DNA of 64,000 bases from Escherichia coli (GTDB lineage Bacteria; Pseudomonadota; Gammaproteobacteria; Enterobacterales; Enterobacteriaceae): the NCBI RefSeq assembly GCF_017348835.2, contig NZ_CP071375.1. One strand, 5' to 3'. Position 1 is the first letter of the stretch, and every line of letters starts with the position of its first letter. The position numbers and the translations under genes were made by a program. The notes under the pieces were generated by a model. The model saw nothing but the letters and a program-made list of their open reading frames with translations. It had not been told where the DNA came from and did not search any database. Below are positions 1 through 64,000 of the stretch, piece by piece.

Positions 1-261
1 ATCTTCACTCAGAACATCGTGGAGAAACGGAATGGTGAGGAGATCTTTGGGAAGCTGGCTCAGAGAGTCGCTGTCGAGAAAGAGGTCCGGCTCATTGAGA
101 TCGATTTGCAGATTGTTGTGCACCACCAGCGGCGACAACGTTTTTTCTGGCCCACTGCCAGCATATTGCAACGCCCAGACGCCAGCGGAAAGCAGTGCTA
201 TTGCGCCAAAACCTACAAGACCATAGAACCGCCAGCCTTTCGCCTTTTTTTCACCACTCAT
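1..261 (-). CDS. yfaA: YfaA-like (DUF2138) protein, first 87 codons; the gene runs off the left edge
   Basis: Minus-strand frame open from the window edge to the ATG at 259-261 (complement). Translation is MSGEKKAKGWRFYGLVGFGAIALLSAGVWALQYAGSGPEKTL..., with a hydrophobic N-terminal segment. The position just downstream of gyrA matches K-12 yfaA. It is absent from the ORF track because it has no stop in the window. Confidence 0.6.
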   Translation of the reverse strand, partial: MSGEKKAKGWRFYGLVGFGAIALLSAGVWALQYAGSGPEKTLSPLVVHNNLQIDLNEPDLFLDSDSLSQLPKDLLTIPFLHDVLSED

Positions 262-332
262 TGCCACATTCCTTGTGTATAGCCAGCCATTTTTTACGGG
301 CACAGCCAAACTTTACCGTGCCCTAATACGAC

Positions 333-392
333 AAAAGCCCAGACTTTGCAGCCTGGACTTTTCAATTCAAACAAGGGAGATAGCTCCCTTTT
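333..392 (-). terminator. Two tandem hairpins downstream of gyrA (probable intrinsic terminator)
   Basis: On the minus strand, AAGGGAG-CTAT-CTCCCTT (373-390) is followed by GTTTGAATT. Then AAAAGTCCAGGC-TGCAAA-GTCTGGGCTTTT (333-362) is followed by GT. The second stem needs G-U pairs that form only in the minus-strand RNA. Confidence 0.6.
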
Positions 393-409
393 GGCATGAA
401 GAAGTAAAA

Positions 410-3037
410 TTATTCTTCTTCTGGCTCGTCGTCAACGTCCACTTCCGGAGCGATTTCATCGTCCCCTTCCGCGGCACTGCCGTCGATGGTGTCCAGATCT
501 TCCTCGTCAACCGGTTCAGCAACACGTTGCAGACCCACTACGTTTTCATCTTCCGCAGTACGGATGAGGATCACGCCCTGGGTGTTACGGCCCACGATGC
601 TGATTTCTGAAACGCGAGTACGTACCAGCGTACCGGCGTCGGTGATCATCATGATCTGATCGCAATCATCTACCTGCACCGCGCCAACCACTAAACCGTT
701 ACGTTCGGTAACCTTGATGGAGATAACCCCTTTCGTCGCACGCGACTTAGTCGGGTATTCCGCCACTGCGGTACGTTTACCATAACCGTTCTGCGTTGCG
801 GTGAGGATTGCGCCATCGCCACGAGGCACGATCAGAGAGACGACTTTATCACCTTCGCCTAAACGAATACCGCGAACACCGGTGGTGTTGCAGCCCATCG
901 CACGGACAGAAGACTCTTTAAAGCGCACCACTTTACCTTCGGCGGAGAACAGCATTACTTCGTCTTCGCCGCTGGTCAGGTCAACGCCGATCAGCTCATC
1001 GCCTTCAACCAGTTTGATCGCCACTTTACCGGCGGTACGCAGACGGTTGAACTCGGTGAGGACGGTTTTCTTCACAGTACCGTTAGCGGTCGCCATGAAG
1101 ACTTTCACGCCTTCTTCAAACTCGGTCACCGGCAGGATCGCGGTGATACGTTCGTCCTGCTCCAGCGGCAGCAGGTTGACGATCGGACGACCGCGCGCGC
1201 CACGAGTGGCCTCCGGCAACTGGTAAACTTTCATCGAATAGACGCGACCACGGCTGGAGAAGCACAGAATATGGTCGTGCGTGTTCGCCACCAGCAGTCG
1301 GTCGATAAAGTCTTCTTCTTTAATACGTGCGGCAGATTTACCTTTCCCGCCACGACGCTGCGCTTCGTATTCAGAAAGCGGCTGATATTTAACGTAGCCC
1401 TGGTGAGAGAGCGTCACGACCACATCTTCCTGGGTGATCAGATCTTCCAGGTTGATGTCTGCGCTGTTGGCGGTGATTTCAGTACGACGTTTGTCACCGA
1501 ACTGTTCACGAACCAGCTCCAGCTCTTCACGGATCACTTCCATCAGACGATCGGCGCTACCAAGAATACGCAGCAGTTCCGCGATCTGATCCAGCAGCTC
1601 TTTGTATTCGTCGAGCAGTTTTTCGTGCTCAAGGCCGGTCAGTTTCTGCAAACGCAGATCCAGAATCGCCTGAGCTTGCTGTTCGGTCAGGTAGTACAGA
1701 CCATCACGCACGCCGAACTCTGGCTCCAGCCATTCCGGACGCGCAGCATCGTCGCCAGCACGTTCGAGCATCGCGGCAACGTTGCCCAGCTGCCACGGAT
1801 TAGCAACCAGCGCAGTTTTCGCTTCTGCAGGCGTCGGCGCATGACGGATCAGTTCGATGATCGGGTCGATGTTCGCCAGCGCCACGGCTAATGCTTCAAG
1901 GATATGAGCACGATCGCGAGCTTTACGCAGTTCGAAAATAGTACGACGGGTCACCACTTCACGGCGGTGACGAACAAACGCCGCGATGATGTCTTTCAGG
2001 TTCATGATCTTCGGCTGACCATGGTGCAATGCCACCATGTTGATACCGAAAGAAACCTGCAACTGGGTCTGGGAGTAGAGGTTGTTGAGCACAACTTCAC
2101 CGACCGCATCGCGTTTCACTTCAATCACGATGCGCATACCGTCTTTGTCAGACTCGTCACGCAGCGCGCTGATGCCTTCCACGCGTTTTTCTTTTACCAG
2201 TTCCGCAATCTTCTCGATCAGGCGCGCTTTGTTTACCTGATACGGAATTTCGTGGACGATAATGGTTTCACGTCCGGTTTTGGCGTCAACTTCCACTTCA
2301 GCACGGGCGCGGATATATACCTTGCCGCGACCGGTACGGTAAGCTTCTTCAATACCGCGACGACCGTTAATGATTGCCGCCGTCGGGAAGTCCGGCCCCG
2401 GGATGTATTCCATCAGCCCTTCAATGCTGATGTCTTCATCATCGATATACGCCAGACAACCGTTGATGACTTCCGTCAGGTTGTGCGGCGGGATGTTGGT
2501 TGCCATACCTACGGCGATACCGGAAGAACCGTTCACCAGCAGGTTAGGAATTTTGGTTGGCATGACGTCCGGAATTTTTTCCGTGCCGTCATAGTTATCA
2601 ACGAAATCGACCGTCTCTTTTTCGAGATCGGCCATCAGTTCATGGGCAATTTTCGCCAGACGGATTTCCGTATAACGCATTGCCGCCGCAGAGTCGCCGT
2701 CGATGGAACCGAAGTTACCCTGACCGTCTACCAGCATGTAACGCAGCGAGAATGGCTGCGCCATACGGACGATCGTGTCATAAACCGCCGAGTCACCATG
2801 GGGATGGTATTTACCGATTACGTCACCAACGACACGGGCAGATTTTTTATAGGCTTTGTTCCAGTCATTGCCTAGTACGTTCATGGCGTAAAGTACGCGA
2901 CGGTGTACCGGTTTCAGGCCATCTCGGACATCTGGCAGCGCACGGCCAACAATGACCGACATCGCATAATCCAGATAGGAGCTCTTCAGCTCTTCCTCAA
3001 TGTTGACCGGTGTAATTTCTCTCGCAAGGTCGCTCAT
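410..3037 (-). CDS. gyrA: DNA gyrase subunit A
   Basis: The 875-aa ORF begins [47 protein letters not shown]. The QRDR reads [11 protein letters not shown] (Ser83, Asp87). The acidic C-terminal tail is DDEPEEE. Confidence 0.99.
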
Positions 3038-3081
3038 CTAACCGCTATCCCTCTACTGTATCCCGGATTCAAAGGTCGCAA

Positions 3082-3087
3082 ATTATA
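3082..3087 (-). promoter_or_regulatory. Candidate gyrA -10 hexamer
   Basis: The minus strand reads GTGTTATAATTTGCGACC. This gives a TATAAT about 45 nt upstream of the gyrA ATG, in the gyrA-ubiG divergent spacer. Confidence 0.5.
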
Positions 3088-3183
3088 ACACAGCCGCGCA
3101 GTTTGAGGTAAACCTATACGCTTTATTCACATCCAATGCCTGATATACTCGTTTGTCTTGCCAATTACGGAGTAGAAGTGCCA

Positions 3184-3906
3184 ATGAATGCCGAAAAATC
3201 GCCGGTAAACCATAACGTAGACCACGAAGAGATCGCTAAATTTGAAGCCGTCGCCTCCCGCTGGTGGGATCTTGAAGGTGAGTTCAAACCGTTGCACCGC
3301 ATTAATCCGCTACGTCTGGGCTATATTGCCGAGCGTGCTGGCGGTTTATTTGGCAAAAAGGTGCTCGATGTCGGTTGTGGCGGCGGCATTCTGGCCGAGA
3401 GTATGGCGCGCGAAGGCGCGACGGTGACCGGTCTGGATATGGGCTTTGAGCCATTGCAGGTGGCAAAGCTGCACGCGCTGGAAAGCGGCATTCAGGTGGA
3501 TTACGTGCAGGAAACCGTGGAAGAGCACGCGGCAAAACATGCCGGGCAGTATGATGTGGTGACCTGCATGGAGATGCTGGAGCACGTCCCCGATCCGCAG
3601 TCAGTAGTCAGAGCCTGTGCGCAACTGGTGAAACCGGGCGGCGATGTCTTTTTCTCGACGCTTAACCGCAACGGCAAGTCATGGCTGATGGCGGTGGTTG
3701 GCGCGGAATATATTTTGCGCATGGTGCCCAAAGGCACGCATGATGTGAAGAAGTTTATTAAACCGGCAGAGCTGCTTGGCTGGGTAGATCAGACAAGCCT
3801 TAAAGAGCGACATATAACCGGGCTACATTACAACCCGATCACTAATTCTTTTAAACTCGGCCCCGGCGTGGATGTGAACTATATGCTGCACACGCAGAAT
3901 AAGTGA
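3184..3906 (+). CDS. ubiG: Ubiquinone biosynthesis O-methyltransferase
   Basis: The track ORF 3136-3906 contains [38 protein letters not shown] starting at ATG 3184, which gives the 240 aa I recall for UbiG. The SAM-binding motif VLDVGCGGG is present. Confidence 0.95.
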
Positions 3907-3942
3907 GGTTGTTGTTTGGATTCATCCGGCAACCGCGCCAAT

Positions 3943-4025
3943 GCCTGATGCGACGCTTGCCGCGTCTTATCAGGCCTACAAATGCTCTCCGTAGGCCAGA
4001 TAAGGCGTTTACGCCGCATCCGGCA
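3943..4025. repeat. REP pair (BIME) between convergent ubiG and yfaL
   Basis: GCCTGATGCGACGCTTGCCGCGTCTTATCAGGCCTAC, followed by an inverted copy GTAGGCCAGATAAGGCGTTTACGCCGCATCCGGCA. This is the classic E. coli REP consensus. Confidence 0.85.
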
Positions 4026-4046
4026 ATAGTGATGGTCAGACAGCGA

Positions 4047-7000
4047 TTACCATTTCACCGTCATCGACAAAAATCCTGCCGTCTGGGCAAAATCATCACT
4101 CCCTTTCTGCCACGCCACGCTGCCGCGCAGGGACACTCGCTGACTGATATTGCCCGTGACTCCCACTTTTATTTCACCCCGTTGCTTCACCGCATCGTCA
4201 CTGATAGTGCTGCCATCCTCTTCAATTTCCGTCGAATGGGGATCGTGATAATAATTCAGATCTAATGTTGGTATGACATGAACAGCGGTACGCCATTCGC
4301 TGTGTAAACCCAGCCGCGTCTGAATATCATCACCCTGCGATTGTGACACGCGCGCACGGTTAGCGGCGGTAAAATCATCCTGCTGCACGCCCTGATAAAT
4401 CACCTGCGCCTGCGGTTCAATCACCACACCACGCCCCGGTAACCATTGATACCCGGCTTCCAGCGAGGCGATAATCCCCGACGAATGGTAATGATCCGCG
4501 CCATCGTCTTGTTCGGAAACATCATTGTTAAACCACGCGTATTGCAGCCAGTTATCCAGCCAGGCCCCCTGCTTCTGATTACCGTGCTGAAACCAGCTTG
4601 AGGTTAGCCCAACGGCATAACCGTGGTTCTGGTTATCGGCGCGAGTTCCGGTCAGATTCGAGCGGCTGTCGCCCTGGTTATCGCTGTAGCCACCTACAAT
4701 CCCAAGCATCCACTCGCCATCATCGCCCCAGCGCCCGCTAAACAGATCGCCGCTTAGCTGCACCGTAGAAGTGTCTTCATGCTGAGCCAGTTGCCCTGCC
4801 GCCGTGTAATGATAACGTCCGCCGATAACACGTAAATTCAGCGTCTGACCATCGCCACCAGCGTGATCGCGTCGCTCCATCACAAACGCCTGATTTGCCG
4901 CCCGCAGGTTATTGAGATAACCGCCAACTTTGGCATTCAGCACCGGCTGGTAAGCGGGGATTGGATCGGGTGTTGGGTCAGGATCGGGGGTTGGGTCCGG
5001 GTCTGGATCAGGTGGCGATGGCGGCGTTACTTCTTGCGATCGCAGATACCAGTCGTTGTTATCTTCCACCAGCGTGTAGTCATACGCTCCCATGTTGACG
5101 TAGCCACTGCCTGCCAGACTGAACTGCGCATTGTTTTGAAACTGCGTGGGATCAGCTGCGAAATCAACCACTTTAATGCCTGTCGATGTCGGCTCACCAA
5201 TCCCTGTAATGGAGTTAACCACCACAGTTGTGTTGCCAGCAGTATTACCGTTCATCACCAATTGATCGCTTACCGAGTCATCGCCGTTTAATTCGCTATC
5301 GAGCAGTAGCGTACCGCCGCCGGTATAATCACCGTTTACCGTCAGCGTATCGCCAGCGACGCCATTTTGCAGGCTAACCGCACCGGACGTATTGGTCAGA
5401 TTGCCATTAACCGTCACGTTGGAAAGATAAGTCAGGCTGTCAGTTTCAAGGTTGGTATTAAGCTCACCTGTCAACGTCACACCATCGGTGGCATTCACCA
5501 GCGTCCCATCGCCGTTAAACAGTGAGGCATTAAGGGCGACGGAAGTATCCTGCCCGGTCAGGCGCAAAACCGTACCATCGCTGATGTCAATAGTGCCGCT
5601 GGAAATAGCATCAATTGACTGAATATCCTGATCCGCGCCAGTAACGAACGTTGCCCCATCACCAACCCACAGTGACGAAGCATAAGGAAGGATATCAGCA
5701 ACATCACCTTTCAGGGTGCCTTCTTCGACACGTACCGCCGACTGCGTTGTACCGCTGGCGGTCAGCTCCAGCGTACCCGCCCCCGTTTTCGTCAATGTGC
5801 TACCCTCATCCTGATGCTGCCCGCTGCTGTCAGCCATCAGTGCGCCCCACTGCGTGTCTACCCCCGCATCAACTGCCACTTCACCGTCGGCGCGCATTTC
5901 AATATCACGCCCATGCTCAGTCGTTGTAGAGCGAGTATCGACATTGGCAGTAATCTCCATCACGCTTTCTTGTTGATTATCGGTAAAGATAACCTGGCGG
6001 TTGTAATGGGTATCTCCAAGCTGCGAGTTGTCGCTCACCATCAGCGTACCGGAGGCGATTTGCGTTGTGCCGAGGTATTGATTGTCATTTGCCAGGCGGA
6101 CCTGCCCGTCACCCGCATCGATCACCACGTAGACGCCATCTTTCCCGTCACCGCCGATATGCATATCGTTTCCGCCTGCAAGATCTACCACATCCTGACT
6201 GCCGATAACCGTTCCGCTGCTGCCGCTGACTTCAAGGCCATCTTTGTATGATGTACCGCTCTGCCAGGTGGAGAAATCAGAGAGATCGAGCACACCGCCG
6301 TTTAACACGATCGACTGCGGATCGTCCTGGAGAGCGGCAAGATCTGCCGCGTCGCCTTCCAGCGAAAGCACCGCACCATCATCAACGACTATATCGCCGG
6401 TTAGCGCCATCGACGACGCTCCCGCCAGCACATAGCTGCCGTTTTGCGCAATGGTGAGCTGACCAGCACCTTCGATGGTGCCAGCAAAACTGCCTTCATT
6501 AACAGTAACATTGCCACCAGCATCGATATTTAAAGTGCCATTCTGAAAGCCCGTCAATGAGTGCACAAAGGTTTGTTGGGTGGAGCCAACATTTAGCTCT
6601 GCCTGATTCTGGTACTTATCAATACTCCCTATCGTCAGACCGTAGCAGTCTTGCGGATCGTCCTGGCAATGCGTATCGCCGACATTCATCAGGGAGTTGC
6701 TGCGGCCCAGGGTAACTTCACCGTTTTCAATCTGCATCTCACCAGTAAAGTCATTGTTATCTGCATTAAGTACCAGATCGCCGGAACCTGTTTTGGTGAT
6801 TAACCCGGTACCAGCAATAGAGTCAACAGCTCCGTCATTCTCTGTATTGCCAATAACCAGCGTTTTTCCGTCGGCAATATCAAATGTAACTTCACTTAAG
6901 CCGAGATACATAAAGCCACCCGCCGCAGAGGAAGGACCATCTCCATAGCCTGCTGCGCTATTGTTCTCATCGACTAACACGCCTCCGTTCTGGCTGTAGC

Positions 7001-7781
7001 TGTCATCAACAGAAATATCAATAAGATAGGGAGCCGTCGCGCTATTGGTATATATCGCCCCGCCATAACCTTCGGCAGTGTTATTTGTAAAGGCAGTGTT
7101 ATTTATTATCGTATAACCTGAAGGATGCTTGCTGTCGCTATTATTATCTGTGACATCGATTGCGCCGCCATCGCCATCACTGTAACTTGTTGATGTATAT
7201 GCCTGGTTATTGTTAAAAACATCATCACTTAAATAGATATCATTATTGATGGTATAAATTGCACCACCTTTGCCGTCATTAGCGATGTTATTGCGAAACA
7301 CGGCGTTAGTGACACGTAAATCGATGGCACCGGTATCGTTAGTACCAGAAGAATAGATTGCGCCACCATAGCCGCCTGCGACGTTACCAGAAAAAATAAC
7401 ATCCGTAAGATTCAGCGTTGAGTTTTCTTTAGCAAATATTGCCCCGCCGTTATTATATTCTCCTGAAACGGTGTTATTGGCAAACAGAGTCATTCCAGTT
7501 TCATTTTCTGGTGATAATGTAAATTCCGCTCCTTGTTGCAAAAATACGGCCCCACCGCTGGCATTATTGGTCATATCCGAAAAAACCAGCCATTGCCCAT
7601 CGGCGATGCTCCAGTCCTGCGTAATGCCTGCAAGGCTTTGCCTGCTGGCCTGGCAACTCGCTTTGATATCATATCCCTGGCATGAATCAGTGACTGCCGC
7701 AATGCCATTAGCAGAGAAGAGAGACGCAATCATTGACGGGAGTAAAGATAGATACTCCTTGCGTAGAAAAATAATTCGCAT
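4047..7781 (-). CDS. yfaL: AIDA-I type autotransporter adhesin YfaL
   Basis: The 1244-aa ORF has an N-terminal signal-like segment and repetitive GGAIY-type beta-helix passenger motifs. A Pro/Asp/Thr linker (PPSPPDPDPDPTPDPDPTPDPIP) follows. The C-terminal beta-barrel ends in ...GFLSMTVKW. Confidence 0.92.
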   Translation of the reverse strand: MRIIFLRKEYLSLLPSMIASLFSANGIAAVTDSCQGYDIKASCQASRQSLAGITQDWSIADGQWLVFSDMTNNASGGAVFLQQGAEFTLSPENETGMTLFANNTVSGEYNNGGAIFAKENSTLNLTDVIFSGNVAGGYGGAIYSSGTNDTGAIDLRVTNAVFRNNIANDGKGGAIYTINNDIYLSDDVFNNNQAYTSTSYSDGDGGAIDVTDNNSDSKHPSGYTIINNTAFTNNTAEGYGGAIYTNSATAPYLIDISVDDSYSQNGGVLVDENNSAAGYGDGPSSAAGGFMYLGLSEVTFDIADGKTLVIGNTENDGAVDSIAGTGLITKTGSGDLVLNADNNDFTGEMQIENGEVTLGRSNSLMNVGDTHCQDDPQDCYGLTIGSIDKYQNQAELNVGSTQQTFVHSLTGFQNGTLNIDAGGNVTVNEGSFAGTIEGAGQLTIAQNGSYVLAGASSMALTGDIVVDDGAVLSLEGDAADLAALQDDPQSIVLNGGVLDLSDFSTWQSGTSYKDGLEVSGSSGTVIGSQDVVDLAGGNDMHIGGDGKDGVYVVIDAGDGQVRLANDNQYLGTTQIASGTLMVSDNSQLGDTHYNRQVIFTDNQQESVMEITANVDTRSTTTEHGRDIEMRADGEVAVDAGVDTQWGALMADSSGQHQDEGSTLTKTGAGTLELTASGTTQSAVRVEEGTLKGDVADILPYASSLWVGDGATFVTGADQDIQSIDAISSGTIDISDGTVLRLTGQDTSVALNASLFNGDGTLVNATDGVTLTGELNTNLETDSLTYLSNVTVNGNLTNTSGAVSLQNGVAGDTLTVNGDYTGGGTLLLDSELNGDDSVSDQLVMNGNTAGNTTVVVNSITGIGEPTSTGIKVVDFAADPTQFQNNAQFSLAGSGYVNMGAYDYTLVEDNNDWYLRSQEVTPPSPPDPDPDPTPDPDPTPDPIPAYQPVLNAKVGGYLNNLRAANQAFVMERRDHAGGDGQTLNLRVIGGRYHYTAAGQLAQHEDTSTVQLSGDLFSGRWGDDGEWMLGIVGGYSDNQGDSRSNLTGTRADNQNHGYAVGLTSSWFQHGNQKQGAWLDNWLQYAWFNNDVSEQDDGADHYHSSGIIASLEAGYQWLPGRGVVIEPQAQVIYQGVQQDDFTAANRARVSQSQGDDIQTRLGLHSEWRTAVHVIPTLDLNYYHDPHSTEIEEDGSTISDDAVKQRGEIKVGVTGNISQRVSLRGSVAWQKGSDDFAQTAGFLSMTVKW

Positions 7782-8205
7782 ATTAATCTGACCATCATTT
7801 TATATAAGACGGCATATTTAAACGCATTATACAATATGGGTTATCTTTCTTTTGTAAATTGTCCAACCCGATGCAATAGCTATTTTGTTATTATTTGATG
7901 AATAGTATCAGTGCGTCATAATTCAAGTTAATAACCTTAAGGGATACCAGTTATATTTAAACTAAATTAAAGTAATGAATAATTTTCTTATAATATAAGG
8001 TAAATTAACAAAATGGCTTCGCATTTAACAATAACCGAATAGAAAACAACCATTTCGACATCAACAATCGCTTACATTCGCTTATATATTGACCACAACT
8101 GATACATCAGATTATGTGATGACTCGTGCTTAGATCAATTTTTGCAATCATTAGCAAAAAGATTAATAAACCATCTATATCAATTTATCCAACCTATTCT
8201 GCCGT

Positions 8206-8349
8206 TCAAGAAATCGCCGAACAGTTATTTTTAACAAATTTTTCTCTTCCCATTGACTTTCCCGGACACCTTGTCTGACCTAAGGTGCGCGAAAGCCACT
8301 TTTTCCTTCCTGAGTTATCCACAAAGTTATGCACTTGCAAGAGGGCCAT
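8206..8349 (-). CDS. ypaB: 47-codon ORF overlapping the nrdA promoter region (ypaB-like)
   Basis: Hand translation of the minus strand gives MALLQVHNFVDNSGRKKWLSRTLGQTRCPGKSMGREKFVKNNCSAIS, then a stop. The length and position match my uncertain recollection of the K-12 ypaB annotation. No clear SD was seen, so it may not be expressed. Confidence 0.3.
   Translation of the reverse strand: MALLQVHNFVDNSGRKKWLSRTLGQTRCPGKSMGREKFVKNNCSAIS
8315..8335 (+). promoter_or_regulatory. Two DnaA boxes upstream of the nrdAB promoter
   Basis: TTATCCACA (8315-8323) and TTATGCACT (8327-8335) lie immediately upstream of a TTGCAA -35-like hexamer (8335-8340). This matches the known arrangement at E. coli nrd. 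Confidence 0.6.
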
Positions 8350-8352
8350 TTT

Positions 8353-8400
8353 CACACTATCTTGCAGTGAATCCCAAACATACCCCCTATATATAGTGTT
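8353..8400 (+). promoter_or_regulatory. Two NrdR boxes at the nrdAB promoter
   Basis: CACACTATCTTGCAGTG (8353-8369) and CCCCCTATATATAGTGTT (8383-8400). Both are partially palindromic 16-mers resembling the NrdR box, and their starts are about 31 bp apart (three helical turns). Confidence 0.6.
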
Positions 8401-8476
8401 CTAAGCAGCTTCCCGTACTACAGGTAGTCTGCACGAAACTATTGCGGAAAGAATTCCAAAAACAGGTACGACATAC

Positions 8477-10762
8477 ATGAATCAGAATCTGCTGGTGACA
8501 AAGCGCGACGGTAGCACAGAGCGCATCAATCTCGACAAAATCCATCGCGTTCTGGATTGGGCGGCAGAAGGACTGCATAACGTTTCGATTTCCCAGGTCG
8601 AGCTGCGCTCCCACATTCAGTTTTATGACGGTATCAAGACCTCTGACATCCACGAAACTATTATCAAGGCTGCCGCAGACCTGATCTCCCGTGATGCGCC
8701 GGATTATCAGTATCTCGCCGCGCGCCTGGCGATCTTCCACCTGCGTAAAAAAGCCTACGGCCAGTTTGAGCCGCCTGCGCTGTACGACCACGTGGTGAAA
8801 ATGGTCGAGATGGGCAAATACGATAATCATCTGCTGGAAGACTACACGGAAGAAGAGTTCAAGCAGATGGACACGTTTATCGATCACGACCGTGATATGA
8901 CCTTCTCTTATGCTGCCGTTAAGCAACTGGAAGGCAAATATCTGGTACAGAACCGCGTGACCGGCGAAATCTACGAAAGCGCCCAGTTCCTTTATATTCT
9001 GGTTGCCGCGTGCCTGTTCTCGAACTACCCGCGTGAAACGCGCCTGCAATATGTGAAGCGTTTTTACGACGCGGTTTCCACATTTAAAATTTCGCTGCCG
9101 ACGCCAATCATGTCCGGCGTGCGTACCCCGACTCGTCAGTTCAGCTCCTGCGTACTGATCGAGTGCGGCGACAGCCTGGATTCCATCAACGCCACCTCCA
9201 GCGCGATTGTGAAATATGTTTCCCAGCGTGCCGGGATCGGCATCAACGCCGGGCGTATTCGTGCGCTGGGTAGCCCGATTCGCGGTGGCGAAGCGTTCCA
9301 TACCGGCTGCATTCCGTTCTACAAACATTTCCAGACTGCGGTGAAATCCTGCTCTCAGGGCGGTGTGCGCGGCGGTGCGGCAACGCTGTTCTACCCGATG
9401 TGGCATCTGGAAGTGGAAAGCCTGCTGGTGTTGAAAAACAACCGTGGTGTGGAAGGCAACCGCGTGCGCCATATGGACTACGGGGTACAGATCAACAAAC
9501 TGATGTATACCCGCCTGCTGAAAGGTGAAGATATCACCCTGTTCAGCCCGTCCGACGTACCGGGGCTGTACGACGCATTCTTCGCCGATCAGGAAGAGTT
9601 TGAACGTCTGTATACCAAATATGAGAAAGACGACAGCATCCGCAAGCAGCGTGTGAAAGCCGTTGAGCTGTTCTCGCTGATGATGCAGGAACGTGCGTCT
9701 ACCGGTCGTATCTATATTCAGAACGTTGACCACTGCAATACCCATAGCCCGTTTGATCCGGCCATCGCGCCAGTGCGTCAGTCTAACCTGTGCCTGGAGA
9801 TAGCCCTGCCGACCAAACCGCTGAACGACGTCAACGACGAGAACGGTGAAATCGCGCTGTGTACGCTGTCTGCTTTCAACCTGGGCGCAATTAATAGCCT
9901 GGATGAACTGGAAGAGCTGGCAATTCTGGCGGTTCGTGCACTTGACGCGCTGCTGGATTATCAGGATTACCCGATCCCGGCCGCCAAACGTGGAGCGATG
10001 GGTCGTCGTACGCTGGGTATTGGTGTGATCAACTTCGCTTACTACCTGGCGAAGCATGGTAAACGCTACTCCGACGGCAGCGCCAACAACCTGACGCATA
10101 AAACCTTCGAAGCGATTCAGTATTACCTGCTGAAAGCGTCTAATGAGCTGGCGAAAGAGCAAGGCGCGTGCCCGTGGTTTAACGAAACCACTTACGCGAA
10201 AGGGATCCTGCCGATCGATACCTATAAGAAAGATCTGGATACCATCGCTAATGAGCCGCTGCATTACGACTGGGAAGCTCTGCGTGAGTCAATCAAAACG
10301 CACGGCCTGCGTAACTCCACGCTTTCTGCTCTGATGCCGTCCGAGACTTCTTCGCAGATCTCTAACGCCACTAACGGTATTGAACCGCCGCGCGGTTACG
10401 TCAGCATCAAAGCGTCGAAAGACGGTATTCTGCGCCAGGTGGTGCCGGACTACGAGCATCTGCACGACGCCTATGAGCTGCTGTGGGAAATGCCGGGTAA
10501 CGATGGCTACCTGCAACTGGTGGGTATCATGCAGAAATTTATCGATCAGTCGATCTCTGCTAACACCAACTACGATCCGTCACGTTTCCCGTCAGGAAAA
10601 GTGCCGATGCAGCAGTTGCTGAAAGACCTGCTCACCGCCTACAAATTCGGGGTCAAAACGCTGTATTATCAGAACACCCGTGACGGCGCTGAAGACGCGC
10701 AGGACGATCTGGTGCCGTCAATCCAGGACGATGGCTGCGAAAGCGGCGCATGTAAGATCTGA
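8477..10762 (+). CDS. nrdA: Class Ia ribonucleotide reductase alpha subunit
   Basis: The 761-aa ORF begins [33 protein letters not shown] (ATP-cone) and ends in ...[11 protein letters not shown] (C-terminal redox cysteines). Confidence 0.99.
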
Positions 10763-10770
10763 TATTGAGA

Positions 10771-10971
<201 letters not shown>

Positions 10972-10995
10972 TTAAACTCCCAACAGGACACACTC

Positions 10996-12126
10996 ATGGC
11001 ATATACCACCTTTTCACAGACGAAAAATGATCAGCTCAAAGAACCGATGTTCTTTGGTCAGCCGGTCAACGTGGCTCGCTACGATCAGCAAAAATATGAC
11101 ATCTTCGAAAAGCTGATCGAAAAGCAGCTCTCTTTCTTCTGGCGTCCGGAAGAAGTTGACGTTTCTCGTGACCGTATTGATTACCAGGCATTGCCTGAAC
11201 ACGAAAAACACATCTTTATCAGCAACCTGAAATATCAGACGCTGCTGGATTCCATTCAGGGTCGTAGCCCGAACGTGGCGCTATTGCCGCTTATTTCTAT
11301 TCCGGAACTGGAAACCTGGGTCGAAACCTGGGCGTTCTCAGAAACGATTCATTCCCGTTCCTATACTCATATCATTCGTAATATCGTTAACGATCCGTCT
11401 GTTGTGTTTGACGATATCGTCACCAACGAGCAGATCCAGAAACGTGCGGAAGGGATCTCCAGCTATTACGATGAGCTGATCGAAATGACCAGCTACTGGC
11501 ATCTGCTGGGCGAAGGCACCCACACCGTTAACGGTAAAACCGTGACCGTTAGCCTGCGCGAGCTGAAGAAAAAACTGTATCTCTGCCTGATGAGCGTTAA
11601 CGCGCTGGAAGCGATTCGTTTCTACGTCAGCTTTGCCTGCTCTTTCGCATTCGCTGAACGTGAGCTGATGGAAGGTAACGCCAAAATTATTCGCCTGATT
11701 GCCCGCGACGAAGCCCTGCACCTGACCGGTACTCAGCATATGCTGAATCTGCTGCGCAGCGGTGCGGATGATCCGGAGATGGCGGAAATTGCCGAAGAAT
11801 GTAAGCAGGAGTGCTATGACCTGTTTGTCCAGGCGGCACAGCAAGAGAAAGACTGGGCGGATTATCTGTTCCGTGACGGTTCGATGATTGGTCTGAATAA
11901 AGACATTCTCTGCCAGTACGTTGAATACATCACCAATATCCGCATGCAGGCAGTCGGTTTGGATCTGCCGTTCCAGACGCGCTCCAACCCGATCCCGTGG
12001 ATCAACACCTGGCTGGTGTCTGATAACGTGCAGGTTGCTCCGCAGGAAGTGGAAGTCAGTTCTTATCTGGTCGGGCAGATTGACTCGGAAGTGGACACCG
12101 ACGATTTGAGTAACTTCCAGCTCTGA
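10996..12126 (+). CDS. nrdB: Class Ia ribonucleotide reductase beta subunit
   Basis: [37 protein letters not shown] starts at ATG 10996 and gives 376 aa. The upstream part of track ORF 10765-12126 is only read-through of REP repeats. Confidence 0.98.
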
Positions 12127-12380
12127 TGGCTCGCGTTACCCTGCGCATCACTGGCACACAACTGCTGTGCCAGGATGAACACCCTTCCCTTCTGGCGGCG
12201 CTGGAATCCCACAATGTGGCGGTTGAGTACCAGTGCCGCGAAGGTTACTGCGGCTCCTGTCGCACCCGACTGGTCGCAGGTCAGGTGGACTGGATTGCCG
12301 AACCGTTAGCCTTTATTCAGCCGGGGGAAATTTTGCCCTGTTGTTGCCGGGCAAAAGGCGATATTGAAATCGAGATGTGA
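12126..12380 (+). CDS. yfaE: 2Fe-2S ferredoxin YfaE (NrdB diferric-tyrosyl cofactor maintenance)
   Basis: The 84-aa ORF has Cys motif CREGYCGSC...CCC. Its ATG overlaps the nrdB TGA (TGATG). Confidence 0.95.
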   Translation: MARVTLRITGTQLLCQDEHPSLLAALESHNVAVEYQCREGYCGSCRTRLVAGQVDWIAEPLAFIQPGEILPCCCRAKGDIEIEM

Positions 12381-12391
12381 ATTGGTTGTAG

Positions 12392-12428
12392 TGCCAGATA
12401 CGACGCTTATGCGTCTTATCTGGCCTAC
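12392..12428. repeat. Single REP between convergent yfaE and inaA
   Basis: TGCCAGATACGACGCTTATGCGTCTTATCTGGCCTAC, a REP-type imperfect palindrome. Confidence 0.8.
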
Positions 12429-12433
12429 AACGA

Positions 12434-13084
12434 TTACATGGCGTAGTAATACGCTTTCACCTGCTCCCAGTCCGCTTTGGGAATTGGCTCCAGATATTTT
12501 TCCAGCTGGCGGAAGTCATGATTAATCGCTTTATCGCGACGCAAGCGGCGACGACTTTTCTCCAGGTCAAGAAAACCAGCTTCTGCCTTACCTTCTGTTT
12601 TCACATAGATATGGCGAACATAACAACAGCCATGCTGACGATTAATGCTATGCATTTTCTTAAACGCCAGCGCCACTGCTTTCAACATGGCTTGCCGTAC
12701 TTCGTCAGAATAAGGCGATACTGCATGCTGGGCATACCAGTCAGCAATGCTGATGAACCCCGCCATATCTTCAGTCACCAGCAACGCTCGCCATTCACCC
12801 TCAATTTTCACCGCTTCACCAAAAACGATCTTCGGCACGATGACACCGGCCCGTTCCAGTTCTTTAATTACCGCAACCTCACGGACAATCGTTGGTCGGC
12901 CGAAAGGATAACGTACGGAATGAAACAGATGATGCGTCATGCGCTTTACATATAGCTTTTTGCCGTTGCGCTCGACGCATTGCACCCCGCTCATACCATT
13001 ACGGCGATAGTTAGGCTCTTCAACCCAGTCGCCCTCTGTTGCCCACCAGTGATTAAATTCGTCGTGCTTTGCTGAAACTGCCAT
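12434..13084 (-). CDS. inaA: Acid-inducible Kdo/WaaP-family kinase-like protein InaA
   Basis: The 216-aa ORF begins MAVSAKHDEFNHWWATEGDWVEEPNYRRNGMSGVQCVERNGKKLYVKR and ends in ...WEQVKAYYYAM. Confidence 0.95.
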   Translation of the reverse strand: MAVSAKHDEFNHWWATEGDWVEEPNYRRNGMSGVQCVERNGKKLYVKRMTHHLFHSVRYPFGRPTIVREVAVIKELERAGVIVPKIVFGEAVKIEGEWRALLVTEDMAGFISIADWYAQHAVSPYSDEVRQAMLKAVALAFKKMHSINRQHGCCYVRHIYVKTEGKAEAGFLDLEKSRRRLRRDKAINHDFRQLEKYLEPIPKADWEQVKAYYYAM

Positions 13085-13144
13085 ACCCTATCGCCTGTCA
13101 TTTTTTATTAACGACAATGACTATAGGTGGTTACCTGCGAAAAA

Positions 13145-13163
13145 TCTTAATGAAACGTGTCGT
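13145..13163 (-). promoter_or_regulatory. Candidate marbox (MarA/SoxS/Rob site) upstream of inaA
   Basis: The minus strand ACGACACGTTTCATTAAGA matches most defined positions of AYnGCACnnWnnRYYAAAY. A TATAGT -10-like hexamer lies downstream. inaA is a known mar/sox/rob regulon member. This was matched by eye only. Confidence 0.35.
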
Positions 13164-13164
13164 A

Positions 13165-14355
13165 TTAATGAATTTCTTTTGCCACTACTAGCGCGACACC
13201 GCTTTTACCCTTCATTTGCAGCGCATAGACTCCACCAGCCACTACCACTAATAGTGCGCCCAGCAGATAAATCATTCGGTAGCCAGTATGTGCAACCATC
13301 ATCCCCATCACACAGGCTCCCAGCGCCAGGCCTGCATCCATCGCATTGAAGAAGAGGGAGTTTGCGACACCGATTTTATGCGGTTCCACTGAACTGATAA
13401 TCTGCGTCTGAAAAACTGGCGTCACGGAACCATACCCGATACCAATCAACGCGCCAGAAACAACCATCATTATGCTTCCCTGGGTGTAGCCGAGAACCAC
13501 CAGTCCTACCGTAAAGAACACAAGGCAAGGGTAAACCACATATTTCGGTCCTTTTTTGTCGCAGACATTGCCGGTAAAGGTACGGCAGATCATCAGGAAG
13601 ATGGCGTAGCAAAGCAGGAAATTACTGGCCGCCGACATCAGATTAAGTTCGCGGGCGTAAAGCGCCAGAAAGGCAGAAACCCCGGCATACGAAAAGGTCA
13701 TAAAGAATGTAACCATGGCAAACGGCAATGCCGCGCGATCGAACATGGCGGCGAAGCCCATCTTTGGCTTTGAACCGTCGGCATGGCTGATAACCGGCGG
13801 CACGGTCATAATCAGCGACAGGATAATCCCCACCGCCGCAACGCCAGTACATAACCAGAAAGCCATATTAAAGGCCTCCCAGCGCGCCATATTCAGGCCA
13901 ATCCACGGCCCGACCACCATTGCCAGCCCCATTGCCAGAGAGAAAAAACTGATGCCCTCCCCACGTCGGGAGGCCGGGATCAGCCGCGCGGAAATCGTTC
14001 CCTTTACCGTTGTGATAACCCCGAAGGTAATACCATGAAGCACCCTAATAAAAAGCAGTGATTCTATTGAGTGGCAAAAAGGATACAGCGCAGTGACCAC
14101 CAAAAAGGCCAGAGAAGAGAGCACCAGAATAGTTTTATTCGAATATTTACCCACCCATTGCCCGGCAAAGGGTCGAATAACAATCGCCGCAATTAAAAAT
14201 AATGTCACCAGCAGACCAGCTTTATCAGGAGAGGCATGCAAGCGGTCAGAGATATAAATTGGCAACAATGTTAGTAAAACATAAAAGACGAAGAAAATAA
14301 TAAAGCTGATGATGGTTATTGCCCAAAAATCCTTCGTCCATAACTTCTCTTTCAT
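13165..14355 (-). CDS. Major facilitator superfamily transporter (12-TM, efflux-type), substrate unknown
   Basis: The 396-aa ORF is hydrophobic throughout, with about 12 predicted helices. It has an MFS loop 2-3-like motif (GQWVGKYSNK) and is divergent from a LysR regulator. Confidence 0.85.
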   Translation of the reverse strand: MKEKLWTKDFWAITIISFIIFFVFYVLLTLLPIYISDRLHASPDKAGLLVTLFLIAAIVIRPFAGQWVGKYSNKTILVLSSLAFLVVTALYPFCHSIESLLFIRVLHGITFGVITTVKGTISARLIPASRRGEGISFFSLAMGLAMVVGPWIGLNMARWEAFNMAFWLCTGVAAVGIILSLIMTVPPVISHADGSKPKMGFAAMFDRAALPFAMVTFFMTFSYAGVSAFLALYARELNLMSAASNFLLCYAIFLMICRTFTGNVCDKKGPKYVVYPCLVFFTVGLVVLGYTQGSIMMVVSGALIGIGYGSVTPVFQTQIISSVEPHKIGVANSLFFNAMDAGLALGACVMGMMVAHTGYRMIYLLGALLVVVAGGVYALQMKGKSGVALVVAKEIH

Positions 14356-14461
14356 ACCCTACCGCCTGTCAGGATGACGCACGCAGACAACACTCCCGTT
14401 ACTGCGGTTGCGTCAAATTGTGATGTACTTTGCAGAACAGAAGTATAAATGGCGGCATGCT

Positions 14462-14476
14462 ATTAGAGAAATTAAT
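14462..14476. promoter_or_regulatory. Candidate LysR-type T-N11-A box in the divergent MFS/LysR spacer
   Basis: ATTAGAGAAATTAAT is an interrupted palindrome (ATTA-N7-TAAT) 31 nt upstream of the LysR ATG. Confidence 0.35.
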
Positions 14477-14506
14477 CGTTTTAATATTATTGATTAGCAA
14501 ACTCTA

Positions 14507-15385
14507 ATGACTCTTACCCAAATAAATTCTTTACTCGCCGTGCTGGATTACGGTGGCTTTACTGAAGCCAGCAAGCGATTGTTCATGACGCAGTCGGCGG
14601 TAAGTCAGGCAATTGCTGCCCTCGAACAAGAACTTGGTGTGAATATACTGTTACGCGATCGCCGTAAAGCTATACAACTGACCACAGCAGGTCATCGCAT
14701 TGTGCAACATCTGCGCGCCATTAATCGGGAAGTTAACGCAGTAAAAGAGATAGCCGAGCAGGAAAAGCAGAACCCTCAAAGAACGCTGAGACTTGGTTGT
14801 TTCCCCAGCGTCTGCGCCTGTATCTTACCGGTTGTGATTCGCTACTTTGAAATTCATCATCCGAATATAAAAATTATTCCTTTTGAGGAAAATAGCACAG
14901 CGATTATTGATTCGCTTCAGAATGAATCCATTGATGCCGGTTTTGTTCATTTTCCGGTGAGCGGAATGTACTCCGTGCCCATTTATCAGGATAAATTCAC
15001 CGTAGTGTTACCGCCCAACCATGCTCTGGCAAAAAACAGCACTATTACAGTGGAAGAATTAATGGGTGAACCATTAATCATTAGTAAAGGACGCTATGAA
15101 TTAAGCATTATGGCACTATTTAAAGAAAAGAATATTACCCCACAGATAAAATATGAATTTAATCACCCGGATACAGCGATCAGTTTTATTCGACAGGGAT
15201 TAGGCATCGCCTTATTACCAGAGTTAACGCTGAAAACCATTGCAGATGAATTGTGTTCCGTTCCTCTCGAACCAACCTTCTATCGACAGATTTCGTTGCT
15301 GGCTAAAGAAAAGCCGGTAGAAGGCAGTCCACTGTTTTTACTACAAATGTGTACGGAACAACTCGTGGTGAGTGGAAAAATTTGA
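14507..15385 (+). CDS. LysR-family transcriptional regulator (full length)
   Basis: The 292-aa ORF has an N-terminal wHTH (FTEASKRLFMTQSAVSQAIAALEQELG) and a C-terminal substrate-binding fold. As I recall, K-12 carries only a short LysR fragment (yfaH) at this locus. Confidence 0.9.
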   Translation: MTLTQINSLLAVLDYGGFTEASKRLFMTQSAVSQAIAALEQELGVNILLRDRRKAIQLTTAGHRIVQHLRAINREVNAVKEIAEQEKQNPQRTLRLGCFPSVCACILPVVIRYFEIHHPNIKIIPFEENSTAIIDSLQNESIDAGFVHFPVSGMYSVPIYQDKFTVVLPPNHALAKNSTITVEELMGEPLIISKGRYELSIMALFKEKNITPQIKYEFNHPDTAISFIRQGLGIALLPELTLKTIADELCSVPLEPTFYRQISLLAKEKPVEGSPLFLLQMCTEQLVVSGKI

Positions 15386-15453
15386 TGTAAGACATGAGAT
15401 TGATGACAAATGTAAGATTGCCTGATTCGCCACACTTAGTTGGCCTGTAGTCT

Positions 15454-15665
15454 TTACCAGGCGTAATAATTCGTTTTCACCTGATTTTGGTCCACTTTGT
15501 GAATTAGCGATATATATTTATCCAGTTTAGGGAAGTGACAATGACTCCAGGTAGAAACCAGTATGAAGCGCCCGACTCACTGTCAAAACCGATTGTTGAG
15601 AGTAATGACACTCCGGCGAACAGTACACAGTTTACTCTGGAGCCACTCTCAATCTTCAAGTGGGA
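15454..15665 (-). pseudogene. Degenerate inaA-like 3' remnant
   Basis: Hand alignment of 15454-15546 to inaA 12434-12526 gives 66 of 93 identical positions without gaps. The remnant translates to ...HFPKLDKYISLIHKVDQNQVKTNYYAW-stop, against InaA ...HDFRQLEKYLEPIPKADWEQVKAYYYAM-stop. Upstream parts need indels and contain a stop. It is preceded by a REP-like sequence at 15419-15450. Confidence 0.6.
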
Positions 15666-15850
15666 TACCTAATAACTTGTCAGGGAAGTTATCAATATCT
15701 GTTTGTTACTTATTACCGTGTTTATTAACAATAATGATACTTTCTAACATGCGTAAAGGTCTTCGTAATAAAATGAGCTAAATTTGATAGTGAATATATT
15801 CTGCAAAGATTAAATTGTATCTTGTTAACTCACAATACAAGGAATCATTT

Positions 15851-16921
15851 ATGCCAAATACATCTATTCAATTATCTCGCTGTAATCTTTTACAAAATAA
15901 TAAATTGCAAACAGCAGAAATTTACAAAGAATCACAACAAACCGCGAAACTTGAGATTTTTTGCAATGAGTTTCTAAAAATATCTCAAAGTAGATTCGGG
16001 TTATCAACCTCAGCAGACAACATAGCTAATTTATTGGCTTTTTTCACGAAAGCCTCAGATGAAATTGATAGTATCAAGACCCAAAAAATTGACGTTCACA
16101 GTTATGGTTTCGTACCAATAAGACATTTTGTCGAGCATGTCATAACGTATAAAAATGAATTTGCAGCGGATTATGAACCCTATACCCTTACCTTTACCCG
16201 AGGTGAAAACAACGAAGGTGTTTTGAGTATCGAAAGCAAAGAAGGGTCTATTTCACAAAGAACAATAAACTTAAATGAATATGAAACTGCAATTAACATC
16301 ATCAATGAGCATGTTGCAAAAGAAAATACCCACAACACGGTCCAGTCACTGACAGAAAAAGACATTTCAAAAATAAACAGCTCTGATAAGCCTTATAAAA
16401 CCAGCAGTGAGGAAAGTATTAAAAGTCAACTTTACAGCGATCAAAAAAAATATGCAGACCTGCTACAACATTCTGAGAAAAATACAGAATGGTACAAATA
16501 CGCATCCTCCGAGGAACGCTATGATAAATTCAAGAATTCTTCTAAGGAAATTAAAAACACCTACAAGCAAATTGTACAAGCGCAGAAAAAATTGAACCAA
16601 ATGAAATATATCAATAAATTAGGTGGTGAGCTTATCGATATCGCCGACAAAAAGTTAGCACCATTAATAAATGATAGTTTCAGCTATACACGAGATTTCT
16701 TTGCTTACTCAAAACAGGAAAATAACATCTTCACGTTTGATAATTCTAAGTTTGAAGATCCAAAGGAAAAAAAAGGTTTAATGGTACAACACAGCAATGG
16801 GCAACTGATTATTACTGGTGAGTATTGTCCTGAAGGTGTGCAAACAGCATTCACCCAAGAACAATATGATAAATTAATAAGATACATTAATATTTTCTTT
16901 ACTTTCCCGAAATGCGAATAA
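15851..16921 (+). CDS. Hypothetical protein, 356 aa, no recognisable domain (AT-rich orphan gene)
   Basis: A 1.07-kb open frame in AT-rich DNA, where stops should be frequent. AAGGA lies 7 nt upstream of ATG 15851. The track ORF starts at an upstream TTG (15815), which I consider less likely. No signal peptide or TM segment. The protein is Lys/Glu/Asn/Ser-rich with a probable helical central region. Confidence 0.7.
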   Translation: MPNTSIQLSRCNLLQNNKLQTAEIYKESQQTAKLEIFCNEFLKISQSRFGLSTSADNIANLLAFFTKASDEIDSIKTQKIDVHSYGFVPIRHFVEHVITYKNEFAADYEPYTLTFTRGENNEGVLSIESKEGSISQRTINLNEYETAINIINEHVAKENTHNTVQSLTEKDISKINSSDKPYKTSSEESIKSQLYSDQKKYADLLQHSEKNTEWYKYASSEERYDKFKNSSKEIKNTYKQIVQAQKKLNQMKYINKLGGELIDIADKKLAPLINDSFSYTRDFFAYSKQENNIFTFDNSKFEDPKEKKGLMVQHSNGQLIITGEYCPEGVQTAFTQEQYDKLIRYINIFFTFPKCE

Positions 16922-17109
16922 TACTGTATATTATAAACTACATTACAATTTATTATTGAGCCCTATTCATACTGTTTAAAGAATAACAATACCCAGTGTT
17001 AGCTTTCCTAACAAATGAGTTTTACGCAAATATGTTGGCATCTTTTTTAACAGGATGCTCAGGTGAATGAATAGAATAACCGGTAGTAGCATTATTTCGC
17101 TTTAGCTGA

Positions 17110-17131
17110 GGATGGCGCATGAACGCCATCC
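17110..17131. terminator. Perfect 8-bp GC-rich hairpin just downstream of glpQ
   Basis: GGATGGCG-CATGAA-CGCCATCC lies 11 nt beyond the glpQ stop. There is no clear U-tract on either strand, so terminator function is uncertain. Confidence 0.4.
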
Positions 17132-17141
17132 TGCAGTAGCA

Positions 17142-18218
17142 TTACTCTTTATTAAGGAATTTTACTGCCTTATCAGGGAAATCAGTAAACAGCCCATTTA
17201 CACCCGCTTTGTTATACAGAACATCATATAACTGATTCACATCAGTAGTGTATTCAGGCAGTTTATCTGACCGCACGGTATAAGGATGCACTACCAGTTT
17301 ATTCTGCTGAGCATCTTGCACCATGCCAGTGAGTTTGATATTACCCGGCTGCGATGTCTCCTCAATCAACATATGGTAATCTGGGCCAATACCATCAGCA
17401 TATTCCGCCACCTGTTTCATGGCACCCGGCTTAAACATCCAGTCATAGCTGTAATTAACCCAGCTTCCGTCCGGTTGTTTCTGCTGAGTTTCGTTCCAGT
17501 CGGTATAGGCAATCAGCTGTACCAGGTTGAGGTCCATACCCATTTTAGGTTCCAGCTCATTCTTAATACGCTTCAGTTCATCAGCATCAAAGCATTGCAG
17601 ATAAACTTTGTCGTCCTTACCGGTGTAACCATATTTCTTCAGCACTTCCAGCGTTTTTGCCGCAATATCCTTCCCTTCCTGATGATGGAACCACGGCGCT
17701 TTAATTTCTGGATAGATACCGATATTTTTCCCGGTAGAGTGATTTAACCCCTGAACAAATTCAATCTCTTCTTCAAAGGAGTGCACCCGGAAGTCGGACT
17801 TACCCATTGGGAAACGCCCCGGATAAGTCTGCACTTTTTTACCGTTTTCAATATCGAAACCTTCGGTAAATTTCAGCGACTTAATTTCATCCAGCGTGAA
17901 ATCTATCGCGTAGTAACGACCGTCTTTGCGCGCCCGATCCGGGAAACGATCGGCAACATCAGTAACACGATCGAGGTAATGGTCATGCAGAACAACCAGA
18001 TGGTCGTCTTTGGTCATCACCAAATCCTGTTCCAGATAATCCGCTCCCTGCGCATACGCCATCGCTTTTGCTGGCAGCGTATGCTCCGGCAAATATCCAC
18101 TGGCACCGCGATGGGCGATGACTATTTTTTCGTTGCTGTTCGCCGCCATTGCACTGCTTCCCATGACTATAGTGCTCATCATGATCGCCATGCTAAGGTT
18201 TTTCAGCGTCAATTTCAT
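17142..18218 (-). CDS. glpQ: Periplasmic glycerophosphodiester phosphodiesterase
   Basis: MKLTLKNLSMAIMMSTIVMGSSAMAANSNEKIVIAHRGASGYLPEHT starts at codon 20 of the track ORF and gives 358 aa with a signal peptide. Confidence 0.97.
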   Translation of the reverse strand: MKLTLKNLSMAIMMSTIVMGSSAMAANSNEKIVIAHRGASGYLPEHTLPAKAMAYAQGADYLEQDLVMTKDDHLVVLHDHYLDRVTDVADRFPDRARKDGRYYAIDFTLDEIKSLKFTEGFDIENGKKVQTYPGRFPMGKSDFRVHSFEEEIEFVQGLNHSTGKNIGIYPEIKAPWFHHQEGKDIAAKTLEVLKKYGYTGKDDKVYLQCFDADELKRIKNELEPKMGMDLNLVQLIAYTDWNETQQKQPDGSWVNYSYDWMFKPGAMKQVAEYADGIGPDYHMLIEETSQPGNIKLTGMVQDAQQNKLVVHPYTVRSDKLPEYTTDVNQLYDVLYNKAGVNGLFTDFPDKAVKFLNKE

Positions 18219-18222
18219 GCCA

Positions 18223-19581
18223 TTAGCCTCCGTTGCGTTTTTGCAGTAATTCCTGATGGCGACGTTTTTCGCCAATCATCACAACAATCAACAAGATAAC
18301 CGCCAGAATGCTGCCGCCAATCATTACCATAAAGCCGCCATCCCAGCCGAAGAAGTCCACGGTGTAGCCAACAATCGCGCTCGCCGCCACCGAACCGCCC
18401 AGGTAACCAAACAGACCGGTAAAGCCCGCTGCCGTTCCTGCCGCTTTTTTCGGTGCCAGTTCCAGCGCATGCAGACCGATCAGCATCACAGGGCCGTAGA
18501 TCAGGAAGCCGATAACAATCATACAAATCATATCGACGGTTGGGTTACCTGCCGGGTTCATCCAGTAAACGATAGTCGCGATGGTCACCAGTGTCATAAA
18601 GAAGACGCCGGTTGCCCCACGGTTACCGCGGAAGACTTTGTCCGACATCCAGCCGCACAGCAGGGTGCCCGGAATACCCGCATACTCATAGAAGAAGTAG
18701 GCCCAGGAGGATTTATCCAGCGCGAAATGCTTAACCTCTTTCAGATAAGTCGGTGACCAGTCGAGGATGCCGTAACGCAGCAGATAAACGAACACGTTGG
18801 CGATGGCGATGTACCACAGCAGTTTGTTCGGCAGCACGTACTGCATGAAGATTTGCTTCGCGGTCAGCTCCTGTTCCGCTTTTTCGTTATAGTCGTCCGG
18901 ATAATCATTTTTGTACTCTTCGATCGGCGGCAAGCCACAGGATTGCGGGGTATCGCGCATCATCGCAAAGGCGAATAATGCCACCAGAATGGCGCAAAAA
19001 GCGGGCATATAGAGCGCCGCGTGCCAGTCATTGAACCAGGCCATCCCCAGCAGGAACAGCAGCGGCGGAATACCACCACCGACGTTGTGCGCACAGTTCC
19101 ACACTGACACAATGCCGCCACGTTCTTTCTGCGACCACCAGTGCACCATAGTACGACCACACGGCGGCCACCCCATCCCCTGGAACCAACCGCAGAGGAA
19201 CAACAGTACAAACATCACCGCAATGCTCGACGTCGCCCATGGCACAAAGCCCATAAACAACATCACTGCCGCCGCCAGAATCAAACCTGCGGGCAGGAAA
19301 ACGCGCGGATTCGAGCGATCCGATACCGAACCCATGATGAATTTCGAAAATCCATAAGCAATCGAGATCCCCGAAAGGGCAAAACCTAAATCACCGCGTG
19401 AGAATCCCTGCTCAACCAGATAAGGCATAGCAAGCGCAAAGTTCTTACGAACCAAATAGTAAGCAGCATAGCCAAAGAATATCCCCAGGAAAATTTGCCA
19501 GCGCAATCGACGATAAGTCGGCTCGATCTCCGCGGCAGGTAAGCGCGCTTTGTGTGGCGCTGGTTTAAAAATACTCAACAT
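18223..19581 (-). CDS. glpT: Glycerol-3-phosphate:phosphate antiporter
   Basis: The 452-aa MFS ORF begins [48 protein letters not shown]. It is intact. Confidence 0.98.
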
Positions 19582-19691
19582 TGATAGCCTCCGTGGCCCG
19601 TGGTCTTATTTATGATTAACAGCCTGATTCAGTGAGAGAACCTGCCGTTTCTTGAGTTGCCGCGATGTTAAGAAAACATTCATAAATTAAA

Positions 19692-19709
19692 TGTGAATTG
19701 CCGCACACA
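19692..19709. promoter_or_regulatory. CRP site in the glpTQ/glpABC divergent control region
   Basis: TGTGAATTGCCGCACACA matches TGTGA-N6-TCACA in most positions. glp promoters are known to depend on CRP. Confidence 0.55.
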
Positions 19710-19729
19710 TTATTAAATAAGATTTACAA

Positions 19730-19810
19730 AATGTTCAAAATGACGCATGAAATCACGTTTCACTTTCGAATTATGAGCGAATATGCGCGAAATCAAACAA
19801 TTCATGTTTT
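19730..19810. promoter_or_regulatory. Tandem GlpR operator half-sites upstream of glpA
   Basis: There is a run of 10-bp phased units: ATGTTCAAAA TGACGCATGA AATCACGTTT CACTTTCGAA TTATGAGCGA ATATGCGCGA AATCAAACAA TTCATGTTTT. They resemble GlpR half-sites (WATGTTCGWT). Tandem operators are known at glpACB. Confidence 0.5.
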
Positions 19811-19853
19811 TACTATGGCTAAATGGTAAAAAACGAACTTCAGAGGGATAACA

Positions 19854-23918
<4,065 letters not shown>

Positions 23919-23931
23919 ACTCCTTTCTGAT

Positions 23932-23963
23932 GCCCGGTAAGCATGTGGTTACCGGGCATTTTT
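23932..23963 (+). terminator. Intrinsic terminator of glpABC
   Basis: GCCCGGTAA-GCATGTGG-TTACCGGGC, followed by ATTTTTG, 14 nt after the glpC stop. Confidence 0.75.
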
Positions 23964-24110
23964 GCGTACACGATTCCGTGCCCAATGTATGCGTTGCAAC
24001 GCAGTGAAAATTCCTCTGAAAACGTCTCGCAAAGGCTGAAACTGGCAGATGTCAAAGGCCTGGGATAACCGTAATGTCGCGTCATCATAAATATCAGGTG
24101 ACGGACAACC

Positions 24111-25040
24111 ATGACCGAATCAACAACCTCCTCCCCGCATGATGCAGTATTTAAAACCTTTATGTTCACACCCGAAACCGCACGGGATTTTCTCGAAATA
24201 CATTTACCAGAACCACTGCGCAAGCTTTGCAACCTGCAAACCTTACGCCTGGAACCCACTAGTTTTATTGAAAAAAGTTTACGCGCTTACTACTCGGATG
24301 TTTTGTGGTCCGTGGAAACCAGCGACGGTGACGGCTATATCTACTGCGTGATTGAACATCAAAGCTCTGCAGAAAAGAATATGGCTTTTCGGCTAATGCG
24401 CTATGCCACTGCCGCCATGCAGCGTCACCTGGACAAAGGCTATGACAGAGTCCCGCTGGTGGTGCCGTTGCTGTTTTATCATGGCGAAACCTCGCCCTAC
24501 CCGTACTCACTCAACTGGCTGGATGAGTTTGACGGTCCGCAACTTGCCCGGCAGTTGTACACCGAAGCTTTTCCGTTGGTGGATATCACCATCGTACCTG
24601 ACGATGAGATCATGCAACATCGGCGTATAGCTCTGCTTGAACTGATTCAAAAGCATATTCGCGACCGCGATTTAATCGGTATGGTCGACAGGATCACCAC
24701 GCTTTTGGTTAGAGGCTTCACTAATGACAGCCAGCTACAAACACTGTTTAATTATCTGCTGCAATGCGGCGATACCTCCCGTTTCACCCGTTTTATTCAG
24801 GAGATTGCCGAACGTTCACCACTACAAAAGGAGAGATTAATGACTATTGCTGAACGGCTGAGGCAGGAAGGGCATCAAATTGGCTGGCAGGAAGGTAAAT
24901 TAGAAGGTTTGCAGCAAGGCATGCATGAACAAGCCATTAAAATTGCCTTGCGCATGCTGGAGCAGGGTATCGATCTTGACCTGGTGCTGGCAACAACCCA
25001 GCTAACCGAGGCCGATCTCGCTCCATTAAGCCTGCAATGA
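24111..25040 (+). CDS. rpnE: Recombination-promoting nuclease RpnE (YhgA-like / transposase_31 family, PD-(D/E)xK)
   Basis: The 309-aa ORF begins [36 protein letters not shown]. The nuclease core is YSDVLWSV...[10 protein letters not shown]. The Rpn-type C-terminal tail is [24 protein letters not shown]. The position after glpC equals K-12 yfaD. Confidence 0.9.
24840..25040 (+). CDS. Possible in-frame internal product of rpnE (66-aa C-terminal small protein, RpnS-like)
   Basis: AAGGAG (24828-24833) lies 6 nt upstream of in-frame ATG 24840 (codon 244). The product would be [66 protein letters not shown]. Intragenic small proteins have been reported for E. coli rpn genes. Confidence 0.4.
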
Positions 25041-25086
25041 ATGCGACAACGTGCCGGGTAAAAGCCTTCTCCCCGGCGCGCCTCTT

Positions 25087-26298
25087 TCATGCCCCCTGTG
25101 GCGACAGCATCAACGACTCAACAACCTCAATCCAGCCATGCTCACTGGCAATGTCCTGGCCGTTTAACCAACGGCGTAGCATATTCAGTGCCATCATTGC
25201 GCACACTTCCTGACGGATAGCCAGGCTATAGCGTGTAGTGCTGAAACGCACACGCAGAGCGAAAGTGCCATCTGGCGTGGCTAGCGCAAAGTTGAGATGC
25301 TCGTTCTCGAAACCCGAAACAGCCAGTGCCAGCCCGGCAAAATGGTTGGCCCGCCGTTCTGTAATCCAGTGCGCAGTTTGCGCCAGGGTTTCTTCCTGTG
25401 AAGGAACCACTTCACACGCCAGCAATGGAGCACCTGCGCGAGAAAGTTGCAAAGCCAATAAACCACCGGTGAATTGCTCGCTCAACGTCAGGCTGAACTG
25501 GCGGTTTTGCAATTCGCGACTGATTTGCGCGGGCAGTCCTTCGGTGCCTTCGAAAATCACGCTCTGTCCGGCAACACGTTTAACGTCCAGCCACAGTTTT
25601 TCCATCGCCTGTTGCTCGCTTGCCGGTCCGGTGAGTTTCAGTTCGATGATCGGCATTGAGGAGCGATAGCCCATTGTTACGCCCGGCGGCAGTTGTAGAG
25701 TGTCCAGGCTTTGTGCCAGATCGCTTTCCGAACGACCAAAGGTAGTCAAACGCAGGCAAACCGGCGGCTGTGGTAAAGAAAAACGCTCGCGCAGGCGCGG
25801 CAGGATTTCGTGCTCGACCATCACCTTAAATTCTGACGGTACGCCGGGGGTAAAGAACATCAGGCAACGATTAAGCTGCACGGCAAAACCACAGGCGGTG
25901 CCTACCGGGTTATTGATAAATTCAGCACTGGCAGGAAGCTCCGCTTGTTTACGGTTGCTCGGTGCCATTACTCGTCCACGTTCGTGGAAATAGCGTTCCA
26001 TCTCTTTGAGCCAGGCTTCATGCAACACCAGGCCTTCACCTTTTGCTGTCGCAGCGGCGAGTGCGCTTAAATCATCGCTGGTCGGTCCCAGCCCGCCGTT
26101 AACGATCAGCACATCGGCGTGCTGACTACGTTCGCGAAGAATGGTGACTAAGTCATCAAGGTTATCCCCCACCGTATTGCGGCGAGATAATGGCAACCCC
26201 TGATGAAAGAAAAAATCGGCCAGCCAGGCAGCGTTAGTGTCAACGATTTGCCCGTGTAACACTTCATCCCCGGTGGATAGCATTTCCACTTTTAACAT
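25087..26298 (-). CDS. yfaY: CinA-family protein YfaY (MoCF-type N-domain plus CinA C-domain)
   Basis: The 403-aa ORF begins MLKVEMLSTGDEVLHGQIVDTNAAWLADFFFHQGLPLSRRNTVGDNLDDL. Confidence 0.9.
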   Translation of the reverse strand: MLKVEMLSTGDEVLHGQIVDTNAAWLADFFFHQGLPLSRRNTVGDNLDDLVTILRERSQHADVLIVNGGLGPTSDDLSALAAATAKGEGLVLHEAWLKEMERYFHERGRVMAPSNRKQAELPASAEFINNPVGTACGFAVQLNRCLMFFTPGVPSEFKVMVEHEILPRLRERFSLPQPPVCLRLTTFGRSESDLAQSLDTLQLPPGVTMGYRSSMPIIELKLTGPASEQQAMEKLWLDVKRVAGQSVIFEGTEGLPAQISRELQNRQFSLTLSEQFTGGLLALQLSRAGAPLLACEVVPSQEETLAQTAHWITERRANHFAGLALAVSGFENEHLNFALATPDGTFALRVRFSTTRYSLAIRQEVCAMMALNMLRRWLNGQDIASEHGWIEVVESLMLSPQGA

Positions 26299-26368
26299 GG
26301 TTATCTCCTGCTTTTGTTATCGAATCACTATAACGCAAAGGGAGATAAGGCGTAGTAAGAAACTGAAT

Positions 26369-26389
26369 GGCGCGGCAGAATGCCGCGCC
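26369..26389 (-). terminator. Hairpin downstream of yfaZ
   Basis: GGCGCGGCA-GAA-TGCCGCGCC is a 9-bp GC stem 9 nt after the yfaZ stop. On the minus strand it is followed by ATTCAGTTTCTT. Confidence 0.5.
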
Positions 26390-26397
26390 GGAAGGGA

Positions 26398-26940
26398 TCA
26401 GAAACTGGCGTTAACCCCAACATACGGGCCGTCAGCCACGGCGTTGTCGCGGTTGCCGTCTTTACCCGACAGATTCAGGTAGCGATAACCCGCCTCAATA
26501 CTGACTGGACGCATAATGGTGTAACGCGCGCCAGCATTCGCTTCCTCATAACTTTGAATACCGCTGGAGAGCGAATCCGGAGAGTAGTAATACTCGCCAA
26601 ACAAACGGAAGCTGTTGCCAATTTTCCACTGCAAACCACCTCCTACCGCTGCGGCATAACCTTCATCGCCGTAATTCGGGTTGGTGTAAACGCCTTTTCC
26701 GCCAACGGTCGCCATTAACGGCCCGAGAGGCAGATTCAACCCCAGCCCCACGCCCGCGACGTCACCGTCGTCGTCGTTATGTGTCCAGTTACCGCTTAAA
26801 GCCAGGCCCGTCGATTCAGTCCCAAAACCGACACCAATATTGGTGTATTCTTTACCCGCCTGGCCGCTGATGCTCATTGCATTGACCGATGCAGAAACCA
26901 ACAGCATTCCGGCCAGACCTGCTAGCGCAATTTTTTTCAT
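26398..26940 (-). CDS. yfaZ: Outer-membrane beta-barrel family protein YfaZ
   Basis: MKKIALAGLAGMLLVSASVNAMSISGQAGKEYTNIG starts at codon 8 of the track ORF and gives 180 aa with a signal peptide. The C-terminus ends in ...YVGVNASF (terminal Phe). Confidence 0.9.
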   Translation of the reverse strand: MKKIALAGLAGMLLVSASVNAMSISGQAGKEYTNIGVGFGTESTGLALSGNWTHNDDDGDVAGVGLGLNLPLGPLMATVGGKGVYTNPNYGDEGYAAAVGGGLQWKIGNSFRLFGEYYYSPDSLSSGIQSYEEANAGARYTIMRPVSIEAGYRYLNLSGKDGNRDNAVADGPYVGVNASF

Positions 26941-27218
26941 TATCCCCTTTCCCACAAGCAATTAATCAAAATTCCCAAAGCTGCGGGATTGTACTGCCTA
27001 GCGCAGAGGATTCAATGAGCGAAAAAAGGGATCTAGTCACTTATTGTAACTAAATACTTCTTAAATAATTAAACGCCGAAAAAATAAACACAGTTTACCG
27101 ATACACACAAAAATAATAATAAGTGCAGTTATCATCGCAAAAGAGATTACTGTCACTTTCACATATTTCTGAGTTACCGTATTCTCATGGTTTCTTTTTA
27201 TTTATAAGGAATACCCCT

Positions 27219-27644
27219 GTGCGACAACGGACTATTGTATGCCCTTTGATTCAAAATGATGGTGCTTATTTGCTGTGTAAAATGGCCGACGATCGCGGCG
27301 TTTTCCCCGGTCAATGGGCGCTTTCGGGTGGCGGCGTGGAGCCCGGCGAACGAATTGAAGAGGCACTACGCCGCGAAATTCGCGAAGAACTGGGAGAACA
27401 GCTGCTTTTGACAGAAATCACGCCGTGGACCTTCAGCGATGATATTCGCACCAAGACGTATGCAGATGGTCGCAAGGAAGAGATTTATATGATTTACCTG
27501 ATTTTTGACTGCGTTTCTGCCAACCGAGAAGTGAAAATAAACGAAGAGTTTCAGGACTACGCGAGGGTAAAACCTGAAGATCTGGTGCATTATGATTTGA
27601 ATGTTGCCACCCGAAAAACGTTACGTTTGAAAGGTCTTCTTTAA
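27219..27644 (+). CDS. nudI: Nudix nucleoside triphosphatase NudI
   Basis: A GTG start at 27219 gives (M)[58 protein letters not shown] (Nudix box), 141 aa. AAGGA lies 9 nt upstream. Confidence 0.88.
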
Positions 27645-27650
27645 CAATGA

Positions 27651-27672
27651 TGACAGCCATCACTGGCTGTCA
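27651..27672. terminator. Shared hairpin between convergent nudI and ais
   Basis: TGACAGCCA-TCAC-TGGCTGTCA is a perfect 9-bp stem lying between the two stop codons. Confidence 0.6.
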
Positions 27673-27682
27673 GATTGAAAAT

Positions 27683-28285
27683 TTAGTGGTTAACGAATTC
27701 CCCATCCAGATAAACTTTGCCTTTTTCCACATGCATGACTAAACCATCCAGATAATCAGGTTTAAATGTCGCATCACGCTTATCTTTAGCAATATATGTC
27801 AGGCAATGATTATGGGTGAAAATAACGATATTTTTATCAGGCGCTTTGCTTTGTAAGTCCTTAATTGCACTATAAATCTCATTACCGCACTGAAGAAGTC
27901 GTTTATCTACCGTCAATTTTTTACCCGCTGAAAACCAGGTCGCCGACTGAATGGTCCGGACGGTATTACTGGAATAGAGATCGAAATCAGGGATATCAGC
28001 ACTAAAAGCGTTGCCCAGTTCTCGGGCATCCTGGGTACCTTTGACCGTAATACCTGTTTTATCTGACAAGCATTGATTGGTTGAACGATCGCAACGTTCA
28101 GCATGGCGAAACAAAACGACAACCGGGTGCTGCTGTGCCAGTCTGGCCAGTGTTTTATTGTCGATACGTGGCAAACCATTGCTACTCCAGGCAGCATGAG
28201 TACCCAGTCCGGCAATTGCAGCGAGCGCCAGTAAAATGATGAAATATTTTTTTGACTTCAACGAAGAGCGGCAAAAAGCTAACAC
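27683..28285 (-). CDS. ais: LPS core heptose(II)-phosphate phosphatase Ais (PmrG)
   Basis: A GTG start gives (M)[45 protein letters not shown]..., 200 aa. The histidine phosphatase motif is LFRHAERC. Confidence 0.9.
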
Positions 28286-28477
28286 GTAAACTCCACCTAT
28301 AGACAAGCGCAACCAGACAATTACCGTGAAATTGAGCGACATTTCTGGCGATAATTAGCAGTTGGTGTAATATTAAAAATCCTGCGATGCCGGCAAAATG
28401 CCTCAAAATTTTGCCAAATGCAAAGCCTAAATAAGAAAAAATATAAAAATTTCAATATTTACGTCTAATATTAGTTT

Positions 28478-28494
28478 CTTAAGGTTAAGTTAAT
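28478..28494 (+). promoter_or_regulatory. PmrA (BasR) box upstream of arnB
   Basis: CTTAAG-GTTAA-GTTAAT: two hexamer half-sites 5 bp apart, matching YTTAAK-N5-YTTAAK, about 80-97 nt upstream of the arnB start. Confidence 0.6.
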
Positions 28495-28574
28495 ATTCTA
28501 TCCTTAAAATTTCGCTCCAAATGGCAAAATATACACAACACTCTTTATAGCAAATATAAGTGAACAGGTATTCA

Positions 28575-29732
28575 ATGGCGGAAGGAAAAGCAATGTCAGA
28601 ATTTTTGCCTTTTTCGCGACCAGCAATGGGCGTGGAGGAACTCGCTGCAGTTAAAGAGGTTCTCGAATCCGGTTGGATCACAACCGGTCCGAAGAATCAG
28701 GCGCTTGAGCAAGCCTTTTGCCAGTTGACGGGAAATCAGCATGCCATCGCGGTCAGTTCAGCCACCGCCGGAATGCATATCACGCTAATGGCGTTGGAAA
28801 TTGGCAAGGGCGATGAAGTGATTACGCCTTCCCTGACCTGGGTTTCAACCCTCAATATGATTTCCTTGTTGGGTGCAACGCCGGTAATGGTGGATGTCGA
28901 CCGCGATACGCTGATGGTCACGCCTGAAGCTATCGAGTCAGCCATTACGCCACGCACTAAAGCCATCATTCCGGTGCATTATGCCGGTGCGCCAGCAGAT
29001 ATTGACGCCATTCGCGCCATTGGCGAACGTTACGGCATCGCAGTTATCGAAGATGCTGCCCATGCCGTAGGTACGTATTACAAAGGGCGACATATTGGCG
29101 CAAAAGGTACCGCTATTTTTTCATTTCATGCCATTAAAAATATTACCTGTGCTGAAGGTGGCCTGATTGTAACTGATAATGAAAACCTTGCCCGCCAGCT
29201 ACGGATGCTGAAATTTCACGGTCTGGGTGTCGATGCCTATGACAGACAAACCTGGGGCCGTGTACCGCAGGCTGAAGTCTTAACGCCGGGCTATAAGTAC
29301 AATCTGACCGATATTAACGCCGCGATTGCCCTGACACAGTTAGTCAAATTAGAGCACCTCAACACCCGTCGGCGCGAAATTGCCCAGCAATATCAGCAAG
29401 CACTGGCAGCTCTCCCCTTTCAGCCATTAAGCCTTCCCGCCTGGCCGCACGTTCACGCCTGGCATCTGTTTATTATTCGTGTCGATGAACAACGTTGTGG
29501 TATCAGTCGCGATGCGTTGATGGAAGCGTTAAAAGAAAGAGGTATTGGTACCGGGTTACATTTCCGCGCCGCTCACACACAAAAATATTATCGCGAGCGT
29601 TTTCCCACGCTGTCGTTACCGAATAGCGAATGGAATAGCGAACGCATCTGTTCGTTGCCGCTGTTCCCGGATATGACCACCGCCGATGCCGACCGCGTCA
29701 TCACAGCCCTTCAGCAACTCGCAGGACAATAA
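28575..29732 (+). CDS. arnB: UDP-4-amino-4-deoxy-L-arabinose:oxoglutarate aminotransferase
   Basis: [41 protein letters not shown]. The start is taken at ATG 28575, giving the 385 aa I recall for ArnB. ATG 28593 (MSEFLPF) is an alternative start. Confidence 0.95.
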
Positions 29733-30703
<971 letters not shown>

Positions 30704-30704
<1 letters not shown>

Positions 30705-32686
30705 TGAAAACCGTCGTTTTTGCCTACCACGATATGGGATGCCTCGGTATTGAAGCCCTGCTGGCTACCGGTTACGAAATTAGCGCCATTTTTACCCATA
30801 CTGATAATCCCGGTGAAAAAGCCTTTTATGGTTCGGTGGCTCGTCTGGCAGCGGAAAGAGGCATTCCGGTTTATGCGCCGGATAACGTTAATCATCCGCT
30901 GTGGGTGGAACGCATTGCCCAACTATCACCAGAGGTGATTTTCTCTTTTTATTATCGCCATCTTATTTGCGACGAAATTTTGCAGCTCGCTCCCGCAGGT
31001 GCATTTAATCTGCATGGTTCGCTGTTACCAAAATATCGTGGTCGCGCGCCGCTGAACTGGGTGCTGGTCAACGGTGAAACGGAAACTGGCGTTACATTGC
31101 ACCGAATGGTGAAACGTGCCGATGCCGGGGCCATTGTGGCGCAACTGCGCATTGCCATTGCGCCAGACGATATCGCTATTACGCTGCATCATAAATTGTG
31201 CCATGCCGCGCGCCAGCTACTGGAACAGACATTACCCGCCATTAAACACGGTAATATTCTGGAAATCGCCCAACGCGAGAACGAAGCCACCTGTTTTGGT
31301 CGCAGAACACCAGAAGATAGCTTCCTCGAGTGGCACAAACCGGCAGCCGTATTGCATAACATGGTCCGCGCCGTTGCCGATCCGTGGCCGGGTGCCTTCA
31401 GCTATGCTGGCAATCAGAAATTCACCGTCTGGTCGTCACGCGTACATCCTCATACATCCGCAGCGCAGCCGGGGAGCGTGATTTCTGTTGCGCCACTGCT
31501 GATTGCCTGTGGCGATGGCGCGCTGGAAATCGTCACCGGACAGGCGGGCGACGGCATTACTATGCAGGGCTCGCAATTAGCGCAGACGCTGGGCCTGGTG
31601 CAAGGTTCACGCTTGAATAGCCAGCCTGCCTGTGCCGCCCGACGCCGTACCCGGGTACTCATCCTCGGGGTGAATGGCTTTATTGGCAACCATCTGACAG
31701 AACGCCTGCTGCGCGAAGATCATTATGAAGTTTACGGTCTGGATATTGGCAGCGATGCGATAAGCCGTTTTCTGAATCATCCGCATTTTCACTTTGTCGA
31801 AGGCGATATCAGTATTCATTCCGAATGGATTGAGTATCACGTCAAAAAATGTGATGTCGTCTTGCCGCTGGTGGCGATAGCCACGCCGATTGAATATACC
31901 CGCAACCCGCTGCGCGTATTTGAACTCGATTTTGAAGAGAATCTGCGCATTATCCGCTACTGCGTGAAGTACCGTAAGCGAATCATCTTCCCGTCAACTT
32001 CAGAAGTTTATGGGATGTGTAGCGATAAATACTTCGATGAGGACCATTCTAATTTAATCGTCGGCCCGGTGAATAAACCACGCTGGATTTATTCGGTGTC
32101 AAAACAATTACTTGATCGGGTTATCTGGGCCTATGGCGAAAAAGAGGGTTTACAGTTCACCCTCTTCCGCCCGTTTAACTGGATGGGACCACGACTGGAT
32201 AACCTTAATGCGGCACGAATCGGCAGCTCCCGCGCTATTACGCAACTCATTCTCAATCTGGTAGAAGGTTCACCGATTAAGCTGATTGATGGCGGAAAAC
32301 AAAAACGCTGCTTTACTGATATCCGGGATGGTATCGAGGCGTTGTACCGCATTATCGAAAATGTGGGAAATCGCTGCGACGGCGAAATTATCAACATTGG
32401 CAATCCTGAGAACGAAGCGAGCATTGAGGAACTGGGCGAGATGCTGCTGGCGAGCTTCGAAAAACATCCGCTGCGCCATCACTTCCCACCGTTTGCGGGC
32501 TTTCGCGTTGTCGAAAGTAGCAGCTACTACGGCAAAGGATATCAGGACGTAGAGCATCGTAAACCGAGCATCCGCAATGCCCACCGCTGCCTGGACTGGG
32601 AGCCGAAAATTGATATGCAGGAAACCATCGACGAAACGCTGGATTTCTTCCTGCGCACCGTTGATCTTACGGATAAACCATCATGA
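30704..32686 (+). CDS. arnA: Bifunctional UDP-glucuronate decarboxylase / UDP-Ara4N formyltransferase
   Basis: The 660-aa ORF begins [34 protein letters not shown]. It has an N-terminal formyltransferase domain and a C-terminal SDR with [10 protein letters not shown]. Confidence 0.98.
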
Positions 32687-33573
32687 CCAAAGTAGGCTTA
32701 CGCATTGATGTCGATACCTTTCGTGGCACCCGTGAAGGCGTGCCGCGTCTGCTGGAAATCTTGAGTAAGCATAATATTCAGGCCAGCATTTTTTTCAGCG
32801 TCGGCCCGGACAATATGGGCCGCCATCTCTGGCGACTGGTGAAGCCACAGTTTTTGTGGAAGATGCTGCGCTCAAACGCGGCATCGCTTTATGGCTGGGA
32901 TATTTTACTGGCAGGTACGGCCTGGCCAGGTAAAGAGATTGGTCCTGCCAATGCCGATATCATTCGTGAAGCGGCTAAACATCACGAAGTCGGCCTGCAC
33001 GCCTGGGATCACCATGCCTGGCAAGCCCATAGCGGTAACTGGGATCGGCAAACAATGATCGACGATATTGCACTCGGCCTTCGCACCCTGGAAGAGATTA
33101 TCGGTCAACCGGTAACCTGTTCTGCCGCTGCGGGCTGGCGTGCCGACCAGCAGGTGATCGAAGCAAAAGAAGCGTTCCATTTGCGCTACAACAGCGATTG
33201 TCGTGGGGCCATGCCGTTCCGTCCACTGCTCGAATCAGGAAACCCTGGCACTGCGCAAATTCCGGTGACCTTACCCACCTGGGATGAAGTGATTGGTCGG
33301 GATGTGAAAGCAGAAGATTTTAACGGTTGGTTACTCAACCGCATCCTGCGAGATAAAGGCACGCCGGTTTATACCATTCATGCAGAAGTTGAAGGCTGCG
33401 CTTATCAGCATAATTTTGTGGATCTCCTCAAACGCGCAGCTCAGGAAGGCGTGACATTTTGCCCTTTAAGCGAACTGTTATCAGAGACGTTGCCGCTCGG
33501 ACAAGTTGTTCGCGGAAATATTGCCGGACGTGAAGGCTGGCTGGGTTGCCAACAAATTGCGGGTAGTCGCTGA
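32683..33573 (+). CDS. arnD: 4-deoxy-4-formamido-L-arabinose-phosphoundecaprenol deformylase
   Basis: The 296-aa ORF begins [46 protein letters not shown] (polysaccharide deacetylase fold). Confidence 0.97.
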
Positions 33574-35225
33574 TGAAATCGGTACGTTACCTTATCGGCC
33601 TCTTCGCGTTTATTGCCTGCTATTACCTGTTACCGATCAGCACGCGTCTGCTCTGGCAACCCGATGAAACGCGTTATGCGGAAATCAGTCGGGAAATGCT
33701 GGCATCCGGCGACTGGATTGTGCCCCATCTGTTAGGGCTACGTTATTTTGAAAAACCCATTGCTGGATACTGGATTAACAGCATTGGGCAATGGCTATTT
33801 GGTGCGAATAACTTTGGTGTGCGGGCAGGCGTTATCTTTGCGACCCTGTTAACTGCCGCGCTGGTGACCTGGTTTACTCTGCGCTTATGGCGCGATAAAC
33901 GTCTGGCTCTACTCGCCACAGTAATTTATCTCTCATTGTTTATTGTCTATGCCATCGGCACTTATGCCGTGCTCGATCCGTTTATTGCATTCTGGCTGGT
34001 GGCGGGAATGTGCAGCTTCTGGCTGGCAATGCAGGCACAGACGTGGAAAGGCAAAAGCGCAGGATTTTTACTGCTGGGAATCACCTGCGGCATGGGGGTG
34101 ATGACCAAAGGTTTTCTCGCCCTTGCCGTGCCGGTATTAAGCGTACTGCCATGGGTAGCGACGCAAAAACGCTGGAAAGATCTCTTTATTTACGGCTGGC
34201 TGGCGGTTATCAGTTGCGTACTGACGGTTCTCCCCTGGGGACTGGCGATAGCGCAGCGGGAGCCTGACTTCTGGCACTATTTTTTCTGGGTTGAGCATAT
34301 TCAACGCTTTGCACTGGATGATGCCCAACATAGAGCTCCGTTCTGGTACTACGTGCCGGTCATCATTGCCGGTAGCCTGCCGTGGCTGGGATTACTCCCC
34401 GGTGCACTGTACGCAGGCTGGAAAAACCGCAAGCATTCCGCAACCGTCTATTTGTTGAGCTGGACGATAATGCCGCTGCTGTTTTTCTCCGTCGCTAAAG
34501 GTAAATTGCCCACCTATATTCTTTCCTGCTTTGCACCTCTGGCAATGCTGATGGCGCATTACGCTTTGCTGGCAGCAAAAAATAATCCTCTGGCGTTGCG
34601 GATTAATGGCTGGATTAACATCGCTTTTGGCGTCACTGGCATTATTGCCACATTTGTGGTCTCCCCCTGGGGACCAATGAACACGCCGGTGTGGCAAACC
34701 TTCGAGAGCTATAAAGTCTTTTGTGCCTGGTCGATTTTTTCACTATGGGCATTTTTCGGCTGGTACACCTTAACAAACGTCGAAAAGACCTGGTCTTTTG
34801 CCGCGCTTTGCCCGCTGGGGCTGGCGTTGCTGGTAGGATTTTCAATTCCTGACAGAGTCATGGAAGGAAAACATCCGCAATTTTTTGTCGAGATGACACA
34901 AGAATCACTTCAGCCAAGCCGCTATATTCTTACTGATAGCGTCGGTGTTGCCGCAGGTCTGGCATGGAGCCTGCAACGCGATGACATCATCATGTATCGC
35001 CAGACAGGTGAGTTGAAATACGGCCTTAATTATCCGGATGCGAAAGGGAGATTTGTCAGCGGTGATGAGTTCGCAAACTGGCTTAATCAACATCGTCAGG
35101 AGGGGATTATTACACTCGTGCTTTCGGTTGACCGCGATGAAGATATCAACAGTCTCGCCATTCCGCCCGCAGATGCCATCGATCGTCAGGAGCGTCTGGT
35201 GCTGATTCAGTATCGTCCCAAATGA
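33573..35225 (+). CDS. arnT: Undecaprenyl-phosphate-alpha-L-Ara4N:lipid A transferase
   Basis: The 550-aa polytopic ORF begins [42 protein letters not shown]. Confidence 0.97.
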
Positions 35226-35557
35226 TCTGGCTAACATTAGTCTTTGCCAGCTTGCTTAGCGTTGCCGGGCAGTTGTGTCAGAAACAGGCAACCTGCTTTG
35301 TGGCGATAAACAAACGGCGCAAACATATCGTGCTGTGGCTGGGACTGGCGCTGGCTTGTCTTGGTCTTGCCATGGTGCTCTGGCTGCTGGTCTTGCAGAA
35401 CGTACCGGTAGGCATTGCCTACCCGATGTTAAGTCTGAATTTTGTCTGGGTGACGCTGGCTGCAGTAAAACTGTGGCACGAACCGGTATCGCCGCGTCAC
35501 TGGTGTGGGGTGGCGTTCATTATTGGTGGCATTGTGATCCTCGGGAGTACGGTGTAA
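35222..35557 (+). CDS. arnE: Undecaprenyl-phosphate-Ara4N flippase subunit ArnE
   Basis: The 111-aa 4-TM ORF begins [23 protein letters not shown]. It overlaps the arnT stop. Confidence 0.95.
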
Positions 35558-35943
35558 TGGGCCTGATGTGGGGATTATTCAGCGTCATTATTGCCTCAGC
35601 TGCGCAATTAAGCCTGGGTTTTGCGGCGAGTCATCTGCCGCCGATGACGCACTTATGGGATTTTATCGCGACGCTGTTAGCTTTTGGCCTGGATGCCCGG
35701 ATACTGTTACTCGGGCTGCTGGGTTATCTGCTTTCCGTTTTTTGTTGGTATAAAACGCTACATATACTTGCGCTAAGCAAAGCCTATGCCTTGCTCAGTA
35801 TGAGTTATGTGCTGGTATGGATTGCTTCAATGGTACTTCCCGGCTGGGAAGGGACTTTTTCGCTGAAAGCACTACTGGGAGTAGCCTGTATTATGAGCGG
35901 GTTGATGCTGATTTTCCTGCCCACGACAAAACAACGTTACTGA
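35557..35943 (+). CDS. arnF: Undecaprenyl-phosphate-Ara4N flippase subunit ArnF
   Basis: [36 protein letters not shown] starts at ATG 35557 (TAATG overlap with arnE) and gives 128 aa. The upstream part of track ORF 35275-35943 is out of context. Confidence 0.95.
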
Positions 35944-36203
35944 GTTTTCCCTGCCGCTTTACACTGCCGTTCCCACTCATCGGGGCTATAACTGCTTGCC
36001 GAGAGGACTTTCACCGTATGCAGCTTTTCACGATTAATACAATAAAGCGCATTCTGCAAAGGCGAGAGTAAATCCCCCACTTTCACGGCGAAGTCACTCT
36101 TCACTTCGGCGATCATTTTTATCGCGCCGCCAGCATCGCAGAGCATAAGTACATGTCTGTTATCTTGTTTATTGCAGCACGATTTTTTGACCAGCCATTC
36201 CAT
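35937..36203 (-). CDS. pmrD: PmrD, connector protein between the PhoPQ and PmrAB (BasRS) systems
   Basis: [44 protein letters not shown] starts at codon 11 of the track ORF and gives 88 aa. Confidence 0.93.
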
Positions 36204-36312
36204 TGCATTATCCTGTTTGCTAAGAGTTTTCACATCAATTTACAGATTAACAGATAAACTCTTTATCAACGGCAATGGAATGGCAGAAATGAGAAGTGAA
36301 ACGGAGGGTTAA

Positions 36313-37668
36313 TTATTGCTGACGTTGCACCCACTCTTTTAGCGCCTGACGTGAAATTTTAATACCGCCGTTTTTCAGTTCAGGCGGCAACGTTAACCAA
36401 CGCACCGGTTGCTGAAAACGGGCCAGCTTATCTTTCACCCATTCACTAAGATCAACGCTCTCGTGGTCATACTCCATCACCGCCACCGGTCGATGACCAA
36501 ACTCCTTGTCGGCAACGGGGACGATAAACACCTGCAAAACCGCAGGATGTGCAGCAATTACGCGCTCGACTTCTTCCGGCTGAATACCCTCTCCGCCACT
36601 GAAGAATAGATTGTCTAAACGTCCGACAATGGTCAGCTTGCCATTATGCATCTCACCGCGATCGCGCGTAGCGTACCAGCCTTCGTCATTAACCAGTGAA
36701 ACCAGTTGCCCGTTACGCCAGTAACCTTCTGCCATACTGGCAGCCCGCAGCCACACTTCATTATTAACGATTTTCACTTCCCGACCCGGCAGCGGCGAAC
36801 CAACGTCTGCCAGGCCGTCGGCTTCTTTCGCACACACCGTGGAGGCAAACTCGGTCAGACCATAGCCGCAAAAGCAACGAATCCCCTGCTCGCGCGCCTG
36901 TTCCGTCAACTCGACCGGGATAGCCGCGCCGCCAAGTAACACCGCTTTCAGGGAAACGGAACTGCGGTTAACCAGCAAACGCCAGAGTTGTGTTGGCACC
37001 AGTGAAGCGTGAGTACAGCCTGCCAGCATTTGCTCCAATGGCTGTTTATCACGTACCGTCATCCGCGCACCAGCGTATAACCAGCGCCACATAATTCCCT
37101 GACCGGAGACGTGAAACAGCGGTAAAGAGAGCAACCAATCATCGTGATCGCCAAACGGAATCAGCGATAACACCCCTTCGGCGCTGGCAAGATGAGCCTG
37201 GTAATTATGAACAGCGGCTTTCGGCAAGCCAGTGGACCCAGAGGTTAACGTCATTGAGCACAGACGCGTCGGCTGCCACGCAGCGGCATGTGCGCCTTCA
37301 ACCCGCTGAATGTGCAGCGACGCTAACGCCGGAAACGTGTTTTCCCCTTCCGGCACCAGCGCAAATTGCAGCGTAAGATTGGGCAGCAATTCTTCAAGCA
37401 ACGGTTGCGGCAGCTGAGGGTTCACGGACAACACCCGCGCCCCGCATTGCAGTAACGCCAGCCAGGCGAGCAGCGTTTGCGGCGTATTCCACGCCCGCAA
37501 CATCACGCCGCTGCCCTCAACTACGCCCTGCGCCGCAAAGCCGGAGGCTAATTCATCGACGCGAGCACAAAGCTCGCGCCAGTTGAGTTGCTCGTCATTA
37601 AGACGTAAGGCGATGGCTTCTCCCCGCACTTGCCGCCAGTGACGCCACGGCCAGTCAGAGAAGATCAT
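36313..37668 (-). CDS. menE: O-succinylbenzoate-CoA ligase
   Basis: The 451-aa ORF begins [44 protein letters not shown]. The AMP-binding motif is [10 protein letters not shown]. Confidence 0.97.
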
Positions 37669-38627
37669 AACAACCGCTCCAGTGCATCAACTTCCACGAC
37701 AGGCAGCGTGCTACCCGGCCAGCGACGTACCTGCTGCGCCTGCATTAGATCCAGCGTGTCCAGCCCTGGAATGGTGTCCGGCGTTAACCAGGCGGCAATC
37801 CGCGCCAGTTGCGTTAAGCCTAAGCTCGATTCAATGGAAGAACTGATCACCGCCGTCAGCCCCAGCGCGTGCGCCGCCTGTACCTGCTCGCGTACTTTCT
37901 CCAGACTGCCCGTGAGCGTGGGTTTGATAACTACCGCGCGCACGCCCTCTTCAGCCACAAAGGCAAAATCCGGCTCGCGCAAGCTTTCATCCCAGGCAAT
38001 GGCAATGCCGGTTTCACGGGCAAACGCTCGCGAATCATCGCGGGTTTTGCACGGCTCTTCGAGAAACGCGATGCGGTGGCGATAATCCGGGTTAACATAT
38101 TTGGCAAACTGCTGGCCTTTCAGCGGTGTCCAGGCGCGATTCGCGTCAAGACGCAAATGCAGATCCGGAATTGCCTCCAGCAACAGATTCACCACCATGC
38201 CGTCGCGCACGGCTTCGTACAATCCCACTTTGACCTTCGCCACTTTCTCGCCTGGCATATCAGCAAGTTTGAGGATCAGATCGTCAGGATCGCCATTACA
38301 CAGTGGTGCCGCACGGTAATTGGCCGCCTGCGGGAGCGTATCTGCCAGCTCCGCCAATGCACAGCTTACGCCAAAGGCGACGGAAGGCAGCTGCGGTAAT
38401 TCGCAATCGCCTGCCAGCCAGTTATTTACCCAGGCAAGCAGCACACTTTGCGCCTCTTCCCAGGTTTCCTGACTGAAGCCCGGCAGTGGGGAGATCTCCC
38501 CCCACCCTTCGCGCTCGCCTTCACGCAGGCAAACATACAGCCCGTCGCGGGTTTTTAACCGCCTGTCGCGCAGAACCACCCCCGCGTCCATGGGGATCTG
38601 CCAGCGGTATACCTGCGCGCTACGCAT
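37665..38627 (-). CDS. menC: O-succinylbenzoate synthase
   Basis: The 320-aa enolase-superfamily ORF begins [52 protein letters not shown]. Confidence 0.97.
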
Positions 38628-39484
38628 TACGGATTCCGTTTAAATTTGCTGAAATCAGGCTGACGTTTCTGGTTGAAGGCGTTGCGACCTTCCTGACCTT
38701 CTTCCGTCATGTAGAACAGCATGGTGGCGTTGCCCGCCAGCTCCTGCAGACCTGCCTGACCGTCACAGTCGGCGTTCAGTGCAGCTTTCAGGCAGCGCAG
38801 CGCCATCGGGCTGTTTTGCAGCATTTCGCGGCACCAACGGACGGTTTCTTTTTCCAGATCCGCCAGCGGTACCACGGTGTTCACAAGGCCCATATCCAGC
38901 GCCTGTTTTGCGTCGTACTGACGGCACAGGAACCAGATTTCACGCGCTTTTTTCTGCCCGACGATACGAGCCATGTAGGAAGCGCCCCAGCCGCCGTCGA
39001 AGGAACCGACTTTCGGGCCAGTCTGACCGAAGATGGCATTATCTGCCGCGATAGTCAGGTCGCACATCATGTGCAGAACGTGACCACCGCCGATGGAGTA
39101 GCCAGCCACCATCGCGACAACCGGTTTCGGACAGGTACGGATCTGACGCTGGAAGTCCAGCACGTTCAGGTGATGTACGCCGGAATCATCTTTATAGCCG
39201 CCGTAATCACCACGCACTTTCTGGTCACCACCGGAGCAGAACGCTTTATCGCCTGCGCCAGTCAGAATGATCACGCCGATATTGTCGTCATAACGCGCAT
39301 CTGCCAGTGCCTGGATCATCTCTTTTACCGTCAGAGGACGGAAGGCATTGCGCACCTGCGGACGATTAATGGTGATTTTTGCGATACCGTCGGTGGATTT
39401 TTCATAACGAATGTCCTCGAAACCTTCGGAGCAGTCGTGCCATTCAACCGGTGCGTAAAGCATTGCTTCATCAGGATAAATCAT
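38627..39484 (-). CDS. menB: 1,4-dihydroxy-2-naphthoyl-CoA synthase
   Basis: The 285-aa crotonase-fold ORF begins [48 protein letters not shown]. Confidence 0.98.
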
Positions 39485-39498
39485 ATTGTGTCCTTTAG

Positions 39499-40257
39499 TC
39501 AGAAACGCAAGATCTGCGCCAGACTTGCGATAACGCCAGCGGGATTTTCCCGATGCGCGTTATGTCCGGCGCGAGGAATGACATGGCAGTCGGCAGCCAG
39601 TTCCGCCGCCAGAGCGCGGAATTTGCTGTCACGTTCACCACATAAATAATAAAACGCAAATGTGCGGGCGCTAAGGTTAGCACGTAAATCAGGCTGGACG
39701 GCGAGAGAAGTCGCCTCCAGCATGGCGGCAAGGGTTGCGCCATTATTGTTGCTGCGCAGCGCCACCAGCTCCCGGCGTTGATCGTCATTGAGCGAGGCAA
39801 AAACAGACTGTTGATACCAGTCGGCAAATACCGCCGTTAACGGTTCTGTGCGAAAACGCTGCGCCCATTGGCGATCGGAACGCTGACGTTCCGCACGTTG
39901 TTCAGCATTTTGCAGCCCCGGATGCCCGCCTTCGACAATAACCCCACAAAGCCCCGCCAGCCCCTGGCAAGCGGCCATCATCGCCACCCGTCCGCCAAGC
40001 GAGTACCCCACCAGCCAGAAGTTAAGGATGTTGTAACTAACCAGGGTTTTACGCAGTAAGTCGGTGACATCATCAAATCCATCGACGCTAATCGCCGCCG
40101 AACCACCGTGCCCGGGAAGATCAACATACAACCGTGAGTAGTCGGCAAACGCCTCGCCCACTTCTTGCCATTCGTGGCAATCGCCGGAAAAACCGTGCAA
40201 AAACACCAGCCAGGGTAAACCTGGTTTGCCGTGTTTTGCCTGCGCGTGCAGGATCAT
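39499..40257 (-). CDS. menH: SHCHC synthase (alpha/beta hydrolase)
   Basis: The 252-aa ORF begins [37 protein letters not shown]. The nucleophile elbow is GYSLGG. Confidence 0.96.
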
Positions 40258-41924
40258 AAATGGCTTACCTGCGCCAGAAGTTGCTGGAGCGTTTGCGCAC
40301 CATCGGTGTCGTTAACCACCATTTCAATTACCGTGGTGGTTGGCGTGCGCCAGGCATCGGCAAGTGCCGTTTCAAGTTCCTGCCAGTTTTGCGGACGATG
40401 ATATTTCAGCTCGAACATCGCGGCGGCGTGCTCAAAATGAACGTTTTGCGGCATCAGATAGAAACGTTCGCGCTCGCTTTGCGGCGTTGGCAACAGCGAA
40501 AAAATTTGCCCGCCGTTGTTATTCACCACAATTAATACCAGCGGCGCGGAAACCTGACGCAATAACGCCAGCGCGTTGAGATCGTAAAGTGCGGAGAGAT
40601 CGCCCACAATCGCCAGCGTCGGTTTGCCACTGGCACGCTGAACGCCGGCGGCAGTAGAAAGCAGTCCGTCGATACCGCTGGCCCCACGGTTGCTGTACAC
40701 CGGGTAACCTGCTGGAAGTTGCGAAAGCGCATCAATCAGACGTACCACCAGGCTGTTACCAACAAACAATTGCCCCTGTTCAGGCAGATAGTCGCTGATG
40801 CGATGCGCCAGTTGCGCTTCGCCAAACGCATCGCGACGGGCAATAACCGCCTGCATTGCCTGTTCTGCCAGGCGCGGGATTTCAACGCACCAGGGCTGGC
40901 GTTTTTCTGCCGGATGCAGCTCCAGCCAGTCGGCAATATTGGCAATTAAGCGGCGTCCACGATGGTGTGCCGGATCAAGTCGCCCTTCGATGTCATCCAC
41001 AATCCAGTACTCTTCGGGTTCACAGCTTGCCTGCCATTGCAGGAGCCGTTTGCCCGTCAGGCTGCTGCCCAGTTGCACCACAATCTGTGCCTGTTGCAGT
41101 TCGCTGGTCGCTTTGGCATTGCCTAACCAAAGATCGGCACACGGCAGCGGCTGTCCGGTTTGCGACAGCACGTCGCCAATCAGCGGCCAGCCAAGAGTTT
41201 GCGCCCACAGTGCAACTTTTTTGCCCTCTTCCGCACTCATGCGCCCGGCAACCACCACGCCGCGTTTTTGCCGCCAGAAGAACCAGTCGCGCTGTTTTTC
41301 ACTTTCCAGACGAGGCGCTTCACGCAGCCACGGCTTATCATCCTGCCACCAGTCACCCAGACGCTGTTGCCAGCTAAGCCCAGTGTCGTCCATCTCGCCA
41401 TACAGCGGTTCAGCAAACGGGCAGTTGATATGGACTCCGCCCGCATGAAGCGTACCGAGAGCATGGTCGATGGTAGAAACCAGCCAACTTGCGGGGATAT
41501 CCTGGGTCGGGCGCGGCAATGAAATACTGTGCGTGGGGTGAGAGGCGAACATTCCCGGCTGACGAATCGCCTGATTCGCGCCGCAGTCAATTAGCTCCGG
41601 CGGGCGATCGGCGGTTAACAGGATCAGTTTTTCTCCGGTTAACCCAGCTTCAATCAGTGCAGGATAGAGATTTGCTACCGCCGTGCCGGAGGTCACAATC
41701 ACCGCCACCGGCTGCTTGCTGACTTTCGCCAGCCCCAGCGCCAGATGCCCCAGTCCACGCTCATCGAAATGGGTGTGGTGAATGAATGCGGAATTCTCCG
41801 CCGCCGCTAACGTTAACGGTGTAGAACGCGAGCCTGGGGCGATACAGATGTGTCTGACGCCGTGACGCGTTAATGCTTCCAGAATGACCGCCGCCCAGCG
41901 TCGGTTAAATGCGCTTACTGACAT
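40254..41924 (-). CDS. menD: SEPHCHC synthase (ThDP-dependent)
   Basis: [44 protein letters not shown] starts at the ATG at 41922-41924 (complement) and gives 556 aa. The 117-codon upstream extension in the track ORF overlaps menF and is rejected. Confidence 0.96.
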
Positions 41925-42012
41925 GAGTTTGTCCGGTATCAATATTGCGGCTAAGTATAAGGAGCTACAAAAATAGATTATTGATATGAATCGGTAATGA
42001 TGCGACTCATTA

Positions 42013-43308
42013 CTATTCCATCTGTAATAAAGTACGCAGCCCTGCCGCTTTGTTGTCGATTTCCTGCCACTCTTGCTCGGGGTCGGAACCACGGACAATG
42101 CCCGCGCCAGCATATAATCGCACGACATTGCCGCTAATTTTTGCTGAGCGCAGGGAAACGCAGAATTCGCTTTGTTGTAATGAGAGATAGCCCGCAGAAC
42201 CGGCGTACCATTCTCGGGTGAACGGTTCGTGACGGGCGATAAACTGTCGCGCCAGATCGCGCGGTAAGCCAGCAACTGCTGCCGTTGGCTGCAACTGATG
42301 TAAACAGATCACATCATCCGCTTTGTTGAGTGAAGTCCAGATACAGCGGCGAAGATGCTGCACTTTACGCAGACGCAGTACCTGCGGCGGTAAAACATCC
42401 AGCGTCTGGGTATCGGCCTGTAATCGTTGGCAGATATCTTCCACCACCAGCATGTTCTCGCGCTGGTTTTTATCATCCGCCATCAGCCACTCTCCTAACT
42501 GCTGCGCCTGCTTATCATCAGGATGATTTGCTACTGTTCCCGCCAGCGCTTCAGTACGCAGCGCTTTGTCACGCCGCCGCCATAACCGTTCCGGTGAAGA
42601 GCCAAGAAAAGCATTTTCGCCATCAAAGGCCATGTAAAAATGGTAGCAATTGAGATTCAGTCGACGACTGGCAGCCATCATCGCCGCCGCATTGACCGGA
42701 CTTGCGAAATGCAGGTCAGTTGCCCGAGCAAGCACCACTTTGTCGAGCTCCCCTTCGGCGATGGTTTTCGTTGCCAGTTCGATTAATTGCGTCCAGCCCG
42801 TTTTGTCCGGCCAGTGTTGTTCTCGCGTAGTGGTTAAATGTAACCCAGGCAAGGGCTTGATACTCACCAGTGTGGCGATAAATTCTCTTGCCTTAATCGC
42901 ATCGTGCTGAAGGGAGCTTTCGCTGAATAGCGTCAGCCGCAGCGTGGCTTTACCGCCACAGCGTCGCCATTCCAGGCGTGGTAAAAGTAAATTGCCCTGC
43001 GACGGGTCGAACGCATTCAGCCCCCAAATGCGTAAGTCGGCGTGTTCCGGGTGCTGGCGAAGAAAACGTTGTGCCTGGTCCAACGACGTAAAACGGGTAA
43101 TCGCGCCCAGGACGGCAGCTTCTTCATCACCATTACGTTGTTGCCAGTAGAATTGCGGGTACGTTTGCTGACTGGCCAGCCAGCTCAAGGCATCAAAAGC
43201 GTCTTTGAGAGGGAAAGGAATATCGATAACCCGAATGCCGGGTGTCACCGGAATCTCTTGCGACAAATGGCGCAGTAGATTTTCCAGCGCCGTAGTAAGT
43301 GATTGCAC
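42013..43308 (-). CDS. menF: Isochorismate synthase (menaquinone-specific)
   Basis: The 431-aa ORF begins [60 protein letters not shown]. Confidence 0.96.
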
Positions 43309-43386
43309 GCGGACCTCTCCCTGTTAAAAGCCTCACATTATACGGGGTACTACAAAAAAAATGCAGTACCCCGGTGTAGGGAGGTT

Positions 43387-43692
43387 TTAACGGCGTGCCA
43401 GCAACAGTCCTAGTACCAGCCCAACGGCCGCACCCACACCAATTCCCTGCCAGGGTTTTTCGTGGACGTAGTCATCAGCACGATAAACAGCCTGCTTCGC
43501 CCGATAGTAATAACTGTCTGAAGCCTGGCTAACCCGTTTTTTCACATCATCCAGCGCTTTTTCTGCACGCGCTTTCAGCTCAACATATTTCTGATCGGCG
43601 GGATCGCCAGAGGAGCGGAGCACCTCTTCCAGTGTTTCACTAAGCAGCGTCAGGTCGTCATCGATACGTGTATCACCAAACTGGTTAGACAT
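43387..43692 (-). CDS. elaB: Tail-anchored inner-membrane stress protein ElaB (DUF883)
   Basis: The 101-aa ORF begins MSNQFGDTRIDDDLTLLSETLEEVLRSSGDPADQKYVELKARAEKAL. Its C-terminal TM segment is GIGVGAAVGLVLGLLLARR. Confidence 0.95.
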   Translation of the reverse strand: MSNQFGDTRIDDDLTLLSETLEEVLRSSGDPADQKYVELKARAEKALDDVKKRVSQASDSYYYRAKQAVYRADDYVHEKPWQGIGVGAAVGLVLGLLLARR

Positions 43693-43746
43693 TCTCGTTC
43701 TCCATTTGCGTAAAACCTGTCACTAACTATAGACAAGGGTTATTGA

Positions 43747-44208
43747 TTACGCCTGAATTACCTCGCGTGCCATCCCAATGTGTGGGATACCATCTTCTTC
43801 ATAGATCTCCGTCACAGGGATAAAACCGAAACTCTGGTAGAAGTTTTGCAGATGCGCCTGCGCCCCAAGGTAAACAGGCTTATCAGGCCAGTGATGCGTG
43901 CATGTGTCGAGGGTTTTACTCATCAGTTGCTGCCCCACTTTTTCGCCACGCAACGCTTCACTGACAATCACCCGACCTATAACGACCGGCTCAAGATCAT
44001 CATCACTTTTCAGAATCCTCGCATATGCCACCAGTTCATCATTTTTCCAACCGAGAATATGGCGATTATCCCCCGTCAAATCATCACCATCGATATCCTG
44101 ATAAGGGCAATTCTGCTCGACAACAAACACCGCGCAACGCAGTTGTAATAAGGCATAAAGCTGGGAAACCGATAATTCAGAGTGATGCAGATCTTGCCAT
44201 TCAATCAT
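43747..44208 (-). CDS. elaA: GNAT-family N-acetyltransferase ElaA
   Basis: The 153-aa ORF begins MIEWQDLHHSELSVSQLYALLQLRCAVFVVEQNCPYQDIDGDDL. The acetyl-CoA motif is RGEKVGQQLM. Confidence 0.95.
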   Translation of the reverse strand: MIEWQDLHHSELSVSQLYALLQLRCAVFVVEQNCPYQDIDGDDLTGDNRHILGWKNDELVAYARILKSDDDLEPVVIGRVIVSEALRGEKVGQQLMSKTLDTCTHHWPDKPVYLGAQAHLQNFYQSFGFIPVTEIYEEDGIPHIGMAREVIQA

Positions 44209-44272
44209 AATGCTCTCCTTTTAGATGTATGCCTTATACTAGCCGGAATATTTTTTGAAACGTGATGAACTC

Positions 44273-45190
44273 ATGGAATTAATTTTTTTAGGTACTTCAG
44301 CCGGTGTGCCAACCCGTACGCGCAATGTCACGGCAATATTGCTTAACCTGCAACATCCGACCCAGAGCGGTCTTTGGTTGTTTGACTGCGGTGAAGGCAC
44401 CCAGCATCAGCTACTGCATACCGCCTTTAACCCTGGAAAACTGGACAAGATTTTTATTAGTCACCTTCATGGCGATCATCTCTTTGGTTTACCCGGCTTG
44501 CTGTGCAGTCGTTCTATGTCTGGTATTGTCCAACCCTTAACGATTTATGGTCCGCAAGGTATCCGTGAATTTGTGGAGACCGCGCTGCGGATTAGCGGCT
44601 CATGGACCGATTATCCGCTGGAAATTGTCGAAATTGGCGCTGGCGAAATTCTCGATGATGGCCTGCGCAAAGTGACCGCTTATCCAATGGAACACCCACT
44701 GGAATGTTATGGCTATCGTATTGAAGAACATGATAAACCGGGTGCATTAAATGCCCAGGCATTAAAAGCTGCTGGCGTACCGCCTGGCCCACTGTTTCAG
44801 GAATTAAAAGCGGGCAAAACAATCATGCTGGAAGATGGAAGGCAGATTAACGGCGCAGATTACTTAGCTGCTCCAGTGCCAGGTAAAGCGCTCGCTATTT
44901 TCGGCGATACCGGCCCCTGCGATGCCGCACTTGACCTGGCTAAAGGTGTCGATGTCATGGTACACGAAGCGACGCTGGATATAACCATGGAAGCCAAAGC
45001 CAATAGTCGCGGTCATAGCTCTACACGCCAGGCTGCGACACTGGCCCGTGAGGCTGGAGTCGGTAAGCTAATCATTACCCACGTCAGCTCGCGCTATGAT
45101 GACAAAGGTTGTCAGCACCTGTTACGTGAATGCAGGTCAATTTTCCCGGCGACTGAACTAGCGAATGATTTCACCGTGTTTAACGTTTAA
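44273..45190 (+). CDS. rbn: RNase BN (RNase Z homologue, metallo-beta-lactamase fold)
   Basis: [46 protein letters not shown], with the HLHGDH motif. It starts at ATG 44273 and gives 305 aa. Confidence 0.95.
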
Positions 45191-45206
45191 CTCTGCTTAT
45201 TATTAA

Positions 45207-45229
45207 AAACAGGGCGAAACTTGCCCTGT
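45207..45229 (+). terminator. Hairpin downstream of rbn
   Basis: AACAGGGC-GAAACTT-GCCCTGTT is an 8-bp stem 16 nt after the rbn stop. The T-tract on the plus strand is weak. On the minus strand the hairpin is followed by TTTTT. Confidence 0.45.
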
Positions 45230-45377
45230 TATCGCAACCCGCGCTACATATATCCACCCACACGGGCATATTGAGCGATTTTTGATATTTATTCATCTCC
45301 TTACGCACTATATTCAGAGCAATAAGTTGCCTCTTTTTATCTTCATTCAGCACAACCTTTGCAACTAAAAGGAGCAT

Positions 45378-46598
45378 ATGATGGTTACAGTTGTCAGCAA
45401 TTATTGTCAATTATCTCAAACCCAACTCAGTCAGACATTTGCAGAAAAATTTACTGTGACCGAGGAATTACTGCAGTCTTTAAAAAAAACAGCGTTATCC
45501 GGAGATGAAGAAAGTATTGAGTTACTGCATAATATTGCGTTAGGTTATGATGAATTTGGAAAAAAAGCTGAAGATATTCTTTACCATATTGTTAGAAACC
45601 CAACAAATGAGACCCTATCGATTATCCGACTTATTAAAAATGCCTGTTTAAAATTATATAATTTGGCACATACCGCAACCAACTCCCACCTTAAACCAAC
45701 TGGTCCGGATAATTCAGATGATCTCCTGTTCAAAAAGCTATTCTCCCCTTCGAAATTAATGACAATTATCGGTGATGAAATTCCTCTTATATCTGAAAAA
45801 CAGTCGCTTTCGAAGGTGCTTTTAAATGATGAGAATAATGAACTGAGCGATGGTACAAACTTCTGGGATAAAAATCGTCAATTAACCACAGATGAAATAG
45901 ATTGCTATCTTCAGAAGATCGCCGCTAATGCAAAAAATACTGAAGTCAATTATCCTACTGGTCTCTACGTCCCCTACTCCACCAGAACTCACCTGGAAGA
46001 CGCTCTCAATGAAAATATTAAGAGCGATCCATCATGGCCGAATGAAGTCCAGTTATTCCCCATAAATACTGGCGGACACTGGATATTAGTTTCGCTACAG
46101 AAAATAGTAAATGAAAAAAATAATACACAACAAATAAAATGCGTCATATTCAACTCATTGCGCGCACTAGGCCATGATAAAGAAAATTCACTTAAGCGTG
46201 TCATTAATAGTTTTAATTCTGAACTCATGGGAGAAATGTCGAATAATAATATAAAAGTTCATTTAACTGAACCCGAGATAATATTTTTACATGCCGTTCT
46301 TCAGCAATACTTAAGCCAAAGTTGCGATGCATTTGTGTGCATGGCAGCCCAGGAAGTGATTGAACAAAGGGAAAGTAATTCTGACAGCGCCCCCTATACG
46401 TTATTAAAAAACTATGCTGACAGATTTAAAAAATATTCAGCAGAAGAGCAGTACGAAATTGATTTTCAACATCGACTGGTAAACAGAAATTGTTATTTAG
46501 ATAAATATGGCGATGCAAATATCAATGATTATTATAGAGACTTAGAAATAAAACACTCACAACCCCAAAATAGAGCATCAGGCAAAAGAGTAAGTTAA
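45378..46598 (+). CDS. elaD: CE-clan cysteine protease / deubiquitinase-like ElaD
   Basis: The 406-aa ORF begins [45 protein letters not shown]. It has the His motif NTGGHWIL and the QQ...SC motif [14 protein letters not shown] typical of Ulp1/SseL-like proteases. The DNA is AT-rich. AAAAGGAG lies upstream of the ATG. Confidence 0.9.
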
Positions 46599-46614
46599 CA
46601 TCATTGTTAATTAA

Positions 46615-46648
46615 TTCGACCAGTCAGCAAATATGCTGACTGGTCGAA
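46615..46648. other. Perfect 15-bp-stem hairpin 17 nt after the elaD stop
   Basis: TTCGACCAGTCAGCA-AATA-TGCTGACTGGTCGAA. There is no U-tract on either side, so it could be an RNA-stabilising or termination structure, or a protein-binding palindrome. Confidence 0.5.
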
Positions 46649-46668
46649 CATAGTTTGCTAAAAAGTCA

Positions 46669-46806
46669 TCACTGACTGATGTCAGTCACACCACCCTGCA
46701 GTTCAATCTTCGGGTATTTCCAGCGTATCTCGGCACGCGATTGCTGGTCTGTTGATGTAGTGGATTGTAGTTGCTGACTTTTCTTACCCTCAGATTTCTG
46801 CCCCAC
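46669..46806 (-). pseudogene. Possible 3' remnant of a deleted gene (yfbK position), 45 codons
   Basis: A patch of normal G+C content inside AT-rich intergenic DNA. The minus-strand frame reads (V)GQKSEGKKSQQLQSTTSTDQQSRAEIRWKYPKIELQGGVTDISQ-stop, with an in-frame TGA just upstream. K-12 has the 575-aa yfbK on this strand between elaD and yfbL. I cannot confirm identity from memory. Confidence 0.3.
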
Positions 46807-46992
46807 TTGTCAATTCAATCTGCCAATAAATAACATAATTATATTTTTATTCCTCACAGAAATTCCTTTTTAAAAATAGCGAACCCACTGTAAAAAACAC
46901 TTTTTGTATATCTCTACCAAGTGTAATAAAATAAACGCTCATAATTCATTATAAATAATAATGAAATAACGCCTTTTATTGATAATTTACAT

Positions 46993-47630
46993 ATGAAAAA
47001 ATTTTCCTTTTGTTATATTATTTCTGTTTTCACTCCCTCTGATTATTTTTACCAACCCTGGGTCACTGCATTATCGCCAACGCCCCGACACGTAATTCCT
47101 GAGCAATTAGAAAAAACAGTTCGTTATCTTACACAAGCTGTGCATCCACGTAATGCCGACAATATTGATAATCTGAATAGGTCCGTAGAGTATATAAAAG
47201 AGGTCTTTGTCAGTAGCGGTGCCAGAGTTACCGCGCAGGGCGTCCCCGATTGGCTATTACGACTCTGCGCCTGGTAGCCAGGATTACCCTTACCCGCAAT
47301 GTCCTGGCTTTATCCCGATCGGGGGGACTTTATTGCCTGGTCGGCAGAATACAGGATATCAACGCCGTTCGTCAGGTAAAAGCGGCATTGTTGTCATCCC
47401 GGGATTTATCTGTTTATTCTATGAATGCCCCAGGGTTTATTCCCGGTATTGATTTCTCTGACCACCTGAATTATTGGCAACACGATATTCCCGCCGTAAT
47501 GATTACTGACACCGCTTTTTATCGTAATAAACAATACCACTTGCCCGGTGATACCGCAGACAGATTGAATTATCAGAAAATGGCTCAGGTGGTGGATGGT
47601 GTTATAAATTTGTTATACAACAGTAAATAA
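46993..47630 (+). pseudogene. yfbL: yfbL (M28-family peptidase) pseudogene: internal deletion plus frameshifts
   Basis: Three overlapping track ORFs in three frames carry consecutive pieces. Frame 1 has MKKFSFCYIISVF...VSSGARVTAQGVP. Frame 2 has IGYYDSAPGSQDYPYP. A further shifted piece reads AMSWLYPDRGDFIA. Frame 3 has VGRIQDINAVRQVKAALL...VDGVINLLYNSK. The total is 638 bp, against about 970 bp expected for the 323-aa protein I recall. The central metal-binding core is missing. Confidence 0.8.
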
Positions 47631-47732
47631 TAAAAATTTCTCGAGGCGGGTCCAGAAAAAGCGACATGCACATTTTATTTTCCCTCGTCTGTTTTAAGAT
47701 GCGAAACATGAAATTCAATGGAGGAAAAATAA

Positions 47733-64000: not shown

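Follow-up and report, generated by a model that had tools for sequence, protein, structure and literature searches.

Does the long reading frame that lies in AT-rich DNA beside glpQ in this E. coli strain encode a functional protein, and if so, of what kind? The frame occupies positions 15851–16921 on the plus strand of the window, by which we mean the whole 64,000-nucleotide stretch of DNA analysed. It starts with ATG, comprises 356 codons plus a stop, and predicts a product of 41 kDa with a pI of 6.1. A first-pass annotation had described it as an orphan of no recognisable family on strain-variable, probably foreign DNA, and had offered a secreted effector, a phage-defence protein or a toxin as speculative roles. 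We concluded that it is a real gene, confined to Escherichia, that is dispensable and under loose constraint; it is an ordinary strain-specific orphan, and not a new system. The same gene is annotated in O157:H7 Sakai as ECs_3123 (NP_311150.1), whose product shares 90% amino-acid identity with the window allele, and a literature search found no paper on ECs_3123. At this locus the window DNA is 100% identical to that of E. coli PE164.

The frame is a genuine coding sequence. Its G+C content was 33% (358 of 1071 nucleotides), compared with 46% for glpQ, 49% for the neighbouring MFS gene and 51% for the window; the earlier counts within it were exact (22/60 at 16381–16440 and 16/60 at 16561–16620), and the flanking genes are indeed about half G+C. 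Given the base composition of the insert on which the gene lies, a stop is expected with probability 0.075 per codon, which puts the probability of 356 consecutive open codons at 1e-12. The observed stop-free run was 375 codons, versus a longest run of 171 across 2000 shuffles of the insert. A de novo origin was rejected because the frame is too long for such a base composition. First codon positions were richer in G+C than second positions (0.39 versus 0.30). The Shine-Dalgarno-like AAGGA (15839–15843, plus strand) lies 7 nt before the ATG at 15851, with the coordinates and spacing first reported, and both the motif and the start codon were invariant in the 14 alleles compared. The region immediately upstream (15701–15850, plus strand) presumably holds the promoter and 5' UTR; a simple scan of the plus strand upstream of the frame found no sigma-70 consensus. 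Conservation within the insert is highest in this region together with 15537–15700; the mean pairwise difference here was 0.017, versus 0.053–0.075 in the non-coding relics described below.

The gene lies on a 1.71-kb AT-rich insertion (15398–17108, 34.1% G+C) that extends from the LysR stop region to the glpQ terminator. An AT-rich block had been noted previously with a start at 15666; the block is a discrete insertion, but it begins near 15398. Empty sites were found in Escherichia sp. MOD1-EC7003, E. whittamii, Escherichia sp. E1V33 and the K-12-like E. coli M15, and these genomes align to the window up to 15397 and again from 17109. In other Escherichia species, the stop codons of LysR and glpQ are only about 48 bp apart. 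The junctions are ambiguous by 1–4 nt and are identical across all carriers. A recognisable mobile element was considered and dropped, as neither a target-site duplication nor terminal inverted repeats were found at the insert ends. An Rfam search of 15300–17250 gave no match at E values up to 1. The K-12 locus lacks the orphan gene; inaA is followed there by the yfaH pseudogene and glpQ, much as the first-pass annotation had stated.

The insert carries sequences that hint at its source. At its left end, on the minus strand, is a diverged inaA-like relic of the last 25–27 codons (15454–15536). It shares 73.5% nucleotide identity with the 3' end of the real inaA of the window (12434–12516; blastn E 3e-8) and 52% identity with InaA residues 191–215 (tblastn E 3e-4), so that the remnant suspected from the letters alone is real. 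The relic is frameshifted in some alleles; the real inaA of the window is complete. At the right end, a repeat and the allele alignment suggest that 17053–17108, laid out as ACAGGATG, then a degenerate hairpin, then TAGTAGCATTA, may be what remains of DNA that lay downstream of a foreign glpQ; its similarity to glpQ-downstream DNA was marginal (shuffle P 0.014–0.027). The resident glpQ terminator hairpin, GGATGGCG-CATGAA-CGCCATCC (17110–17131), lies in the right flank, outside the insert. With one solid relic (inaA) and one marginal relic (glpQ-downstream, P about 0.02), the donor may have been a homologous chromosomal locus. The foreign look of this DNA was thus borne out, in that a precise insertion missing from other Escherichia species carries a diverged inaA relic. 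The insert also contains a 43-codon frame (15541–15672, plus strand) that in strain PE164 PGAP calls a hypothetical protein. Open in 14/14 alleles, it has no family match; because at least nine residues differ among its translations (silent changes being uncounted), it lacks any sign of protein-level constraint, and it is probably not a gene.

The neighbourhood reads nrdAB, yfaE, inaA, MFS, LysR and glpQTABC. The MFS gene and a full-length LysR gene sit between inaA and the orphan, and glpQ, downstream of the orphan, is convergent with it. In EHEC O157:H7 the pair constitutes O-island 97 (z3494, MFS; z3495, LysR), which was described as two ORFs with the orphan gene unmentioned, and the z3495 regulator was reported to activate the LEE through rcsF (PMC10819331). 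The pair is under strong constraint (omega 0.02–0.05), and all four combinations of presence and absence of the pair and the orphan occur in E. coli. We concluded that the genus Escherichia inherited the MFS-LysR pair from its ancestor, and that the orphan, which also occurs where the pair is absent, was inserted later and separately.

We then asked how widely the gene is distributed. An exhaustive phmmer search of 1.84e9 representative proteins recovered only fragments of the same protein (at least 68% identity), and a word-indexed search of 5.8e9 protein clusters matched 23 of them, every one from E. coli. The gene was present at 20 metagenome loci, all with E. coli-like alleles. No relatives were found in GTDB species representatives, viral contigs, or phage and plasmid collections; tblastn found no copy in phages, and its sole match in the plasmid set was to a chromosome, a 4.9-Mb E. 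coli record classed as a plasmid. Among curated families, the best Pfam-A match (E 0.042) reached 14 bits, short of the cut-off at 29, NCBIfam and PADLOC-DB v2 gave no match at E values up to 1, PHROGs gave none, and the best match in a PDB sequence search was T4 gp53 (E 0.32). The absence of a recognisable family therefore survived every search, and no confident match to a characterised family with a mundane function emerged. In the presence/absence survey, 1052 of 5426 complete E. coli genomes (about 19%) carried the orphan, confirming that it is strain-variable. Carriers included O157:H7, EAEC 042, isolates from urine, animals and water, and one cryptic-clade strain. The gene is restricted to E. 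coli and cryptic Escherichia, at a single chromosomal locus in one genus.

Many carriers harbour disrupted alleles. The window allele has the full 356-codon frame in its ancestral register and is not a pseudogene. In other lineages, an A8 tract at 16443–16450 (plus strand) is a frameshift hot spot, where contraction to A7 truncates the product to 208 aa. One such truncated allele, P0019, represents 541 member sequences. The A7 allele is also the first half of a double frameshift in the O157 lineage, in which the A8-to-A7 deletion is compensated about 35 nt downstream by an A5-to-A6 insertion in the A5 tract at 16478–16482 (plus strand; A6 in O157-type alleles). This restores the frame and leaves an 11-residue frameshifted stretch in what is the commonest allele. 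Two alleles truncated at 309 aa (P0009 and P0010) end just past a second A8 tract (16767–16774, plus strand). IS1 interrupts the gene at approximately 16616–16624 (plus strand; uninterrupted in the window) in 227 of 1051 carriers (about 22%). A7 and other frameshift alleles are common among carriers, and a single metagenome contig carried a nonsense allele. Overall, roughly one quarter or more of carriers are disrupted, which is substantial but not the majority of strains. PGAP flags the PE164 sequence, identical to the window allele, as "frameshifted". This flag is wrong, since the reference used by PGAP is the O157 allele with its two frameshifts, and the case exposes a systematic RefSeq/PGAP error by which the ancestral intact allele is so labelled in many genomes.

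The patterns of substitution bear on whether the gene still functions. Across methods, omega for the orphan ranged from 0.4 to 0.9, versus 0.02–0.15 for its neighbours. Counting by NG86, it was 0.38–0.61, whereas glpQ, glpT, inaA and the MFS gene of these genomes gave 0.00–0.20; a simulation aware of the mutation spectrum gave an overall omega of about 0.89 (40 synonymous changes versus 35.5 expected, P 0.21), not significantly below 1. For the N- and C-terminal parts alone, with the mutation spectrum preserved, omega was about 0.72 (P 0.07), and the C-terminal domain gave 0.12–0.47 in most allele pairs, with 0.89 in one of nine. Such values would suit a decaying relic, functional in its donor but without function in E. 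coli, essentially neutral and not yet destroyed. Also consistent with a relic are the nearly even spread of variable sites over codon positions (57/39/49), the tolerance of a frameshifted stretch by the commonest allele, the IS1 insertions and recurrent A8 frameshifts, the nonsense allele, and the absence of the gene from about 81% of E. coli genomes. Against it, no in-frame stops were observed in the 14 alleles, versus 5.9–7.5 expected from the mutation spectrum (P 0.0004–0.0014), and indel events were fewer in the frame (3 per 1071 nt) than in the non-coding insert (7 per 640 nt; P 0.038). Furthermore, the N- and C-terminal parts diverge by 0.028 and 0.039, about half the value of the non-coding relics; a compensating indel restored the frame in the O157 lineage; and a lineage with 7% divergence in glpQ also retains an intact frame. 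Because in-frame stops and indels are under-represented, the open frame appears to be maintained. Judged from the allele alignments, amino-acid constraint is weak and the frame is kept open, and we regard the neutral relic as the foremost competitor but an unlikely one.

Divergence was concentrated in a hypervariable central segment (16316–16480, plus strand; codons 156–210), which exists as two deep haplotypes and has a variable-site density of 0.31–0.34, versus 0.08–0.12 elsewhere in the frame. Between haplotypes dS was 0.3–0.5 and dN about 0.22–0.25. Positive selection on this segment was rejected, as omega was 0.55–0.85 with dS raised too; the segment resembles an unconstrained linker whose haplotypes are old or were imported.

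The product would be a soluble 41-kDa protein without a signal peptide, membrane segment or catalytic motif. The maximum 19-residue Kyte-Doolittle mean was only 0.63 (GRAVY −0.73), which agrees with the transmembrane-free reading made at first. A residue count likewise confirmed that residues 1–22 contain no Asp or Glu and are abundant in Ser, Thr, Asn, Gln and Leu. A full-length AlphaFold2 model built on a shallow alignment had a pLDDT of 43, and Foldseek of this model against the PDB returned zero matches at E ≤ 0.001. Because that model is poor, the predicted architecture is tentative: the N-terminal part may be a helical region with a small alpha-beta-beta-beta-alpha module, followed by the sequence-tolerant linker, then by long helices and, at the C-terminus, a small alpha/beta module. 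The predicted N-terminal module, a helix, three-strand sheet and helix (residues 86–165; 16106–16345, plus strand), yielded a moderate model when modelled alone. Its matches were to generic alpha-beta-beta-beta-alpha folds only, and an SRP9/14 or dsRBD identity was rejected. A Smith-Waterman comparison of the whole N- and C-terminal halves gave P 0.016; the idea that the N- and C-terminal modules arose by internal duplication was unsupported, with nothing found by BLASTP and a module-level alignment P of 0.43.

On balance we lean towards a non-enzymatic binding or scaffold protein that confers a conditional, niche-specific benefit, is probably poorly expressed in the laboratory, and is dispensable and being lost. 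Selection would hold the frame open while constraining the amino-acid sequence weakly, and the central segment not at all. The putative non-catalytic binding or scaffold role is inferred from the absence of motifs. The benefit would accrue to carrier strains in particular niches; expression under laboratory conditions would probably be poor, as is often so for AT-rich foreign DNA; and loss is under way in many lineages through IS1 insertion and homopolymer slippage.

A more ambitious reading, which we judge improbable, is that of a family unique to Escherichia with a niche-specific role directed at host or phage, two conserved terminal modules joined by a diversifying centre, and expression toggled or lost by A8 slippage; here the open frame would be actively maintained, as the compensated frameshift of the O157:H7 lineage hints. 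If true, a host- or phage-directed role would mean a new protein family; nothing here argues that this is likely.

The specific roles first offered for the product fared poorly. As a type III effector, its acid-free polar N-terminus would target the LEE or ETT2 injectisome and the protein would act in host cells. The composition of residues 1–22, the effector-like size of an AT-rich orphan and the hypervariable segment are compatible with this, as is the adjoining LysR reported to activate the LEE in O157:H7 (PMC10819331). But an acid-free N-terminus is typical of any gene of 33% G+C and is non-specific, and the protein showed no homology to known type III effector families, nor had it any homologue in other attaching-effacing or T3SS pathogens, prophages or plasmids. 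The gene has a single chromosomal site, with housekeeping genes next to it, and EAEC 042, which we take to be LEE-negative, is among its carriers, as are isolates from urine, animals and water and a strain of a cryptic clade. We consider an effector very unlikely.

Equally doubtful is a single-gene anti-phage defence, abortive-infection protein or toxin whose hypervariable centre would be the specificity determinant. Patchy distribution, frequent inactivation, AT-rich DNA and two deep central haplotypes would fit such a gene. However, neither PADLOC nor PHROGs matched it, and its sequence shows no motif recognisable as that of a nuclease, NTPase, TIR or other effector. No partner or immunity gene adjoins it, the sole small frame nearby (15541–15672) differing at nine or more residues, and it lies among nrd, inaA and glp genes and outside any defence island. 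Nor is it mobile, as defence genes are: it has one locus in one genus, with no copies in phages, plasmids or viral contigs. The raised dS and dN of the centre look like those of an unconstrained linker, not of positive selection. Least credible of all, to the point of being nearly negligible, is a phase-variable gene whose A8 tracts switch a conditionally costly product on and off: independent frameshift alleles occur at both tracts, with reversion-like compensation, but a tract of eight adenines is short for slippage to be efficient in E. coli, individual lineages are fixed for one allele and not mixed, and compensation at a different tract is ordinary mutation followed by repair.

The significance of a loosely constrained, dispensable orphan is modest. 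It offers a clean, datable case of an orphan gene entering and then eroding in a core chromosomal locus, and its value lies in exact boundaries, a relic pointing to a homologous donor, and all four combinations with O-island 97.

Among known systems, z3494 and z3495 of O-island 97 adjoin the orphan in the inaA–glpQ variable region and, like it, are absent from K-12; they belong to clear families under strong constraint, whereas the orphan shows neither property. Like the LEE and non-LEE effectors of EHEC, the orphan is AT-rich, of similar size, polar and acid-free at its N-terminus, and present in O157:H7. Unlike them, it has no sequence or fold relation to effector families, lies off prophages and exchangeable effector loci, and occurs in EAEC 042, presumably LEE-negative. 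With the SRP9/SRP14 Alu-domain fold, the predicted module would share a generic alpha-beta-beta-beta-alpha pattern, and that assignment was rejected. The closest comparison is with the E. coli ORFans, which Daubin and Ochman reportedly described as lineage-restricted, AT-rich, fast-evolving accessory genes. The orphan differs from these in being longer than typical (356 codons) with a hypervariable centre, and in that the relics of its insert point to a homologous chromosomal locus and no obvious phage. It resembles them in its confinement to one genus, its 33% G+C, its dN/dS several-fold above that of its neighbours, its lack of homologues, and its place on a small strain-variable insertion where it is often inactivated. 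The gene fits the lineage-restricted ORFan class: without a homologue outside a narrow clade, AT-rich, and with an elevated dN/dS.

The orphan gene, ECs_3123 of O157:H7 Sakai, occupied exactly the frame claimed for it in the first-pass annotation: 15851–16921 on the plus strand, with an ATG start and 356 codons plus a stop. A Shine-Dalgarno-like AAGGA was found at 15839–15843 on the same strand, 7 nt before the ATG, as had been claimed, and the earlier hand counts of G+C (22/60 and 16/60) were exact. G+C was 33% in the ORF versus 46% in glpQ, 49% in the MFS gene and 51% in the whole window. The base composition of the AT-rich insert that holds the gene implies a stop probability of 0.075 per codon; thus, 356 open codons would be expected by chance with P ~1e-12. 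The longest stop-free run was 375 codons, versus 171 in the best of 2000 shuffles. G+C at codon position 1 (0.39) exceeded that at position 2 (0.30), as is typical of real genes. The encoded 41-kDa protein is hydrophilic (GRAVY −0.73, maximum 19-residue hydropathy 0.63; pI 6.1), and its residues 1–22 include no acidic residue.

Pairwise Nei-Gojobori omega for the orphan was 0.38–0.61 in 14 of 15 allele pairs (dS 0.01–0.13) and 2.28 in the closest pair, which had only 2 synonymous differences. Values in the same genomes were 0.01–0.14 for glpQ, 0.05–0.20 for inaA, 0.00–0.04 for glpT and 0.02–0.05 for the MFS gene. Because this method is blind to transition bias and AT-richness, we derived a neutral expectation by shuffling the observed substitutions over sites that share a starting base. 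The orphan then showed 40 synonymous and 102 non-synonymous changes versus 35.5 and 101 expected (omega ~0.89, P = 0.21), or omega ~0.72 (P = 0.07) minus its central segment; the glpQ control showed 126 and 16 versus 46.5 and 90 (omega 0.07). We concluded that the amino-acid sequence of the orphan is only weakly constrained. Its reading frame is protected. With indel columns removed, the alleles contained 0 in-frame stops versus 5.9–7.5 expected (P = 0.0004–0.0014), the lower figure coming from 8 alleles picked irrespective of intactness. Indel events numbered 3 per 1071 nt of ORF versus 7 per 640 nt of non-coding insert (P = 0.038), and a frame restored in the O157 lineage was a further sign of protection. 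The main rival explanation is that the orphan is already functionless in E. coli.

Mean pairwise difference along the insert was 0.053 in a relic of inaA, 0.016–0.017 in 15537–15850, 0.028 in ORF codons 1–155, 0.129 in codons 156–210, 0.039 in codons 211–356, 0.056 in the 3' non-coding part and 0.075 in a relic resembling the region downstream of glpQ. The C-terminal module had omega of 0.12–0.47 in most allele pairs and 0.89 in one of nine. The central segment falls into two deep haplotypes, between which dS was 0.3–0.5, dN 0.22–0.25 and omega 0.55–0.85; given these values, positive selection on it was rejected. It also tolerates the frameshifted O157 stretch, and we read it as an unconstrained linker with old or imported variation. 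The insert is best conserved at 15537–15850; this stretch may serve as promoter, H-NS site or RNA, and had no match in Rfam. A 43-codon ORF within it (15541–15672), annotated in strain PE164, was open in all alleles, with at least 9 amino-acid differences among them. Sigma-70-like sites were depleted, not enriched, in the AT-rich block: two were found in 15300–17250, both on the minus strand, versus 8.0 ± 2.8 in shuffles.

The orphan was carried by 1052 of 5426 complete E. coli genomes, as a single chromosomal copy in every case. An IS1 target near codon 256 was uninterrupted in 824 of 1051 carriers and interrupted in 227 (21.6%), in agreement with the IS1 alleles seen in 13 of 60 evenly spaced carriers, EAEC 042 among them. 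Two A8 tracts (16443–16450 and 16767–16774) act as frameshift hot spots: an A7 variant of the first, as in strain S1-CHI-01-A, yields a 208-aa product (P0019, 541 member sequences), and 309-aa products terminate just past the second. A +1 insertion is present in TW10509, a cryptic-clade strain. Among 20 metagenome loci picked by DNA pattern, whatever the ORF state, 12 were intact, one had a nonsense change (TCA to TAA) at codon 135, two ended at the IS1 site, and the remainder had indels or were partial, some with very low coverage.

Using the LysR protein as query, we retrieved the locus from Escherichia sp. MOD1-EC7003, E. whittamii and Escherichia sp. E1V33, in which the order is inaA-MFS-LysR-glpQ and the stop codons of LysR and glpQ are only ~48 bp apart. 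Alignment of the window with these three empty sites and with the K-12-like E. coli M15 placed the insert junctions at ~15397/15398 and ~17108/17109, reading ...TGATGTAAGACA, the insert, then GGATGGCGCATGAACGCCATCC, which is the glpQ terminator hairpin. The insert is 1711 bp long (34.1% G+C), and its junctions were the same in 14 of 14 alleles; neither a target-site duplication nor terminal inverted repeats were found at its ends. The inaA-like remnant noticed earlier is real and lies within the insert, at 15454–15536 on the minus strand (73.5% identity to the resident inaA 3' end, E = 3e-8); its translation, FPKLDKYISLIHKVDQNQVKTNYYAW and a stop, is 52% identical to InaA residues 191–215 (E = 3e-4). 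The last ~55 nt of the insert, comprising ACAGGATG, a degenerate hairpin and TAGTAGCATTA, resemble the region 3' of glpQ only marginally (P = 0.014–0.027). Together, the two relics suggest that the insert derives from the corresponding spacer between inaA and glpQ in a diverged genome.

All four presence/absence combinations of the MFS-LysR pair and the orphan occur within E. coli: both (this window, O157), orphan only (L004, L006, L009, L011, L017), pair only (strain 806883-9-2019) and neither (K-12). Loci L018–L024, L003 and L025 informed the history of the pair (13165–15385; O-island 97, z3494/z3495). Between inaA and glpQ, the pair is the ancestral state for the genus Escherichia; it is also present in Kluyvera and adjoins inaA in 'Enterobacteriaceae bacterium G50'. 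The K-12 yfaH is a 3' remnant, and the deletion that produced it, spanning MFS nt ~1085 to LysR nt ~633, occurs with and without the orphan insertion. In strain CX08, the LysR region 5' of the orphan has given way to a degenerate IS630-like ISAeme16 transposase gene, and WP4-S17-ESBL-08 has an internal stop in the LysR gene; both changes are further erosion of the neighbourhood. In TW10509, AST85 and locus L039, glpQ was ~7% diverged from the window, a cryptic-clade level, but the orphan allele was nearly identical to ordinary E. coli alleles (L009, L010), indicating that recombination has carried the insert from lineage to lineage separately from its flanks.

The orphan protein had no match in Pfam, NCBIfam, PADLOC or PHROGs, and none under E = 0.3 among PDB sequences. 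A word-indexed search of 5.8e9 protein clusters matched 23 clusters, all E. coli at identity of at least 82%, and exhaustive phmmer against 1.84e9 representative proteins gave 12 matches, every one a fragment of the orphan protein. No relatives were found in GTDB species representatives, viral contigs, phages or true plasmids, and all 20 metagenome loci carried E. coli-type alleles. The sole 'plasmid' match, NZ_CP141089.1 in PLSDB, is a 4.94-Mb E. coli replicon and evidently a chromosome. One ENA metagenome protein (P0023, 408 aa) joins a nucleotidyltransferase-like N-terminus (PF01467/PF05636) to orphan residues ~14–135, and is most probably a chimera of assembly or gene calling. The lack of relatives, the carriage by 1052 of 5426 genomes and the discrete AT-rich insertion support the earlier view of the gene as an orphan on strain-variable, acquired DNA. 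An AlphaFold2 model was poor (pLDDT 43, shallow alignment); it hints at helices in 21–104, a three-strand sheet and helix in 112–161, long helices in 184–276, and a hairpin and helix in 310–350, and Foldseek against PDB gave no match at E ≤ 0.001. The product may, at low confidence, be guessed to be soluble and non-catalytic, a binding or scaffold protein whose benefit is conditional. The roles guessed at first (effector, defence, toxin), like phase variation, are possible but gained no support, there being no family match, mobility, partner gene or defence-island context, and at least one carrier, EAEC 042, is not known to have LEE.

With 1484 member sequences, found on 1000 contigs or more, the O157-type allele reads RNIQTCYYILR at residues 199–209 versus KKYADLLQHSE in the window. 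In its DNA, A8 has become A7 and, ~35 nt further on, A5 has become A6, two frameshifts (−1/+1) that compensate each other. Because every other haplotype, that of the cryptic clade included, has the window frame, the O157 form is derived. This derived allele is the PGAP reference (WP_001301786.1 / WP_001134028.1), and PGAP therefore calls fully open ancestral 356-codon alleles 'frameshifted' pseudogenes, the PE164 sequence, which matches the window exactly, being one of them (seen with window 15851–16921 and loci L001, L012, L014, L015 and L017); O157-type alleles carry no flag.

The finding is of modest interest; most useful in it are the precise map of the insertion, the relic of a presumed donor locus and the annotation error in PGAP. 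The best-supported reading is of a real gene, an ordinary lineage-restricted orphan that was acquired once, on a small AT-rich fragment. On this reading, selection keeps its frame open with the sequence free to change, and the gene is dispensable and eroding in many lineages.
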